Program-made: the position numbers and the translations under genes | Notes under the pieces: model-generated | Databases searched by the model: none | What the model was told of the DNA's origin: nothing | Seen by the model: only the letters and a program-made list of their open reading frames with translations | Source: Muribaculaceae bacterium | GTDB lineage: Bacteria; Bacteroidota; Bacteroidia; Bacteroidales; Muribaculaceae | Reading direction: 5' to 3' | DNA: 64,000 bases | Assembly: GCA_022509145.1 (NCBI GenBank) | Contig: JAFLTX010000002.1 | Coordinates: 15,398-79,397 of the forward strand | Shown: positions 1-64,000 of the stretch, in pieces | Layout of the letters: every line of letters begins with the position of its first letter | How positions within the stretch are numbered: the first letter of the stretch is position 1

Positions 1-802
1 CAGAGAGCACACCGATCGAGAGAATCGTAGTCATCGCCGCGAGGTCCCAGTTGAGCCAGTAGTGGCCGCCGCCGGAGTTCTGCTGCACCTGGATCTGCTC
101 CTCTGCAAGAGGATAGAACGTCTCGTCCATCCAGGTCACGAATCTTTCAAACTCCGGAGTGGTGCCCCATCCGTTGTAGTCGCGCAGCATCTCGGCAGCA
201 ACAGCCATCTGATACGGCTGGAAGAGGATCAGGCGCTCGTTGGAGTCGATGATCTCGCCTTTGTTGTTGCGAAGGATACCTTTGTTGACGGTGGCCCACT
301 TCATCATGATGTTTCTCGATGTATTTGCCGCGTCGGTGTTCCCCTCCAGCTTGTAGAGCAACGCCAGCTGATAGGCTGCGGCGGCGTCGCGCATGAAGTT
401 GGTGTAGTTGTTGTGGATACCCTCATACCAGAGGTCGGCTATGCCGGCATTCTCCCATCGGCCGCCCATTTGGGCCCAGTTCCCCGCGTCAAGACGGGCC
501 AGGTATTCCACCGGGTTGGCCTGATAGCTCGTGTTGCAATATTGGCTGCTTTTCAGCTTCGTCAGAGCCGATGCGTAGGGCTCTTCGCCGATGTGAGCCT
601 TCACATAGTCGAAATCTGATTGAGTGTGGAGCAGGCACGGATGATTCAGTGTATACACCTGATAAACAGGCATATCCGCCTGATTCTCCTTGTCTTCCTT
701 CCACTGTTCCCAGTCGATCGAGCCATCCTCTACTATCTCATTGCAGGAGGGCCCTGCAATGAGTAGTAAAGTCGACGCAAATGCTAAAAATATCTTTTTC
801 AT
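1..802 (-). CDS. Alginate-lyase-family (alpha/alpha toroid) lipoprotein, 3' end runs off window
   Basis: Manual translation from ATG at 802: MKKIFLAFASTLLLIAGPSC (lipobox)...LNHPCLLHTQSDFDYVK...NYTNFMRDAAAAYQLAL...HYWLNWDLAAM, open to the window edge. These motifs are typical of Bacteroidetes Alginate_lyase-family PUL proteins. Substrate not established. Confidence 0.75.
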   Translation of the reverse strand, partial: MKKIFLAFASTLLLIAGPSCNEIVEDGSIDWEQWKEDKENQADMPVYQVYTLNHPCLLHTQSDFDYVKAHIGEEPYASALTKLKSSQYCNTSYQANPVEYLARLDAGNWAQMGGRWENAGIADLWYEGIHNNYTNFMRDAAAAYQLALLYKLEGNTDAANTSRNIMMKWATVNKGILRNNKGEIIDSNERLILFQPYQMAVAAEMLRDYNGWGTTPEFERFVTWMDETFYPLAEEQIQVQQNSGGGHYWLNWDLAAMTTILSIGVLS

Positions 803-835
803 CTTATTCTTGATTTTTGCATTGTGAATCTTCCG

Positions 836-2266
836 TTATTTGCCGGCTGCTACCTCCTGCTCGGCAAATTCCTGCATATCGGCCACACTCTTGAACGTGC
901 GGATCCAGTACATCTTGAAGCTGTCGGTCGGAGTGTCGGCAATCACCATATCGGCGATCTTCAGCTGGAATGTCTTGAACCCAATATTTCCGTTCAGAGG
1001 ATATTGTGTGCGCGAGCTCCAGTCCACATAGAAGAGTGCCGAGCCGTCGTCAAGACGGATGGGGTTGCCCGTGGCGTAGCGGCCGAAGTTACATTGCGGG
1101 TTGCCGCCGCCTGTGCCGGCTACGTCTACCACATCCCATGTGTTGCGGCCTCCGTCAGGTATGGTGGCGCGAACGGCTATTACCGGATATTCGCCGAAGT
1201 TCAACACCAGAGGACTGTTGGCATCACAGGCATATCTGATGTCGGCGCGATAGTTGCTGCCCGATATAGCCATGTGGTCCAGGATATAATCATCCAAATA
1301 TTCGAAGGTAGAGCCGGTGGTTGCCGGAACCCATCCTACAAACTTGTTCTCGGGATCCCAGATGTGCCAGCCCGGAGTCACGGTGATCGTTACGTTGGCT
1401 GTCTTCCCGTTCGGACAGATTGCCGTAAGTGTACATGTGCCGAAGCCGGTGGGAACTACGCGGCCCTTCGAGGCAACGGCTACGCTCTCGTCGCTGCTGG
1501 TCCATTCCACGGTCGACGGGTTGGCGTACGACGGCAGATAAGTCACGTCGAGTTCAAACGGTTTTTCGAGACAGATCGGGTCGGTGTAGGGTGCTATCTG
1601 CACTTCCTCAACATCGGCCGACGGCGATACAGTCAGCGTGATGCTGCCGGTTATGCCCGCGGTGTCAGGGGCTTTCGTAACGGCTGTGATGGTGGCCGTA
1701 CCTTCCTTGCCGCACACCACGTTACCGTCCTCATCCACACTCATCACTTCAGGATCTGACGACGACCAGTCTACATAGCTGTAGGTATGGTCTTCCGGAA
1801 GAATCACCGGCTGAAGCTGGAATTCATCGCCCAGATAATGATACTCGGCAAGCTCTTTCACGCCTTCGATGGTCATGCTCTGCGAATAGACCACATTTTC
1901 AACCACGGTAATCTCCAGAGAGGCAGTCGCGCCGAATCCGATGCTCGGCACAGCCGACACTCTCGCGATGCCGAGGCCCACGCAATGGAGCATTCCCTCG
2001 TCGTCGATATAAGCCACGTCGGCATCGCTGGTCCTGAAGATATAGCCTTCATTTATAGCTTCTTCCGGAGCTATGCTTACCTCTAACTGCAGGTCTGCGC
2101 CCAGAGGCATTATCAGGCTTCCTTCAAAATTGAAGCTGAGCTCGCCGATAATGGTTGCCTCCTGGTGGTCCATGTCGTACATCTTGTCGTTGTCGCAAGA
2201 CACCGTTCCGGTCAGCCCGAGAGCCGCCGCGGCCACCGTCAGCAATATCTTATTTATAGATTTCAT
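836..2266 (-). CDS. Surface lipoprotein with three Big_2 Ig-like repeats and a C-terminal DUF4979-like domain (probable surface glycan-binding protein)
   Basis: Lipobox TVSC; repeated WSSSDPEVMSV/WTSSDESVAV Big_2 motifs; C-terminal YRADI...LN..EYPVIAVR...FQLKIAD region; lies downstream of susD. Confidence 0.75.
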   Translation of the reverse strand: MKSINKILLTVAAAALGLTGTVSCDNDKMYDMDHQEATIIGELSFNFEGSLIMPLGADLQLEVSIAPEEAINEGYIFRTSDADVAYIDDEGMLHCVGLGIARVSAVPSIGFGATASLEITVVENVVYSQSMTIEGVKELAEYHYLGDEFQLQPVILPEDHTYSYVDWSSSDPEVMSVDEDGNVVCGKEGTATITAVTKAPDTAGITGSITLTVSPSADVEEVQIAPYTDPICLEKPFELDVTYLPSYANPSTVEWTSSDESVAVASKGRVVPTGFGTCTLTAICPNGKTANVTITVTPGWHIWDPENKFVGWVPATTGSTFEYLDDYILDHMAISGSNYRADIRYACDANSPLVLNFGEYPVIAVRATIPDGGRNTWDVVDVAGTGGGNPQCNFGRYATGNPIRLDDGSALFYVDWSSRTQYPLNGNIGFKTFQLKIADMVIADTPTDSFKMYWIRTFKSVADMQEFAEQEVAAGK

Positions 2267-2319
2267 ATCTTTGTTCTATTTTGGATATTATCTTTTATAT
2301 CTTCTATCTCTACCGGCTG

Positions 2320-4047
2320 TTACCATCCGGGGTTCTGACCCAGATTCGGGTTAAGCTGCATCTGGTCTGACGGAAGCGGATAGAGGTAATTCTTCTGCTG
2401 GAACGAGCGTCCGCTCTCATACACCACCTGATTCTTCTCGTTGAGCGGCAGTGCGTTCTGGGCCCATTTCTCCGAGCGGGCATATTCGCCGGTGAATGTG
2501 ATGCCGCAAAGATCCATCGGCATCTCCACCTCTGCCGTCTTCCAGCGCTTCAGGTCGTCGATGCGGAACCCTTCGTTGAAGAGTTCGATCGTCCTCTCGC
2601 GACGAATCTCAGTGCGCATGTCGAGTCCGTTGCCGCTTACGAATGCGTTGGTAAGGTCAGGCATCTCGGGATTGACACGCTTGCGGGTCTTGTTGATCGA
2701 GATGGCAAGGTCTTCGTCTGAGATCTTCCCGTCGCGCTCATAGAGGGCCTCGGCATAGTTCAGAAGCACCTCGGCATAGCGGATTATAGGATAGTCGTAC
2801 GATTCCTTCCTGTCTTCCACCTGACGTTCGGCGGCATACTTGCGGGTGTAATAACCTGTGCCGCTGCTGCCGGGCTCGAAATTGGTAAAGGCACGTCCGA
2901 GGTCCGCGTCGTCGAAGGTGAGGCGGCTGTGGTTGGTGTTGTCCCAGTAGCTGGTGCCCGGCATCAGAAGCATGTTGCTGATGCGGTTGTCGCGGTTTTT
3001 CCATTCGCCCACCATCGTCTCGCCAGAGCCGTCATATTTGTTTGAAAGCTCGATGGGGAGACCGTCCTGGCAGAGGAACATATCGAAAAACTTCCTGGTC
3101 ACCAACTGTGCGTTGGCAAGCGTCTCCTTGGTGAGGTTCTGTCCGCTCGGATTGTCGATATTGTAGCAACGCGAGAAGATAAACTCGTGGTTGGCGCTCT
3201 TGGTGAGCGAAGCCGGGTTGCACTGCACGTCTTCCAGAATGAAGAGATAGCGGTAGCTCTCGGTGCCCAGCACGCCGTTGTAGAAGAGCTGGAACTTCCC
3301 GCCGTCGATCACCGTCTTGGCCGCGTCTGCTGCCTCTGTGTAGAGCTCGTTGGCCGCCGTCAGGTTGTTCTTATGAAATTTCTGCCACGAAGCCTCATAC
3401 AGCGCGGCGCGGCTCAGGAAGGCCAACGCGGCCTCTTCGCTTACGCGGCCGTCTTCAAGCTCCGACTTGCTTTTCAGATATTCAGCGGCATTGTGAAGGT
3501 CGGAGATTATAAACTGTGCCACTTCCAGACGGTCGTCGCGCTTGGCATACATAGCCGGGTCGTCGGTGTCTATCACGTGGTCTACGATGATGGCGTCGCC
3601 GAAGATGGTGAGCAGTTCATAATAGGTATAGGCGCGGAAGAAGTAGGCTTCCCCCAGAGGCTGGCGGATGTCGTTGATGTTTCCGCTGTAATCTTTGGCG
3701 CGCTCTATCAGGATGTTGCAGTAGCGGATATGGCTGTAGAACGAGGCGTAGTTGCCGGCCGTCAGCGACGAACCTGCGGGTACCGTCTGCTGCCCGTTGG
3801 AATAGATGTTGTAGCCGCCCTTGTCGAGCAATATGTCGCTGCGCTTGTCGCCGTGAGGGCCCGCCGAATAAACTATCTCGTTAAAGGAGTTGGTCCAGCC
3901 GTACATCTGATTCGCAAACGAGGCGAAATCGCCGGGCTTGTCCCATAGGTTGGCATCGCTCAACTGGTCTTTCGGCTCGAGGTCGAGACACGAGCTCATC
4001 ATCATCGCTATGCTTCCCAGAGCTATTGTCAATATATGCTTTTTCAT
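2320..4047 (-). CDS. susD: SusD/RagB family lipoprotein
   Basis: Start reassigned to MKKHILT...SSC (lipobox). Motifs GEAYFFRAY, IRYAEVLLNYAEA, RRERTIELFNEGFR, LGQNPGW. Confidence 0.95.
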   Translation of the reverse strand: MKKHILTIALGSIAMMMSSCLDLEPKDQLSDANLWDKPGDFASFANQMYGWTNSFNEIVYSAGPHGDKRSDILLDKGGYNIYSNGQQTVPAGSSLTAGNYASFYSHIRYCNILIERAKDYSGNINDIRQPLGEAYFFRAYTYYELLTIFGDAIIVDHVIDTDDPAMYAKRDDRLEVAQFIISDLHNAAEYLKSKSELEDGRVSEEAALAFLSRAALYEASWQKFHKNNLTAANELYTEAADAAKTVIDGGKFQLFYNGVLGTESYRYLFILEDVQCNPASLTKSANHEFIFSRCYNIDNPSGQNLTKETLANAQLVTRKFFDMFLCQDGLPIELSNKYDGSGETMVGEWKNRDNRISNMLLMPGTSYWDNTNHSRLTFDDADLGRAFTNFEPGSSGTGYYTRKYAAERQVEDRKESYDYPIIRYAEVLLNYAEALYERDGKISDEDLAISINKTRKRVNPEMPDLTNAFVSGNGLDMRTEIRRERTIELFNEGFRIDDLKRWKTAEVEMPMDLCGITFTGEYARSEKWAQNALPLNEKNQVVYESGRSFQQKNYLYPLPSDQMQLNPNLGQNPGW

Positions 4048-4064
4048 TGTTGTTGTCTCCTTTT

Positions 4065-7000
4065 TTAGAATGATACGTTTACGCCGAATGTGAGCGAGCG
4101 AACAAACGGATAGCGGGCCGCTGCTGTCACGGTGCGTTTTGCCTCGGGATCCCAGCCGTCGTGTATCTTGGTCCATTCCCAGATGTCCGTGCCGGTCAGA
4201 TAGACTCTCACGCTGCTGAGGATAGTCTTGCGCAGCCAGTGCGCCGGAAGGGTGTAGCCGAGGGTGATGTTTTTAAGGCGTACATAGCTGCCGTCGTTCA
4301 CACTCCAGCTCGAGCACTGATAGTTGTAGGCATTGATGTTGCCGTCGCTGGTCAGAGTGGGATAATACCCGTTCGGATTCTCAGGACTCCATACTTTTCC
4401 GATCCACTGGTTCGAGGAGTTCTGATAGGGGGTACGCATCGGGCAGGCCCAGGTGTCGTAGCCACCGCCGGTCTCGGAACGCCACACGGTGCGCTTGGCG
4501 GCTCCCTGGAAGGTCACGTTCAGGTCAAAGCCCCAGTAATCTACACCGGCGTTGAATGAGAACTGGATCTTCGGGTCGTCGGTACCGAGATATACAAGGT
4601 CGTTCTCGTCGAGCTTCCCGTCGTTGTTGATGTCTTCAAACACGTTGTCGCCGAGGCGAACGAGGTTCAGCACGCCGTTCATCGAATATTTGTCGAGGTA
4701 GCGGTCTTTGTAGAGCTCGAGTTGCTCTTCGTTCTGGATCTTCCCTGCGTATTTCAGACCGAACACTGAGTTCAGAGGATATCCCTCGCGGTCTGAAACC
4801 ACACCGGCTTTTATCGTGCCCGATCCGCCGTTGTCAAGCAGACGGTTTTCGGCATAGGTGAAGGTGGCACCTACGTGGTAGCCTACGTTGCCGATACGGT
4901 CGTTCCAGTTGATCTGGCCTTCATAACCCCAAGCCTTGAACTTACCGTAGTTAGCCGTCGGGGCTGCGTCGCCGAGGATTGCCGGGTAGGTAACGTCGAT
5001 CAGCATGTTGCCCGTGCGCTTCCAGAAGGCTTCAACCGTACCGGTCAGTCTCCCTGTGAAGAACCCGAAGTCGATACCGATGTTGTAGTTGTGTACGCGT
5101 TCCCAAGTACGGTCGGCGCTTGCAAGCTTACCGTTGGTCTTGAGATATGAGAGCAATTCGCCACCCACCAGGGCACCGCCGCCCTGCACGAAATTGTAGA
5201 GAGCAGCACCTGAATAGCGGTCGATGCCGCTCTGGTTGCCGACGTTGCCGTAGGAGGCGCGGAGCTTCAGCTCGTTGAGCCAGCTGCGGGCGCCTTCCAT
5301 CCATTTCTCTTCAATGATTCTCCAACCTGCCGATACACCCCAGAAGAATGCCCAGCGGTTTTTGGCCTGGAATTTCGAGCTGCCGTCGTAGCGGGCCTGG
5401 GCTTCGAAGAGATAGCGGTAGTCGTAGTTGTAGTTCACACGTCCGTAGTAAGACATGATCGCTTCTTCCCATTTCGCGGCCTTGTTGTTGCCGTCGATCA
5501 GGTAGACGGCGCCAGAGCCGTTGATCACGTCGAGCTCCGGCTGGATGTCTTCGGTCTTGGCGATGAAATAGTCGTAGCTCTTGAAGTTGTACTGCACACC
5601 GCCCATCACCTTGAAGTCGTGGACGTCTTTCCAGAGGTGAGCGTAGTCCAGGAAGCCCTGCACCGAATAGAAGTTGGTGCGGCTGCTGCTCTTGGCATAC
5701 GATGACTCATTCTGCATCGGGGAGGTCTTCACCACCTTTGTGCCTGCATAGTTGTAGAAATCGATGGGCTCGATTTTCACCTCGCGCGAGGCAGTGGAGG
5801 TGTTGTAGCCGAACGTAACGTTGGCATTGAATCCCGGGAGGATGTTGTATACAAACTGCTCGGAGATGTTGATTGCGCTTACCGACAGATTGTTCTCACC
5901 ACCTTTTTCCACTACCCAGTTGGGCGTCTCCCATGTACCCCATGCATACGGTTTCCCGTCGATTGTCGATGCGGGGAGACCGGGCTGCGACACACTTGCC
6001 TTCAAAGCCTCGCCGATCTGGGACGGTTGCACCTGGTCCTGGCGGTTGTAGGCTATCACCGATATCAAATGAAGGTTTTTGGTGAGGTCGAAGTTATTGT
6101 TGAGGCGCAGGTTGTAGCGCTTGTTGTTGTTCTTACCCCAGCGAAGGTTGGAGCCGTCATACATGAAGCCGCCCGAAAGTCGGAAGGTCGCCCCTTCCTT
6201 ACCGCCGGAGATAGCCAGCTCATGGGAGGTCGATACTGCGTCGCCCCACATGATGTCGTTCCAGTTGTTGTCGAAGAACACGAAGTCGGCCACATCGTTG
6301 AAGGTCTGAGCCCCGAAGGGGTTCGGCGTATTGTCGAGGTCGATGTATTGGTTGCGGTATTGCTGGGCGAGCAGGGCATATCTCAGCCATGTGTCGTCAT
6401 CACCGTAGCCGTCGTTGGGACGTGCCTGAAGCAAGCCGCCTATCCATTCGTCGAGGGTCATCAGGTTGGCTTTCAAGCCAGGACGTTTACCGGTAACCGA
6501 CCCGTTGTAGTCTACCCTCAGTTTGGCTTCCTTAGCCTTCTTGGTGGTCACCAATACCACACCGCCGGCTGCCTTCGAACCATAGATTGAGGCTGCGGCG
6601 TCTTTCAGGAAGTTGATCGACTCGATATCGCTCGGATTCAGAAGGCGCAACTCGTTTACGCTTTCATATTCCACACCGTCGATGATTACCAACGGCTCCG
6701 AGGAGTTTTTCGAAACGGCGCCGCGAAGGCTCATGCTCCAACCCTCCTCGCCGGGGGCTGCCGAGCCACGGGTGATGATCACACCGGGCACCTGGCCTTG
6801 AAGCGCCTGCACAGGGCTCGAAAGGTTACCTTTCTCCTGCATCTTCTCGCTTCCTACCGCCGTCACGGCACCCGTCATGGTGGCTTTCTTCTGTGTACCG
6901 TAACCTACCACCACCACTTCGTCGAGAACCTCGTTGTTCTCTTTCAGCTGAATCGTCATGTCGGCCGAGGTGATCTTGACGGTCTTCGGATCATATCCGA

Positions 7001-7286
7001 TGTAGCGCACCTCGAGGCTCTGACCTATCGATGCCTTGATTTCGAAGTTGCCGTCTAAGTCGGTCGCGGTCCCGTTGCTGGTGCCTTTCACCATCACGGT
7101 GGCGCCGATGAGAGGTTCGTTGTTCTCATCCAGCACCACACCTTTTATCAAGCCCGCGGTCTGGCCGGCGCTCGTGCTCTGTGCCCGAGCCTCTATCGGC
7201 AGGAAGCACACCGACAACGCCGACACCATGACTGCCCCTGACACAAGGAGCCGCCATGATAACCTGTTGCTGTTTTTAATATGCAT
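4065..7286 (-). CDS. susC: SusC/RagA TonB-dependent transporter without an N-terminal STN signalling extension
   Basis: GVVLDENNEPLIGATV, VVVVGYGTQKK, LKDAAASIYGSKAAGGVVLVTTK, C-terminal Phe. Confidence 0.96.
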   Translation of the reverse strand: MHIKNSNRLSWRLLVSGAVMVSALSVCFLPIEARAQSTSAGQTAGLIKGVVLDENNEPLIGATVMVKGTSNGTATDLDGNFEIKASIGQSLEVRYIGYDPKTVKITSADMTIQLKENNEVLDEVVVVGYGTQKKATMTGAVTAVGSEKMQEKGNLSSPVQALQGQVPGVIITRGSAAPGEEGWSMSLRGAVSKNSSEPLVIIDGVEYESVNELRLLNPSDIESINFLKDAAASIYGSKAAGGVVLVTTKKAKEAKLRVDYNGSVTGKRPGLKANLMTLDEWIGGLLQARPNDGYGDDDTWLRYALLAQQYRNQYIDLDNTPNPFGAQTFNDVADFVFFDNNWNDIMWGDAVSTSHELAISGGKEGATFRLSGGFMYDGSNLRWGKNNNKRYNLRLNNNFDLTKNLHLISVIAYNRQDQVQPSQIGEALKASVSQPGLPASTIDGKPYAWGTWETPNWVVEKGGENNLSVSAINISEQFVYNILPGFNANVTFGYNTSTASREVKIEPIDFYNYAGTKVVKTSPMQNESSYAKSSSRTNFYSVQGFLDYAHLWKDVHDFKVMGGVQYNFKSYDYFIAKTEDIQPELDVINGSGAVYLIDGNNKAAKWEEAIMSYYGRVNYNYDYRYLFEAQARYDGSSKFQAKNRWAFFWGVSAGWRIIEEKWMEGARSWLNELKLRASYGNVGNQSGIDRYSGAALYNFVQGGGALVGGELLSYLKTNGKLASADRTWERVHNYNIGIDFGFFTGRLTGTVEAFWKRTGNMLIDVTYPAILGDAAPTANYGKFKAWGYEGQINWNDRIGNVGYHVGATFTYAENRLLDNGGSGTIKAGVVSDREGYPLNSVFGLKYAGKIQNEEQLELYKDRYLDKYSMNGVLNLVRLGDNVFEDINNDGKLDENDLVYLGTDDPKIQFSFNAGVDYWGFDLNVTFQGAAKRTVWRSETGGGYDTWACPMRTPYQNSSNQWIGKVWSPENPNGYYPTLTSDGNINAYNYQCSSWSVNDGSYVRLKNITLGYTLPAHWLRKTILSSVRVYLTGTDIWEWTKIHDGWDPEAKRTVTAAARYPFVRSLTFGVNVSF

Positions 7287-7332
7287 CTCGTTGCTATGTT
7301 AAGTTATTTTTGCTGTTTTAATCGTCTCTCTA

Positions 7333-7400
7333 TGCAATTTCCTTGCTTTTAGCTGCCTTTGCTGTTTCCTTGCTTTTGCTGCGCGTGCAGTTTCCTTGCT
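7333..7400. repeat. Three direct repeats TGC(A/T)(A/G)TTTCCTTGCT between the ECF gene and susC
   Basis: Copies at 7333-7347, 7360-7374 and 7386-7400; period 26-27 bp. Confidence 0.8.
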
Positions 7401-7419
7401 ACTGCAGCCTGCGGAATTT

Positions 7420-7938
7420 CTATGCTATTGCGGCTATATAGCTTCTCACGTCTTTCCTTCCCATGCGCAGATGATTCTCAACCGTGCGGAACGAAAGCTG
7501 CAGACTGTCGGCAATATCCGCCACAGGCATATCATCAAACCTGCTCATCTTATATATGGTACGCCTTTGAGGCGGCAGGCACTCAACTCTAACCATCTCA
7601 TAGGCGGCAAGCTCGCGCGCCATATACTCCTGAAGAGGGGTCAACGGCGTGCGCTCGGTATAGGTCTTCTCCACTTCCTCGCGGGTCTCGATCCTTACGT
7701 AGAGCTTGCGCAGATAATCGTTGATGAGATTGGCGGCCACCTTATATATATATGCCAAGGCCGTCTCGGCTGCTAAAGCCACTTCACTTTCCAAAATCTT
7801 GATCCAAACGTCTTGCGCCAGGTTTTCAGCCTCTTCCTTATTCTCGATGCGCGTCCGGATATAATTCAGTATCCTGCCGGAATGGCTGCGGTACAATTCT
7901 GCTACCGTTTGGCTCTTCGTGGGCTGCTGAGTTTCCAT
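7420..7938 (-). CDS. ECF-type RNA polymerase sigma-70 factor
   Basis: Region 2 EEAENLAQDVWIKI...YIYKVAANLINDYLRK; region 4 LPPQRRTIYKMSRFDDMPVADIA...SFRTVENHL. Start set at METQQ. Confidence 0.92.
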   Translation of the reverse strand: METQQPTKSQTVAELYRSHSGRILNYIRTRIENKEEAENLAQDVWIKILESEVALAAETALAYIYKVAANLINDYLRKLYVRIETREEVEKTYTERTPLTPLQEYMARELAAYEMVRVECLPPQRRTIYKMSRFDDMPVADIADSLQLSFRTVENHLRMGRKDVRSYIAAIA

Positions 7939-8015
7939 GTCGTTTGAGTTTTTTCTGGTCTTCGGTCCACTTTCACTTTGATTCGCTGTATACCTCTGAA
8001 AAATGAACCACGCCG

Positions 8016-8023
8016 CAAAATTA
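8016..8023 (-). promoter_or_regulatory. Bacteroidetes housekeeping promoter -7 element (TAATTTTG) for the ECF-susCD operon
   Basis: Matches TAnnTTTG about 80 nt upstream of the ECF start; (G/A)TCTCAAA direct repeats lie further upstream (~8128-8160). Confidence 0.55.
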
Positions 8024-8268
8024 CACCTCCTCAAACAATATGTCAATTAATTTTTACCCCTATATGTATCTTTTTATTATTTTAGACATCTAATTTTCCA
8101 TCCTTTTAATCCTCAACGTTTTAAGAATTTGAGATTTTAAGTTTCATAAAAATTTGAGACTTCAAGATTTCAACATTTTCTCTCTCTTTTCTATATGTGG
8201 AGCCTGTCTCCCCCTCTTTCTTACGGGGTTAGAATCTCCCCTTTCTCACGCCCGAGAACCCTTCCGCC

Positions 8269-11082
8269 TCAGCCCTCCTGCTCTTTTAGATACTCCGCGG
8301 GAGTCTGACCGGTAATCGATTTGAAATGACGGAAGAAACTGGCCCGCGACGAGAATCCGCAACGCTCGGCAAGGGTGGTCAGAGTATACTTCGATACGTC
8401 GGAATCCCTTACCATCTGCTTGAATTCTTCCACACGATATTCGTTCACATAATCATAGTAGCTCTTCTTGAGATACTGATTGAAGAGGAACGACAATGAG
8501 TGTGCCGACGTTCCGGCCATCTCGGCCAGGCGCTTGCTGTTGAGTTCCGGATCGGTATAAGGCTTCTCGGTCTTCATCACACTCTCCAACCTTCTGTAAA
8601 GACGCTTGCACTCCTCTTCCGTGAGGCGTGTTGTGGTGTAGGCCGCGCTCTTGCGGGCGCCCTCCGCCGGGGTGCTTCCCTCCTCTTCGTGAGGCTTCAG
8701 AGTCTGCGTGAGCAGGTCGAGTTCACGTTTATGTTTACGCTTCAACGCCACGGCTACCCACGTCGTTACACCAACGATGCAGATGATGGCGCCGAGTATC
8801 AGCCAGAGCCAAGCCGTCTCGCCTCTTTTTATCACCCGCATTGAAATCTCCGAGTCGGGATCGCCGGCTCTGCGCACCCGGAGCGTATATTTCCCGGGCT
8901 TCAAGTCTTTATATTCGATGGGGTGCACGCCGTCGGTCCAGCGCCACTCCTCGTCGAGGCCCTCCATCTTATATTCCAGTTCGAAATATTCAAAATAGCG
9001 GTAGCTGAAGTCCGACACCTCCACAAGCAGGTCTCTCTCATCGTTCCCGAGCGTTATCTCGGGCATTTCGGCTCCGCTTTTGAGCCGTCCCTTTATGTTG
9101 TCTTCGTCTGCAAATATACCCGTAAAATGGAGCTTGCGACCTTTTATATCTTTCTCGAAAGCATCGGCTTTGCTTACGTCTACGGTCACCATCCCAGAGG
9201 TGGATCCCAACCAGATATTGCCGTTTTCATCCTTTATAGGCGTTGCAAGGGTGAAGACGGGGTTCACCATCCCGTCTATATTGTTGTAGATGAAATAACG
9301 GTCGTTCTTGTCGTGACGCACAAGCCCTTTGTCGGTTCCTATCCAGAGCCACCCCTCGTTGTCTTCTATTATCGACGTAAACTGCGAGAATCTCCCGTTC
9401 TCGCCTATCCGCAACGGCCCGAAATTGCGCAGCGCAAGGTCTGACTTCACGATTTCTCCCCTGTCGGGCACAAAATAGAGGTTCTTCTCCGAGTCTTCAT
9501 ACACGGTGCGTATCTTCATATTGTTGATAAACCCCGTGGGGAAGCCGGTCGACTGGAGGTGCGTCCCGTTCCAGATGGCCAACCCCGACTCGGTGCATAT
9601 CCATCCCCTTCCGGTGCTGTCGAAATAGATTTCATAGACGTTCCCTTCCGGTATCGGAGAGTTATGCGAGGTGAAGTGGCTCCACTTACCTTTCTCAAAC
9701 TTGTACAATCCTTCCGAGGAGCCAACCCACAGATTTCCTTTCCCGTCGGTCTTGATCTTGAAGATGGTGGCGTCATGGGTCTCAGCCGGGCCGAATCTCC
9801 GCAATTCTCCGGTCTTGGGATTGATGGTATACATCCCCCCGTGATAGGTTCCCACGTAGAACAGTCCGTTGAGATATTCCGAGGCAAAGATGGTGTTTGA
9901 AGCCAATTCCGGCTTCGCATAGCGGCGTATCTCCCCGGTGTGTTTGTTTATAAGGAGAGCCCCTTCGGGTGTTCCCGTCACTCCGTACACAACCCCCGTC
10001 ATATCGCCGCCATCGGCAACATCCACGCTGAAGGTCCTCACCGAGACTCCCGAAAACTTCTCGCCGCGGGGCGTCTCGTAGAACGCCAACACATCCTCGC
10101 TGTATGGCGTATAGTCCACCCCGCTCTGATAATACCCTATCCATAGGCCTCCGTCGTCTTTGCTCAGAACGCTGTAAACTGAATTTGCTCTCAGCTGCTG
10201 CTCCGAATTTACAGATGCTCTCAGGTTTTTCAGCTCTCTCCCCTCGGCCGGGCAGTAATAATATATACCTTCTCCGTCGGTACCCACCACCAGATCGTTG
10301 TCTCCCGTCACCGAAAGCGAGGTCACCACGCCGTTCCCGGGCATATACGCCTCCCCAAATTGCTTCGTCGCGGTGTCAAACGCCATCACCCCGTCTCCCT
10401 CAGTGCCTATGTAGATGGTTTTCCCTATGCGGGTTATCCGCGTGGCCTGGTGGCGGGTTGGGAGTGTATACGGCTTGAACTCCTTCATTCCGGCTTCAGA
10501 GCTCCATAATTTCTTCTCGGTGAGCACATACAGGCTCCCGTTCGGCTCGCATTCCAACCCGATTATCTCGTTTTCCGAGGATAGATTGTCTTCGACAAGC
10601 AGCCGGCTCGTGAGCTTACCGGTCTTCAAGTTGTAAATATAAAGGCCCTTCTCCGTGCCTATGTAGAGCTCTCCGTCCGCACCGACGGCAAAAGACGTCA
10701 CACTGAAGTCTATTTTATCGGCAAAGAGGCGTTTCAACTTACCGGTTTTCTCGCTCAACTCATAGAGCCCCTGATGAGTACCTACATATATTTCGCCGGG
10801 CCTCGGCTCCACTATCGCCAGCACCCTGCGCGACTGCCGTTTGTCTCCCTCTATCGGATAGCGCACTATGCGGTTGCCGTCAAAGCGGTCGAGGCTCGAC
10901 TCGGTGCCGAGCCATACGTAGCCCTGCGAGTCTTCAAAAATTACGTTTACAAGAAGATCGCTCAATCCGTGAGACAGATTCAATCCCCGCAGCCCCCTGT
11001 CGGCCGTCGACGGGGCACACACGCCGCCCTGCCACACTGCTGCAAGCACGGCCGCCACAATCAGAAATATCCGTCTCATCAT
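8269..11082 (-). CDS. Membrane-spanning AraC regulator: periplasmic beta-propeller sensor, Y_Y_Y domain, TM helix and AraC HTH, with no kinase or receiver domain
   Basis: Reg_prop repeats (DSQGYVWLGT, DSTGRGWICT); YKMEGLDEEW...YKDLKPGKYTLRVR; TM WLWLILGAIICIVGVTTWVAVAL; AraC LAERCGFSSRASFFRHFKSITGQTPAEY. Confidence 0.9.
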   Translation of the reverse strand: MMRRIFLIVAAVLAAVWQGGVCAPSTADRGLRGLNLSHGLSDLLVNVIFEDSQGYVWLGTESSLDRFDGNRIVRYPIEGDKRQSRRVLAIVEPRPGEIYVGTHQGLYELSEKTGKLKRLFADKIDFSVTSFAVGADGELYIGTEKGLYIYNLKTGKLTSRLLVEDNLSSENEIIGLECEPNGSLYVLTEKKLWSSEAGMKEFKPYTLPTRHQATRITRIGKTIYIGTEGDGVMAFDTATKQFGEAYMPGNGVVTSLSVTGDNDLVVGTDGEGIYYYCPAEGRELKNLRASVNSEQQLRANSVYSVLSKDDGGLWIGYYQSGVDYTPYSEDVLAFYETPRGEKFSGVSVRTFSVDVADGGDMTGVVYGVTGTPEGALLINKHTGEIRRYAKPELASNTIFASEYLNGLFYVGTYHGGMYTINPKTGELRRFGPAETHDATIFKIKTDGKGNLWVGSSEGLYKFEKGKWSHFTSHNSPIPEGNVYEIYFDSTGRGWICTESGLAIWNGTHLQSTGFPTGFINNMKIRTVYEDSEKNLYFVPDRGEIVKSDLALRNFGPLRIGENGRFSQFTSIIEDNEGWLWIGTDKGLVRHDKNDRYFIYNNIDGMVNPVFTLATPIKDENGNIWLGSTSGMVTVDVSKADAFEKDIKGRKLHFTGIFADEDNIKGRLKSGAEMPEITLGNDERDLLVEVSDFSYRYFEYFELEYKMEGLDEEWRWTDGVHPIEYKDLKPGKYTLRVRRAGDPDSEISMRVIKRGETAWLWLILGAIICIVGVTTWVAVALKRKHKRELDLLTQTLKPHEEEGSTPAEGARKSAAYTTTRLTEEECKRLYRRLESVMKTEKPYTDPELNSKRLAEMAGTSAHSLSFLFNQYLKKSYYDYVNEYRVEEFKQMVRDSDVSKYTLTTLAERCGFSSRASFFRHFKSITGQTPAEYLKEQEG

Positions 11083-11222
11083 ATTAAATTCAAACTCTCT
11101 CTCAAGCGTTTATACGCAACTTTTCCTCCAAAATACAAATTTAATAAAATTTTTTCTTTTTTGCCCCTCGATATCGTTTTTATATGCCCCTTTTTTCTTC
11201 TTTATCATTTTTTTAACTTTTT

Positions 11223-11250
11223 ATTGAGTGTCAGAGCACTCCGATGCGTA
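11223..11250 (+). promoter_or_regulatory. Putative ECF-sigma promoter ATTGAGTGTC-AGA-N9-TGCGTA
   Basis: Same two boxes and same spacing as at 46932-46959, upstream of the paralogous gene. Confidence 0.55.
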
Positions 11251-11284
11251 TTTATCTCCAGACGAAATCTAAAAATATACTATA

Positions 11285-13162
11285 ATGAAACTGAAATTTA
11301 CATTACTTTCGATGCTGCTTGCAGGCTGGGGCCTCGCCTCTGCCCAAGACGCAGCTCCCACAGAATTCTCGTGTGTGGCCGACACATGGATCCGCCAAAA
11401 CAACGAAACATTTAAAAACAACTCCGATGTTAAGGTTGAAGTCCGTATGGACGCTCTTAAGGACGATGCTGGCGTAGCCACCGGCGAATACGCAATTTTC
11501 GGCGCCCTATACGGCTTCAATTTCAATATTCCCGCCGGCATGAAAGTGGAGAGCGCTACAGTGCGCCTCGTCACCGAGCGCTGGAAAGGGTGCCCCATCA
11601 ATGTTTATGGTTATTCCAACGATTTTGTTGAGGGCAGCGCTACCTGGGGCTCGGAATCCGATTACCTCGACGCTACTCTCGCAGGCAGCCCGATTCTTAA
11701 CTTCACTCCTGCCGCCCAACGAAATGTGGCTCTGGGCGATGATAATGTAGGCGCAGACTATCGCGATTTGGAGAAATGGACCAATATGCTCGACATTACC
11801 GACTATGTAAAGTCCCTCTCCTCAACAGCTACCCGCGTCAATCTTTTCCTCGCTCCCTCTGAAAACAACACCAACCAGAACTGCTTTTACACCAAGGACG
11901 CCCAAGATGTCGTAAACAAAAACGACGCCACCCTGACATTCCAGGCTGCAGACCTGGTGCCGGTGCTTTACCTGACTTTCACCGAGGACACCGACAACAC
12001 AAAAGCCGTCCGGACTCCGAGCGCCGACAATTTCGTAAGAAGCAGTGCAGCTGGGAACAACTATGCCACTAACGCTGAAATGGAAATCTATACCCAGGCC
12101 GGTGATCCTTCCAACACCTACTTCGTGGGTCTGATGAGGTTCGATCTCCCTGCCGAGCTCCTTTCAGGCGACTATGAAATCTCCGAAGCTACCCTTCGCC
12201 TTGTCACTACCTACTGCAAGGGCGACCGCAATATGGGCATCTACGCTTTCGGCGACTTCGTTGAAAACGCTAGCTGGAACGATGTAGGCAACGACGTGCT
12301 GGATGCGCTGGGTAAAGATCCCGTGGCTAAATTCACTGCTGCAGGTGCCGGCGACAAAGCCCTCAACGGCGGAGACAAAATCGGCGACGATTACACCACA
12401 GTTGAGTCATGGACCAACATTATCGACCTTACGGACTATGCCAAATCAGTAGTTGAAGGTAACTCAACAAACCTCTCTTTCGCCATAGCAAAAACTGCGG
12501 TGCAGAACAACAACAACGCTGTGAAATTCGCCACAAAAGAAACAGGCGCCAAGCAAGGTGTCAAGTCGTCAGACGGCTCCACTTTCGAATTTGCAGCCGA
12601 AGACGTTCTCCCCCAGCTCATCCTTGTCTACTCCAAGAAAGAGGCCGAAGAGCAACCCGGCGACGATGACGACGAAGACCTCGTTATCGAACCCTCAGAC
12701 CACAACACCGTCTGCAAGATCGACGAGGAAACGGGCACTCTGGTCATCACCACTGCCAACCAAACGGCTGCTACGATTCTAATCACTGTTCCCGAGGGCA
12801 CGGTTGCGGTTTACTATAAAATCGAACCCTTCACCCGCTCTTCCAACGTCCTTACTTACGACGCTCCCGCCGGTTATACGGAAATCACTCCCGACACCAA
12901 CGGCAATTACGCTGTGAAGCTCACTACCGGCAGCGAGGGGAACCTGTCGCTTAAGTATGTTGACGCCGACGACAACGAGAAAGACAAGAATTACAAATAT
13001 TATGTAACCTACGACCAGACCACAGGTGTGGAACTCGTTGAGTCTGCCGACGCTCAAGCCGCAGCCGTCTTCACTCTCCAGGGCACCCGCGTCCTGAACC
13101 CCGAAAAGGGCCAGATCTACATTATGGTAGTCAACGGCCGCGCAGCCAAAGTAGTCTTCTAA
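11285..13162 (+). CDS. Secreted protein with two tandem DNRLRE/CBM96-like domains and a T9SS-like C-terminal tail
   Basis: Signal peptide; internal repeat ADTWIRQ..ESATVRLVT..WTNMLDITDY / ADNFVRS..SEATLRLVT..WTNIIDLTDY; tail FTLQGTRVLNPEKGQIYI...KVVF. Confidence 0.65.
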   Translation: MKLKFTLLSMLLAGWGLASAQDAAPTEFSCVADTWIRQNNETFKNNSDVKVEVRMDALKDDAGVATGEYAIFGALYGFNFNIPAGMKVESATVRLVTERWKGCPINVYGYSNDFVEGSATWGSESDYLDATLAGSPILNFTPAAQRNVALGDDNVGADYRDLEKWTNMLDITDYVKSLSSTATRVNLFLAPSENNTNQNCFYTKDAQDVVNKNDATLTFQAADLVPVLYLTFTEDTDNTKAVRTPSADNFVRSSAAGNNYATNAEMEIYTQAGDPSNTYFVGLMRFDLPAELLSGDYEISEATLRLVTTYCKGDRNMGIYAFGDFVENASWNDVGNDVLDALGKDPVAKFTAAGAGDKALNGGDKIGDDYTTVESWTNIIDLTDYAKSVVEGNSTNLSFAIAKTAVQNNNNAVKFATKETGAKQGVKSSDGSTFEFAAEDVLPQLILVYSKKEAEEQPGDDDDEDLVIEPSDHNTVCKIDEETGTLVITTANQTAATILITVPEGTVAVYYKIEPFTRSSNVLTYDAPAGYTEITPDTNGNYAVKLTTGSEGNLSLKYVDADDNEKDKNYKYYVTYDQTTGVELVESADAQAAAVFTLQGTRVLNPEKGQIYIMVVNGRAAKVVF

Positions 13163-13191
13163 CAAGTTGCTCATTACCATTATTATACCAC

Positions 13192-13228
13192 CAAGGGGGC
13201 GAGTCTGAATTCAGATTCGCCCCCTTGA
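13192..13228. terminator. Bidirectional intrinsic terminator
   Basis: CAAGGGGGCGAGTCTG-AATT-CAGATTCGCCCCCTTG between convergent genes. Confidence 0.85.
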
Positions 13229-13279
13229 TTTTCCCCTTATTTGTAAACTTCTCTCCTTCCCTGTCTCCCTAATTTCAAG

Positions 13280-13621
13280 CTATTTCTTGCGGGGAGGCGT
13301 GGGCTTCGTCAGGTAACGCGTCCAGGCCCAAAACTTGCGGCGGGGAAGATAAGTCAGGTCATCGCCGTTGGTATACGCCTCGCGCTCGAACGAGAGGTTG
13401 CGGTATGCCCGGTCCCAGTTGCGGTATTGCAGTATCCTCACCATCCATTCCAGCAGATAGACAATATAAAACCCGACGAAAAGCATCTCGCGCATCTGCG
13501 CGGTATGGATTCGCTCGTGGTTTACCACCTTCTCGTCTATCCAGCTTTTATCGCCGGTAAAATATATGCCGAAAAGATTGATACACAACCTTTTCGGCAC
13601 TAATTTACATTCTATCGTCAT
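13280..13621 (-). CDS. Small conserved protein with a zincin-like HExxH motif
   Basis: NHERIHTAQ...FYIVYLLEW...AYRNLSFEREAY. Confidence 0.7.
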   Translation of the reverse strand: MTIECKLVPKRLCINLFGIYFTGDKSWIDEKVVNHERIHTAQMREMLFVGFYIVYLLEWMVRILQYRNWDRAYRNLSFEREAYTNGDDLTYLPRRKFWAWTRYLTKPTPPRKK

Positions 13622-13633
13622 CTTCCTGAAGAA

Positions 13634-15460
13634 TTAGAGCGCCACTTTCTCGGTCTTGCGCCCCTTCACTCGGATATACACCCCGCGGGTCGGATTCTCC
13701 ACTCGGATTCCCTGCAGGTTGTAATATTCTACAGTCTCATCGTCGTCGGCCTCCACTTCATTCACCGCCGAGGGTTCAGTCAGGCTCACCTGCATCGAGC
13801 CCAGGTCAAGGCGCACGTTATACGTACCGGCTTTGATCTTCCACGACTTGCACGACGAGGCGTCCATTCCGCCTACATACTTCACCACTCCCTGGCTCTG
13901 CCCCTTCTGCAACAGCTGGTTTTCCGAGCTTGCGCCGTAACGATGGTTGGCGTTTACCGTATCCCAGTCGCTGCCGAGTTTGGTGGCAAAAGAGATGAAC
14001 CCGTAGCCGTTCTCACCGTTGTCAATAGTCACGTCTTCCCATGTGTAGACGCCTTTCTGCCCGGCCTTTGAGATCCCTTTCGAAGTAGACCATTCATAGC
14101 CGTTCACGTGTCCCTGCATATAGAGCACCGACGGATAGTCCGTGTCGTCGGGGGTGCTCGGCGTCACTCCGCCGCTGGTAGTGGCCCATACGCAATAACC
14201 GTTGCCAGAACACTTTATCTGCGCGTTGGTATAACCGTCGGGAGCGGCCATCGAGCTGCCGATCTTCACCACGAGCTTCCCGTTTGTGCCGGTTACCTCC
14301 GCCATATAGCAGTCGCGCTCAAGCCTCAGCACAGTCACCGGACTCATATTGTGCACACCCACCTGGTTGCGCACGTTGATAAGCGCTTGTATCTCTTTCT
14401 TATAGGCCTGATAGTGGGGATAAAACACGCAAGGCGTACCCGGCGAGCAAAGCATGAAGGCGTTTGCGGCCACTACATTCCCCGTAAACTTGCTTCCGTC
14501 GCGATACGTGTCGTGATTGTCTACAAACGTCACGGCATACTGCGCATATCCATAGTGGATAAGTCCGGCCGGCTGGGGAGTAATATACTGAGCGGCCCAT
14601 GAAAGCTTGGTCATGTCGTTGGCCGAGAAAGCTTCGTTCACGGCATACTTGAACGGGAAGTCAAACGCCGCCGACTCGCGTCCCGTGGCCTCGATCCATG
14701 CCGCCACGGCGTCGTAGCTGCTGTCGAAATACTCTCCAACACAGAATTGAGGCTTCGAATATTGATTGTAAATCTTGGTGTACTGGCCGCCGTAACCTTT
14801 CACCATATCGAGGCGAAAACCTACGTAACCCATATCGTCGAGCAGGAATTTGCAATAGTTTTTCACGTGATTTTGCACCGTGGTATTCGTATGGTCCAGG
14901 TCGCGGGCTCCGCCGAAATCTTCACCGGTATCGGGATTTCCCTTTTTGTATGGGCAGCCTTGGCCGCCTTCGCTCCACATCTCGTCGGTAGAGCAGATGG
15001 CGCCGTCTGTGAGCTGCCATGTCTGCCCGTTCCAGCTTTCACGTGGAAAATCATATGGCCTTGTTACCCCGACGCGATGGTTTACAACCACATCCTCGAT
15101 AAACCCCACTCCTTTCTCCTTATAGGTGCTTATCATCGTCTTGAGCTCTGCGGCAGTGCCGTAGGCGCAGTTATGGTTGGTAAACCAATAGATGGGCATA
15201 TACCCGTTGCCGCCTCCGTTCTCGCCGTTGGCACGGGCGCTGTTGGGGATCCAAATCAACTTGAAATACTGCGACAGCTCGTCGGCTCGCTTCGTCAGTG
15301 TAGCCCATTTCGTGTCGTCTTCCGCTTTATAAGAATCCCAATAAAAACCTTGTAGCATTACACCCTTATAGTTGGCCGGCCAGCCGGCAGCCTTCCCGCT
15401 CTGCAATCCCAAAGTGAATATTGCAGCCAGAATAAAAAGTTGGCGTATAAGTTTCATCAT
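13634..15460 (-). CDS. Secreted GH13 alpha-amylase with a C-terminal starch-binding-like module and T9SS-like tail
   Basis: VMLQGFYWD, DVVVNHR, GFRLDMVKGY (nucleophile), GEYF, FVDNHD; tail EYYNLQGIRVENPTRGVYI. Confidence 0.92.
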   Translation of the reverse strand: MMKLIRQLFILAAIFTLGLQSGKAAGWPANYKGVMLQGFYWDSYKAEDDTKWATLTKRADELSQYFKLIWIPNSARANGENGGGNGYMPIYWFTNHNCAYGTAAELKTMISTYKEKGVGFIEDVVVNHRVGVTRPYDFPRESWNGQTWQLTDGAICSTDEMWSEGGQGCPYKKGNPDTGEDFGGARDLDHTNTTVQNHVKNYCKFLLDDMGYVGFRLDMVKGYGGQYTKIYNQYSKPQFCVGEYFDSSYDAVAAWIEATGRESAAFDFPFKYAVNEAFSANDMTKLSWAAQYITPQPAGLIHYGYAQYAVTFVDNHDTYRDGSKFTGNVVAANAFMLCSPGTPCVFYPHYQAYKKEIQALINVRNQVGVHNMSPVTVLRLERDCYMAEVTGTNGKLVVKIGSSMAAPDGYTNAQIKCSGNGYCVWATTSGGVTPSTPDDTDYPSVLYMQGHVNGYEWSTSKGISKAGQKGVYTWEDVTIDNGENGYGFISFATKLGSDWDTVNANHRYGASSENQLLQKGQSQGVVKYVGGMDASSCKSWKIKAGTYNVRLDLGSMQVSLTEPSAVNEVEADDDETVEYYNLQGIRVENPTRGVYIRVKGRKTEKVAL

Positions 15461-15669
15461 ATCATTCTTTTAGTTAAGCCGTTATTGCCTGCTTTTGAGC
15501 CGCTCTCCCCTCCCATTATTAATGGAGAAAATTCTCCTTCAAAGGATTGAATTTCATCCCGCGGGAGTATGGAGATTCCAACGTTCAAAAGCAATTTTTG
15601 TGCGTAATCATCTTCCGCGCCTACAAATATAATAAAATTTTCCCAAACTCCTTCCCCAAATGATTTGTC

Positions 15670-15723
15670 AGCTATCATAGCTATCGTAGCTATTTTAGCT
15701 ATTTTAGCTATTTTAGCTATCGC
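15670..15723. repeat. Tandem 9-bp array, AGCTATnnn x6
   Basis: agctatcat agctatcgt agctatttt x3 agctatcgc. Confidence 0.9.
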
Positions 15724-15747
15724 GCGGAGTGCTCTTCCGGGTCTCGC

Positions 15748-16116
15748 TCAGGAGATGGTCTTCCCGAAGGGGAAGAGGGCGAGCCATGCCAGCTTGAAAT
15801 GCTGGTTACCGAAGGGAATGCCGATTATCGTGATGTAGAATATCAACCCCCACACCACGTGAGTAAGGGCTATCACAAACCCTCCTACAAACCACCAAAC
15901 CACGTTCATTATATCAGCAAAACAGCCCTGCGGCCAGCCGTCGCTCTGAATGGTGGTGCCGAACGGCCACAATGCCACCAACGCCAGCTTGAGCGTCTGG
16001 AGCCCGAACGGAATCCCTATGATGGTCACCATCATCGCGATGCTGGACATCACGTATTCCACGGCAATCATAAAACCGCCGAAAACAACCCAAATAATAT
16101 TCAGAAACGTCTTCAT
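15748..16116 (-). CDS. yccF: YccF-domain inner membrane protein
   Basis: Two repeats NIIW...TIIGIPFG...LWPFG / ITIIGIPFG...LFPFG. Confidence 0.9.
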   Translation of the reverse strand: MKTFLNIIWVVFGGFMIAVEYVMSSIAMMVTIIGIPFGLQTLKLALVALWPFGTTIQSDGWPQGCFADIMNVVWWFVGGFVIALTHVVWGLIFYITIIGIPFGNQHFKLAWLALFPFGKTIS

Positions 16117-16127
16117 AATCAGTCGGT

Positions 16128-16478
16128 TTATTGCGTCAACGCGTTATAGACAACCACCGCATTGTTGTGCTGCTCGTCATGGGAAGAGTAAAGGAGCGTG
16201 ACCACCGGTTTTGTCTCCAAAAGCTTTTTCAAAGCCGCGAAAGCCGCGCTCTCATTGAGTTCCGCCATATATTTCTGCTCGAATTCAGACCATCTGTCTG
16301 TAGGGTCGGCATGAAACCATTCCCGCAGTTCCGTAGAGGGCGCGATATCCTTGTCCCACAAATCATAATGGAAATTCTCGTGACTCAATCCGCGGGGCCA
16401 GAGACGGTCGATATAGACCCTGTATCCATCGTCGGCCGATTCCCCTTCATACGCCCTTTTAATTCTATACTCTGTCAT
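16128..16478 (-). CDS. DUF488/YeaO family protein
   Basis: IKRAYE...DDGYRVYIDRLWPRG...IAPSTELREWF...HNNAVV. Confidence 0.92.
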   Translation of the reverse strand: MTEYRIKRAYEGESADDGYRVYIDRLWPRGLSHENFHYDLWDKDIAPSTELREWFHADPTDRWSEFEQKYMAELNESAAFAALKKLLETKPVVTLLYSSHDEQHNNAVVVYNALTQ

Positions 16479-16587
16479 ACCGTCAGTTCTTTTTCTTTAA
16501 AAACACCCTCTCCCCACAAAAAGTTGTCCCGGCCTCTGGTGCTGACTGCCGAGGTTGAACAAGCCTTGACGGATGCCGCGGACAGGT

Positions 16588-17544
16588 CTAATAAAAAATC
16601 CTTGAAAGGATGCCCAAAGCCGGGCGCCCGAGCAGCGACACCACCGCGCCGATCTTATTCTTCAGCTTTACATCCCTGTCTCTGAGCGCACGCGAGCGCC
16701 CTTCCTTGATCACGGCTATGCAACGGGCCTCGGCTTCGGGATTCCGAACGCCGTTCTTCAGCAAGAGCATAAGGATGTTGAAGTGGGCGCTGAAACGGCG
16801 GTCGAGCGCCGCTCCGTGCAGCTCAGGATACCGCTCGGCAAAGAACCCAGCCATCCTGTCGGTTACGTCGAGCACGTCCAGACGCCCGTCGCTCCAGCGG
16901 TTGACAAAACTCCCGGCATGGTCGCGGTAGAAATAGAGAGGCTCCTCGATATAGAGAATCTTTCCCGCCCCTTCCATAATCCTGTAAAACGAATCGAGGT
17001 CTTCATACCAGATCCCCTCCCTGAAACCTCCTGCGCTCACGATGCGTTCTTTCCTGTAGAGTTTCGCCCAGGCCGAGTTGAGGCGAAGATGCCGGTATAG
17101 CGTAGCCTTCATCGCCCCTTCATAATCAAACTCCCTGCAACGGAACCTTCCGTAACTCCGCGGTGTAAATTCACCGCTACGGCAAAAGGCGGCGCAACAC
17201 ACGTCGGCGCCGCGCTCTTTCAGCAAGCCGAGCATCGCCTCGAGGGCCTGGGGATAGAGAGCGTCGTCGCTGTCGAGAAATGTTACGTATTCCCCGCGTG
17301 CTTCCGCCGTTCCGGCATTCCGGGCTCCCGACAATCCGCGGTTCTGCGGAAGGTCGATCACCCGAAACCTGCCGTCTCCCTCCGTGAGCCGCCGCGCGAG
17401 CTCCGGCGTGGAGTCTGTGGAGGCATCGTTCACTATGATGGCTTCGAAAGTCGCCAAAGTCTGGGCCTTCACTGAAGATATGCACTCCTCCAGATAGGCC
17501 TCCGCATTGTACGCCGGAATTATTATAGAGATCTCAGGTAACAT
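16588..17544 (-). CDS. Glycosyltransferase family 2
   Basis: ISIIIPAYNAEAYL, IVNDASTD, GLSGARNAG, FLDSDD, YEDL. Confidence 0.93.
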   Translation of the reverse strand: MLPEISIIIPAYNAEAYLEECISSVKAQTLATFEAIIVNDASTDSTPELARRLTEGDGRFRVIDLPQNRGLSGARNAGTAEARGEYVTFLDSDDALYPQALEAMLGLLKERGADVCCAAFCRSGEFTPRSYGRFRCREFDYEGAMKATLYRHLRLNSAWAKLYRKERIVSAGGFREGIWYEDLDSFYRIMEGAGKILYIEEPLYFYRDHAGSFVNRWSDGRLDVLDVTDRMAGFFAERYPELHGAALDRRFSAHFNILMLLLKNGVRNPEAEARCIAVIKEGRSRALRDRDVKLKNKIGAVVSLLGRPALGILSRIFY

Positions 17545-18371
17545 TCAAGCGTATTCTCAAGCAGACAGGCACGCGTGAGAGGTCCTACTCCGCCCGGCAC
17601 CGGCGTGATGGCGCCGGCCACCTCTTTGGCGCTTTCAAACTCCACGTCTCCGCAAAGCTTCCCCGTGGCCGGATTGCGGTTCACGCCCACGTCTATCACG
17701 ATGGCGCCCGGCTTTATCATATCGCCCTTCACCAGCTCCGGACGGCCCACGGCCACTACAAGGATGTCGGCCTCGCGCGTTACGGCCCCGAGGTCGGGCG
17801 TGCGGCTGTGCGCTATCGTCACGGTGGCATTCCGGTCGAGCAGAAGTTTGGCCACCGGGAGGCCCACGATGTTGCTGCGGCCCACCACCACGGCGCGCTT
17901 CCCGCTGATTTCAATCCCGTTGTCTTCAAGAATATGGATCACCCCCTTCGGGGTACAAGGCACGATGCACTGCTCTTTAAGCCACAGCCCTGCTACATTT
18001 CGCGGATGAAAACCATCCACGTCTTTCTCCGGCGAGACGGCGCGCAATATGCGGTCGGAGTCGATATGCTTCGGCAGCGGGAGCTGAATCAGTATCCCGT
18101 CAATCTCCGGATCGGCGTTCAGCTTCTCCACTTCCTGCAGAAGCTCCTGCTCGGCAATATCCTCCGGATAAGAGAGGGTGCTCCCGGCAAATCCCACCTC
18201 GGCACAATCCTTCGCCTTACCGGCCACATAGGAGCGGCTTCCGGGGTCGTCGCCAACAATTACCACCGCCAGGCCGGGGCGCCGTTTCCCCTCGCTCTGA
18301 AACGCTTCTACTCTCTCTGCTATTTTTCTCTTCATCTGTTGGGAAAGTGCTTTCCCGTCGAGTATTCTCAT
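17523..18371 (-). CDS. folD: Methylene-THF dehydrogenase/cyclohydrolase
   Basis: GILIQLPLP, KDVDGFHP, PCTPKG, GRSNIVGLP, TPVPGGVGP. Confidence 0.97.
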   Translation of the reverse strand: MRILDGKALSQQMKRKIAERVEAFQSEGKRRPGLAVVIVGDDPGSRSYVAGKAKDCAEVGFAGSTLSYPEDIAEQELLQEVEKLNADPEIDGILIQLPLPKHIDSDRILRAVSPEKDVDGFHPRNVAGLWLKEQCIVPCTPKGVIHILEDNGIEISGKRAVVVGRSNIVGLPVAKLLLDRNATVTIAHSRTPDLGAVTREADILVVAVGRPELVKGDMIKPGAIVIDVGVNRNPATGKLCGDVEFESAKEVAGAITPVPGGVGPLTRACLLENTLECYLRSL

Positions 18372-18403
18372 AGGTTTAAGGTTTTATTTTTCAGCTCTTG
18401 TTT

Positions 18404-18811
18404 TCAATTGAAATGTCCGTGAGGCAGGAGGGGAAGATTTCTGTAAATGGTCCATCCCACCATCAGCACCAAAAGAGTCAGAATCACCGGCCAGGAGCTC
18501 ACCACGCCGTAAAGGCGCGGATGCTTCTTCTTGGTGATCTCCGCATAAGCCACCAAGACGATGAACGGAATCATCACCATCAGGAAGGCATTCGCTTGAA
18601 AAGCGCCTGCAAAATCGCCGTTCAGCACTGCGTGAAGCGCCCGTTGCGACCCGCACCCCGGGCAGCTCAGCCCGGTAAAGAAGTTGAACGGGCAACGAGG
18701 CATCCACCCCGCCTGCAACGGGTCGAAGACGGCATATACCAGAAGTATCGCCGCCACCGCGCCCCAGACAATCAGGCTGGTGTATCGCTTTCCCGTGCTT
18801 TTGAGTATCAT
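18404..18811 (-). CDS. DUF2752 membrane protein
   Basis: PRCPFNFFTGLSCPGCGSQRALHAVLNGDF motif plus TM helices. Confidence 0.9.
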   Translation of the reverse strand: MILKSTGKRYTSLIVWGAVAAILLVYAVFDPLQAGWMPRCPFNFFTGLSCPGCGSQRALHAVLNGDFAGAFQANAFLMVMIPFIVLVAYAEITKKKHPRLYGVVSSWPVILTLLVLMVGWTIYRNLPLLPHGHFN

Positions 18812-18888
18812 CTGCTGCCGCTTGAAATTTGACGGACTCTCATTTTAAATCGAGTGCTCCTGTCTCAACTCTCTTTATCTGAAACTTT

Positions 18889-19947
18889 CTACCCCAGGAA
18901 GAGGGTGAGCGGCAGATAAAGCGTGGCCCAGATGATGCCGGCCACAACCGACACTATACACCATATCTGGGCTCTGCGCGACGCCCTTTTCGCACCCTCG
19001 ATGTCGCCTGCAAAGTATTTCGAACTCACCGACGACGAGTAGATGATGGCTATGATTCCCGGGATGAGGCAGCAAAGGATGGTGATTATCACCGACCACA
19101 CCAGATACGTATCCGGCATCGGTTCACGCCTCTGTTCATCCTCATAATAGGGCTGATAAGGATTTCTCCCGGGCTCTCCGCCGCCGTATTGACCGCCTTG
19201 GCCGGGACTGCCGCCGTAAGGCGCACCCGGGCGGTCCCAATACTGCTGCTGGCGTCTCCACTGATTTTCTGGCGCCTGCTCGGCCTGCCGTTCCGCAGCC
19301 TGCTGTTCCGCCTGCTCCCACTCTGCCTGCTGCTCCGGGTTTTCCGCCCGCGGAGCCTCACCTGCCTGAGAAGCGGCATTCTGATCTTCGCCGGCCTCAC
19401 CGTCGGTCTCGGGGTGGATGTCAAGCACTTTGGCCCACTCCTTCTCACCCTCGTCGAGATGCGCAAAGGGGTCTTTCTCGCGTGGGTCCTCTGCAGCCGG
19501 GCTTTCCTCGGCTTTCTCCGAGGGCGCCTCCGCCGGTTCCGTTTTCTCCGGCTCCTCCGGCTCCTCCGGCTTCGTTTCTATCTGGGGATGCACCGGCTCT
19601 CTCTTCTCCCCTTTCTTTATAACCTCAAGCGGGGTGCCTTCTACGGTAGCGGGATACACCACCGCGTCGCGGAAAGATTCCTCCACCGAAGCCGGGAGCG
19701 AAGAGGCGTAGTCGTCTACCACTATCAGCTCCACATCCCTCTCCTTGAGAAGGGCTGCCAATTCTTCGGCGGGAATCCCCTCGGTGTGCACCACCTCGAT
19801 TCCCTCCTCATTCAGCCTCGCGGCCACTGGAGCAGCCATGTCGTCGGTCAGGAGAACGGCCACCGTTACCCTGTTGCCGCCTTTGAAGAAGTCTACCAGG
19901 TGAGATGCCTTGGCACCTTCTCCCGATGCGAATATTGCAATTTTCAT
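18889..19947 (-). CDS. Fusion of a degenerate PurN-like N-terminus, a disordered linker and a CD225/dispanin domain
   Basis: MKIAIFASGEG (PurN IA.FASG.GSN loop); E/P/Q-rich linker; MPDTYLVWSVIITILCCLIPGIIAIIYSSSV...GDIEGAKRASRRA (CD225). Confidence 0.8.
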   Translation of the reverse strand: MKIAIFASGEGAKASHLVDFFKGGNRVTVAVLLTDDMAAPVAARLNEEGIEVVHTEGIPAEELAALLKERDVELIVVDDYASSLPASVEESFRDAVVYPATVEGTPLEVIKKGEKREPVHPQIETKPEEPEEPEKTEPAEAPSEKAEESPAAEDPREKDPFAHLDEGEKEWAKVLDIHPETDGEAGEDQNAASQAGEAPRAENPEQQAEWEQAEQQAAERQAEQAPENQWRRQQQYWDRPGAPYGGSPGQGGQYGGGEPGRNPYQPYYEDEQRREPMPDTYLVWSVIITILCCLIPGIIAIIYSSSVSSKYFAGDIEGAKRASRRAQIWCIVSVVAGIIWATLYLPLTLFLG

Positions 19948-19957
19948 AATATCTTCG

Positions 19958-21805
19958 TTACATCTGCTGAAGCATCACCAGCTTATGGTAAGCTCCCTGC
20001 AGGTTCATCAGTTCTGAATGGGTGCCCCTCTCCACGATGCGCCCGTCTTGGAGCACACAGATCAGGTCGGCGTTGACGATGGTGGAAAGCCTGTGGGCGA
20101 TGACGATTGTGGTGCGCGAGTGCATAAGGCGGTCGAGAGCCTCCTGCACCAGGCGTTCACTCTCGGTGTCGAGCGCCGAAGTGGCTTCGTCGAGTATCAG
20201 TATCGAGGGGTTGCGCAGAAGGGCTCGGGCTATGCTGAGGCGTTGCCGCTGGCCCCCGGACAACCGGTTTCCCCGGTCGCCGATATTGGTGGAATACCCC
20301 TCGGGTGTCTGCATGATGAATTCATGGGCGTTGGCCATCTTGGCGGCGGCTATCACCGACTCCTCCGTGGCCGACGGATCTCCGAAGGCTATGTTGTTGT
20401 AGATGGTGTCGTTGAAGAGAATCGGCTCCTGGTTCACAATCCCCATCATCGACCGCAGTTGGGTCACATCTGCCTCGCGCACATCCACACCGTTCACCAG
20501 CAGCGAACCGCCCGTTACATCCCAGAGCCTCGGTATGAGGTCGGCAAGCGTAGACTTCCCGGATCCCGACTGGCCCACGATGGCCACCGTCTGGCCCGGC
20601 TTTATCTCAAGCTCGATGTTGCGGAGCACACGCTTCTCCTCGCCGTCTACCTTCTCGTAGGCAAAACTTACATCTTTAAACTCTATGGAGCTGTTCTCAC
20701 CCTTGGGGAGGATGTCGCGCGGATGAGCGGGCGACTTGATGGGGTTCTCCGCGTCGATCACCTCATCCACCCTCTGCAGGGCCGCCAGACCGCGCTGCAT
20801 GGCATATCCCGTCTTAGCCAACTCTTTGGCCGGGTTGATGATGCTGTAGAATATCACCATGTAGTAGATGAAGCCGGCCGCGTCGATGGTGCTGTTGCCC
20901 GAGATGATCAGCGACCCGCCGAACCATAGCACCGCGCCTATGGCGATGGTGCCCAGGAGCTCGCTCATAGGGTGGGCCAGCGCGTTGCGCCGGGCCACAG
21001 CGTTAGACAGCCGGTAGAATGCGTCGGTAAGCTGCCTGAAAAGCCGCTCCATGTGGCCCTCGGCGTTGAAAGCCTTCACCACCCTCAGGCCTCCGATGGT
21101 TTCTTCTGTGGTGGAGAGGAGGCTCCCCGCCATCTGCTGCTGACGCAACGATTTAGCCTTCAGTTTCTTACCCACGCGGCCCATGATAAACCCTGCCACC
21201 GGGAGCAGCACAAAGACAAACACCGTGAGCTGCCAGCTGATGAATATCATCATCGCGAGGCACACCAGAATCATAATCGGATACTTCAACAGCGCGTTGA
21301 GGCTCGACGACACCGAGTTTTCCACCTCTCCCACATCGTTCATCACCCTCGAGATGATGTCGCCTTTACGCTCGTTGCTGAAAAATCCGATCGGCAACGA
21401 GAGGATCTTGTCGTAGAGAGTCTCGCGCAGGTCGCGCACGATGCCATTTCGCATCGGTATGATGAAATAATCCGTAAGATAGGCAGTGCCCACTTTCAGC
21501 AGTGTCATCCCTATGAGAAGGGCCGTGAGAAGCGCTAACGCCAATGAAGCGCCCGACACGCTGATGATATGGTCGATGAAATAATAGAAATTGTTTACGA
21601 GCGACTCCTTCAGATTGTCGGTGGTGGGCTCTATGTAGTCATAATGGCTCTCCGAGATGCCGAAAAGCATCTGAAGGATCGGGATAATGAAGGCAAACGA
21701 GAAGATGGTCATCAACGATGTAAGGATGTTGAAGACAAAGTTCAGGACTATGTTTCGTTTATACTTAAACCCGAACCTGCGGAAGAAACGCCACATATCT
21801 CTCAT
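19958..21805 (-). CDS. MsbA-like ABC exporter (TMD + NBD)
   Basis: GQSGSGKST, LSGGQRQR, ILDEATSALD, IAHRLST. Confidence 0.93.
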   Translation of the reverse strand: MRDMWRFFRRFGFKYKRNIVLNFVFNILTSLMTIFSFAFIIPILQMLFGISESHYDYIEPTTDNLKESLVNNFYYFIDHIISVSGASLALALLTALLIGMTLLKVGTAYLTDYFIIPMRNGIVRDLRETLYDKILSLPIGFFSNERKGDIISRVMNDVGEVENSVSSSLNALLKYPIMILVCLAMMIFISWQLTVFVFVLLPVAGFIMGRVGKKLKAKSLRQQQMAGSLLSTTEETIGGLRVVKAFNAEGHMERLFRQLTDAFYRLSNAVARRNALAHPMSELLGTIAIGAVLWFGGSLIISGNSTIDAAGFIYYMVIFYSIINPAKELAKTGYAMQRGLAALQRVDEVIDAENPIKSPAHPRDILPKGENSSIEFKDVSFAYEKVDGEEKRVLRNIELEIKPGQTVAIVGQSGSGKSTLADLIPRLWDVTGGSLLVNGVDVREADVTQLRSMMGIVNQEPILFNDTIYNNIAFGDPSATEESVIAAAKMANAHEFIMQTPEGYSTNIGDRGNRLSGGQRQRLSIARALLRNPSILILDEATSALDTESERLVQEALDRLMHSRTTIVIAHRLSTIVNADLICVLQDGRIVERGTHSELMNLQGAYHKLVMLQQM

Positions 21806-21842
21806 TGCAATTGCAAATTTAGCAAAAAAATCTCAAAAAAAG

Positions 21843-21870
21843 ATGCCGCAGTCAATGCGAGACTGCGGCA
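21843..21870 (-). terminator. Intrinsic terminator of the starch sus operon
   Basis: TGCCGCAGTC...GACTGCGGCA stem followed by a T-tract on the minus strand. Confidence 0.8.
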
Positions 21871-21894
21871 CCCTTGTCTGTCGGTTCCTATCGC

Positions 21895-23478
21895 TTATTG
21901 AGCGGGAGTAAGAGTCATATAGTACGGAGTCATGGTGCCGTCCTTATATTCTCTGTGGAAGTGAACGGTTACGTTGTAGGTGCCGTCGGCTTCTGCCTTG
22001 AAGTTGGCTCCGCCCATCACCAGTTCAACGTTCGAACCGTCTGTAGCAAAGCTGGCGGTTTCCTGGCCGTCGGCTGCCACGCCACCGAAGTTCACATCCC
22101 AAGCGCTGTTGGCGCGGATCTTCCATTCGTCGCCGGCTTTCACGGTCAGCGTGCCGGTCCAAGTCAGGAAGAAGTCGGTTTGCCATGAGCCGCGGAGGGC
22201 CACGTCGGGAGTTACGCTGCCGTCATCGTTGGCGTTGCCCCAGTTGTTGATTGTGCCTACTAAGCCGAGCGTACCGCAACGGTAGCCGGTGTAGGTGAGG
22301 TTCTGGAGGTTGGCCTTCAGGAAGAAGAGACCCTGCGTAGTGCCCGGCACGGGGATACCGTTGGTGGTGTTGACCACTTCGCCGGAGTTGTCGAAGAGCA
22401 GACCGCCTGAACGGGCGCCGTTGTCGGCTGTGGTAACTTCCACGTTCGGGTTCTTCATATAGGCTGTCGGGGTGTAGGCCTGCTGGCCGGTGAGACCCCA
22501 GTAACCCATAATACCGGTCATACCTTCATAGTTCACATAGTCGCTTGTTCCGAGCACACCGAGCTTGCTCCAGTCGCTCTGCTGAGTGGTCACAACATAG
22601 AGGAAGTTGGGCGACATCTTGATCTGATATTCCTTCGTCTCGGCGTTGAACTCAAGGATATACGGACCTTCCTCGGTTACGGCGATAGGTTCGCCACCGA
22701 GTACGAGCACGTCGCTTGTGCTGCCGAGGCCGTAATAGTCGGCTGTGGTCGAGCTTGAGTTGCGTGCGCTTTCCGGTACGATGTAGAGCGTGTAGCCAGT
22801 CGCTGCCTGGTCGGCTGTCACATCAAACTGGAAGGTATATACAGGATTGTCGTATCTGTCTTGCTCTTCGTCGCGGCTCATCACCACTGCAGTGGCAGCG
22901 GAGTTGTTGCCTACGAACGGACCGAATACGTAATAGTTCTCCTCTACGGTGATCGCCGGGGTCATACGGGTTTCCTCGATGCCGCCTTCCACTGCATAGT
23001 AGTCGGGAGAATTGTAACGGTAGCGAGTGCCGTCGAGAGTAACGTATACAGCCACTCTGTAGTAAGCGTCACACACGTTGATAGTGTTTCCGAAGAGCTC
23101 CAGGTGGGCGTCGTTCCAATCATACGAGTCGGCATAATAGATGCCAGAGTCGTCGTTGAGCTGAGTGGCGAGTTCCACCTTCTCATACTTGGCGAAGTCT
23201 TCGGTTGCGGAAAGTTGCAACACATAGTTTACGCTTGCTCCGGCGGGGAGATTCTCAGCTGAAATCAGCTTCACCACCGGGATGTTGGCGGTTGCGTAGT
23301 CTTCCAGGTTGAGCACCTCGTCCTGAAGCAGCACGCCGGCAGGTTCGGTCACGATGTCGCCATCGGTCATCAACGGCTCCTGAGGATTCACCTGCGGCTT
23401 GGCAGGTTCGATGGTCTCCTCACAAGCAGCGAACAGCAATCCGAAAGCTGCCAAAATCAATAAACTTATTTTCTTCAT
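21895..23478 (-). CDS. susF: SusF-like starch-binding outer membrane lipoprotein
   Basis: Lipobox FAAC; C-terminal GLVGTINNW...WKIRANSAWDVNFG...GTYNVT CBM motif. Confidence 0.8.
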   Translation of the reverse strand: MKKISLLILAAFGLLFAACEETIEPAKPQVNPQEPLMTDGDIVTEPAGVLLQDEVLNLEDYATANIPVVKLISAENLPAGASVNYVLQLSATEDFAKYEKVELATQLNDDSGIYYADSYDWNDAHLELFGNTINVCDAYYRVAVYVTLDGTRYRYNSPDYYAVEGGIEETRMTPAITVEENYYVFGPFVGNNSAATAVVMSRDEEQDRYDNPVYTFQFDVTADQAATGYTLYIVPESARNSSSTTADYYGLGSTSDVLVLGGEPIAVTEEGPYILEFNAETKEYQIKMSPNFLYVVTTQQSDWSKLGVLGTSDYVNYEGMTGIMGYWGLTGQQAYTPTAYMKNPNVEVTTADNGARSGGLLFDNSGEVVNTTNGIPVPGTTQGLFFLKANLQNLTYTGYRCGTLGLVGTINNWGNANDDGSVTPDVALRGSWQTDFFLTWTGTLTVKAGDEWKIRANSAWDVNFGGVAADGQETASFATDGSNVELVMGGANFKAEADGTYNVTVHFHREYKDGTMTPYYMTLTPAQ

Positions 23479-23551
23479 TTCTTTTCTGTTTTTTTAATTT
23501 TCCCGGCGGGGCCACCGCGAAGGCCCACCCCGCCGGAGGTGAGGATTTGAC

Positions 23552-24403
23552 TTATTCTTTAGGCTCTTGCAGTGTGAGATAGTATACACCGTCTTTCAGC
23601 TGCAGGTAAACGATGCCGGTGAACTCTTCGGCCACATTCAGGTTGGCGGGGTTCGAGCCGAGCTCGAGCTCTGTAACCTTGCCGATGGGCACGGTAGTGC
23701 CGCCGCCGAGGTTGAGGCTCTTCCATTCGGAGTCTGCCACCTTGAATTCGGTTCCGGCCGGGATTGTCACTTCCTGGGTTACCCAAGTGTCTTCTTCAGG
23801 ACCGGTTACAAACTGCCAGTCTGCCGAAGCGCCCCAGTCGTTCATACCGCCGCGCAGATAGATGTTGACGGGTTCGCCCGGGTTCCAGATAGCGATGTAG
23901 CCCGGAGCGATGGAGATATGGTCGAAGTAGGTCACGTTGGAGAGGTATTGGGTGTTGGAAGGCGACTGCTCCAGATAAGCCCTGAGGCGCACGTAGATGC
24001 GGTTGTATCCTTCCGGAATGTCATCCTCTGTAACCACGTCGAAGAGCTTCTCGATCGATGAAGCCATATCCTTGTTCACGGGATTGATGTTTTCACAATC
24101 GTAGAAAGCCTGGGAAATCTCCTCATATCTCTCGAAGTCATCCGTCAGTGAGAGCTGCACCTTGTAAGTGGTAAGTGCAGCATATCCCATGTCGGGCTGG
24201 GAGCAGGTGAGATGAAGTGTGGAGGTTGCGTTCTCCTTCGACAGCTCGATATATTGATTCTGGAGCACGGGAGTGTTCAGGAAGTTGTCGGTGATGACGC
24301 CTTCGTGTGTCTCCAGTCTCGGATTGTTGTCCCAGGTCTCATAGCAGCTCGTGAGCGAAATCATGGCGGCCACCCAGGCAAACATTAAACATATTTTTTT
24401 CAT
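23552..24403 (-). CDS. susE: SusE-like lipoprotein
   Basis: Lipobox LTSC; LTCSQPDMGY, YVRLRA, IYLRGGMNDW...EFKVAD. Confidence 0.8.
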   Translation of the reverse strand: MKKICLMFAWVAAMISLTSCYETWDNNPRLETHEGVITDNFLNTPVLQNQYIELSKENATSTLHLTCSQPDMGYAALTTYKVQLSLTDDFERYEEISQAFYDCENINPVNKDMASSIEKLFDVVTEDDIPEGYNRIYVRLRAYLEQSPSNTQYLSNVTYFDHISIAPGYIAIWNPGEPVNIYLRGGMNDWGASADWQFVTGPEEDTWVTQEVTIPAGTEFKVADSEWKSLNLGGGTTVPIGKVTELELGSNPANLNVAEEFTGIVYLQLKDGVYYLTLQEPKE

Positions 24404-24453
24404 ATTCTTTGTCTTATCCTTATATTAACATTAAAGACTTTCGATACTCCTTA

Positions 24454-26157
24454 TCAATAGCCGGGGTTCTGCTTGAAGTCAGGCTGGGCCGAACGCACGG
24501 TGTAAGGTATGGGATAGAGGTTGTTGCGCTGCGAGATGCGGGTACCGTCGGCATTGTTGATGTTACCCTTGAACTGCCATACGGTCTGGGCCGGGTCGGC
24601 AAACATCTTGTTGCGCACAAGGTCGGTGCGGCGAACGCTTTCAAGATAGAGCTCGCGTGAGCGTTCCTCCATGAGGTTCCTGATTGTGAGCTCGGTCACG
24701 GCGAAAGGCACTGCATGGGCGCGTTCTCTCACGTAGTTTACGTATTGGAGCGCCTTGCTTGCGTCGCCTACATTACCCGACAGATAGCATTCGGCATACA
24801 TCAGATAGATGTCGGCCAGGCGGATTACGGGCTGGTCCGTAGAAGCGAAAGCTGTCTCGGGGAAACCGCAGTCGAATGTTCCGTCAGGAAGCTCGGTCAT
24901 GTTCCAACCGCCGTCTTTGGCAGCGTTGGGAGTACGGCCTGTAAACTTGATGATGGCGTTGCCGCCGGTTGTCTTCCAGTCGCCGGTGAAGCCGGTGAAC
25001 CAGTCGGTGTAGTTTTCAGCGTCCCAAGCACCGTCGGGGTCGGCGGGCATCATGCCGCGCAGCCAGAGGTCGTCGCGAACGTCCTGGTTGTCTTGGCCCA
25101 TGAAGCGTTCAGCCATCTGGTAGCGGCCGCGGATACAGCTCCATTCAGCCGAGCAGCCGTAATATTGGCGCGGGCAGTAGTGGGTGTTGGAGATGGTGCC
25201 CGAGATTACGAACGACGGGCCGCCGTAGCTCTGGGTGTAAGTGTCGTTGAAAGCGATGCCGAAGAGGATCTCGTTCTCGCCGGGATTCGAACCGCCGGGC
25301 ATGTAGGCGTCGTTGTCGCGGCAGAAGAGGTAGAGATAGTGCTCGGCAAGACCGCTGCCGTTGAAGCCTGTGCCCTGGTGGCGTGCGATGATGTTTTCGC
25401 AGCGCATCTGGCAGTCGGCCCAGCGCGGTGTGCCCGAGAATACCTCGGCGTTCAGATAGAGGCGGGCGAGGAGGGCCTCGGCGCCGTCAAGACCTACACG
25501 GCCGTAGAGAGGGCTCGAAGAGATGAGCTTGTTGTCTACGATGTCGAGAAGCTCTTTCTCCACCCAGTTGAAGATGAACTCGCGGCTCACCTGCTCGGGC
25601 ATCGCGCCGGCCTCGGCGTCTTCAGTGATAAACGAAGTCATGCCGAAGAGGTCCATCATATTATAGTAGGAGAAGGCGCGGAGCACTCTGGCCTCGGCCT
25701 TGAGCTCCTGCATTTCGCTGCTGTTGTCGTCCTTGGTGTTGGTAAGGAACTGGTTGCAGAGACCGATGTGGGCCATCAGGCGATAGTAAGCGCCGTTGAT
25801 GATCACGTTGTTGTCGCTCCAGGTGGCGGCGATGATGTCGCCGATACCCTCGTCGTTAGGCCAGATCCAGATCATTTCGTCGGCACAGAATTCGTTGAGG
25901 GTGAACATCAGGCGCAGGTAGGCCGACGTACCGCCGTCAAGACCGTCAATGTCGACGTAAGACGAACCCGCGCCGGAGATACCGCTGCATGCGATGCCGG
26001 CGTAGCACATGGCAAGCCCGTTCTCATTGAAGTTCTGACTTCCGGGCTCCACCAGGTTCGGGTCGTTGGGCTGCAGGTCAAGGTCGCCTACACATGATGT
26101 AGCGCCAAATGCCAGCAAAGCCACACATCCTGAAACTATATATTTCTTAATATTCAT
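24454..26157 (-). CDS. susD: SusD (starch type)
   Basis: SCVGDLDLQPNDP, AEARVLRAFSYY, IRLADIYLMYAE, ERSRELYLE..RRTDLVR, QNPGY. Confidence 0.95.
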   Translation of the reverse strand: MNIKKYIVSGCVALLAFGATSCVGDLDLQPNDPNLVEPGSQNFNENGLAMCYAGIACSGISGAGSSYVDIDGLDGGTSAYLRLMFTLNEFCADEMIWIWPNDEGIGDIIAATWSDNNVIINGAYYRLMAHIGLCNQFLTNTKDDNSSEMQELKAEARVLRAFSYYNMMDLFGMTSFITEDAEAGAMPEQVSREFIFNWVEKELLDIVDNKLISSSPLYGRVGLDGAEALLARLYLNAEVFSGTPRWADCQMRCENIIARHQGTGFNGSGLAEHYLYLFCRDNDAYMPGGSNPGENEILFGIAFNDTYTQSYGGPSFVISGTISNTHYCPRQYYGCSAEWSCIRGRYQMAERFMGQDNQDVRDDLWLRGMMPADPDGAWDAENYTDWFTGFTGDWKTTGGNAIIKFTGRTPNAAKDGGWNMTELPDGTFDCGFPETAFASTDQPVIRLADIYLMYAECYLSGNVGDASKALQYVNYVRERAHAVPFAVTELTIRNLMEERSRELYLESVRRTDLVRNKMFADPAQTVWQFKGNINNADGTRISQRNNLYPIPYTVRSAQPDFKQNPGY

Positions 26158-26178
26158 ATTTTCAGATATTTATATTTG

Positions 26179-29100
26179 TTAGAAATTAGCTACCACACCA
26201 AGCGACCAAGTAGTGGAACGCGGATACGGGTTTCCGTCTACACCTGAGAACTCTTCCGGGTCGAGGCCTTTGTATTTCGTGATTACGAAAGGATTCTGCA
26301 CACCCAGGAACAGACGCAGGTTCATGTTGCCCTGGCAGAGGTTGTCGAATGTATATCCAAGCGTGATGTTGTCGCAACGCAGGAACGAAGCGTTTCTCAA
26401 CCAGTAGTCTGAATAGGCAAGGTTGGTGTCGTTTACGTCGAAGTAGAAGTCAGATTCAAGCACGTTGGAGAGCTGGCCGTTACGGGCGATACCGCTGATG
26501 TCAGCTCCGTTGCGGAGTGCCGATGAATAGAGGAAGTTGCCGATCGAGGCTCTCAGCGTGAAGCCGAGGTCCCATTGTTTCCAGCGGAACTGCGAGCCGA
26601 AGGTCATCGTAACTTTCGGGTCTCTTGAATAGCGTACCACCAAGTCTTTGGTATCGATGATACCGTCGCCGTTCTGGTCTACGTATGCGCCCGGCACGGG
26701 GTTGCCGTCAGCGTCATATACTTGCTGCAGAAGGTTGAAAGAATAGATGGGATAGCCTTCTTTCTGAATCATACAGTTGCCACCCGTGCCGCCGATACCG
26801 CCGCCTACGCCGAATTCATGGCCGTTCAGGTTGGTGATTTCGTTGTGGTTCCAGGCTACGTTGTAGTTGAGGGTCCAGGTGAAGTCGGGAGTGATGATCG
26901 GTTTGGCTGCGATGTTGAATTCCACACCGTAGTTCTCCATGTCGCCGATGTTCTGGGGCAGCGTGCTGACGGTAGAAGAACCGGCTGCTACGCCGAGGTA
27001 TGCCAGAAGGTCGCGGGTCTTGCGGTAGTAGTATTCGATGCTACCGGAGATGCGGTTGTTCATAAAGCCGTAGTCGAGACCTACGTTGTAGGTAGTGGTG
27101 GTTTCCCACTTCAGGTTCGGGTTGAAGCCCTGCGGGAACACGGGGATGTAGTAACCGCCCATGCCGTCGGGATAGTACGAACCCGGCTGTGAGCCGTAGT
27201 AGAGCGACATATAGTTGTAGTAGCCGCCCACTGCCTGCTGACCGGTTTCACCCCAGCCGAGACGGAGCTTAAGGTCGTTGAGCCAGCCTCTTGAGCGCTC
27301 CATGAATTCTTCCTGGTCGATGCGCCATGCAAGTGCCACTGCAGGGAACACACCCCAGCGGTTCTCCTTGGAGAAACGTGAAGTTGCGTCGCCGCGGACT
27401 GTGGCGGTGAGCAGATAGCGGTCCATCAAGGTGTAGTTCACACGTCCGAAGAACGAGAGGAGCTGCAGGTGGTTTCTCCAGTGGTAGTCGCCGTCTTTGT
27501 CTACCGGGTCAGCCTCGAAGAGCTGGCCGGCGAGAAGGCGGTCGGGATTGTAGTTGAGAAGATAGCCGCCGTCGCCCTCCACCGGTGCGGAAAGACCGTC
27601 GGAGATGGCGAAGCCCGAGTTGGACGAAGCACCCTTGTTCCAACCGTTGGCTGCGTCGCGCGACCATGTGTAACCGGCCGTTACGTCGAGCATCGATTTG
27701 GCTTTCTCAAATTCCTTCTTGTAGTTGAGGTAGAACTCGAGAAGGGTGTTGCTGCGGAATTGATATTGGTCGTTGCCGTAGGCACCGCCGTAGTTGTCGT
27801 GGTCTTTCCATGCCATGTGGGAGTTGCCGCGAACGCGATAGTAGTCGTCGGAGCGGGTCACGTCGTAACCGAGGTTGAGGTTGGCGTGGAGCTCAGGCAG
27901 GAAGTGGAACGAATAGTCAAACTGGATGTTGCCGTTCGAGCGCCATACGTGAGAGTAGCTCTGAGTCTGCTCGATGGTGGCCACCGGGTTGTAGGTGGCG
28001 TTGTTCTCCAGGTTGGCCTTGCCGCCGGTGGCGGTGAAGGGCTCGTTGTAGCCGTTGTACAGATATGCATACTCGCCGTAAGCCGTACCGCCTATGATGG
28101 GGATATAGTTGTGCACGGGGATGGTCGGGTTGTAAGCCACTGCCTGGTAGATCGCGCCGGTCTGGCCCCATACGTTCTTGAGGTAGTAACCCTTCACGTT
28201 GGTGTTGATCTTCAGATGGTCGTTGAAGAGCGAGGGGTTCAAGGTGATGCCGAGAGTGGCACGGTCCATCGATGAATAGCGCAGGATACCTACGTTGTTG
28301 GTGTAAGAACCGCTGATTCTGTAAGGCACATATTTGCCGAACGAACCGGCTACCGACAGGTTGTAGTCCTGGCTGAAAGCGAGGCGGAAGATGTGGCGCT
28401 GCCAGTTGGTGTCGGTGTTGCCGAGCATTGTGGCCTGCGATGAGTCTTCGCCGAATTTGTTGTAGATGAGATCGCGGTAAGCGTCAGCCTTGAGCACGTT
28501 GCTGTATTTTCTTGCGTGCTCCAGGAAGAAGTTGGCGCTGAACGTCACTTTCGGACGGCCCGAGCTACCCTTCTTAGTGGTGATGATGATCACACCGTTC
28601 GAAGCGCGCGCACCGTAGATGGCGGTGGCGGAGGCATCCTTGAGGATTGTCATGCTTTCGATGGCGTCCGGGTTGATCATCGACAGGGGTGAACCCATAC
28701 CCAGAGGAGTGTCCTGGCTGAGGGGCACACCGTCGAGCACGATCAGCGGGTCGTTGCTGGCCGAGAGTGAGGCGCTACCGCGGATACGGATGTTGGCCGA
28801 GCCGTTCGGGCCACCGTCGGTGGTTACTACCACACCCGGAGTCTGACCTACGAGAAGGTCCTGCACCGAAGTGGCGAGACCGGCCTCTATGTCGTCCGGC
28901 TTTACGATGGCCACGGAGCCCGTGGCATCTTCTTTCTTAACCGTACCGTAACCGATTACCATTACCTCGCTGAGCATCTCGGCGTTCTCTTTCATTACCA
29001 CCGATATCTCAGTGCGGCCGTTTACGGCTACGTCCATGGGGTCATAGCCCACGTAGCTTACCACAAGTGTGGCGTTGGATGGTACGCTCAGTGTGAAGTG

Positions 29101-29295
29101 GCCGTCAAGGTCGGCGGCTGTACCGTTGCTGGTACCTTTCTCCATTACTGTGGCGCCAATGAGGGGATCGCCCAATTCGTCAACTACCGTGCCGTGCACC
29201 GTAATTTTCTGGGCCAATGCCGGAAATGCTGTGAGCATCGTCATTAATAGCAGTGCCCACAACTTCCGATTCAGATGAAAACAGATGTTGTTCAT
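26179..29295 (-). CDS. susC: SusC (starch type)
   Basis: IGYGTVKKEDATGSV, RIRGSASLSASNDPLIV, LKDASATAIYGARASNGVIIITTK, C-terminal Phe. Confidence 0.96.
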   Translation of the reverse strand: MNNICFHLNRKLWALLLMTMLTAFPALAQKITVHGTVVDELGDPLIGATVMEKGTSNGTAADLDGHFTLSVPSNATLVVSYVGYDPMDVAVNGRTEISVVMKENAEMLSEVMVIGYGTVKKEDATGSVAIVKPDDIEAGLATSVQDLLVGQTPGVVVTTDGGPNGSANIRIRGSASLSASNDPLIVLDGVPLSQDTPLGMGSPLSMINPDAIESMTILKDASATAIYGARASNGVIIITTKKGSSGRPKVTFSANFFLEHARKYSNVLKADAYRDLIYNKFGEDSSQATMLGNTDTNWQRHIFRLAFSQDYNLSVAGSFGKYVPYRISGSYTNNVGILRYSSMDRATLGITLNPSLFNDHLKINTNVKGYYLKNVWGQTGAIYQAVAYNPTIPVHNYIPIIGGTAYGEYAYLYNGYNEPFTATGGKANLENNATYNPVATIEQTQSYSHVWRSNGNIQFDYSFHFLPELHANLNLGYDVTRSDDYYRVRGNSHMAWKDHDNYGGAYGNDQYQFRSNTLLEFYLNYKKEFEKAKSMLDVTAGYTWSRDAANGWNKGASSNSGFAISDGLSAPVEGDGGYLLNYNPDRLLAGQLFEADPVDKDGDYHWRNHLQLLSFFGRVNYTLMDRYLLTATVRGDATSRFSKENRWGVFPAVALAWRIDQEEFMERSRGWLNDLKLRLGWGETGQQAVGGYYNYMSLYYGSQPGSYYPDGMGGYYIPVFPQGFNPNLKWETTTTYNVGLDYGFMNNRISGSIEYYYRKTRDLLAYLGVAAGSSTVSTLPQNIGDMENYGVEFNIAAKPIITPDFTWTLNYNVAWNHNEITNLNGHEFGVGGGIGGTGGNCMIQKEGYPIYSFNLLQQVYDADGNPVPGAYVDQNGDGIIDTKDLVVRYSRDPKVTMTFGSQFRWKQWDLGFTLRASIGNFLYSSALRNGADISGIARNGQLSNVLESDFYFDVNDTNLAYSDYWLRNASFLRCDNITLGYTFDNLCQGNMNLRLFLGVQNPFVITKYKGLDPEEFSGVDGNPYPRSTTWSLGVVANF

Positions 29296-29350
29296 GCAAG
29301 AATTTAGTTTAGTTCTACATTGGTATTATTTTTATTTATCTCTTTAAAAG

Positions 29351-29468
29351 CAAGTTATAGCCTGAGTTTTCATGTCCTTATCCTCAGCGTCATCCTCCGG
29401 ATAAGACTGAGGACCATGCCAATTCACCCCGCTTCAGGGGCAACTTGACCTTTGGAAAAGCAAAAATA
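29351..29468 (-). promoter_or_regulatory. Promoter (TATTTTTG, 29461-29468) and structured 5' leader of the starch susC
   Basis: TAnnTTTG box followed by nested inverted repeats (CAAGTT/AACTTG, TCCTCAG/CTGAGGA, CCCC/GGGG). Confidence 0.5.
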
Positions 29469-29597
29469 ATGATATTTTTTAGAATTTTTAATACTTTTTA
29501 CAATTTTTTTAGCTCTTTCTTCAATTTTTGTCAACCCTTCCCTTCTCAAAAGTCTGTAAAAACGGACCCCGCCGACCGAATTTCAAAATGGGGAGCG

Positions 29598-30980
29598 TCA
29601 AACCTTCTCGCCCAGAAGAGTGGCCGAAGATGCCGAAGTGATCTTGACATCGACGAACGTGCCTGGCACGGCATCGGCCTTCGGAAAGACCACCATCTTG
29701 TTTTGCGAGGTGCGGCCGCACATATCGTCGGCGCTGCGCTTCGACCGCCCTTCCACCAGCACCCTCATCGTCTTCCCCACGTCTTTGAGGTTGCTCTTCA
29801 GCGACAGCTCGTTTTGCAGCGCTATCATCCGGTTGAGCCGCTCGATCTTAACCTCCTCCGGCACATCGTCTTCGAGCCTCTCGGCCGCAAACGTGCCCGG
29901 GCGCTCCGAATAGCGGAACATGAACGCCGCGTCGTAGCCCACCTCCTCCATCAGCTCGAGGGTCTGGCGGAAGTCTTCTTCCGTCTCGCCGCAAAAGCCC
30001 GTGAAAAGGTCAGACGTTATCGCCACATCCGGGCAGATCGCCCTCAGTTCGGCCACCCTGTCGAGATACCACTCGCGGGTGTATTTCCTGTTCATCCTCT
30101 TGAGCACGTCGTTGCTGCCGCTCTGCACGGGCAGGTGGATGTGCCGCGCCACGTTGGGATGGCTCAGCATGATGCGCGCCACCTCCGGGTTCATATCTTT
30201 GGGATGGGAGGTGGTGAAGCGTATCCGCATGTCGGGAGCGGCCTCCGCCACCATTTTCAGCAATTCCGGAAACCTCACCGCCGGCTTCCCTTCCTCCTCA
30301 TAAAGGTAGGAGTTCACATTCTGCCCCAGCAGCGTCACCTCGCGAAATCCCCTTCGCCTGAGGTCGGCAAGCTCCGAGAGGATGCTCTTCGGCTCCCGCG
30401 AACGCTCACGACCGCGGGTGTAGGGCACGATGCAATAGGTGCAGAAATTGTTGCAGCCGCGGGTTATCGAGATGAAGCCGCTTATCGAGCCCACACCCGA
30501 GCGCATCGGCATCACGTCGCGATACGTCTCCGTGGTGCTGAGCTCCACATTCACGGCCTTCTCCCCTCTCTCGGCCGCGGCCACGAGAGCCGGAAGGTCG
30601 AGATAGGAGTCCGGGCCCGCCACGAGTGTGGCGCCGTGCTCGTCGATGAGCGTGTCGCGGAGGCGTTCGGCCATGCACCCCGCCACGGCTATCACCCCTG
30701 GCTTACCATATTTCCGCTTGCAAGCATTCCAATACTCGAGCCTGGAATAGATCTTCTGCTCGGCGGCCTCGCGAACGGAGCACGTATTTATCACCACCGC
30801 GTCAGGATGCTCTCCATCCTTCACTTCGGCCTCTGACATGCGGGAATATCCCGCCATCGACATCATCGACGCAATCACCTCAGAATCTGCTACATTCATC
30901 TGGCAACCATACGTCTCTATGCACATTTTTTTATCTCCGGTGCAATTTTTCTGATGTTTTGGCAAAAAAAATGGCTCCAT
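29598..30980 (-). CDS. miaB: tRNA-2-methylthio-N6-dimethylallyladenosine synthase
   Basis: IETYGCQMNVADSE, NTCSVRE, radical-SAM CNNFCTYC, C-terminal TRAM domain. Start codon uncertain. Confidence 0.96.
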   Translation of the reverse strand: MEPFFLPKHQKNCTGDKKMCIETYGCQMNVADSEVIASMMSMAGYSRMSEAEVKDGEHPDAVVINTCSVREAAEQKIYSRLEYWNACKRKYGKPGVIAVAGCMAERLRDTLIDEHGATLVAGPDSYLDLPALVAAAERGEKAVNVELSTTETYRDVMPMRSGVGSISGFISITRGCNNFCTYCIVPYTRGRERSREPKSILSELADLRRRGFREVTLLGQNVNSYLYEEEGKPAVRFPELLKMVAEAAPDMRIRFTTSHPKDMNPEVARIMLSHPNVARHIHLPVQSGSNDVLKRMNRKYTREWYLDRVAELRAICPDVAITSDLFTGFCGETEEDFRQTLELMEEVGYDAAFMFRYSERPGTFAAERLEDDVPEEVKIERLNRMIALQNELSLKSNLKDVGKTMRVLVEGRSKRSADDMCGRTSQNKMVVFPKADAVPGTFVDVKITSASSATLLGEKV

Positions 30981-31103
30981 TTTGCTGAAATATGCGATTA
31001 AAATTGTAATTTTGTGCAAAATTAAGCAGAATTGTGCAATTAACCTACAGCCTGCTTTCCATTATTCCGAGAAATAACCTAAATCTAATATAGATACAAT
31101 ATA

Positions 31104-32600
31104 ATGAGTATCCCGTTCATTACGGCAGAAGAAGCTGCCGCTCAAATCAAAAACGGCGACAATGTCGGCTTTTCGGGCTTCACCGCTTCTGGAACTCCGA
31201 AAATCGTGACTCTCGCGCTTGCTCGCCGCGCTGAAGAACTGCACGCTAAAGGCGAAGAATTTAAAATAAACCTTTTCACGGGGGCTTCGACCAACGACTA
31301 TGTCGACGGCGCTCTGGCTCGCGCCCATGCCGTCAACATCCGCACCCCCTATCAGGGCCATCCCGAAACCAGAGCCCTGGCCAACAACGGCGAGATGCAC
31401 TATTTCGACTGCCATCTCAGCCACATCAGCCAGGACCTCCGCTACGGCTTCTACGGCGACATCGACGTGGCCGTGATCGAGGTTACAGAGATGAGCCCCA
31501 ACGGCGAAGTGATTCTCGGAGCCGGCCTCGGAATGAGCCCCACGCTCGCTATGATGGCCAAGAAGGTGATCATCGAATACTCTTCTTACTATCAGACTTC
31601 CTTCAGAGGCTTCCACGACAACTTCATGCTCGCCGACCCCCCGCACCGTCGCGAAATTCCCATCTATAAGCCCTCCGACCGCATCGGCAGCACCGTGCTG
31701 AAGATCGATCCCGAAAAAATCATCGGTATCGTGCCCTCCAACGAGAGCCAGATCATCCAGCCCTTCACCGAAGCCGACGAGATCACACAGAAAATCAGCG
31801 ACAACGTGTGCCACTTCCTTGCCTCCCAGCTCAAGGCCGGGAAGCTCCCCAAGGAGTTCCTCCCCATCCAGAGCGGTGTGGGCAACGTGGCAAACGCCGT
31901 GCTTTACGGCCTGGGTGCCAACCCCGACATCCCGCGCTTCGAAATGTATACTGAGGTGATCCAGGACGCCGTGATCCATCTCATGGAGCAAGGTTCCTGT
32001 AAGTTCGCCTCCACTTGCGCCCTCACTTTCTCGGAAGACACCATGTTCCATTTTATGGACAACATCGACTTCTTCCGCGACAAGATTCTCATGCGCCCGG
32101 GCGAAATCTCCAACCATCCCGAAGTGGTGCGCCGTCTCGGCCTCATCGCCATGAACACGGCTCTTGAAATGGATATCTACGGCAACGTGAACTCCACCCA
32201 CGTGATGGGCACCAAGATGATGAACGGCATCGGCGGCTCTGCCGACTTCTGCCGCAACGCATACCTCTCCATCTTCTCATGCCCCTCCATCCAGAAGGGC
32301 GGAAAGATCTCTGCAATCGTTCCGATGGTAAGCCATGTGGACCACAGCGAACACTCCGTAAAGATTCTCATCACAGAGCAAGGTGTGGCCGACCTCCGCG
32401 GTCTCGACCCGAAGCAGAGAGCCGAAGTGATTATAGAAAACTGTGCCCACCCGATGTATCGCGAATTGCTCCACGACTACGTGAAGCTCGCCCAGAAGAC
32501 CGGTGGCCACACGCCTCACAACCTCTCGGCCGCTTTCGCGCTCCATCAGGCTTTCCTCGACAAGAAGGATATGCTCCAGGCTGACTTTGGAAAGAAATAA
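31104..32600 (+). CDS. scpC: Succinate CoA-transferase (acetyl-CoA hydrolase/transferase family)
   Basis: FSGFTASG, TGAST, IQSGVGNVANAV, YTEVIQD, MNGIGGSADF, TEQGVADLRG. Confidence 0.9.
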   Translation: MSIPFITAEEAAAQIKNGDNVGFSGFTASGTPKIVTLALARRAEELHAKGEEFKINLFTGASTNDYVDGALARAHAVNIRTPYQGHPETRALANNGEMHYFDCHLSHISQDLRYGFYGDIDVAVIEVTEMSPNGEVILGAGLGMSPTLAMMAKKVIIEYSSYYQTSFRGFHDNFMLADPPHRREIPIYKPSDRIGSTVLKIDPEKIIGIVPSNESQIIQPFTEADEITQKISDNVCHFLASQLKAGKLPKEFLPIQSGVGNVANAVLYGLGANPDIPRFEMYTEVIQDAVIHLMEQGSCKFASTCALTFSEDTMFHFMDNIDFFRDKILMRPGEISNHPEVVRRLGLIAMNTALEMDIYGNVNSTHVMGTKMMNGIGGSADFCRNAYLSIFSCPSIQKGGKISAIVPMVSHVDHSEHSVKILITEQGVADLRGLDPKQRAEVIIENCAHPMYRELLHDYVKLAQKTGGHTPHNLSAAFALHQAFLDKKDMLQADFGKK

Positions 32601-32643
32601 TTTAAAACTTTAAAAGTTTAAACATAGCATCTAAAAACCTTTA

Positions 32644-32673
32644 AACGCCCGGCGATTCGTCTCCGGGCGTTTT
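32644..32673 (+). terminator. Intrinsic terminator
   Basis: AAACGCCCGG...CCGGGCGTTT. Confidence 0.75.
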
Positions 32674-32774
32674 CAGAAATTCAAACCCCGAAACACCTTA
32701 TCTTAATATACCGATCTTAACTTCCGGATTAAATCCCGTCTGATATATAGATCTAAAATCCTAATCTTAATAGA

Positions 32775-33605
32775 ATGAAGAAACTATCTTACCTGGCCGT
32801 TGCCGCCGCCCTCCCCCTCTGTTTCGCTTGTTCGCGTCCCCAATCAAATCAGGACAACGAGGCAGAAGCCGACGAGGCTCCGGCTGCCGAAGTCCCCGCC
32901 GAGCCGGAGGAGGAAGTGGCCGAACCCTTCACCGTGAAGGAATATGAAAAGAAAGTAGGGGAAAACGAACTCGAAATCGACTTCCCGACTTCGGGCTCTC
33001 CCGAGCTCATCGCCGCAATCGGCAGCTGGATCAACAGCTCGCTCACCGGCACCTACCGCGGCAAACCCGACAACGGCGAGGCCCTCTTCCGCCATTACGC
33101 CGTAGCGCTGGGCCAAGATGAAGACCTCAACGAATTCGGCGGATATGCCGTCGACAAATTCGAACTCGGATTTACAAGCTCAAGAGTAGTGACCTACGAC
33201 TACACCTCTTATACTTATGAAGGAGGAGCCCACGGTATGGGCGGCACTTACGGCACCACATTCCTGCGCTCCGACGGCAGAATCTTCTCCCGCTCCTGCA
33301 TCACGTCTTACAAGGCTCTCCACAATCTCTTCGTGGAAGGTCTCAAAAAGACATTCAAGGCCAAGTCGGATTCAGAGCTGCTCGCCAACCTTCTCAACGT
33401 AAGCTCCATCGCCAAGCTTCCGGCCCCGGCGCTCGACCCCTGGATAGAAGAAGAGGGAGTGGTATTCTCTTACACTCCCTATGAGATTGCGCCTTATTCG
33501 GCCGGCTCGCCTCGCGTGGTGATTCCTTTTGCCAAGATTCTCCCCTATCTCACCGAAGAAGGGAAACTCTTCATCACCCCTCAGGAGGCCGACGAATCGA
33601 AGTAG
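32775..33605 (+). CDS. RsiV/DUF3298 family lipoprotein
   Basis: Lipobox CFAC; YEGGAHG, FSYTPYEIAPYSAG. Confidence 0.85.
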   Translation: MKKLSYLAVAAALPLCFACSRPQSNQDNEAEADEAPAAEVPAEPEEEVAEPFTVKEYEKKVGENELEIDFPTSGSPELIAAIGSWINSSLTGTYRGKPDNGEALFRHYAVALGQDEDLNEFGGYAVDKFELGFTSSRVVTYDYTSYTYEGGAHGMGGTYGTTFLRSDGRIFSRSCITSYKALHNLFVEGLKKTFKAKSDSELLANLLNVSSIAKLPAPALDPWIEEEGVVFSYTPYEIAPYSAGSPRVVIPFAKILPYLTEEGKLFITPQEADESK

Positions 33606-34978
33606 GCCTTGTGGATGCCGAACACGAAGTGGTCTCTGCGCAGTATGATTATCACCAGCGCGATGGCCGTGAAGACCGTCCCCAAGATGAAGGGGAAGAT
33701 GGCTGAATGGTCGCGGAAGATGAAGACGAACGCGTTGACGATCACGGGCACCAGCGAGATCCCTATATAGTTTGCTGCCTGCAGAAGGGCAAGCGCCAGT
33801 GTTGACTTCGAGCCCTTGGTCACCAGCTCGGTGGCCTTGGTATAGAAGATCGGTTGCGTCTGTCCGTTACCCAGACCGGCGAGCCCCGCAGCCACTACGT
33901 AGAGCACAAAATCTTTGGTGAAGAGATAGATCAGGAATCCAGCCACTATCGCCGCCGTAGATATAATAAAGGTGTAGCGTCTCAACACGCGCAGAACGGC
34001 CGTCACGAAGATACCGATTATAAACATCGCGAAATAGAACACAGAGGTCACCATCGACACCTTCTCTACGTCCATCCCGTATTCCGGCATCAGGTTGGGC
34101 AGATAGTATGTCTGCAGCGAGCAGGCAAATTCAAAGAAGGCGTAGGCCACCATCAGCCAGATGGTGCGGCCTATGTAGAACCCCCATTTCACGGTCTGGC
34201 CCTGGGTAGAGAATCCGTCGGCATCAATCAGGGGGACCGTCTGGGCCGGCTGACCCTGAGGCTGCGATTGTTGCTGCGACTGAACCGGCTGTGTCTGCCC
34301 TTGGGCTCCCTGAGGCTGCGTGGCAGCTTGGGGCGAAGTTTGTACTGAAGGTTGGGCAGGCTGCACTGCTACACCAGAGTCGGTAGCGCCTTCCAAGAGA
34401 TCTTGCTTCGGTATTTTCTTAAGCCAGGGGAGCAGCAGGAGCGATACCAGCGGGATCAGATACACGATAAACGGGAGATGCCAGTCTTTCGCGGCGAGAA
34501 ACCCCACGGCAAACGTCGCTCCCACCAGGGCGATGTTGCCGATGGCAGAGACGATACCCATCTGCTTGGTGCGGTAAGCACCGGTGAAGACGTCGGCAAT
34601 CAGGCCGGTGGCGAAAGGCAATATCAATCCGCAACCCGCCCCGAGCAGACAGCTCAGCCATATAAGGATGGTGAGGCTGCTCACGAAGAGCGACAACGCC
34701 CCCGACAGCGCATAGCAGATGATACCCGTCACTATAAGCGCTATCTTGTGGGTCGTCTCCGACAGCTTGCCGGAGAGAAGCACAAACGGGATGATGATGA
34801 GATTGGGCAGTACGGTGAGTAGCTGTATCTTAAAGTCCGTTACGTCTTTGAAGATTGTGTGCAGTTTCCCTTCGATGGGTGTCACTGCCAGCCCCGGCAG
34901 GTCTACTGCGAGGGAGAGAGACCAGATGGCGAGCACCACCATCAGCGTCACTGGGCCTTTTCCGGTTTTTATCTGCAT
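33581..34978 (-). CDS. MFS transporter with a Q/P-rich central loop
   Basis: Two bundles of hydrophobic helices and SGKLSE loop; overlaps the convergent gene by 25 bp. Confidence 0.9.
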   Translation of the reverse strand: MQIKTGKGPVTLMVVLAIWSLSLAVDLPGLAVTPIEGKLHTIFKDVTDFKIQLLTVLPNLIIIPFVLLSGKLSETTHKIALIVTGIICYALSGALSLFVSSLTILIWLSCLLGAGCGLILPFATGLIADVFTGAYRTKQMGIVSAIGNIALVGATFAVGFLAAKDWHLPFIVYLIPLVSLLLLPWLKKIPKQDLLEGATDSGVAVQPAQPSVQTSPQAATQPQGAQGQTQPVQSQQQSQPQGQPAQTVPLIDADGFSTQGQTVKWGFYIGRTIWLMVAYAFFEFACSLQTYYLPNLMPEYGMDVEKVSMVTSVFYFAMFIIGIFVTAVLRVLRRYTFIISTAAIVAGFLIYLFTKDFVLYVVAAGLAGLGNGQTQPIFYTKATELVTKGSKSTLALALLQAANYIGISLVPVIVNAFVFIFRDHSAIFPFILGTVFTAIALVIIILRRDHFVFGIHKAYFDSSAS

Positions 34979-35151
34979 AGTATCAATAGATTTCTGGTTT
35001 CTTTGCGGGAGAGATTTTATTCAGCGAGAGTGTTATTCTTTGGGAGAGGTTTATTCTTTATGCTTTGGAGAGTTTCTCTTGGTTTCTTTCAGCAGTTGGT
35101 TTATCGGTCTCGTCAGGGAGCTTTTTGAGGATTCCGGGTTGCTCCTCTTTT

Positions 35152-35922
35152 TTATTTAGGCGAGATTGTAAAGGTGAGCGTGCCGCTTACGGGCGCGGCT
35201 CCGGCTTTCGGGGTCCATTTTGAACGCAGGGCCATCTTCTCGCATTGGGCGCGGAGATTGGGCGTGCCGCCGGAGGTTGCCTTGGCCGAGGTCACATTTC
35301 CGTCGGCGTCGACCGTTACCGACACCTGCACCGTTGTCTTCTGCGAGAGGTTGAGTTTCCACGTGGGGCAGCTCAGAAGGGTGCGGCCGTTGATGCTGCC
35401 CTTCATCGAGATGCCGTTGCCGCCGGGACCGCTGTTGGCGCTGTCAGTGCCGGTGCGCGACCCGTTGTTGTCTGTCTTGAATTTCCCTTCCATCGAGGCC
35501 ACACGCTTCTCTTCTTCCGTCATCACCTTCGGCGTGGAGGTGGTCACGTCGCTCGGCTTCGGGGTGCTCACCAGCTTCGGCTTCGACGTCGTGGGCTCTT
35601 TTTGGGGAGGTTCGGGGTTGTTAACCACCCTTTCGGGCTGCTCTTCCTCGGCGGGATCGGGCTCGCCGTCGGGCTGCGGAGCCGCTTCGTCTATTATCTC
35701 GGCGTCTTCGCTGCCGGGAGTGTCGAGCACAAGCAGCTCAGGGTCGAGATATATCTCCTCGTCGTCTTGAATTTCGGGTATCGAGCTTTCTGCCAGCGCG
35801 CGCCGGTCGTCGCCGATGGTCATAAAGAAGAGGAGCAGAAGAACCACCAGCGCCACTCCGAAAGTTACGGAGGCCGCGATTATGTTGGCTTTGCGCTGAC
35901 GGGGATCTTCAGGTAGTTTCAT
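35152..35922 (-). CDS. tonB: TonB-family energy transducer
   Basis: N-terminal TM, P/E/K-rich linker, C-terminal VSVTVDADGNVTSA domain; follows exbBD. Confidence 0.8.
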   Translation of the reverse strand: MKLPEDPRQRKANIIAASVTFGVALVVLLLLFFMTIGDDRRALAESSIPEIQDDEEIYLDPELLVLDTPGSEDAEIIDEAAPQPDGEPDPAEEEQPERVVNNPEPPQKEPTTSKPKLVSTPKPSDVTTSTPKVMTEEEKRVASMEGKFKTDNNGSRTGTDSANSGPGGNGISMKGSINGRTLLSCPTWKLNLSQKTTVQVSVTVDADGNVTSAKATSGGTPNLRAQCEKMALRSKWTPKAGAAPVSGTLTFTISPK

Positions 35923-35941
35923 TTTCCGGAATCGGGGGAGG

Positions 35942-36388
35942 TTATTTGTCTGAGGCGTTTGACGCACGGGTGGCAAGCACCATCTTTATATTCTGTTTGG
36001 CTGCCGCGTCGAGAATTTCCACCACCTTGCCATATTCCACACGGCTGTCGGCGTAGAGAGCCACTGTGCGCAGCGAATCGGCCTCCCTGATGGCGCCCAG
36101 CTTCTCGCCCAGCGCCTCGAGGGGCACTTCGCGCGGGTAAGCTTTCTCGAGATTGACGGTATCCGTGCGGTCTTCCACTATGGAGATGCGGTTGAGCGAG
36201 TCGAGATAGACTTCGGTCACGGGCCGCTGGTTCACCTGGTTGGTGCTCGAGGGGAGATTCACGTCTACTGCCGAGGGGAATATAAACGATGAGGTCACCA
36301 TAAAGAAGATCAACAGCAGGAAGATGACGTCGGTCATCGACGACATTGAAAACAAAGCCAGCGGCTCAAAGGGTCGTTTCAGTGCCAT
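35942..36388 (-). CDS. exbD: Biopolymer transporter ExbD
   Basis: SSMTDVIFLLLIFFMV. Confidence 0.93.
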   Translation of the reverse strand: MALKRPFEPLALFSMSSMTDVIFLLLIFFMVTSSFIFPSAVDVNLPSSTNQVNQRPVTEVYLDSLNRISIVEDRTDTVNLEKAYPREVPLEALGEKLGAIREADSLRTVALYADSRVEYGKVVEILDAAAKQNIKMVLATRASNASDK

Positions 36389-36394
36389 GCCTCG

Positions 36395-37021
36395 TCAAGC
36401 TGTTGGAGTGTTGAGGATATCGAGGAAGTCCATGGTGCGCGCTTCCATCTGATTGGTGGCCTTCACGATTTTCGACGACAGATAGTTGTAGGCGAAGAGC
36501 GCGAGGATACCCACGATCAGACCGGCCACGGTGGTTACCAGCGCCTGGTAGATGCCGCCCGAGAGGAGCGATATGTTGTTTTGGGCTCCGGCAGAGGCTA
36601 GATGGAAGAAAGCTTCGATCATGCCGATCACGGTGCCGAGAAATCCGAGCATCGGGGCGCCGGCGGCCGTGGTGGAGAGCCATGTCATCCCTTTCCCCAT
36701 CGAGGCTATCTCGATGTTGCCGGTGTTTTCGATGGCGTTGGTCACTTCGTTGATGGGGCGCCCTATGCGCTGCACCCCCTTGAGAAGCATCCTGCCGTAA
36801 GGCGAATTGCTCTGGCGGCACAGGTTTTCCGCGCTCTTGATGTCGCCTTCGTTCAGATAGTCGCGCAGGCGGCTCATAAACGTGGGGTCTTCTTTCAACG
36901 ATTTATTTATCATTATGTAACGCTCTACAAAGATGTAAATCGCAAGCAGCAGCAGCACTGCCAGCGGCAGCATGATGTAGCCGCCGTCCATCACAAGGGT
37001 CCATAGATTCACTTTTTCCAT
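36395..37021 (-). CDS. exbB: MotA/TolQ/ExbB proton channel
   Basis: APMLGFLGTVIGMI, GIYQALVTTVAGL. Confidence 0.93.
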   Translation of the reverse strand: MEKVNLWTLVMDGGYIMLPLAVLLLLAIYIFVERYIMINKSLKEDPTFMSRLRDYLNEGDIKSAENLCRQSNSPYGRMLLKGVQRIGRPINEVTNAIENTGNIEIASMGKGMTWLSTTAAGAPMLGFLGTVIGMIEAFFHLASAGAQNNISLLSGGIYQALVTTVAGLIVGILALFAYNYLSSKIVKATNQMEARTMDFLDILNTPTA

Positions 37022-37102
37022 CGCAACTGTGAATGTGTTATCTGTTGTGTGTATTTTTTCTTATTTTCTCTCTTTGGTTTCTGTCGGTTGGTAATACTCC
37101 CG

Positions 37103-37840
37103 CTATCTGTTGTCAAGCTGGAGCAGGTAACGCCTGATGGTCTCGCCTATGCCGAGGTAGAGGGCGTCGGAAATCAGGGCGTGGCCGATGCTCACTTCGT
37201 CAAGACGTGGCAACGAGCGGGCCAAGAACCGGAGGTTTTCCAGGTTGAGGTCATGTCCGGCGTTGACCCCGAGCCCGCACTCCATGGCCTTGCGCGATGC
37301 CGCCACAAACGGGGCCACGGCCTTGTCGCGGTCGGTGGCATAAAGGTCGGCATACGGCTTGGTGTAGAGCTCCACTCTGTCGGCTCCCGCCTCGGCGGCG
37401 GCTTCCACCTGCGCCTCCTCGGCCGGAACGAAAATCGACACCCTTATCCCCGCCTTCTTGAGCCGGGCCGTAACCTCCTTCAGAAACCCTATGTTTCCGC
37501 GCACGTCCCAGCCGGAATTCGAGGTGATTTGGTCGGGGCTGTCGGGCACGAGCGTGGCCTGGGCCGGACGCGTGGCCTCCACCAGCTGCAGGAAATCTTC
37601 CGAAGGATACCCTTCGATGTTGAATTCCGTCTGCACCACCTTCTTGAGGGCGGCGACGTCGGAGCGCCGGATATGGCGCTCGTCGGGACGGGGATGCACC
37701 GTGATTCCGCGCGCGCCAAGCTGCTCGCAAGCCACGGCAAACGCCACTACGTCGGGGGTCTTCTCCCCGCGCGCGTTGCGCAGGGTGGCCACTTTGTTGA
37801 TGTTGACGCTCAACGAGGGAGCGGTAAATATTTCAGGCAT
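37103..37840 (-). CDS. pdxJ: Pyridoxine 5'-phosphate synthase
   Basis: [44 protein letters not shown]. Confidence 0.97.
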
Positions 37841-37945
37841 GATTTTTGCAATTTCGGATTACTCTTTTTACTTTTGTAGCTGTTTTTGCGTTTAATAAGT
37901 AGAAAGAGGCTATTCAACTGCAAAGATAGTTAAAATTTTGTAAGA

Positions 37946-38452
37946 ATGAAAGCAAGGGATATCATCTCTACACAAAACCCTACGGTTGAGCCCGTTCCGG
38001 CAGTGAGCATACCGGCCGAAATGGCGATTACCGACGTGCTGCCGCGTCTTCTCGACGCTCCGGGCAGACGTCTGGCCGTAGCCGACCGTGCCCTCACGAT
38101 AGGTGTCGTCACCGAGAGCTCCCTTCTCGAAGGCCTCAACCGACTGTTCTCGGCCCGCGACGACTCGAGCATCGTGGTGATCGACGTGGCGCCCGACGAT
38201 TTCAGCGCCTCCAGGATGGCGCGCGCCGTAGAAGACGCAAACGTCCACCTCGTAGACTTCTGGTCGGCGCCCTCTCCCTCGGCCGAAAGCATCCGAGTCA
38301 CTCTTCGCGTGCGCTCTTCCGACCCCTCGGAAGTGGCCTCCAACCTCGAGAGATACGGCTTCCAGGTGATCGACGCCTTCGGAGCCACCTGTCGCAACCT
38401 CGAGACGGCCGTGGAGCGGCTCCTCTCTCTCAAAACCCTGCTCAATGTCTGA
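37946..38452 (+). CDS. CBS/ACT-like domain protein
   Basis: One CBS-like unit followed by DFSASRMARAVE...NLERYGFQV; translationally coupled to nadK. Confidence 0.7.
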   Translation: MKARDIISTQNPTVEPVPAVSIPAEMAITDVLPRLLDAPGRRLAVADRALTIGVVTESSLLEGLNRLFSARDDSSIVVIDVAPDDFSASRMARAVEDANVHLVDFWSAPSPSAESIRVTLRVRSSDPSEVASNLERYGFQVIDAFGATCRNLETAVERLLSLKTLLNV

Positions 38453-39329
38453 CATCCGAACCACCCCTCCCCGCCACATAGCCTTCTATGGCAGCCGTAG
38501 GCAAGACGGCCACGTAGGCAACATCATCGCCCTCATAAAGGCGCTCCTCGACCGCGGCATAAAGATTTCGCTCGAACGCAGGCTGGCCGACGTGCTTATT
38601 GACGAAGGGTTTCGCCCTGCCGTGCACGGCATCGACACCTGCACCGCATTTCCGGCTGAGGCCGAACTTGCTGTGAGCGTGGGAGGCGACGGCACTTTTC
38701 TGCGCACGGCTCAATGGATTGACGGCCGCCAGGTGCCGATTGTGGGGATCAACACGGGGCATCTCGGTTTTCTGGCCGAAAACTCCACCGACGACGTCGA
38801 CCGATTCGTAGAGCTCATCTGCTCCGGAGAAGCCGAAGTGGAGCGCCGCATGGTGCTTGAGGTGGAATGTGACCGTCTCCCTTCCAGACCTCTTTATGCC
38901 CTCAACGAAGTGGCTTTCCTCAAAGGAGCCGCTTCGATGATCGATGTGTCGGTGAAGGCCGACGGGATGTTCCTGGCCAACTATCGGGCCGACGGGCTTT
39001 TGGCCGCAACCCCAACCGGCTCTACCGCCTACAATCTTTCGGTGGGAGGTCCCATAGTAGCGCCCACCCTCTCGTGCATCATACTCTCGCCCATCGCGCC
39101 CCACACGCTGACGCTCCGGCCGGTGGTAATCAGCGGCGACTCCACAATCGAAGTGGAGGTGAGTTCGCGCGCCACCTCATTCCGCCTCAGCGTAGACGGA
39201 CGGTCGTCCGACATCCCCTGCGGCGCCGTGGTTAAAATTCGTAAAGCATCACGCGAAGTGCTCACCCTCCGTCGTCCCTGCGAAAACTTCGCCACCACCC
39301 TCCGCACCAAACTCTCCTGGGGCACCTGA
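38445..39329 (+). CDS. nadK: NAD kinase
   Basis: GGDGTFLR, GINTGHLGFL, ALNE, DGLLAATPTGSTAYNLSVGGP. Confidence 0.96.
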   Translation: MSDIRTTPPRHIAFYGSRRQDGHVGNIIALIKALLDRGIKISLERRLADVLIDEGFRPAVHGIDTCTAFPAEAELAVSVGGDGTFLRTAQWIDGRQVPIVGINTGHLGFLAENSTDDVDRFVELICSGEAEVERRMVLEVECDRLPSRPLYALNEVAFLKGAASMIDVSVKADGMFLANYRADGLLAATPTGSTAYNLSVGGPIVAPTLSCIILSPIAPHTLTLRPVVISGDSTIEVEVSSRATSFRLSVDGRSSDIPCGAVVKIRKASREVLTLRRPCENFATTLRTKLSWGT

Positions 39330-39409
39330 CCCTGCGGGTAAACCCGGAATTTTATAGGAAGGAGCTGAGATAGAGTCAATTCTCGGGTTTGAAATGAGAA
39401 AGAATGATT

Positions 39410-39509
39410 TGTAAAGCGGCTTTACATATTTTGTCAACGTGTAAAGAAAACGGGCATTTCTTTACACGTTTTAATAATCTGTAAAAAATCGCCGATTCTT
39501 TACAGATTG
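39410..39509. repeat. Three consecutive TGTAAA...TTTACA inverted repeats
   Basis: TGTAAAGC-G-GCTTTACA; AACGTGTAAAGAAA..TTTCTTTACACGTT; AATCTGTAAAAAATCG..CGATTCTTTACAGATT. Confidence 0.8.
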
Positions 39510-39534
39510 GGATATGGGGGAGGAGGTGGTGAAG

Positions 39535-39860
39535 AGCAACGTGTTATGCGGAACTCAAGTTTTCTGCCCCTTCCATAGGTGGAACCGGGACGATAGCCAT
39601 TGCCCTTATTGCCGGGATTTTCACTTAGGAACTCACCCCTTTCAGCTACCAGCATGATTTCAAGAAGGTCTTGAAGACCATTCCCTTCCCTTTCTGTGCA
39701 TGCTTGCACATCAATTCGGAAAGTTGTAATTTTGTCAAATCCATAAGTTGTAATTTTTAGTGTTTAGTCGCCTTAAAATTACAAACTTGTTCGGACCGGT
39801 CAAAATTTGGCCGGTCCTTTTTCATCCTATCTTGACAGACACACTTTTTGAAACAGTCTC
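39535..39860 (-). pseudogene. IS256-family remnant: left end plus a frameshifted, truncated transposase N-terminus
   Basis: End GAGACTGTTTCAAAAAGTGTGT at 39860. ATG at 39744 gives MDLTKLQLSELMCKH, then after a frameshift GNGLQDLLEIML..ER.EFL..NKGNGYRP..YG.GRKLEFRI, which then breaks off. Confidence 0.85.
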
Positions 39861-40187
39861 GGTTTCTCACATGAGGATAAAGATTATATCAGGTATATTC
39901 CCGAACCTGTTTTAAGTTTCTTTGAAGATGAATTCAACGAAAAAGAAATGATTAATTGGGTGGAGCTTTTAGAGGAATCCCTGTTCAATTTCTCAGTATG
40001 GAAGGGCATATTTGCAATATTGAATACCCCCTTTTATACTCCATCCGGAGGTGGCGTTGGAAGTTCTGACAATGATCTTCCGAAAAGAAAAGACGAGTTG
40101 GAAGAGGAAATGAAATTTGCGATGAGGTTTGCACAGGCAGCAAAATCAAAGGTCGGAATCGTGAAATCTAAAGGAAGAAGGATGTGA
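39861..40187 (+). pseudogene. C-terminal remnant of a Bacteroidales mobilisation (relaxase) protein, truncated by IS256
   Basis: Frame is open from the IS end (GFSHEDKDYIRYIPE...); tail SGGGVGSSDNDLP..KDE...KGRRM resembles Mob protein C-termini. Confidence 0.55.
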
Positions 40188-40191
40188 TATC

Positions 40192-40683
40192 ATGGCAATG
40201 AAACAATTCAACGCTGAAGAAATGAGGAAGAAAATTCAGGAGATAAAGACAGAGGAAGGTAATCACCAAAATCTTGACAAGGCTTCTGAAATCAATGACA
40301 CAATCCAGTTATTTATTGAAAAAATGCCGGAATTTGTTGAGGAAATTAACAAGCCAATGTCTGATGAATCCTTCAAAACCTATGCCGGTGTCATCGGTTT
40401 TATAATGAGAAAAGGAGCGGATGTAGCAGCTGATAGATTTGAAAAAAGGTTGACGGAGTTATTGAAAAAGGCAAATCGGAATGATAAAATCACTCTTCCG
40501 ACCATAGCCTTTTATATCCTGATGATAGTCCTGATATATCTCCTTTTATTCTTCGGAGGGGTTGTCTTTGGCAATTTCAAGGCTATTCATTCCGATGAAT
40601 TATCAGAATGGATCTTTTGGATTTACTTCTTTTTATCTGTTTCAATAGGGATTTTCTTGTGGCTAAAGAGATACTTCAAATGA
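40192..40683 (+). CDS. Hypothetical membrane protein (two C-terminal TM helices) of mobilisation modules
   Basis: Coiled N-terminus, two hydrophobic segments, directly after the Mob tail. Confidence 0.7.
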   Translation: MAMKQFNAEEMRKKIQEIKTEEGNHQNLDKASEINDTIQLFIEKMPEFVEEINKPMSDESFKTYAGVIGFIMRKGADVAADRFEKRLTELLKKANRNDKITLPTIAFYILMIVLIYLLLFFGGVVFGNFKAIHSDELSEWIFWIYFFLSVSIGIFLWLKRYFK

Positions 40684-40766
40684 ATTATTTGATACAATTT
40701 ATCTGTTATTTCATACAATAAAAACAGAATAAGAACTTTAAGTCTTACGTTATTATTAAAAATTAT

Positions 40767-41091
40767 TAACTTTGCAACGCATACCGACTTTTGGAGCCTC
40801 CGGTATGGGCGCAACGAGGGCGGCTGCAAAACATATTGACAAAAAGCGTTTATCGCGCTAATTCTTGACTTACAGAAATCTGGCAGTTTCTATTGGAGTT
40901 CAAGAATGAAGCACCGGTATGCGCCTTTCGAGGTATGATTATTCTCAATGTAGAGAACAATCGTGATGATTGTTTATTCATTAGTATTTTCATATCAGCG
41001 TGAGGCTCCGGTTGCTCGTTCTAACTCCAAGGGTAAGCCAGAGCCTCTGTAAGCGGGACGAGCAACGATGATTGGCTCTCACGCTTTTTTT
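40767..41091 (+). promoter_or_regulatory. Promoter (TAACTTTG) plus ~310-nt structured leader RNA ending in a terminator-like stem (putative attenuator)
   Basis: Many 6-9 bp complementary segments, several mutually exclusive; AGCGTGAG/CTCACGCT stem followed by T7. Confidence 0.7.
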
Positions 41092-41137
41092 ATTAACTAA
41101 TCGCCAATGAAGTGAGCCCAGAGGCATAAAGAACTTT

Positions 41138-41458
41138 ATGATTATTAATCTTAATGATGATGATTTTCGTGGTTTCTTGCAAGAGATAATAGAAAATCAA
41201 GCCCTTAACACCATCTTTTCCAACAGCCCATATTGGGGAAAAGGAGAACAAGCAATTCAATTGATCTGCAATTCACAATTTAAATCCTATCCACAAGATT
41301 TGATTCAAATTATCCAACACTTAATAGATGATGTTTGTCCGGAGCAATGTGAAGGTGGTTGTAACATTGGATGGAATCAAATGTCTACAACATTAATTAA
41401 TGGAGATAGTTTATGTGACTATCATCATAATTTAAAAGAAAAACTTGATAAAGAATAA
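41138..41458 (+). CDS. Hypothetical protein with a Cys/His cluster (possible Zn binding)
   Basis: CPEQCEGGC...W...LCDYHH; first gene after the leader. Confidence 0.65.
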   Translation: MIINLNDDDFRGFLQEIIENQALNTIFSNSPYWGKGEQAIQLICNSQFKSYPQDLIQIIQHLIDDVCPEQCEGGCNIGWNQMSTTLINGDSLCDYHHNLKEKLDKE

Positions 41459-41463
41459 TAGAA

Positions 41464-43863
41464 ATGAAACCTCAACAATTTAAATTGATCAGCATAGTTA
41501 TACTGCTTCTTTCATTTCCTAAAATTTCAGCTTATGATTTTGAGGTTGATGGAAATCTATTCTTTGAAATTATATCTCCATCTGAGCTTACATGTAAGCT
41601 TGAAAGTGTGAATAGGAACTATGAAGGTGTGCTAACAATTCCTGAAAGTGTGGATTACAAAGGAAATAAGTTGGCTGTCACTGTTATAGGTACAAATTGC
41701 ATACGATTCTGTGATAAACTAACTGATATAATTGTTCCTGCAAGTATCAAGAGCATGGAAGAAGAATGTTTTGCGAATTGCATTTCAATACAAAGTGCTA
41801 ATCTAGAGCAAATAGAGGCATCCATATTACCTCAAGGATGTTTTAAAAATTCATCAATACAGAATATTATATTACCTACACATGTTATAGAACTTCCTAA
41901 TGAGTTTTTTTATGGATGTCGAAACTTGAGTAATTTTACCATACCAGAAGGAGTGGTCAAGATTGGAGATAGTTGTTTTGCTTCAACAAAACTAGAATCT
42001 ATTTGTATTCCTGAATCATTGTTAACGCTCGGTAAAGGTTCATTTTCAGATGCCACCATCGCTTCTACTATTAATCTCCCAGAAGGTCTTTTGGAAATAG
42101 GAGATTATACTTTTAGAAACGCTTCCCTCCCTTATCTTTATATACCTTCCAAAGTTTCGCAGGTAGGAATTGGTATTTTTCAGAATTGTCAAATTCGGAA
42201 AGTTGAATTTTCTTCAGCATCAACAATTCAAACTTTACCAGAAAAAATGTTTTACCAAAGTTCCCTTGAAAACATTATATTCCCTCCTAATCTTATTAAT
42301 ATAGGAGATGGATGTTTTACAAATTGTAAAAATCTATCTCAACTTGATTTTCCTAATACAATTGAAAGTTTGGGATATCAAAGTTTAGCTGGTCTTAATC
42401 TTGATTTCTTCTGTCTTACAGAAAATTTGAAGTACGTAAATTACAAATGTTTTAACGATAGAAATTCTTCCTGGATTGATAATACAACAATTAAGAAACT
42501 AGTTTGGACAACTCCTAATCTAAATGAAAATTATTTTGATGCAGCTTTAAACAGTGAAAAATACTATGAATTAGATGATCTAGAGGATGCATCATTTGAT
42601 TTTGGTTCAGTTATTGAATGTGAGATAAGTGATAATTGTGATTTCCTTTACTTGGGATGGGTTCAAGGATATCTATTATATAGTGACCATGGTTGGAGAC
42701 ACTACAGGTATTTTGTATTTGAAAACAGTTCTTTGCAAAAATTAGTTTTGAAGGATAGTCCTAAAACTTTACAATTGGCTACTGTATATCATTTTAGTGG
42801 AAATTATTTTGGTAAAAATTACGTCCGCATGTATAAAGGATATTTTCCGTATAAAGAAAATGAGGAGGTATATGATTATTTTTTATCAACTTGGATGGAA
42901 AGTCTAAAAGAATTATATCTTGGTCGGGAAATTGAAGGAAATCCACTTTATGTACCTAATCTTGAACGATTAATTATTGGACAAGTACAAAAAGTAGATA
43001 TTGAAAATACTCCATTGCCTAACCTTAAATCAATAGAATGTGTGTCGGACATACCTCCTATAATTTCAGAAGATCACTTTACTATAGCACAATATGTAGA
43101 CCTACCTGTTGTGGTTCCAGATAATGCCATTGAAAATTATCGTAAGGCAGAAGTTTGGAAAAATTTTTGGAATATTATGACCAAAACTGATTATGAAGCT
43201 TCAATACCTAAAGATATTTCATTGAATTATTCTGACCTAACTTTAAATATTGGAGAAAATTTACAATTAACTGCTTCTTTATACCCAGAAACTGCCTCTG
43301 GAAATATAATTTTTGTCAGCTCAAACGAAGAAGTTGCATCTGTTTCTGAAGAGGGTCTTATTACTGCAAATTCAGTTGGAGAAACTATAATAACTGCTTC
43401 TTGTGGTGGAATTTCGACAACATGCACAATTTGTGTTGTTAATCCGATTAATAAAGCGGAACAGATTGTATTGAATCTTGAATTGGCTGAATTAAATATC
43501 GGAGAAACACTACAAATTGAAGCGACTGTCATTCCTGAAGATACTACAGATAAGACCTTATCATGGAATTCATCTGATCCAAATGTCGCTACTGTTTCTG
43601 ATAATGGTCTTGTAACAGCCGTATCGGCAGGATCAGTAATTATTACAGCAATTTGTGGAGAAGTATCAGCAGAATGTCAGATTACTGTTCTTGATGATGC
43701 CGGTGTTGAAAGCCTTCTTGCTAATCCGGATACAAGCATTTCAGTTTATTCCATGGATGGTAACTTGATAAGAAAGGATTGTAAAGTCGAAGACTTAAAA
43801 ACTCTAAATAAAGGAACATATATAATAGTTTCCGGTAAAGAACAATATAAAATTTCAATTTAA
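41464..43863 (+). CDS. BspA-type leucine-rich repeat (LRR_5) surface protein with two Big_2 domains and a C-terminal secretion-like tail
   Basis: Signal ..AYDFEVDG; repeats IPEGVVKIGDSCF; YRKAEVWKNF; WNSSDPNVATVSDNG; VYSMDG...LNKGTYII. Confidence 0.9.
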   Translation: MKPQQFKLISIVILLLSFPKISAYDFEVDGNLFFEIISPSELTCKLESVNRNYEGVLTIPESVDYKGNKLAVTVIGTNCIRFCDKLTDIIVPASIKSMEEECFANCISIQSANLEQIEASILPQGCFKNSSIQNIILPTHVIELPNEFFYGCRNLSNFTIPEGVVKIGDSCFASTKLESICIPESLLTLGKGSFSDATIASTINLPEGLLEIGDYTFRNASLPYLYIPSKVSQVGIGIFQNCQIRKVEFSSASTIQTLPEKMFYQSSLENIIFPPNLINIGDGCFTNCKNLSQLDFPNTIESLGYQSLAGLNLDFFCLTENLKYVNYKCFNDRNSSWIDNTTIKKLVWTTPNLNENYFDAALNSEKYYELDDLEDASFDFGSVIECEISDNCDFLYLGWVQGYLLYSDHGWRHYRYFVFENSSLQKLVLKDSPKTLQLATVYHFSGNYFGKNYVRMYKGYFPYKENEEVYDYFLSTWMESLKELYLGREIEGNPLYVPNLERLIIGQVQKVDIENTPLPNLKSIECVSDIPPIISEDHFTIAQYVDLPVVVPDNAIENYRKAEVWKNFWNIMTKTDYEASIPKDISLNYSDLTLNIGENLQLTASLYPETASGNIIFVSSNEEVASVSEEGLITANSVGETIITASCGGISTTCTICVVNPINKAEQIVLNLELAELNIGETLQIEATVIPEDTTDKTLSWNSSDPNVATVSDNGLVTAVSAGSVIITAICGEVSAECQITVLDDAGVESLLANPDTSISVYSMDGNLIRKDCKVEDLKTLNKGTYIIVSGKEQYKISI

Positions 43864-43870
43864 AAATCAA

Positions 43871-43901
43871 GTTGAGAGCCTGATCAATGAATGGTCAGGC
43901 T
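43871..43901 (+). terminator. Stem-loop between the LRR and HEPN-like genes
   Basis: GAGAGCCTGA-N11-TCAGGCTCTC. Confidence 0.55.
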
Positions 43902-43922
43902 CTCTTACAAATTATAAATAGT

Positions 43923-44390
43923 ATGGCAATAAAAGGACTTTCCAAAGAAGAGGATATACCGCAATTGTTTGATTATCTTATGATATATCCAGATGAAATT
44001 GAAAAATATAAAGGCTGGTTCAATATTAAAGATAATGTAGTTGATAAATTTTTAAATCATAATGATATTTTCTACGGATCATATAAAAAAGATAATATAT
44101 TGAAAGCTAAAAAACATCAATGGTATTTGTTATTTGAACAAAATAAAAATTCTAAAAAATCAGGATCAGATGTGGCACATCATCTTCTTCGTCATATTAG
44201 AAATGCTATAGCACATGCTAACATTGAAAAGATTATAAAGAAAGAAAAGAAAGTAAATCATCAAATCTTGTCACTTAAGGATTACAGTATTAATGGAAAT
44301 TCTCAGACAATGGATGGGAGAATTGAAAGCAAGTTATTTTATCAACTCATAGACTTAATATTGCAAACTAAAAAGGACCCCAATGGATAG
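43923..44390 (+). CDS. HEPN-like protein (putative RNase)
   Basis: LLRHIRNAIAHANI contains the R-N-x3-H HEPN motif. Start set at MAIKG, after the hairpin. Confidence 0.6.
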   Translation: MAIKGLSKEEDIPQLFDYLMIYPDEIEKYKGWFNIKDNVVDKFLNHNDIFYGSYKKDNILKAKKHQWYLLFEQNKNSKKSGSDVAHHLLRHIRNAIAHANIEKIIKKEKKVNHQILSLKDYSINGNSQTMDGRIESKLFYQLIDLILQTKKDPNG

Positions 44391-44509
44391 ATTTATAAGT
44401 TTCCTAATAATCCTAATTTTTTAAATAGAAATTATTTAGGAACTATTTGGGAACAAAATTGAATTTGGGAAAGCAGTTGATATTGGAAATCAGAGAGATA
44501 TATTTAAGC

Positions 44510-44957
44510 TTGCAGTTCAAGCGTAGGAGTCTGTACCTTTTGGTGCTCATCCTACGTTCTGAGGCCCTGGTAATTGCCCGGTATTGTCGAATGAGCAACC
44601 AGCAGAAGCCTTCTACGCCGTTTATACGATTATATATGCAACGATCACATCACATAATGATGTCCAATACGTCGGGATACAATCATATCCGCAAGGCATC
44701 TACCGTTGCCGCACTCTTGACAATACCAATGAATTTACCAGATTCCAGAACGTCAAGATTTGCGTCTTGGGTAAACGCGTTTCTTATGTTGACGAGAGCC
44801 TCTGCTCTCGCGGGATTTACCTCCTGCAAACTCCGCATTTAAGCGGCATAAACCGGGGCTCTATCCCTACAATCCCTCCCACAAGGTCAATTCCCAATAC
44901 ATATTTCATAATTGGTTGACTCACCCCTTCGACCGGGCTTCTGCGGGCGGTTTGCAA
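44510..44957 (-). ncRNA. Large structured ncRNA candidate (~445 nt), possibly the Bacteroidales-2 RNA
   Basis: TAATTTTG promoter at 44961-44968 (minus); terminal TTGCA/TGCAA pairing; long-range GCAGAAGCC/GGCTTCTGC; hairpins CGTAGGA/TCCTACG, CTTGAC/GTCAAG, CGAGAGC/GCTCTCG, GGATA/TATCC; no credible CDS. Family name is recalled, not searched. Confidence 0.6.
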
Positions 44958-45145
44958 TCACAAAATTAATGATTTTATTTAAGTATCGCAAGTTCAATAA
45001 GTAAATTTTAAGTTATATAAATTGGTTCGGCATTTTGATATCCGAAAGTATTTAAAAAAATTTGCAATGCTTGGGGAGGGTCAGTCGGTTTGCGGACCGA
45101 CCACGGGCGGGGACAACGTGGGCGCTTGGGCCAACGGAAATGTGA

Positions 45146-45748
45146 TTAGAGGAGGCGCTTGACGGGGGCGTAGGAGAGACGGTGATGGGGAGTAACGCCC
45201 AAGGTTTCGAGGGCGGCAAGGTGTTCTTTGGTGGGATACCCCATATTTCTTTCCCAACCGTAGCCTGGAAACTCTTCGGCCAGACGGATCATCAGCTCGT
45301 CGCGAGCCGTTTTGGCCAAAATCGAGGCGGCGGCAATCGAGAGGTATTTCGCATCGCCTTTCACCACGGTGTGGTGCATCACGGGGCGCATCTCCTCATC
45401 GAGATACGTGCTGAAGCGGTTGCCGTCTACTATAATGTGCGCGGGCTTCAAATCCAGAGCATCCAAAGCGCGATGCATCCCGATGATGGATGCCTTGAGG
45501 ATGTTGATTTCGTCGATCTCACGCGGGCTCACCATCACCACGCTCCAGGCTCTCGCCTCGGCCTTGATCAGGGCTGCAAGCTCCTCGCGCTTCCCGGCAG
45601 CAAGCTGCTTGGAATCGTTGATCTCTTCACATTCAAATCCATCCGGGAGCACCACCGCCGCGCAGGCCACCGGTCCGCAGAGGCATCCCCTGCCGGCTTC
45701 GTCACACCCGGCTTCAATCACGCCGGCATACATATATGGGAGCAACAT
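45146..45748 (-). CDS. rnhB: Ribonuclease HII
   Basis: AGCDEAGRG, DSKQL, VDGN, KGDAKYLSIAAASILAK. Confidence 0.97.
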   Translation of the reverse strand: MLLPYMYAGVIEAGCDEAGRGCLCGPVACAAVVLPDGFECEEINDSKQLAAGKREELAALIKAEARAWSVVMVSPREIDEINILKASIIGMHRALDALDLKPAHIIVDGNRFSTYLDEEMRPVMHHTVVKGDAKYLSIAAASILAKTARDELMIRLAEEFPGYGWERNMGYPTKEHLAALETLGVTPHHRLSYAPVKRLL

Positions 45749-45768
45749 CAGTCTCTCTGCAAACCCGC

Positions 45769-46809
45769 TTACTTGCTCCTGCGGATTATAAACTCGAAAA
45801 TATCGGCAAAATCTCTCTTGGCAGGAGAATCGGGATAGACGTCAAGAATCTTTTTCCCCTCCTCGAAAAGGCGCTCCATCTCGGCCTCGGCCATGCTGAT
45901 GCCACCGTTTTGGATTGCGAAATCCTGAATCCGGCGAATCTCTTCCGGCGAGAGCATCTCGTCGCTCTCAAGCAACTTCCTTACGGCGTCGGCCTCCTCA
46001 CTCTTGCATTTCTCCAGGGCGCAGAGAATGGGGAGAGTCACCTTCCCTTCGAGCAGGTCATGGCCCGAGGGCTTCCCGATTTCGTCGCTCGGGAAATAGT
46101 CGAAGATATCGTCTCTGATCTGAAACGCGAGCCCCAACAGGCGCGCAAACCTTTCAAGCGGCTCAAACTCGGAATCGGCCGCACCCGCTGCCTGGGCACC
46201 GATTCTAACACACCCCACGAAGAGCGAGGCCGTCTTGAGCTCTATGATTCTGAAGTAAGCCTCCCTGTTGAGCACGTGGGCGCGAGCCGTGAAAAGCTGG
46301 TCCATCTCGCCCAACGAGAGCTGCGTGCCGAGCTCGGAGAGTGTGGCCAGAATCGGCAGGCTTCCCGTCTTGATTCCCGTGGAGAGGGCTTTGGATACGA
46401 AGATGTCGCCCGAAAGCACAGCCAGATGGTTCCCCCACACGGCGTTGACCGTAGGCTGGCCGCGGCGCAGAGGGGTCTGGTCTACCACATCGTCATGGAT
46501 AAGGGTGGCGTTATGGAGCATCTCCAATGCGGCGGCCGAATGGAGCACGGCGTCGTTGACCTCGCCAAACATCCTTGCCGCCAGAATCACCAGGATGGGG
46601 CGAATCTGCTTCCCTTTCACCGCTATATAATTGGCGATGATCTTATCCACCAGTTCATGCTCCGTGGCAAGGGCCGAGCCGATGATTTGGTTCATCGCCT
46701 CGATATCCCCGCTCATCGAACTCTGAATGCGGTCGAGAATTCCCGATTTCAACGTCTTGCTATAGTCACCCACCTTATCCGGCAATTGATATAAACGGAA
46801 AAACATCAC
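45769..46809 (-). CDS. ispB: Polyprenyl (octaprenyl) diphosphate synthase
   Basis: GKQIRP, LIHDDVVD..RRG, KTASLF, FQIRDDIFD. True start may lie slightly downstream. Confidence 0.92.
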   Translation of the reverse strand: MMFFRLYQLPDKVGDYSKTLKSGILDRIQSSMSGDIEAMNQIIGSALATEHELVDKIIANYIAVKGKQIRPILVILAARMFGEVNDAVLHSAAALEMLHNATLIHDDVVDQTPLRRGQPTVNAVWGNHLAVLSGDIFVSKALSTGIKTGSLPILATLSELGTQLSLGEMDQLFTARAHVLNREAYFRIIELKTASLFVGCVRIGAQAAGAADSEFEPLERFARLLGLAFQIRDDIFDYFPSDEIGKPSGHDLLEGKVTLPILCALEKCKSEEADAVRKLLESDEMLSPEEIRRIQDFAIQNGGISMAEAEMERLFEEGKKILDVYPDSPAKRDFADIFEFIIRRSK

Positions 46810-46931
46810 AAAATTAGTAAAAATTTTTTACTTGCCGCTCATATCCTTCCACAACTCCCCGAGAAACTTTACTGTGGCAATCCCGGCCGTGGACCTCTAT
46901 TGCCAAAATATAAGCTTTTTCTCATATTATA

Positions 46932-46959
46932 ATTGAGTGTCTGAAGTTTTTGGTGCGTA
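46932..46959 (+). promoter_or_regulatory. Putative ECF-sigma promoter ATTGAGTGTC-TGA-N9-TGCGTA
   Basis: Matches 11223-11250. Confidence 0.55.
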
Positions 46960-46991
46960 ATAATATTCAAAACCTAAAACTATACATAATT

Positions 46992-48557
46992 ATGAAGAAA
47001 ATTTTACTCATCTCTGCAGGGCTGGCACTCAGCATGAGCGCCATGGCCCAGACGGAATTTACCTGTGCGGCCGACACTTGGATCCGCCAAAGCAACACAA
47101 CCTTCACAGGTGGTGGTTCCGACAAGACAGAAGTCCGCATGGACGCTCTCAAGAACGATGCCGGCGAAGCCACTGGCGAATACGCATATTTCGTAGCCCT
47201 TTACGGCTTCAACTATCAGCTTCCCGCAGGCAAGAAAGTGCAGCAGGCCACTCTGCGCCTGGTGACTGAACGCTGGAAAGGTTCCGACGTTTCCGTATAC
47301 GGCTACACCAACAATTTCGATGAAGCCAGCGCTTGCTGGGACACTGAAGGGAGCTACGTGCAGAGCGCTCTTCTCAACGGCGAGGTGACTCACTTCTCGC
47401 CTGCCGGCCAACGCAACAAGGGTTTCACCACCAATGACGAAATCGGTGAAGATTATCGTGAAATTGGTGCTTGGACCAACGAAATCAACGTGACCAACTA
47501 CCTCAAGTCGATCCCCGCCACAGCCAACCGCGTAAACTTCCTGCTGGCCCCGACCGTGACCGACAATGTAAACCAAAACTGCTTCTACACCAAGGAATGT
47601 ACAGGAGCAATCAACGGCAACGATGCCTCTCTCAACTTCACTCAGGCTGAAGTGATGCCCGTGCTCTACGTTACATTTGCCGACGACACCGAATCTTCTC
47701 TCGACACGCTGGCTCCTCTCGCCGACACTTTCGTAAGAAGCAGCGCTGCCACGAACAACTATGCCACCAACGCCGAGATGGAAGTCTACACTTGGAACAA
47801 TGACGGCGAGATGATATACTTCGTAGGTCTGATGAATTTCGAGCTTCCCGCCGAGCTTCTTTCAGACAACTATGAGCTCACCGGCGCTTCTCTGAAACTG
47901 GTTACCACCCAGTGCAAGGGCGACCGCAACATGGGTATCTACAACTTCGGCTCATTCGCCGAGAATGCAAACTGGGAAGGCATCGGCACCCAGGTGCTCG
48001 CTGCTATCGGAACCACACCTGCCGCTACCTTCAGCGTTGTAGGTCAAGGTAACAAAGCCCTCAACGGCAAAGACGAAATCGGCGACGACTATGCCAACCT
48101 CGACGCGTGGACCAACAACATCGACCTCACCGAAATGGTGAAGGCAGCCATCGCCGAGAAGTCTTCGAGCCTCTCTTTCGCCATCGCCAAGACCGAAGTG
48201 CAGACCAACAACAACGCCGTGAAATTCGCCACCAAAGAAACTGAAGGTGTAACCGGCCTGAAAGCCGACGGCACTACCTTCACCTTCCCGGCAGCCGACA
48301 TCGCTCCACAGCTCGTTGTGGCTTACGCTAAAGTTGACAACGGCGGCGACGACAATGGTGACAATGGTGATGACAACGGTGACGACAATGGCGACAACGG
48401 TGACGACAACGGCGACGACGACGCTGTAGAAACTGTAGTTATCGACCTCTCAGCACCCGTTGAATACTTCAACCTCAATGGCGTGAAGGTTGTCAACCCC
48501 GACAAGGGCATCTACCTCGTACGCCAGGGCAACACTGTTAAAAAAGTAGTTCTTTAA
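46992..48557 (+). CDS. Paralogue of 11285..13162: secreted tandem DNRLRE/CBM96-like protein with a GDDN linker and T9SS-like tail
   Basis: Long identical stretches (EVRMDALK, RLVTERWKG, NQNCFYTK, NNYATNAEME, CKGDRNMGIY, NNNAVKFATKET). Confidence 0.7.
   Translation: MKKILLISAGLALSMSAMAQTEFTCAADTWIRQSNTTFTGGGSDKTEVRMDALKNDAGEATGEYAYFVALYGFNYQLPAGKKVQQATLRLVTERWKGSDVSVYGYTNNFDEASACWDTEGSYVQSALLNGEVTHFSPAGQRNKGFTTNDEIGEDYREIGAWTNEINVTNYLKSIPATANRVNFLLAPTVTDNVNQNCFYTKECTGAINGNDASLNFTQAEVMPVLYVTFADDTESSLDTLAPLADTFVRSSAATNNYATNAEMEVYTWNNDGEMIYFVGLMNFELPAELLSDNYELTGASLKLVTTQCKGDRNMGIYNFGSFAENANWEGIGTQVLAAIGTTPAATFSVVGQGNKALNGKDEIGDDYANLDAWTNNIDLTEMVKAAIAEKSSSLSFAIAKTEVQTNNNAVKFATKETEGVTGLKADGTTFTFPAADIAPQLVVAYAKVDNGGDDNGDNGDDNGDDNGDNGDDNGDDDAVETVVIDLSAPVEYFNLNGVKVVNPDKGIYLVRQGNTVKKVVL
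48336..48423 (+). repeat. Coding tandem repeat (GDDN/GDN)n
   Basis: ggtgacgacaat/ggcgacaac units encoding DNGGDDNGDNGDDNGDDNGDNGDDNGDDD. Confidence 0.85.
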
Positions 48558-49453
48558 TGAAAAAATTATCGATACTGGCCACCGCGCTTTTAGCCTTTAC
48601 TGGGGCGGTGGCCCAGACCGTCTCCAACGAAGAAGCCGCTGCCCTCAACGCTTTCATGAGCGAGCCGGCAGCAGCCGGAGGCACCAACGCCCAGGCCCTT
48701 GGCTATGACGGGAAAAACCTCTCCGCAGTGGAGGGTCTCACCATTGTCAACGGCCACGTTACCGAGATTAAGTGGAGCAAGAAAGGTCTCGGCGGAAGCC
48801 TCGAGCTCTCCGGATTCCCGATGCTCCAGAAACTCAACGTATCCGGCAACAAACTCGTTACGGTCGACGTTTCAAACGTAACCACGCTCAAGACCCTCAA
48901 CGTGTCGAGCAACGAGCTCGTGGCTCTGGGTGTGGACAGCTGTATGTCGCTCCATTCACTCTATGCCGGCGGCAACCAGCTCAAGGCAGTCTTCCTGCAA
49001 GGCCTCGCCAAGCTGGAAAACCTCAACCTGCAAAACAACAAGGTGGAGAAGCTATACCTTCAAGACCTCCCGGCGCTCGTCTCCGTGGTTTGCAACGAGA
49101 ATGAGATGGTCGACTTCGGGGCTGTGAACTGCAAGGCCCTCCAAGACGTGAACGCCTCATACAACAACCTTACCAATGCGGCATTCACCAATTGTCCGGC
49201 TTTGGAAATCGTCTACCTGCAATTCAACAAATTCACGGAGTTTGTGCTCAAGAACCAATACCAGTTGCAGCGCATCGACCTGAGCAACAACGAATTGAAA
49301 TACGTTGACCTCAGCAACGACGAAGACCTCCAGTATATCAACGTGAGCAACAACAACGACCTCTCGAGCCTCATCGTGGCCGGTTGCAACAGGATACGCC
49401 AGATCGTGGCCCAGTTTACCGACCTCAACGTAGCCGGCTCGCAGGTGTATTGA
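48557..49453 (+). CDS. Secreted leucine-rich repeat protein (internalin-like)
   Basis: Signal peptide; LxxLNVSxNxL repeats; TAATG stop/start overlap with the upstream gene. Confidence 0.85.
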   Translation: MKKLSILATALLAFTGAVAQTVSNEEAAALNAFMSEPAAAGGTNAQALGYDGKNLSAVEGLTIVNGHVTEIKWSKKGLGGSLELSGFPMLQKLNVSGNKLVTVDVSNVTTLKTLNVSSNELVALGVDSCMSLHSLYAGGNQLKAVFLQGLAKLENLNLQNNKVEKLYLQDLPALVSVVCNENEMVDFGAVNCKALQDVNASYNNLTNAAFTNCPALEIVYLQFNKFTEFVLKNQYQLQRIDLSNNELKYVDLSNDEDLQYINVSNNNDLSSLIVAGCNRIRQIVAQFTDLNVAGSQVY

Positions 49454-49543
49454 TCCCTTTACACGAAGACCCTCTCAAGCTTTTTTATAAAACAGGCTCA
49501 ATCCCGTTTCGGGATAAAGAAAGGTAAACTCAAAAATTTTTAC

Positions 49544-52747
<3,204 letters not shown>

Positions 52748-52752
52748 AAGAT

Positions 52753-52800
52753 TATCCGGCTGATCTCCTCGCAACCATGAGATCAGCCGGATTAATTTTT
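52753..52800. terminator. Bidirectional terminator between GH2 and polA
   Basis: ATCCGGCTGATCTC-N11-GAGATCAGCCGGAT followed by a T-tract. Confidence 0.85.
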
Positions 52801-52808
52801 GCCAGAGC

Positions 52809-52871
52809 AGCGCTTTTAGCTAGATTAGCTATTTTAGCTAGAATAGCTATAGTAGCTATTTTAGCTATGAT
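52809..52871. repeat. Tandem 9-bp array, AGCTAnnnT x7 (first unit degenerate)
   Basis: agcgctttt agctagatt agctatttt agctagaat agctatagt agctatttt agctatgat. Confidence 0.88.
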
Positions 52872-52891
52872 TCTTCGCGGGCTCGCGGGGG

Positions 52892-55678
52892 TCAATGGGC
52901 GTCGAGCCAGTTGGAGGCGGCGCCGGAGGAGGCCGTGAGCCTCACGCGGCCGTTGTAGGCTCCTTCCATCTCCTGCATCACCATCTCTTGGAGGGCCGGA
53001 AGCTCGGCCGGCACCACGTCGAAGTTCAATTCGTCGTGCACCTGCATTATCATCTTGGATTGCATCCCCTCCTGGCGCAATCTGTTCCAGATTCTCACCA
53101 TTGCCACCTTTATCACGTCGGCAGCCGCACCCTGCACCGGCGCATTGATGGCATTACGCTCGGCATACCCGCGTACCACCGGGTTTTTGGAATTGATGTC
53201 GGGCAAATAGCGGCGCCTCCCCATCCGAGTGGCCACATAACCATTCTCGCGGGCGAACTCCACACTGTCGCTCATATATTGGCGAATCTTCGGGAAGCTC
53301 TCGAAATAGCCGTCAATCAGCTCTTTGGCCTCCCCGCGGGGGATGCCGAGGCGCGAAGCGAGCCCGAATGCCGTGATGCCGTAGAGGATCCCGAAGTTGG
53401 CTGTCTTCGCCTTCCGGCGCTCGTCGGCAGTGACTTCTTCCGGGTTTTTGTGGGCTATCTTGGCAGCGGTGATGGCATGGATGTCGCGGTCGGAAGCAAA
53501 GGCGTCTATCATAGCTTCTTCTGAGGCGAAATCGGCCACGAGGCGCAGCTCAATCTGCGAATAGTCGGCCGAGAGGAAGAGGTTGCCGTCGGATGGGATG
53601 AAGGCGCGACGAATCTCACGCCCTTCGTTCTCGCGCACCGGAATGTTCTGCAAATTCGGCGCAGACGACGAGATTCGGCCGGTGGCCGTCACGGTCTGGT
53701 TGTAGTTGGTATGGATTTTCCCCGTGGCGGGATTGATGCACGCCGGCAAAGCCTGCAGATAGGTAGTGATCAGTTTCTTAAGCTGACGGTATTCAAGAAT
53801 TTTACCCACGATCGGGTTCTTATGGCCTATCTTCTCCAGCACATCCTCGCTGGTGGAATATTGTCCGGTCTTCGTCTTCTTAGCCTTCGGGTCGAGCTGC
53901 AGCTTGTCGAAAAGGATTTCCCCCACCTTGGATGGCGAACCGATGTTAAACTCCTCGCCTGCCAGCTCATATATATCCTTTTCGAGGTAGGCCAGCTTTG
54001 CGTTCATCTCCATTTCAGCCTGATGCAGGGCTTCCACGTCGATTCTGACGCCGGTAACTTCCATATCGGCGAGCACCTTGACCAGCGGCAGCTCCACATC
54101 GCGGTAGATGCCGAGCGTCTGCTCCTTCTCAAGGTCTTTGAGGAGCACGGGGAGGAGGCGCAGGGCCACCATGGCTCTTTCGCAGGCGCGGTCGGCGGTC
54201 TCCTTAGGGGGCAGTCCTGCCGGGAGGATGTCTTTGCTCTTCTTCCCCTTGACGGCCGGCTCCGGGAGCATCTCATAGTCGAGATAGCGGAGGGCCACCG
54301 TGTCGAGATTATGGCCCATATCGGGCTGCAGAAGGTAGTGGCAGAGAGTTACGTCATCAAAGTTTACCACAGCCTCGTCGAAGGCCGTAGCCTGCCGGCC
54401 GTTCTGCCTGTTACGGGCCTGAATAGCCACCACATAGTCGCGCTTCGACTGCTCCGTCACCTTCCGGATGTCGCGTCGGGCCAGAAGGTCGAGCACCACG
54501 GCCTCTCCTTCCGGAAGCGCCGCCGGGATGAACCATCCGTTCCATTTCCCGTCGTCGCCGGCGGCCACGACAGCCGTGCCGTCCCATTGGGCGGTCACGT
54601 CGTTTTCACCCCTTGAATTGAGGTAGACGCCCACTTCGTCTTTCCCCACGAGCAGGGAAGCGAGGCGGTCGAGCTTGGCGCGGTCGTCAACGATTTCCAC
54701 GCTGCACACACCGCTGGAGAAGGAGGTGGTGTCGCGCTTGGGCGCCGGCTCGGGAGTCTCCTCGAAATCGAAAAGCGAGGTGGGGAACTCGCTGCGGGCA
54801 TCCAGACGGCGGCGTACCCTGTCGGTGAGGGTCTTGAATTCCAGCTCGCGGAAGATTGCGAAGAGCTTTTCGCGGTCGGGGTCTTTCACGGCCATCTCCT
54901 CGAGCTTTATATCTACCGGGACATCCGTGCGGATGGTCGCCAGGAATTTGGAGAAGAGTATCTGTTCGCGGTTTTCCACAATCTTCTTCTGCAGCGCGCC
55001 CTTGAGCGAATCGGTGCTCTCCAGCAGATGCTCCACGCTGCCATACTCCTTGATGAGCTTTACGGCCGTCACCTCTCCCACGCCCGGGCAACCGGGGATA
55101 TTGTCGATTTTATCGCCCATAAGCGCGAGAAGGTCGATTACCTGGGATGTGGATTTCAATCCGTAACGGGAGCAAACCTCCTCCTCGCCGCGCAGCTCGA
55201 AGTCCTGACCGCGATAAGAGGGCTTGTATTGCAGAATGTTTGGGCTCACGAGCTGGCCGAAGTCCTTGTCGGGGGTCATCATATAGACGGTGTACCCGTC
55301 GGCGGCGGCCCGCTTGGAGAGGGTGCCGATCACGTCGTCGGCCTCAAAGCCTTCCACCTCCACAACCGGAATCCGGTAAGCCTTCACAATCTCCTTGATG
55401 ATAGGCACGGAGAGCTTGATGTCTTCTGGCGTCGACTCGCGCTCTCCCTTATATTCTGCGAAGGCCTCGCTTCGGAATGTGGGGCCGGCGGGGTCGAAAC
55501 ATACGGCCAGATGCGAGGGGCGCTCCTTACGCAACACCTCCTCAAGGGTATTCACAAAGCCGAAAACAGCCGATGTGTTGAAGCCTGACTGAGTAAGGCG
55601 CGGCATCTTGATGAGAGCGTAATAAGCTCTGAAAATCAACGCATAAGCATCAAGCAAAAAAAGTCTTTTCTCCTCCAT
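52892..55678 (-). CDS. polA: DNA polymerase I
   Basis: 5'-exonuclease LLDAYALIFRAYYA/EADDVIGTL; TATGRISS, ADYSQIELR, AKTANFGILYG, QVHDEL. Confidence 0.98.
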   Translation of the reverse strand: MEEKRLFLLDAYALIFRAYYALIKMPRLTQSGFNTSAVFGFVNTLEEVLRKERPSHLAVCFDPAGPTFRSEAFAEYKGERESTPEDIKLSVPIIKEIVKAYRIPVVEVEGFEADDVIGTLSKRAAADGYTVYMMTPDKDFGQLVSPNILQYKPSYRGQDFELRGEEEVCSRYGLKSTSQVIDLLALMGDKIDNIPGCPGVGEVTAVKLIKEYGSVEHLLESTDSLKGALQKKIVENREQILFSKFLATIRTDVPVDIKLEEMAVKDPDREKLFAIFRELEFKTLTDRVRRRLDARSEFPTSLFDFEETPEPAPKRDTTSFSSGVCSVEIVDDRAKLDRLASLLVGKDEVGVYLNSRGENDVTAQWDGTAVVAAGDDGKWNGWFIPAALPEGEAVVLDLLARRDIRKVTEQSKRDYVVAIQARNRQNGRQATAFDEAVVNFDDVTLCHYLLQPDMGHNLDTVALRYLDYEMLPEPAVKGKKSKDILPAGLPPKETADRACERAMVALRLLPVLLKDLEKEQTLGIYRDVELPLVKVLADMEVTGVRIDVEALHQAEMEMNAKLAYLEKDIYELAGEEFNIGSPSKVGEILFDKLQLDPKAKKTKTGQYSTSEDVLEKIGHKNPIVGKILEYRQLKKLITTYLQALPACINPATGKIHTNYNQTVTATGRISSSAPNLQNIPVRENEGREIRRAFIPSDGNLFLSADYSQIELRLVADFASEEAMIDAFASDRDIHAITAAKIAHKNPEEVTADERRKAKTANFGILYGITAFGLASRLGIPRGEAKELIDGYFESFPKIRQYMSDSVEFARENGYVATRMGRRRYLPDINSKNPVVRGYAERNAINAPVQGAAADVIKVAMVRIWNRLRQEGMQSKMIMQVHDELNFDVVPAELPALQEMVMQEMEGAYNGRVRLTASSGAASNWLDAH

Positions 55679-55697
55679 ATCCCAATTTTTTTCAATT

Positions 55698-56789
55698 CTA
55701 ATCTATATTTTCTCCGCGATACCACCTCTCGATTCGCCGAATGAAGAGAGGCCATGCGAAGAGGGTGTTGTATCTCTCTGCGGCATTTCTACCGAGTTCG
55801 GCTCTCAGCGCTTCGTCGGTGGCGAGGCGGCGGATGGCGTGGGCCAATCCGTCGGCGTCTCCCGGTTCGATCTTGAGCGAGTCCACCTCCGGCTCGAGCA
55901 CCTCCGGCACGGCACCGGCAAACGTCGCGATCTGCGGCCTGCCGGAAGCCATGAATTCGATGTTGGCCATCCCGAAGGCCTCTGGTTGCTCGGAGGGGAG
56001 CACGCCGAAGGCCACCCGTCGGCAGGCGTCTTCGGCAAATTCCGTGTTGCGTATCCAGTCGATGCGGTCGGTGATTCCGGAGGCATGGGCCCGGCGGCGC
56101 AGGGAGTCCACGTAATCCGGCTTACCCTTCCCTATGATCTGGAGCCGCAGGCGAAGGTCTTTGAGACGACCGAACGCTTCGATGAGGGTCTCTATTCCTT
56201 TCCCGGGCTTCAGTTTTCCGCGGTAGGCGGCCGAGAGAGGTCCTCTCGGGGGTTCCTGCTGCTCCGGAGTGGCCCCGAGCAGCGAGTTGTAGCTTACACC
56301 CGTCTTCTCTTCGGGGAGAGGTCCCGCGCTGGGACGCCACCGCGAGAGAAACGTTTTCTTCGAATATTCCGAAACGAACAGCAATCTGTCGATGCCGCGA
56401 TAGACTATTCTCCGCAGCAATGTGTTGCGGGCGCGCGTGGCCTCGTGGAGCGTGAGTATGAGCCTTATATCTTTGCGTCGCGCCATCTTGCGTGCCAGGA
56501 TGCAGGTAAGAGCGTCGTTCAGCCTGTGCACGTGCACCACCCCCTCGCCTTTCGGCATCCCGCGGAAGAGAGCGGCGAGTTTTCGGGCGGAATAGTAATC
56601 GGGGTAAGACCTCAGCGGCGCGTGGCACACCTGGATTCCGGCCCCGCGGAAATGACGGTCGACGGCCAATGCCTCGCGGGTGAGCGCCTTTACCTGCCAC
56701 CCCTCGGCGGCGAAATGGCGGCAGATGTCGAACGCATAGCGTTCGGGCCCTCCCCACTCCCCGGAGGGGATCACGTGGATAAGGGTCAT
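55698..56789 (-). CDS. Glycosyltransferase family 4
   Basis: WGGPERY, KGIETLIEAF, PSEQPEAFGMANIEFMASG. Confidence 0.9.
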   Translation of the reverse strand: MTLIHVIPSGEWGGPERYAFDICRHFAAEGWQVKALTREALAVDRHFRGAGIQVCHAPLRSYPDYYSARKLAALFRGMPKGEGVVHVHRLNDALTCILARKMARRKDIRLILTLHEATRARNTLLRRIVYRGIDRLLFVSEYSKKTFLSRWRPSAGPLPEEKTGVSYNSLLGATPEQQEPPRGPLSAAYRGKLKPGKGIETLIEAFGRLKDLRLRLQIIGKGKPDYVDSLRRRAHASGITDRIDWIRNTEFAEDACRRVAFGVLPSEQPEAFGMANIEFMASGRPQIATFAGAVPEVLEPEVDSLKIEPGDADGLAHAIRRLATDEALRAELGRNAAERYNTLFAWPLFIRRIERWYRGENID

Positions 56790-56793
56790 TCCG

Positions 56794-57897
56794 TCAGTTG
56801 GTGTGGGCGATCATCACGGAGAGGTCGACGAACGGGAGCCCGAGATAAGAGGCGGCCAGCTTGTCTACCAGACGTCCGCGATAAGTGATGATGCCGTTCT
56901 GCACCCCTTCTGTGGTGGCTATCAGACGGTCCATACCCTCCATGAGTGCGATGTCGTTGAGGAGGTTGACCATCACGTTGGAGAGCGCCATCGCCACGGT
57001 GCGCGGCACGCTCACCGACGGATGCACTTCCCTGAGGTCGAGCATGAAGGCGTTCTCTTTGATGGCTACGGCCAGATTGCGCGGCATCTCGAACGGGCGG
57101 GTGGTGTTGCCGGTGATGATCACGTCGGCCACCTTTATCTTGTTGAAGAGCACCTTCGGATGGATGGCGAGCGTCAGGAGGCGGTTGCCGCAGACGGCGC
57201 GCGCCAGCTGGAGGGCCGAGATGTCGTTGTTGAGAAGCGTCACGATAGCGCCCTGGTCGATGGCAGCGCGGGCTGCGGCGTAGATGTCGCGTCCGTCGCC
57301 TATCAGCACCACCTCGCAGGGGTTCACGCCGGCCACTCCGCCGAGCAATACGCCCTTGCCGCCGCCCAGATACGAGAGGTTCTCCTGGGCATACATGATG
57401 GCGCCGCGGCCGTCGATCTCGTCAACGATGTTGGAGAACACCGGCTCTTCGTTGAAGCTTACCATATTGTTGAGGCAGCAGAGTGTCACCTTCCTGTCGA
57501 GCAGGGCCTGGATCACTCCCTTGTTGAAGAGAGTGTCGTCCATCATGCAGAGCAGTGCGGCTCCCTCGTTCATCCCGGCAACATCGTCGGGGTTGAGCGG
57601 GGCATACGAGAGTACGATGTTTTGGGCCAGCACAGTCTTGCGGTCGGTGATTTTCACGCCATACTCGGCATATTTCTCGTCGGAGAAGTCAATGTCGACG
57701 CCGGCGCCCGACTCCATGCATACGCTCATCCCCGCCGATGTGAGCAGCCCGCAGGCCTCCGGGGTGAGCAACAGGCGGGTTTCCTCGCTGTCGGGATAAT
57801 TGGCGGCTATGCCTATATGGAGACGGCTCAGCGCCGTGATCTCTTCTTGCAGCTGCTCCTGGGGCTCAAACTGCATGGTAGCTTTCTCTTCTGCCAT
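56794..57897 (-). CDS. Alanine dehydrogenase-like protein with degenerate catalytic and NAD-binding motifs
   Basis: ETRLLLTPE, ESGAG...FSDEKY, GGKGVLLGGVAGVNP, ADVII. Start set at MAEEK. Confidence 0.75.
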   Translation of the reverse strand: MAEEKATMQFEPQEQLQEEITALSRLHIGIAANYPDSEETRLLLTPEACGLLTSAGMSVCMESGAGVDIDFSDEKYAEYGVKITDRKTVLAQNIVLSYAPLNPDDVAGMNEGAALLCMMDDTLFNKGVIQALLDRKVTLCCLNNMVSFNEEPVFSNIVDEIDGRGAIMYAQENLSYLGGGKGVLLGGVAGVNPCEVVLIGDGRDIYAAARAAIDQGAIVTLLNNDISALQLARAVCGNRLLTLAIHPKVLFNKIKVADVIITGNTTRPFEMPRNLAVAIKENAFMLDLREVHPSVSVPRTVAMALSNVMVNLLNDIALMEGMDRLIATTEGVQNGIITYRGRLVDKLAASYLGLPFVDLSVMIAHTN

Positions 57898-57985
57898 AGG
57901 TCTCTTTTTTTTCGTTTCTTCGGCAAATCTAACAAAAAAAATAATAAGTTGAAACCCATTGAGCAAAAAATGTTAAATTTGCGGT

Positions 57986-58516
57986 ATGAAAGAAGAGAGG
58001 CTTTACATCGTGGGCTACATGGCGAGCGGGAAGACAACCTTCGGCCGCGCGTTGGCCCGCAGGCTGGGCTGGGACTTCATCGACCTCGACGAGCAGATAG
58101 AGCTCGAGCAGGGCCGGAGCATCCCCGAGCTGATGCGGAGCGTGGGCGAGCCTGCCTTCCGCGCCATGGAGAGCGCGGCCCTCAAGAAGACGTCGGCGCG
58201 GCGCAAGGTAATCGTGGCCTGCGGCGGCGGCACTCCCTGCTTCGGCGGCAACATGGAGTTCATGACCCTCCACGGCCATACGCTCTGGCTCGTGGCCTCG
58301 CCCGAAAAGATGGCCGAGCGCATAGAGCTTCAGGCCGGCTCGCGCCCTCTGGCGGCAGGGAAATCCGGGCCCGAACTCCTGGCCTTCGTGAAGTCTCACC
58401 TCCTCGCCCGGCAGCAGTATTACTGCCAGGCCGAATGGCGCCTCAACTCCGACAGCCTCGAGACGGCCGAAGAGATCGAGCGCACCATAGATAATTTTCT
58501 CGACAACCGAAAATGA
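57986..58516 (+). CDS. aroK: Shikimate kinase
   Basis: GYMASGKTTFG, FIDLD, ACGGGTP, RPL. Confidence 0.95.
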   Translation: MKEERLYIVGYMASGKTTFGRALARRLGWDFIDLDEQIELEQGRSIPELMRSVGEPAFRAMESAALKKTSARRKVIVACGGGTPCFGGNMEFMTLHGHTLWLVASPEKMAERIELQAGSRPLAAGKSGPELLAFVKSHLLARQQYYCQAEWRLNSDSLETAEEIERTIDNFLDNRK

Positions 58517-59721
58517 TTTTCACCCTCCCCAACGGCATGCGAGTGGCCTTGAGGCAGCATGCAGGCAACGTATCCTACGCCGGAGTGCTCATCAACGCCG
58601 GCACCCGCGACGAACCCGCCGCGGCCCACGGCCTGGCACACTTCGTGGAGCACACCATCTTCAAAGGCACTCCCACACGCTCGGCCTGGAATATCTCCAA
58701 CCGCATGGAGAGCATAGGCGGCGAGCTCAACGCCTACACCTCGAAGGAGACCACCTCCGTCTATACCGTCGCTCCCGCGGGATATGAAGGGCGCGCGGCC
58801 GAGCTGATCGCCGACCTGATAGAGAACGCCTCCTTCCCCGCAGCCGAGCTCGACAAGGAACGCGAGGTGATCGTAGAGGAGATCAACTCCTGCCTCGACA
58901 ATCCCGCCGACTACGTCTTCGACCGCTTTGAAGAGCTACTCTATCGCGGCTCAAGGCTCGAAAACTCCATTCTGGGCACTCCGGAGAGCGTGCGCTCAAT
59001 CACCGGAGCCGACTGCAGGGCGTTCATCTCCCGTTTCTACAACCCCGCCAATATGGTGGGTTTCCTCTCCACGCCCCTCCCCGAGGCGAAGGCCCTGCGC
59101 CTGCTCGAAAGATACTGGGGCCGAATCCTCCGGGATGGCGCACGCCCGCTGCGCGAGGCGCCTGAGCCCATAGGCCGCTTCGAAGAGACCAAGGACGACG
59201 ACGGCCACCAGGCCCACACCATCGTGGGGACACGCCTTTTCGCCCGCACCGACCCGCGCCGCTTCCCGCTGATGCTGCTCAACAATTACCTTGGCGGACC
59301 CTCCATGAACTCGCGGCTCAACTATCAGCTGCGCGACCGCCGCGGTCTCGTCTACACCGTGGAGAGCGTCATGAGCCTGCTCAGCGACACCGGGGCCCTC
59401 TACATCTATTTCGGCACCGACCGCCGCTCCGTGGACAAATGCCTCAGGATAATCTACCGCGAGCTCGACGCCCTGGCCCAGAACACCCTCTCGCCCCGAC
59501 GCCTCGACAAGATCAAGGCCCAGTATTGCGGCCAGCTGCTCGTCAGCAGCGACAATGCCGAGTCGATGGCGATGGCCCAGGGTAAGAATCTGATGTTTTA
59601 TGGCTCGGAGACGGATATCCCCGCGTTGGCCGCCCGTCTGCGCGAGGTGAGCGCCGAGGAGATCCGCGGCGTGGCCGAACTGCTGGTTCCCTCCGCCATG
59701 AGCCACCTCACCCTTATGTAA
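58513..59721 (+). CDS. M16 family zinc peptidase
   Basis: GLAHFVEHTIFKGT (HxxEH), NAYTSKE, LGGPSMNSRL...RGLVY. Confidence 0.93.
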   Translation: MIFTLPNGMRVALRQHAGNVSYAGVLINAGTRDEPAAAHGLAHFVEHTIFKGTPTRSAWNISNRMESIGGELNAYTSKETTSVYTVAPAGYEGRAAELIADLIENASFPAAELDKEREVIVEEINSCLDNPADYVFDRFEELLYRGSRLENSILGTPESVRSITGADCRAFISRFYNPANMVGFLSTPLPEAKALRLLERYWGRILRDGARPLREAPEPIGRFEETKDDDGHQAHTIVGTRLFARTDPRRFPLMLLNNYLGGPSMNSRLNYQLRDRRGLVYTVESVMSLLSDTGALYIYFGTDRRSVDKCLRIIYRELDALAQNTLSPRRLDKIKAQYCGQLLVSSDNAESMAMAQGKNLMFYGSETDIPALAARLREVSAEEIRGVAELLVPSAMSHLTLM

Positions 59722-59730
59722 CTCAACGCC

Positions 59731-60714
59731 ATGAATATAGCCGGAATAGATCTTGGAGAGAGGCCGTTGCTCCTGGCCCCGATGGAAGACGTCACCGACG
59801 CCACCTTCCGCATGCACTGCCGCGAGCAGGGCGCGGCCATGGTCTACACCGAGTTTGTCTCGGCCGAAGCCCTTGTGCGCGACATCCCCTCCACCCTGCG
59901 CAAGCTGAAAATCAACGACGCCGAGCGGCCTGTGGCCATCCAGATCTACGGGCGCACGGCCGAGGATATGGTGCGCGCCGCGCAGATCGTGGAGAAAGCC
60001 GGCCCCGACATCATCGACATCAACTTCGGCTGCCCCGTGAAGAAAGTGGCCTCCAAGGGCGCCGGCGCCGGCATGCTCCGCGACATCCCCCGCCTGCTCG
60101 ACATCACCGAAAAGGTGGTGAAGGCCGTCTCGCTCCCGGTGACGGTGAAGACACGCCTCGGCTGGGACTGCGAAAACAAGATAATCTGCGATCTTGGCCC
60201 GCGCCTGCAAGACTGCGGCATCAAGGCCCTTACCGTGCATGGCCGCACACGCTCGCAGATGTATACCGGCAGCGCCGACTGGACGCTCATCGGGCGCCTT
60301 AAGGCCGACCCGCGCATGGAGATTCCGATTATCGGCAACGGCGACATCACCACCCCTGAGGAGGCCGCCCGGGCCTTCGACCTCTACGGCGTCGACGCCG
60401 TGATGGTGGGCAGGGCCTCTTTCGGCGCTCCCTGGATCTTCAACGAGATGCGCCAGTTGCTCGACACGGGCACAGTCTCTCCTATCGACCCCCATCTGAA
60501 ATTCAACATGTTGCGGCGCCAGATTGAAGAGAACATCGAGCAGATAGACGAATACCGCGGCATCCTCCACACCCGGCGCCACCTCGCCGCCACCCCCCTG
60601 CTCAAGGGTCTGCCCAACTTCCGGCAGCACCGCATCGCCATGCTCCGCGCCGAAACGAAGGCCGACCTCCTCGAAATCCTTGACCAAATCGAAACCACCT
60701 TCTTCCCGGCCTGA
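59731..60714 (+). CDS. dusB: tRNA-dihydrouridine synthase B
   Basis: LAPMEDVTD, IDINFGCP, VTVKTRLGW, VHGRT, GNGDI, MVGR. Confidence 0.94.
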   Translation: MNIAGIDLGERPLLLAPMEDVTDATFRMHCREQGAAMVYTEFVSAEALVRDIPSTLRKLKINDAERPVAIQIYGRTAEDMVRAAQIVEKAGPDIIDINFGCPVKKVASKGAGAGMLRDIPRLLDITEKVVKAVSLPVTVKTRLGWDCENKIICDLGPRLQDCGIKALTVHGRTRSQMYTGSADWTLIGRLKADPRMEIPIIGNGDITTPEEAARAFDLYGVDAVMVGRASFGAPWIFNEMRQLLDTGTVSPIDPHLKFNMLRRQIEENIEQIDEYRGILHTRRHLAATPLLKGLPNFRQHRIAMLRAETKADLLEILDQIETTFFPA

Positions 60715-60732
60715 TCCCGGGACCCCCGGCCT

Positions 60733-62238
60733 ATGTCGCTATCACTCAAGACCAAAACACTGCGCACCCTGAAATGGAGCACGTTCGACCGCCTCTCGGC
60801 CCAGGTGCTCTACGCGGTGGTGGGGATAGTGCTGGCCAACAAGCTCTCGAAAGACGACTTCGGTCTCGTGGGGGCGCTCACGGTGTTTCAGGCGCTGGCG
60901 CTCATTCTGGTCGACAGCGGCTTCGGCGCCGCCCTGCTGCAGCAGAAAGACCCCCGCGAGCGCGACTACTCCACCGTCTTCTGGTTCAACCTCATAGTGA
61001 GCCTCGCCATCTACGCCGTCCTCTTCTTCTGCGCCCCGGCCATCGCCGCCCTCTTCCACGACGCGCGGCTCGAGACGATGTCGAGGGTGATGTTCACCGC
61101 CTTTGTGATCAACGGCCTGGGGATAATCCAGACCAACCGCCACACCAAGATGATGAATATGCGGCCCGTGGCGGTGGCCAATGTCACGGCGCTCGTCCTC
61201 TCGGGAGGACTGAGCATGGGCCTGGCGCTCGGGGGCTTCGGCGCCTGGGCCATCGTATGGCAGACGGTATCGCTTGCCGTAATCAAGACCGGCATCCTCT
61301 GGATCACCGGGAAATGGCTCCCGCGCCCTTTCTTCTCGCGCGAAACCTTCCGCCGCATAAGGCGTGTGGGCGCCAGTGTGCTCACCTCCTCGCTGCTCAA
61401 CACGGGGTGCATGCAGGTCTACAACTTCGTGATCGGTGCCTTCTACAGCCTCCCCCTCCTCGGCGTCTACACCCAGGCCGACCGCTGGAGCCGCATGGGG
61501 AGCGCCTCGCTGAGCCAGATTCTCACCTCGTCGTTTGTCCCGCTCCTCTCCGGAGTGCAGGACGACCCCGAGAACTTTCTGCGCTACACCCGGCGCATCA
61601 ACCGCTTCACCGCCTTCATGACCTTCCCCTTCATGCTTTGGCTCACGGCGGCCGCGGCACCGATTTTCCACCTCCTTTTCGGCCATAAATGGGACGACGC
61701 CATCCCCCTCTTCCAGATTCTGATGATTCGCGGCCTCTTCGCCGTGCTCACCTCCCTCTACAACAATTTCCTGCTCGCGCGCGGCAAGAGCCGGGCACTG
61801 ATCATCATGGAGGGGATAAAAGATATCCCGATTGTGGTGGCCCTGGGGGCTACGGTCTGGACCTTCAGCCTCGAGTGGCTGGTGTGGGGACAGCTGGCCG
61901 CCTCGATAGTTACGTGGGTCCTCTCCGTATGGCTCACTCGCCGTTCGCTCGCCATCAGCTCGCGCCTGCTCGTGGCCGACCTCTTCCCCTTCTTCGCGGC
62001 CTCGTTTGCCATGGCGGTGGCCTGCTGCTTTGTGCTGCTTCTGGCCCTTCATCCCGCCGTGCTCCTCCTGATCGACCTTGCCGTGGGCCTCGGCGTCTAC
62101 CTCCTCGTGCTGCGCATCAAAGGCACCGACGAGCTCCGCGAAGCCCGCTCCATCCTCCTCCGAGCCCTCCGCCGCAAACCCACTGCCCCCACAACCGAAG
62201 CCCCGGAATCCACCCCCACCGACACCCCCGACGCCTGA
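60733..62238 (+). CDS. Wzx/PST polysaccharide flippase
   Basis: DFGLVG, DSGFGAALLQ, YSTVFWFN, multiple TM helices. Confidence 0.9.
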   Translation: MSLSLKTKTLRTLKWSTFDRLSAQVLYAVVGIVLANKLSKDDFGLVGALTVFQALALILVDSGFGAALLQQKDPRERDYSTVFWFNLIVSLAIYAVLFFCAPAIAALFHDARLETMSRVMFTAFVINGLGIIQTNRHTKMMNMRPVAVANVTALVLSGGLSMGLALGGFGAWAIVWQTVSLAVIKTGILWITGKWLPRPFFSRETFRRIRRVGASVLTSSLLNTGCMQVYNFVIGAFYSLPLLGVYTQADRWSRMGSASLSQILTSSFVPLLSGVQDDPENFLRYTRRINRFTAFMTFPFMLWLTAAAAPIFHLLFGHKWDDAIPLFQILMIRGLFAVLTSLYNNFLLARGKSRALIIMEGIKDIPIVVALGATVWTFSLEWLVWGQLAASIVTWVLSVWLTRRSLAISSRLLVADLFPFFAASFAMAVACCFVLLLALHPAVLLLIDLAVGLGVYLLVLRIKGTDELREARSILLRALRRKPTAPTTEAPESTPTDTPDA

Positions 62239-62283
62239 CTCCTCGCCACAGACTGTTTCCCCAAATTTTGTTAAATTTGCATC

Positions 62284-62784
62284 ATGGCGGACACAATGAC
62301 CCCGGAACAGCGTCATCGATGCATGGCGGCGATAAGAGGGAAAGACACCAAACCGGAAATGTTGGTGAGGCGCTACCTGCACTCTTTGGGCTACCGCTAC
62401 GGCTTGCACAACAAGAAGCTCCCCGGGAGTCCCGACCTCGTCCTCCGCAAGTATAAAACCGTGATTTTCATTCACGGCTGCTTCTGGCACGGTCACGAGG
62501 GATGCAAATTTTACAGACTGCCAAAAACCAACGAAGAATTCTGGGAAGAGAAGATAACCCGCAACCGCCGGCGAGATCAGGAGACTGCCACAAAGCTGGC
62601 GGCAAAGGGTTGGAACGTGGTGACCATTTGGGAGTGCGACCTCAAAAACAAGGAGAAGCGCGAGAGAACCCTTTCAAACCTCCACTTCACCCTTCAGCGG
62701 CTCCAATCACCGCCGAAAATGTATGAGACTGACATTCAGCCCGGTTTGGCAGCCGAAGAAGAAGGAAGTTATAAAAAAGGGTGA
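62284..62784 (+). CDS. vsr: Very short patch repair endonuclease
   Basis: MADTMTPEQRHRCMAAIRGKDTKPE, LPGSPD, FIHGCFWHGH, IWEC. Confidence 0.96.
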   Translation: MADTMTPEQRHRCMAAIRGKDTKPEMLVRRYLHSLGYRYGLHNKKLPGSPDLVLRKYKTVIFIHGCFWHGHEGCKFYRLPKTNEEFWEEKITRNRRRDQETATKLAAKGWNVVTIWECDLKNKEKRERTLSNLHFTLQRLQSPPKMYETDIQPGLAAEEEGSYKKG

Positions 62785-62876
62785 AAAATTAAGTATATTT
62801 AACAGGTCGCTGCCTGACATTGGCAGTATTTGGGTTTAATTTTGTGGCATCATTACAAAGTCACGCCAAAATTTAG

Positions 62877-63038
62877 TAACTTTGCAATGAAAAGCGTTTG
62901 ACGTTGACAAAGACCGATTCACTCAAACAAAATAAATTAACAAATAACGAAACATCCGTATAGCCACGCAAGGTTTTGGTCGCCCGTCAACCCTACACGG
63001 AAGTTCCTGTTTCTTGAAAGTACCATGTAATTGTGGCT
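62877..63038 (+). promoter_or_regulatory. Promoter (TAACTTTG) and structured leader of the methyltransferase
   Basis: TAnnTTTG box; complementary segments including AGCCAC pairing with the GTG start region. Confidence 0.5.
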
Positions 63039-64000
63039 CAACCAAAAAAAATTAAAGTATTTGAAGGGTTCGCTGGTTACGGCGGAGCATCATTTGGATT
63101 GAAACGTTCCGGCTTAAACTATGAGGTAATAGGCATGTCGGAGTTTGATAAATTTGCAAGCGATTTATTAGCTCAAAATTTTCCTGACATTCATAACTGG
63201 GGGGATATTACAACATTGGATCCAACCGAACTTCCTGACTTTGATTTGTTTACAGGCGGTTTCCCGTGCCAGCCATTTTCTTCAGCTGGATTACAACTCG
63301 GTTTTGACGACAAATATGGGAGAGGCACATTATTTCATCATATCATTAGAATTTGTAAAGTCAAGAAACCAAGATATCTTTTGCTTGAGAATGTAAAAGG
63401 ATTAACTCAAAAAAAATTCACTTCTACCTTTGACACCATGAAGCAAATGCTTCGAGATTTAGGATACGGGGAGATTGCATATGGAATTCTAAATTCTAAA
63501 GATTATGGAATACCACAGAATCGAGAAAGATTGTGGATTTTTGCTCAATTAGGTGGACTGCCGAAAAATTTTGAAATCACGCCTCCAAAAGTTGAACTTA
63601 AATTTCGTTTTGGAGATTTTCTCGATGCCAATCCTCCGGAATACTTATATTTATCAGACGCTCAAATTGCCCATCTAAAAGTTAAACATAGAATTGATTC
63701 ATTTCTAGTAGATGAACCTCTGTGCTTTGACGTCTATAACAAAAAAATAAAAAAAGATGCTTTGTGTATCACAATAACCCAACCAGAACATAATAGTCTC
63801 CGAGTCATTGAAAAACCTAAAAACGGGAAAGAAATAGTCCGGAAAATGTCTGTTGATGAACAATTCCGTTTTATGGGTTTTGAAGACGGAGAACTTAAAT
63901 ATGAGGGCCATTCTTATTCTCAAATGTCTAAAAGAGCCGGTAACGGCTGGGACGTAAACTTAGTCGGAATCTTACTTAAACATATATTTTCTCAACTATG
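63033..64000 (+). CDS. dcm: DNA (cytosine-5)-methyltransferase, AT-rich, running to the window edge
   Basis: Manual translation from GTG: VFEGFAGYGG (motif I), GGFPCQPFS (IV), LLENVKG (VI), PQNRERLW (VIII), AGNGW (X). Ends ..SQL-TG at the edge, probably a TGA stop. Confidence 0.93.
   Translation, partial: MAQPKKIKVFEGFAGYGGASFGLKRSGLNYEVIGMSEFDKFASDLLAQNFPDIHNWGDITTLDPTELPDFDLFTGGFPCQPFSSAGLQLGFDDKYGRGTLFHHIIRICKVKKPRYLLLENVKGLTQKKFTSTFDTMKQMLRDLGYGEIAYGILNSKDYGIPQNRERLWIFAQLGGLPKNFEITPPKVELKFRFGDFLDANPPEYLYLSDAQIAHLKVKHRIDSFLVDEPLCFDVYNKKIKKDALCITITQPEHNSLRVIEKPKNGKEIVRKMSVDEQFRFMGFEDGELKYEGHSYSQMSKRAGNGWDVNLVGILLKHIFSQL

Follow-up and report, generated by a model that had tools for sequence, protein, structure and literature searches.

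The window analysed here is a stretch of 64,000 nt from a Muribaculaceae bacterium (GCA_022509145.1, contig JAFLTX010000002.1, positions 15,398-79,397 of the forward strand). A low-GC block at about 39330-45000 (5.7 kb, 27-42% GC, in a genome of about 55-60% GC) contains a promoter box, a long structured leader and a co-directional operon, in which a short ORF is followed by genes for a BspA-type surface protein and a weakly HEPN-like protein (Table 1). No TAnnTTTG box lies in the 46-nt spacer between the structured element and the first start codon at 41138. The initial annotation had proposed a multi-state leader RNA, unlike any riboswitch recognised there, ahead of an operon, and when the window sequence was read all the motifs and pairings that it named were present at their positions, with the operon downstream in the same direction.

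Table 1. Features of the leader, its operon and the second copy (window coordinates)
Feature	Position	Strand	Remark
TAACTTTG	40767-74	+	Bacteroidota-type -7 promoter box; putative transcription start near 40779-40781
P1	40780..40807	+	5'-terminal hairpin, stem 40780-86 / 40801-07
CATACCG / CGGTATG	40780-86 / 40801-07	+	arms of 5' hairpin P1
GGAGCCTC	40793-800	+	loop of hairpin 1 (P1)
PK1: P1 loop GGAGCCUC x GAGGCUCC	40793-800 x 41002-09	+	covariation, duplex energy
Fold R	40841..41089	+	5' half paired with 3' half in about 10 helices; R1 match, covariation
Rod closing helix: AAAAAGCGU / ACGCUUUUU		+	closes Fold R
Rod helices (examples)	40869-75/41047-53, 40879-84/41037-42, 40893-900/41023-30	+	best-covarying of the family
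La: AUUCUUGA / UCAAGAAU	40861-68 / 40900-07 (hairpin 40861..40907)	+	excludes rod helices 2, 6, 7
CGGTATGCG	40915-23	+	motif position confirmed
Apical hairpin	40940..40989	+	sequence and length variable; missing from the ~175-nt short forms (alignments A2, A5)
AGCGTGAG	40997-41004	+	left arm of terminator-like stem
Lb: AGCGUGAG / CUCACGCU	40997-41004 / 41078-85	+	terminator-like, directly before the U-run
GAGGCTCC	41002-09	+	partner of hairpin-1 loop
GTTGCTCGT	41011-19	+	left arm, pairs with ACGAGCAAC
Lc: GUUGCUCGU / ACGAGCAAC	41011-19 / 41058-66	+	within the 3'-domain hairpin 40997..41085
AACTCCAA	41023-30	+	long-range partner of TTGGAGTT
GCCAGA	41037-42	+	long-range partner of TCTGGC
GAGCCTC	41041-47	+	motif position confirmed
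ACGAGCAAC	41058-66	+	right arm of stem with GTTGCTCGT
CTCACGCT	41078-85	+	right arm of terminator-like stem
T7 (U-run)	41085-91	+	U-rich tail in 86/91 copies
Post-U-run hairpin	41100..41127	+	loop GUGAGCC 41112-18
PK2	41112-18 x GGCUCUC 41074-80 (rod 3' strand)	+	overlaps the 3' strand of Lb
106-aa ORF	41138-41458	+	no Pfam match; first cargo gene
799-aa BspA-type LRR / Big_2 surface protein	41464-43863	+	cargo operon
167-aa weakly HEPN-like protein	43887-44390	+	23.6 bits, below the Pfam cut-off of 26.6
Second copy, decayed, inverted	44518..44795	-	138-bit model match, pairwise alignment; tail-to-tail with the operon

Folding of 40775-41095 (321 nt) gave -115.1 kcal/mol (z = -5.2), and none of 100 dinucleotide shuffles was as good. 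The opposite strand reached an equally good folding energy, hence single-sequence folding could not decide the strand. That the listed pairings exceed chance follows from their being kept, with covariation, in homologues. Moreover, the T-run is not the end of the element: a further hairpin, located at 41100-41127 and absent from the initial annotation, pairs with 41074-41080 upstream. The functional unit is thus longer than the limits given there and reaches the start codon at 41138.

A DNA search of the genus detected related sequence in 32 of 36 species, with several stretches in each genome. In an alignment of twenty-one full copies, a TAnnTTTG box keeps a constant upstream distance (305-317 nt before the 3' anchor), and the copies close with a T-run. 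We then used a covariance model, R1, that represents the rod described below over 260 positions, excludes P1 and gives rough E-values. R1 matches the window at 40825-41087 with 207 bits and finds 9 copies in the source genome (2.06 Mb). Copies occur in 141 of 151 sampled Muribaculaceae genomes and in 33 of 35 genera, Sangeribacter, Muribaculum, Duncaniella, Paramuribaculum and Amulumruptor among the taxa sampled, with at least about 745 matches; these genomes are samples and at most 13 copies were counted in each, so totals are lower bounds. Matches were found in 29 of about 148 families in the rest of Bacteroidales, many of them short forms of about 175 nt. In 78 of 90 copies the promoter box is found within the 130 nt that precede the model start, the commonest distance being 50-59 nt.

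Among about 145 genomes outside Bacteroidales, one carries a copy, with all hallmarks present. This complete short form (locus L222, 1500-1750, genome G359, from another order of Bacteroidia) has its own covarying PK2 (loop AGGCUCG / CGAGCCU) and precedes a gene for a protein with a signal-peptide-like N-terminus, which suggests that the element has spread sporadically beyond the order. BLAST against phage and plasmid collections gave no match to the element. The link to an island with mobile cargo, made in the initial annotation, has to be corrected: the element is not peculiar to this island or to mobile DNA, but is a chromosomal, family-wide and multi-copy leader (9 copies here, 93% of Muribaculaceae genomes sampled).

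A search of the whole window with the 4227 models of Rfam 15 at gathering thresholds returned no match. Permissive thresholds on 40500-41400 gave chance-level snoRNA-type matches only, all with E of at least 1.4, and Rfam searches of 15 homologous loci gave nothing on the element. A scan of the window for tRNA and tmRNA was negative, and our literature searches met no described Bacteroidales or Muribaculaceae leader RNA that matches. The element is apparently an abundant and undescribed structured RNA of about 300 nt in gut Bacteroidales. Of the follow-up work that the initial annotation had proposed, the Rfam search stayed empty, the collection of homologues with a covariance model disclosed a large covarying family, and the tabulation of downstream genes listed 44 Pfam families among 83 first genes. 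At one locus in another Bacteroidales family (L078), a DUF805b RNA motif (RF02914, 39.4 bits, 2533-2567) lies about 800 nt downstream of a leader copy; this motif is unrelated to the leader element.

RNAalifold on the copies produced one long rod, Fold R, with compensatory changes in 28 of 59 pairs. Over 92 distinct copies, 97.8% of cells are paired and 45 of the 59 pairs have changed on both sides; none of 500 shuffles equalled this covariation, and slid controls were 34-46% paired. Copies are related to each other, and the shuffle counts thus overstate independence and should not be read as probabilities. The R1-based alignment was fitted to the rod and hence favours it; MAFFT alignments agree. 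Several rod helices show four or five pair types, and the best-covarying of the family are the long-range pairings TCTGGC/GCCAGA, TTGGAGTT/AACTCCAA and CTTACAG/CTGTAAG, the first two already listed in the initial annotation. Wobble cells of the rod comprise 673 G.U against 36 A.C, and this excess indicates that selection acts on the structure as RNA transcribed from the promoter strand, rather than as DNA or on the opposite strand. Sequence conservation is also seen in several internal loops. As to the variable apical hairpin, its use as a guide for the start-codon region of its own copy was rejected, for pairing energies were -15.5 kcal/mol with the own region and -15.7 kcal/mol with others, and 1269 of 2000 permutations were as good.

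A second set of helices, Fold L, is conserved together with the rod. In La, 90.6% of cells are paired and 7 of 9 pairs show changes on both sides; in Lb 95.5% are paired, one pair being AU in 81 and GC in 8 copies; in Lc 97.6% are paired, with 5 pairs changed on both sides. Taken together, the three helices are 94.5% paired, with both-side changes in 14 of 26 pairs against 7.7 +/- 1.6 in shuffles (0/500), and slid controls for them were 33-50% paired. They were scored on the rod-fitted alignment, which gives them no advantage. The local stems proposed in the initial annotation (ATTCTTGA/TCAAGAAT, GTTGCTCGT/ACGAGCAAC and AGCGTGAG/CTCACGCT) are accordingly conserved in 90-98% of cells and carry compensatory changes.

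The two folds compete for the same bases, Lb sharing them with rod helices 1, 8 and 9, and La and Lc with helices 2, 6 and 7. Where column 281 has changed from A to G, U-to-C changes are seen both at its rod partner, column 123, and at its Lb partner, column 388; columns 304-308 likewise covary with both alternative partners. Read by eye, short forms have an apical hairpin GCUCACG...CGUGGGC that competes with CGUGGG x CCCACG before the U-run, and in the short form at L215 compensatory changes occur in all three strands. The mutually exclusive pairings around the T-run-adjacent stem that the initial annotation envisaged are thus several in number and conserved. Enforcing Fold L in the window gave -100.6 kcal/mol (PK1 not counted) against -115.1 kcal/mol for the rod, the minimum-energy structure. 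The two folds would be roughly level only if PK1 adds about 12-15 kcal/mol to Fold L; this is our own estimate, and the energy of PK1 was not calculated. Equilibrium folding of a growing transcript kept La until about 41022 and then gave the rod.

Two pseudoknots complete the structure. The loop of P1 pairs with a strand of the 3' half (PK1), a contact noted from the window alone in the initial annotation and now seen to covary among homologues, in variants such as GGAGYC with GGCUCC, AGAAGCC with GGCUUCU and CGAAGYC with GGCUUCG. Its duplex energy is -13.7 with the own partner and -11.0 with swapped ones, and none of 2000 permutations was as good. The PK1 receptor is the 3' strand of rod helices 8-9; PK1 therefore competes with the rod. 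At 15-45 nt past the U-run, most copies have a second hairpin whose stem varies and whose loop reads G(G/U)GAG(U/C)C; this loop pairs with the rod 3' strand just before and overlapping CUCAC (PK2). At least seven variants covary, including GACUCUC/GAGAGUC, GGCUCUC/GAGAGCC, GAUCCUC/GGUGGAUC, GACCCUC/GGUGGGUC, GGCACUC/GUGUGCC, GGCUUUC/GGUAAGCC and GGUUCUC/GGGAACC. Own partners reach -10.7 kcal/mol against -8.7 kcal/mol for swapped ones, again with none of 2000 permutations as good, and PK2 is retained in short forms and in the copy outside the order. Crossed partners used as negative controls (P1 region x 3' strand; downstream spacer x GGCUCC) gave no signal.

A co-directional ORF of at least 60 aa starts within 300 nt in 80 of 81 distinct copies with enough downstream sequence, with its start 50-74 nt past the model end in 55 copies, and in none of the 81 copies is there a longer convergent ORF downstream; ORFs were called mechanically. 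TAnnTTTG boxes occur in 3 of 80 spacers, which is about chance, against 78 of 90 upstream of the RNA. The leader therefore stands between a promoter and a promoterless co-directional gene, as in an attenuator. Downstream DNA is usually low in GC. The 44 Pfam families were found among 83 first proteins, most of which have no Pfam match; BspA-type LRR proteins are the commonest type (9 proteins), then MACPF, SNF2/ResIII, DNA methylase and others. Cargo at other loci includes GIY-YIG, caspase-WG, KAP NTPase with GmrSD, BACON/DUF4595 and dockerin proteins, and that in the source genome an EcoRI-type methylase and large secreted proteins. According to a crude heuristic, secretion is likely for 52 of the 83 first proteins. 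No conserved neighbouring protein was found; downstream genes cluster weakly, and upstream genes are mutually unrelated (AAA-ATPase_like/PDDEXK_9, AAA_14/DUF4143, DUF3800, Fic, NYN, AraC). The phrase 'portable expression platform' in the initial annotation fits these data, in which the same element heads very different cargo elsewhere. A copy in a relative (L030) had been considered as the same leader at the same chromosomal position with different cargo; this was rejected, the shared gene block being inverted relative to the RNA.

The second copy in the window lies at the right-hand margin of the low-GC block; GGAGTTTG stands where its promoter box would be, and it has neither a U-run nor a gene downstream in its own direction. 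Two ORFs called across it (44447-44842 and 44584-44919) are probably spurious. Inverted copies on either side of the cargo may be left over from a cassette replacement or an inversion.

Two exclusive folds, with Lb stacked on Lc directly before a conserved U-run, fit a terminator/antiterminator leader as judged from sequence. The GC-rich stem directly before a U-run that is expected of an attenuator is present in Lb with its U-rich tail; a generic terminator scan did not list Lb, whose enclosed loop is far longer than 8 nt. The conserved alternative pairing that would sequester the terminator strand is present as well, and both sets covary, also in short forms. We therefore propose, with moderate confidence, that 40767-41137 is the promoter and the complete 5' leader of the 41138-44390 operon and acts in cis by terminator/antiterminator refolding.

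According to this model, transcription would start a few bases past TAACTTTG. In Fold R the 5' half would pair with the 3' half in a rod of about 250 nt; in Fold L each half would fold on itself, with La in the 5' half and Lc and Lb in the 3' half, Lb lying against the U-run like an intrinsic terminator. Fold L is predicted to terminate at about 41090 and release an RNA of about 310 nt, and Fold R to sequester both terminator strands so that polymerase enters the cargo genes. We infer which fold is on and which is off only from stem strength and geometry. La would form first; the rod would result if the emerging 3' strand then displaces La, and the terminator if that strand folds locally, hence the choice would be kinetic. 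The P1 loop may compete with the rod for GGCUCC through PK1 and favour Fold L. After read-through, PK2 would occupy the strand of Lb, and the message would then be fixed as the rod at a site about 20 nt 5' of the AUG. Candidate triggers are proteins, other RNAs, the speed of polymerase and signals of infection.

We identified neither a ligand pocket nor a leader peptide or partner protein. With regard to leader peptides, ATG 40804 of the window opens an 18-codon frame, most copies stop at once (ATGGGGTGA), and none is conserved. In addition, PK2 forms after the U-run has been transcribed and cannot influence that termination event, which points to a post-transcriptional role in translation or stability that the attenuator model does not require. 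Termination could also be constitutive, for both folds put a helix before the U-run (rod helix 1 or Lb).

A constitutive leader without switching is, in our view, possible though somewhat unlikely. The rod and two pseudoknots would then be a fixed 5'-UTR module that protects or boosts AT-rich accessory operons, and the local helices folding intermediates only; such a module could be a put- or EAR-like processive antiterminator, could prevent Rho from loading, could cap the 5' end against RNases, or could insulate translation by holding the surroundings of the AUG open. It would account for a docking of the PK2 hairpin on the rod about 20 nt before the AUG, possible solely in read-through RNA, and for P1 at the extreme 5' end, where a stabilising hairpin would be. 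The rod as equilibrium fold at full length, the sequence-conserved internal loops and the occurrence of the element before long low-GC operons of any function are in line with it too. However, mere intermediates have no need of the compensatory changes in La, Lb and Lc and of three-way covariation, and a conserved U-run after a conserved GC-rich stem in 86 of 91 copies is unexplained without termination. Moreover, Rfam detects no similarity to put or EAR.

Alternatively, the terminated rod of about 310 nt could be the product of a stand-alone gene for a trans-acting sRNA (a regulator, a sponge or a multi-copy particle), its place before cargo being due to co-inheritance or leaky read-through. 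A co-directional start codon at a fixed distance in 80 of 81 copies, the promoterless spacers and the covarying pairing of the rod with a downstream hairpin across the U-run make this unlikely in our judgement, even though the RNA has its own promoter and a terminator-like end, is very stable and multi-copy and exposes complementary loop and receptor motifs that could pair between copies, and even though a released sRNA was also allowed for by the initial annotation. Fixed position before promoterless genes and covariation across the U-run instead tie the RNA to the message in cis. Both readings could hold if the terminated product also acts in trans. A DNA-level element (a recombination site, an integron attC-like hairpin, a transposon end or an integration target) is highly improbable. 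In its favour, copies are frequently found at contig ends and where low-GC DNA begins or ends, the two strands of the window copy are equal in folding energy, the cargo has an inverted second copy at its flank and dyad repeats lie at the left edge of the island. Against it, wobble is strand-specific (673 G.U against 36 A.C), the promoter box keeps a constant distance and does so on a single strand, neither integrases nor transposases recur beside copies, and phages and plasmids give no matches.

A wider scheme can also be considered, which we think rather unlikely at present. In each genome, a single type of kinetic whole-molecule switch would govern 5 to more than 13 unrelated operons with surface, defence and restriction functions; it would be nucleated by an internal kissing contact CUGGCA/UGCCAG, tuned by the two pseudoknots and set by one common signal. 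Such a signal could be a dedicated protein, a change in how polymerase behaves under phage attack, or trans pairing of GGAGYC loops with the GRCUCY receptors of terminated copies.

Our element resembles attenuation leaders and riboswitch expression platforms in being promoter-proximal and followed by a co-directional gene, with a GC-rich stem, a U-run and exclusive partners for the terminator strands. Unlike them, it has no recognisable aptamer, ligand theme or leader peptide, refolds nearly the whole 250-300 nt as a four-strand exchange with two loop-receptor pseudoknots, and serves dozens of unrelated genes in one genome. The 44 Pfam families have no metabolic theme and the conserved internal loops match no known aptamer, which speaks against a riboswitch; a global signal molecule is a possible ligand. 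T-box leaders are likewise multi-copy and 200-300 nt in length, possess a long stem and tertiary contacts made by loops, and choose between terminator and antiterminator. However, T-box sequence and specifier logic are absent from our element, which the Rfam T-box model fails to match; its cargo has no link to amino acids, and its hosts are Bacteroidales. With put of phage HK022 and EAR of Bacillus it shares the form of a pseudoknotted, cis-acting structured RNA heading accessory operons, but it is much larger and has its own U-run, two conserved alternative folds and no Rfam match.

In Bacteroides, the NusG-like UpxY antiterminators act on 5' UTRs of capsule loci. This is the same order, with leader-dependent read-through into accessory surface-structure operons, a read-through that we predict for our leader. 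No upxY-type first gene occurs among the cargo, however, and we know of no conserved RNA structure in UpxY-target 5' UTRs. The rod shape and the length of a few hundred nucleotides recall 6S RNA, which is a single-copy, trans-acting mimic of the open promoter, whereas our element has many copies, each before a gene, and is not matched by the Rfam 6S models. FopS and GibS of Bacteroides are multicopy sRNAs with canonical promoters, and FopS has a single-stranded 5' seed and a terminator hairpin, acts in trans on susC mRNAs and, as its authors state, has been deposited in Rfam (PMC11697453). Our element is also a multi-copy non-coding RNA family of Bacteroidales with canonical promoters; identity with FopS or GibS was rejected, as the element matches no Rfam family and these are different molecules.

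Muribaculaceae and related Bacteroidales are dominant gut bacteria in which RNA-based regulation is almost unexplored. The element heads many variable genes, including those for BspA-type adhesins, MACPF proteins, lipoproteins, restriction-modification and other anti-phage functions, and understanding it could explain how surface and defence repertoires are switched. Evolutionary support for two complete alternative folds and two pseudoknots is rare in a natural RNA and offers a model for kinetic RNA switching. With the alignments and the covariance model, the regulon becomes directly predictable in any genome, and the element could supply a compact, portable expression-control cassette for engineering Bacteroidales. 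A genome-wide switch under a common signal, if true, would reveal a new principle by which a major group of gut bacteria regulates genes acquired horizontally.

Some further features of the window were observed. At the left edge of the low-GC block, just past the NAD kinase gene, there are three inverted repeats with TGTAAAG/CTTTACA dyads (39407-39509), and two GTTGTAATTTT direct repeats with an inverted partner follow at 39711-39784. These repeats resemble binding sites for a protein or attachment sites; the low-GC block showed no integrase gene. A strong terminator-like hairpin, GGACCGGTCAAA/TTTGGCCGGTCC, with T-rich sequence after it, lies at 39793-39817, and two small ORFs without Pfam match (39948-40187 and 40192-40683) are located between it and the leader. 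Near the other end of the window, in 63001-64000, where the covariance model finds no leader copy, GC falls to 0.36, which suggests that another low-GC insert begins near 62900.

Follow-up and report, generated by a model that had tools for sequence, protein, structure and literature searches.

Genomic context of the RNA

The window, as we call the whole 64-kb stretch of Muribaculaceae DNA analysed here, contains a block of low G+C content (0.31-0.37 over positions 40001-45000 vs 0.50-0.62 in the flanks), bearing out the claim of the preliminary description that AT-rich DNA lies past the 3' end of the RNA gene studied here. This gene, referred to as the focal copy, is located on the minus strand from ~44957 to ~44439 and consists of a conserved part (~44957-44519) and a tail reaching to ~44439, giving a length of 440-520 nt. 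Just upstream of it lies rnhB, a core gene of normal G+C content that encodes RNase HII (45146..45748, minus strand; Pfam RNase_HII, E 1e-44). The next genes beyond the RNA are convergent to it, a HEPN-like gene followed by an LRR gene, and both are led by a second copy of the same RNA, the sibling copy (40766..41091, plus strand). The sibling copy has the usual arrangement of the family described below, with its own -7 box, a T-tract and a gene start 52 nt after its core. Its cargo (41138..44390, plus strand) comprises a 106-aa protein, a 799-aa BspA-type LRR / Big_2 protein (Pfam LRR_5, E 1e-56; Big_2, E 6e-28) and a 167-aa HEPN-like protein. The gene for the latter (43887-44390, plus strand) matches pEK499_p136 HEPN with E 4.7e-5 and 23.6 bits, which is below the 26.6-bit cut-off. 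The focal copy faces the 3' end of a cassette that owns another leader copy.

An A/U-rich hairpin that can be read from the sequence (44402..44445), although not called by the terminator scan, is located between the conserved motif at the end of the RNA tail and the stop codon of the HEPN-like gene and may serve as a two-way stop for the convergent transcripts. A chance match to mir-203 in an Rfam search at E<=10 traces this same hairpin.

A promoter-led, strongly folded non-coding RNA

Bacteroidetes promoters have the consensus TTTG / TAnnTTTG. A -7 box of this type, TAATTTTG, precedes the RNA at 44968-44961 (minus strand), and CTTG at 44992-44989 (minus strand), 20 nt upstream of the box, is a candidate -33 element, so that the predicted promoter region spans 44961..44992. 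The T, A and TTTG positions of the -7 box show little or no variation among all 21 aligned copies of the family (the focal copy and 20 others).

The 489 nt that follow the -7 box fold on the minus strand with a predicted energy of -181.1 kcal/mol and a z-score of -7.43, and none of 100 shuffled sequences folded as well; the plus strand of the same stretch gave a z-score of -4.59. The G+C content of the RNA is 0.45, below that of the genome, and its sibling copies resemble it in this respect. Two parts can be distinguished. The 5' domain (44783..44957, minus strand) keeps the blocks common to the family, namely GCAnACCGC, a GCAGAAGCCCGG hairpin and GGGAGGG, and between these conserved blocks the alignment of the 21 copies reveals two hairpin-rich insertions that are specific to the focal copy (~44923-44881 and ~44866-44783, minus strand). 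The conserved core (44519..44782, minus strand), delimited by a covariance model match, forms a long irregular hairpin, with two local hairpins as an alternative fold. The end-to-end pairing noted earlier is present in the energy-minimum fold, but it is peculiar to the focal copy.

The RNA does not belong to a known class. Rfam 15 gave no match at gathering score within the 64-kb window, and at E<=10 both window copies returned chance-level matches only (snoRNA, miRNA and similar). ARAGORN found no tRNA or tmRNA gene in the window. Together with the empty Rfam 15 result, this upholds the earlier statement that the element is not a tRNA, tmRNA or RNase P, whereas the suggested likeness to the Bacteroidales-2 RNA is unsupported by the Rfam 15 family search. 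We also considered a coding pseudogene and rejected it, as the stop-to-stop frames of the region are short or of low complexity and the paired changes in its helices argue for an RNA. The structured, promoter-led, non-coding element of the preliminary description is confirmed at its place on the minus strand, with a -7 box and the z-score given above. As judged by the predicted folds, the stretch is a real, strongly folded non-coding RNA gene.

A multi-copy RNA family of Bacteroidales

A BLAST search with the focal element against 41 related genomes gave partial matches in 19 of them, several per genome; matches were found in 18 of the 24 genomes within the genus and in none of the 16 outside it. 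We built a covariance model of 247 positions, R1, from 17 other copies, leaving the focal copy out. R1 recognised the focal copy (44519-44782, minus strand) over all 247 positions with 158.4 bits and E 4e-36, and the sibling copy (40842-41086, plus strand) with 183.9 bits. Nine copies are present in the whole genome (the focal copy, the sibling 3.4 kb away and seven more), and R1 matches occur in 27 of 141 genomes of the order, the source genome counted, with up to 11 per genome. A BLASTN search of plasmid and phage collections with a typical copy remained without a match.

The 20 loci aligned with the focal copy share a common design, consisting of a -7 box, a short 5' domain and a core of ~250 nt that is mostly followed by CACGC and a T-tract. 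The focal copy is at most 66.7% identical to any other aligned copy. On the basis of sequence and model matches, the focal RNA is a member of a multi-copy two-fold leader RNA family of Bacteroidales. Neither Rfam 15 nor the literature searched contains the family; no prior description was found in openly accessible publications, and the 1,085 candidates in the supplementary tables of Fremin and Bhatt 2020 (bioRxiv 10.1101/2020.03.31.018887), which lay outside this comparison, may bear on its novelty.

Two mutually exclusive folds are conserved

In the first fold the core forms a long rod. Across 43 copies, 95.4% of the alignment cells at rod positions are paired, and both partners change in 49 of 59 pairs, a result reached by none of 500 shuffles and set against 36-45% in slid controls; as the 43-copy alignment was fitted to the model structure, these rod pair counts are inflated. 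RNAalifold applied to a MAFFT alignment of 20 copies found compensatory changes in 33 of 62 pairs. In the second fold the two halves of the rod pair internally, resulting in two local hairpins. Here, 93.1% of the cells in the 43 copies are paired, and both partners change in 17 of 18 pairs; 0/500 shuffles reach this value, and slid controls lie at 34-55%. The closing helix of the 3' hairpin, located before the U-tract, covaries weakly (20 copies; 88.1% of cells paired, one of eight pairs changing on both sides).

The focal copy keeps both folds. Of the 59 rod pairs, 55 are standard pairs in it, and in the local hairpins 7/8 and 9/10 pairs are kept, including A-U where most copies have G-C. Since the rod and the local hairpins are retained at no more than 66.7% identity, the focal copy is under the structural constraint of the family and is not decaying.

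The family most likely acts as a conditional terminator leader

At 38 of 41 loci in other genomes the first downstream reading frame lies on the strand of the RNA, with its start 3-243 nt past the core; another two loci could not be assessed because of their short length, and one of the 38 (L009) probably has a spurious frame. In the source genome seven of the eight assessable copies have a same-strand gene behind them, the focal copy being the sole exception. The cargo proteins are mostly unrelated to each other, with six LRR proteins as the largest group. Of 20 cargo proteins compared with Pfam, 12 had matches and eight had none; the matches comprise BspA-type LRR, BACON, DUF4595, Fib_succ_major, Listeria-Bacteroides repeat, SH3_3, PD40, radical SAM, methyltransferase and NusG-like domains. 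The NusG-like gene is preceded by a single family copy (L014).

A typical unit of the family would thus be transcribed from its own promoter and comprise a short 5' domain and a core of ~250 nt with the rod and the two local hairpins as its alternative folds. Typical copies continue with a closing helix rich in G+C and a U-tract, and an accessory gene, mostly for a surface or secreted protein, usually begins ~50-90 nt downstream. The choice between the two folds would determine whether transcription terminates at the leader's end or continues into the cargo, following the logic of a zipper-type attenuator. From the combination of promoter, two exclusive folds, helix plus U-tract and adjacent gene we infer conditional termination, and the family most likely represents a conditional terminator leader, with the termination step deduced from the predicted structures.

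Leaders that switch between terminator and antiterminator are well established and include riboswitch expression platforms, T-box leaders and trp-type attenuators. The family shares with them a promoter, a structured leader, a helix plus U-tract in front of a gene and exclusive folds, but differs in that it has no Rfam match, no recognisable ligand pocket or leader peptide, and in that the genes it would control share no pathway. The nearest described mechanism, by analogy, appears to be the zipper-type transcriptional attenuator cATT of Bacillus subtilis plasmid pLS20 (Gonzalez-Alvarez et al., Nucleic Acids Res 2026, PMC13401043). cATT is a long leader with a long imperfect stem. The flanks of this stem can pair into hairpins of their own, among them a terminator, or lengthen the stem. 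Both systems place a long leader before accessory genes, and the rod and two-hairpin folds of the family would follow the same logic. There is no sequence relationship and the phylum is another one; the family, for which termination is a prediction, is many-copy and heads many unrelated genes, whereas cATT controls conjugation operons, and the focal copy differs further from cATT in having neither a U-tract nor a gene behind it. A second point of comparison is provided by the leaders of Bacteroides capsule operons, in which ops-like pause sites recruit UpxY, a NusG paralogue (Nat Commun 2024, PMC11685472). These are likewise Bacteroidales leaders that control elongation into operons for surface structures, and L014 precedes a NusG-like gene; in the portion of the source we consulted, however, they are described as variable regions with a single pause hairpin and not as a conserved folded RNA.

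The focal copy is probably an expanded paralogue without cargo

The focal copy departs from the common design in three respects. First, it is ~150 nt longer than a typical copy, measuring 481 nt from the -7 box compared with 313-379 nt to the T-tract in the others, and this extra length is due to the two insertions in the 5' domain. Second, the U-tract after the closing helix is missing, with CGCTTGAACTG in place of CGCTTTTTT, a 3' variant also present in at least 10 other copies, and a consensus scan of 43800-45200 detected no terminator-like site. Third, no minus-strand reading frame of at least 40 aa is found behind the RNA between 43871 and 44442. The focal copy is, in our judgement, probably an expanded, cargo-less paralogue of a widespread multi-copy Bacteroidales leader RNA.

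As the promoter, the rod and both local hairpins are kept, the RNA is probably still made and folded. Its product would be either a free structured RNA of ~440-520 nt or an antisense read-through transcript into the HEPN-like gene. It is hard to see what a leader could do in cis when no gene follows it, an observation that runs against the leader reading. The good preservation of the cargo-less copy suggests that the RNA may also act on its own.

In a rival reading, the RNA would be an antisense RNA or RNA antitoxin that partners the convergent HEPN-like gene, similar to type I toxin-antitoxin pairs in which the RNA overlaps the 3' end of the toxin mRNA. The two genes at the locus are indeed convergent, with 48 nt between the conserved motif and the HEPN-like stop codon, the focal copy has neither a U-tract nor a terminator detectable by the scan, and related loci of the sub-group described in the next section often carry defence genes. 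However, no RNA copy and no motif is found 3' of the HEPN-like homologues of two other genomes, those sub-group loci that have a same-strand first gene carry their cargo on the RNA's own strand and not convergently, and the HEPN assignment is itself below the Pfam cut-off. We regard such a role as extremely improbable and retain the cargo-less paralogue as the preferred reading.

A fixed 3' module replaces the U-tract in a sub-group of copies

In place of the U-tract the focal copy carries a spacer of 62 nt (44457..44518, minus strand) with two TTCCCAA-like words 18 nt apart. A weak 5-bp hairpin, GCTTG AACTG CAAGC, is located at 44522-44508 (minus strand); the spacers of other copies with this arrangement contain a 13-bp hairpin with a T-rich run behind it. 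The spacer ends at the conserved motif TTGTTCCCAAATAGTTCC (44456-44439, minus strand), which lies at the border of the low-GC block and contains the direct heptamers GTTCCCA / GTTCCTA 11 nt apart. Both heptamers fall within the 16-mer GTTCCCAAATAGTTCC (44454-44439, minus strand), and a copy of it with three mismatches overlaps. Of the tandem repeats that had been described past the 3' end, the conserved repeat motif stands, the 18-mer being exact in other species, but it does not consist of tandem 17-mers; the TGATA/ATCAG dyad reported beside it has 4-5 bp only and is unremarkable.

The exact 18-mer occurs in five of 151 genomes of the genus, and once in the source genome; the module of ~90 nt as a whole is found in seven of the 151, with one per genome. 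Among 185,579 species, represented by one genome each, the exact 18-mer was found at 21 loci, a total that is meaningless as such because ~17 are expected by chance in 596 billion bases. The signal lies in the clustering of these loci in Muribaculaceae-type records and in their fixed distance to the RNA. Most of the 21 are labelled Muribaculaceae, Sangeribacter or older Bacteroidales, and at 10 of them the motif is preceded, on its own strand, by an RNA copy that ends 62-64 nt before it; the spacing in the window is the same. On sequence grounds we assign the focal copy to a sub-group that carries, instead of the U-tract, a fixed 3' module made up of a 62-64 nt spacer and TTGTTCCCAAATAGTTCC. 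The module is conserved moderately above the RNA cores, and in a quick FastTree tree (241 columns, no support values) three of four module-bearing copies group with two module-less copies and the fourth lies elsewhere.

Low-GC, variable DNA starts right after the motif, both in the window and in other genomes, in agreement with the preliminary description. The G+C content drops after the motif at most loci, from 45% to 31% in the window and, in G013, from ~52% upstream of the RNA to ~33%. The genes that follow vary and include GmrSD-type nucleases (two loci), a DNA methylase, radical SAM, TPR and thioredoxin-like proteins and, in the window, the HEPN-like protein. The points at which homology ends after the motif differ between loci, with five loci sharing at least 50 further conserved bases. 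The module also occurs without a full RNA, namely after an internally deleted leader (G019) and after the terminator hairpin of another gene (G021). We considered that the motif might be part of a HEPN cassette and rejected this, as two HEPN-like homologues lack it. The conserved border motif is real; it might serve as an operator or promoter, as a docking site for proteins or as a site of recombination. That an exact 18-mer stands at a border with variable DNA, among species whose RNA cores are 56-65% identical, is not explained by the leader model.

Of these possibilities, a second, regulated promoter would assign the TTTG at the start of the motif to the -33 element, the GTTCCCA repeats to an operator and a TTG box 7-11 nt after the motif to the -7 element, driving the cargo of the sub-group 250-540 nt on. 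Most loci do have TTG/TTTG 7-11 nt past the motif and a same-strand frame 250-540 nt downstream, and the 13-bp hairpin plus T-rich run of the module is terminator-like and would end the RNA before the motif. The -7-like box is, however, poorly conserved and degenerate in the window copy, the spacing of ~16 nt is shorter than is usual in Bacteroidetes promoters, and in the window such a promoter would read the HEPN-like gene in antisense. We regard this assignment as very unlikely.

Alternatively, the module, with its hairpin and GTTCCCA direct repeats, might be a recombination site at which a recombinase encoded elsewhere inserts or swaps low-GC cassettes behind the 3' end of the RNA. This would be in line with an 18-mer that is exact in several species and placed 62-64 nt after the RNA at 10 other loci, with the drop in G+C content after the motif at most loci, with DNA after it that differs by locus (GmrSD nucleases in two, a DNA methylase, the HEPN-like gene), with the module's occurrence in G021 and G019 apart from a full RNA, and with the location of several matches at contig ends, as expected for strain-variable sites. 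Against it, neither the island nor the rest of the window nor any of five module-bearing contigs (three of them 5-9 kb) encodes a tyrosine recombinase, the motif and the RNA end have no repeat at the far border, the homology end points differ while five loci share at least 50 conserved bases past the motif, and the module exceeds the RNA cores in conservation to a moderate degree only. We rate a recombination site as unlikely. Extending it, promoter, RNA and module together could form a fixed expression socket in Muribaculaceae, in which the hairpin and the GTTCCCA repeats dock defence or surface cassettes via a recombinase encoded elsewhere, integron-like, with an RNA switch in place of attI/Pc; this we hold to be quite unlikely.

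The RNA 3' end is not supported as an island integration site

Genes for tRNA and tmRNA serve as attachment sites of tyrosine integrases, and the preliminary description had proposed a corresponding role for the 3' end of the RNA. The likeness consists of a structured RNA gene behind whose 3' end foreign-looking DNA begins, with short direct repeats at the border. The RNA differs from those genes in being multi-copy and accessory, in that no integrase of the tyrosine type and no duplicated 3' end was found, and in that the foreign-looking DNA is normally the RNA's own downstream cargo. The proposal does not hold, given that no tyrosine recombinase lies near, no att duplication is seen and the RNA is not a syntenic core gene.

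Our recombinase search covered the tyrosine type (PF00589). The assembly has two PF00589 matches only, on contigs C30 and C27, the latter 12 kb from the nearest RNA copy, and Pfam identified no recombinase domain among the island proteins. In five other genomes 2/35 RNA copies have a tyrosine recombinase within 10 kb, 1/35 on the 3' side, and five module-bearing contigs, three of them short (5-9 kb), contain none. Concerning an att duplication, neither the RNA 3' end nor the motif recurs within the 64-kb window: the 18-nt RNA end gave a single match at up to three mismatches, and the motif is present at its own place only. Among the repeats listed, none of at least 12 nt is common to both island borders.

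The corollary that the RNA is a stable core gene fails as well, with nine copies in the genome, matches in 27/141 genomes of the order and a copy by rnhB in one of 20 relatives. That single relative has its copy within 8 kb downstream of rnhB, and this copy and the focal one are not close relatives in the FastTree tree (241 columns, no support values). In the RNase HII neighbourhoods of 20 same-genus genomes the pair ispB-rnhB is common and nadK never occurs. No genome of the same species was found, and a metagenome scan gave nothing above 69% identity. No empty site was seen because the relatives never share the nadK neighbourhood and no sequence exceeded this identity.

Variable low-GC DNA follows the motif at many loci, and a leader with varied cargo predicts likewise. 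The low-GC DNA is better explained as accessory cargo of the kind normally found behind the leader family. The simplest reading places the RNA, along with the low-GC DNA, in a single accessory region that occupies the space between two convergent core genes, nadK and rnhB.

Implications

These findings remove the reading of a new core RNA as an integrase target, and what is new here is the cargo-less state of the focal copy together with the fixed 3' module. The sub-group that shares this module has an exactly conserved repeat motif at a fixed distance from the RNA, where variable, often defence-related DNA begins. The well-preserved copy without cargo hints at a role of the RNA of its own. 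The leader family as such is large, strongly covarying and absent from Rfam, and little is known about control after transcription start in gut Bacteroidales, in which the family appears to gate many accessory surface and defence genes.

Genes flanking the low-GC region

In six genomes of the same genus (G009, G046, G051, G057, G059 and G067) the match to RNase HII, the product of rnhB, the gene lying just upstream of the flagged leader RNA in the window, is split in two. The two pieces cover residues ~1-99 and 101-197 and are separated by 51-70 nt within a single open frame, which suggests that in these genomes the middle of the enzyme is enlarged by roughly 20 inserted residues.

The repeat search and inspection of the sequence revealed three hairpins in a row at 39421-39508, directly 3' of the NAD kinase gene, composed of the words TGTAAAG and CTTTACA (inverted repeats I1 and I8). 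Within 39711-39823, two direct repeats (D1), both with the 3' end GTTGTAATTTT, look by their sequence like promoter boxes. About 40 nt beyond them, at 39794-39823, follows a G+C-rich hairpin carrying a T5 run, and the D1 repeats together with this hairpin could constitute a small RNA gene located at the left border of the low-GC region.

Genes and repeats adjoining leader RNA copies and the 3' motif

In one compared genome (locus L014, G003:C6) a copy of the leader RNA is located directly 5' of a gene whose product is NusG-like (Pfam NusG, E 1e-12), an arrangement reminiscent, by analogy, of the UpxY genes that head Bacteroides capsule operons.

The contig of locus L218, whose record title reads Candidatus Saccharibacteria, carries an RNA of the Muribaculaceae type together with the spacer, here of 63 nt, and the conserved motif 3' of the RNA core, as well as two genes of the GmrSD type; this contig is probably misplaced and belongs to another genome bin. 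At locus L203 (G019:C30, ~12900-19200 in the orientation in which the locus was read) a motif-bearing site is adjoined by four genes in a row with products of 399, 197, 1232 and 291 aa, the third containing a P-loop. Judged from sizes and N-termini alone, our impression is that this row looks like a Wadjet-type defence cluster.

Loci L164, L171 and L178 contain a word related to the motif, TTGTTCCCAAATTGTTCCCAAG, with inverted TTGGGA and TTGGAA words 5' of it. In two of these loci TTGTTCCCAAATTGTTCCCAAG adjoins a gene for a putative conjugative coupling ATPase, the product having been assigned by eye because it looks like such an enzyme. The GTTCCCA repeats may represent a binding site that mobile elements also carry.
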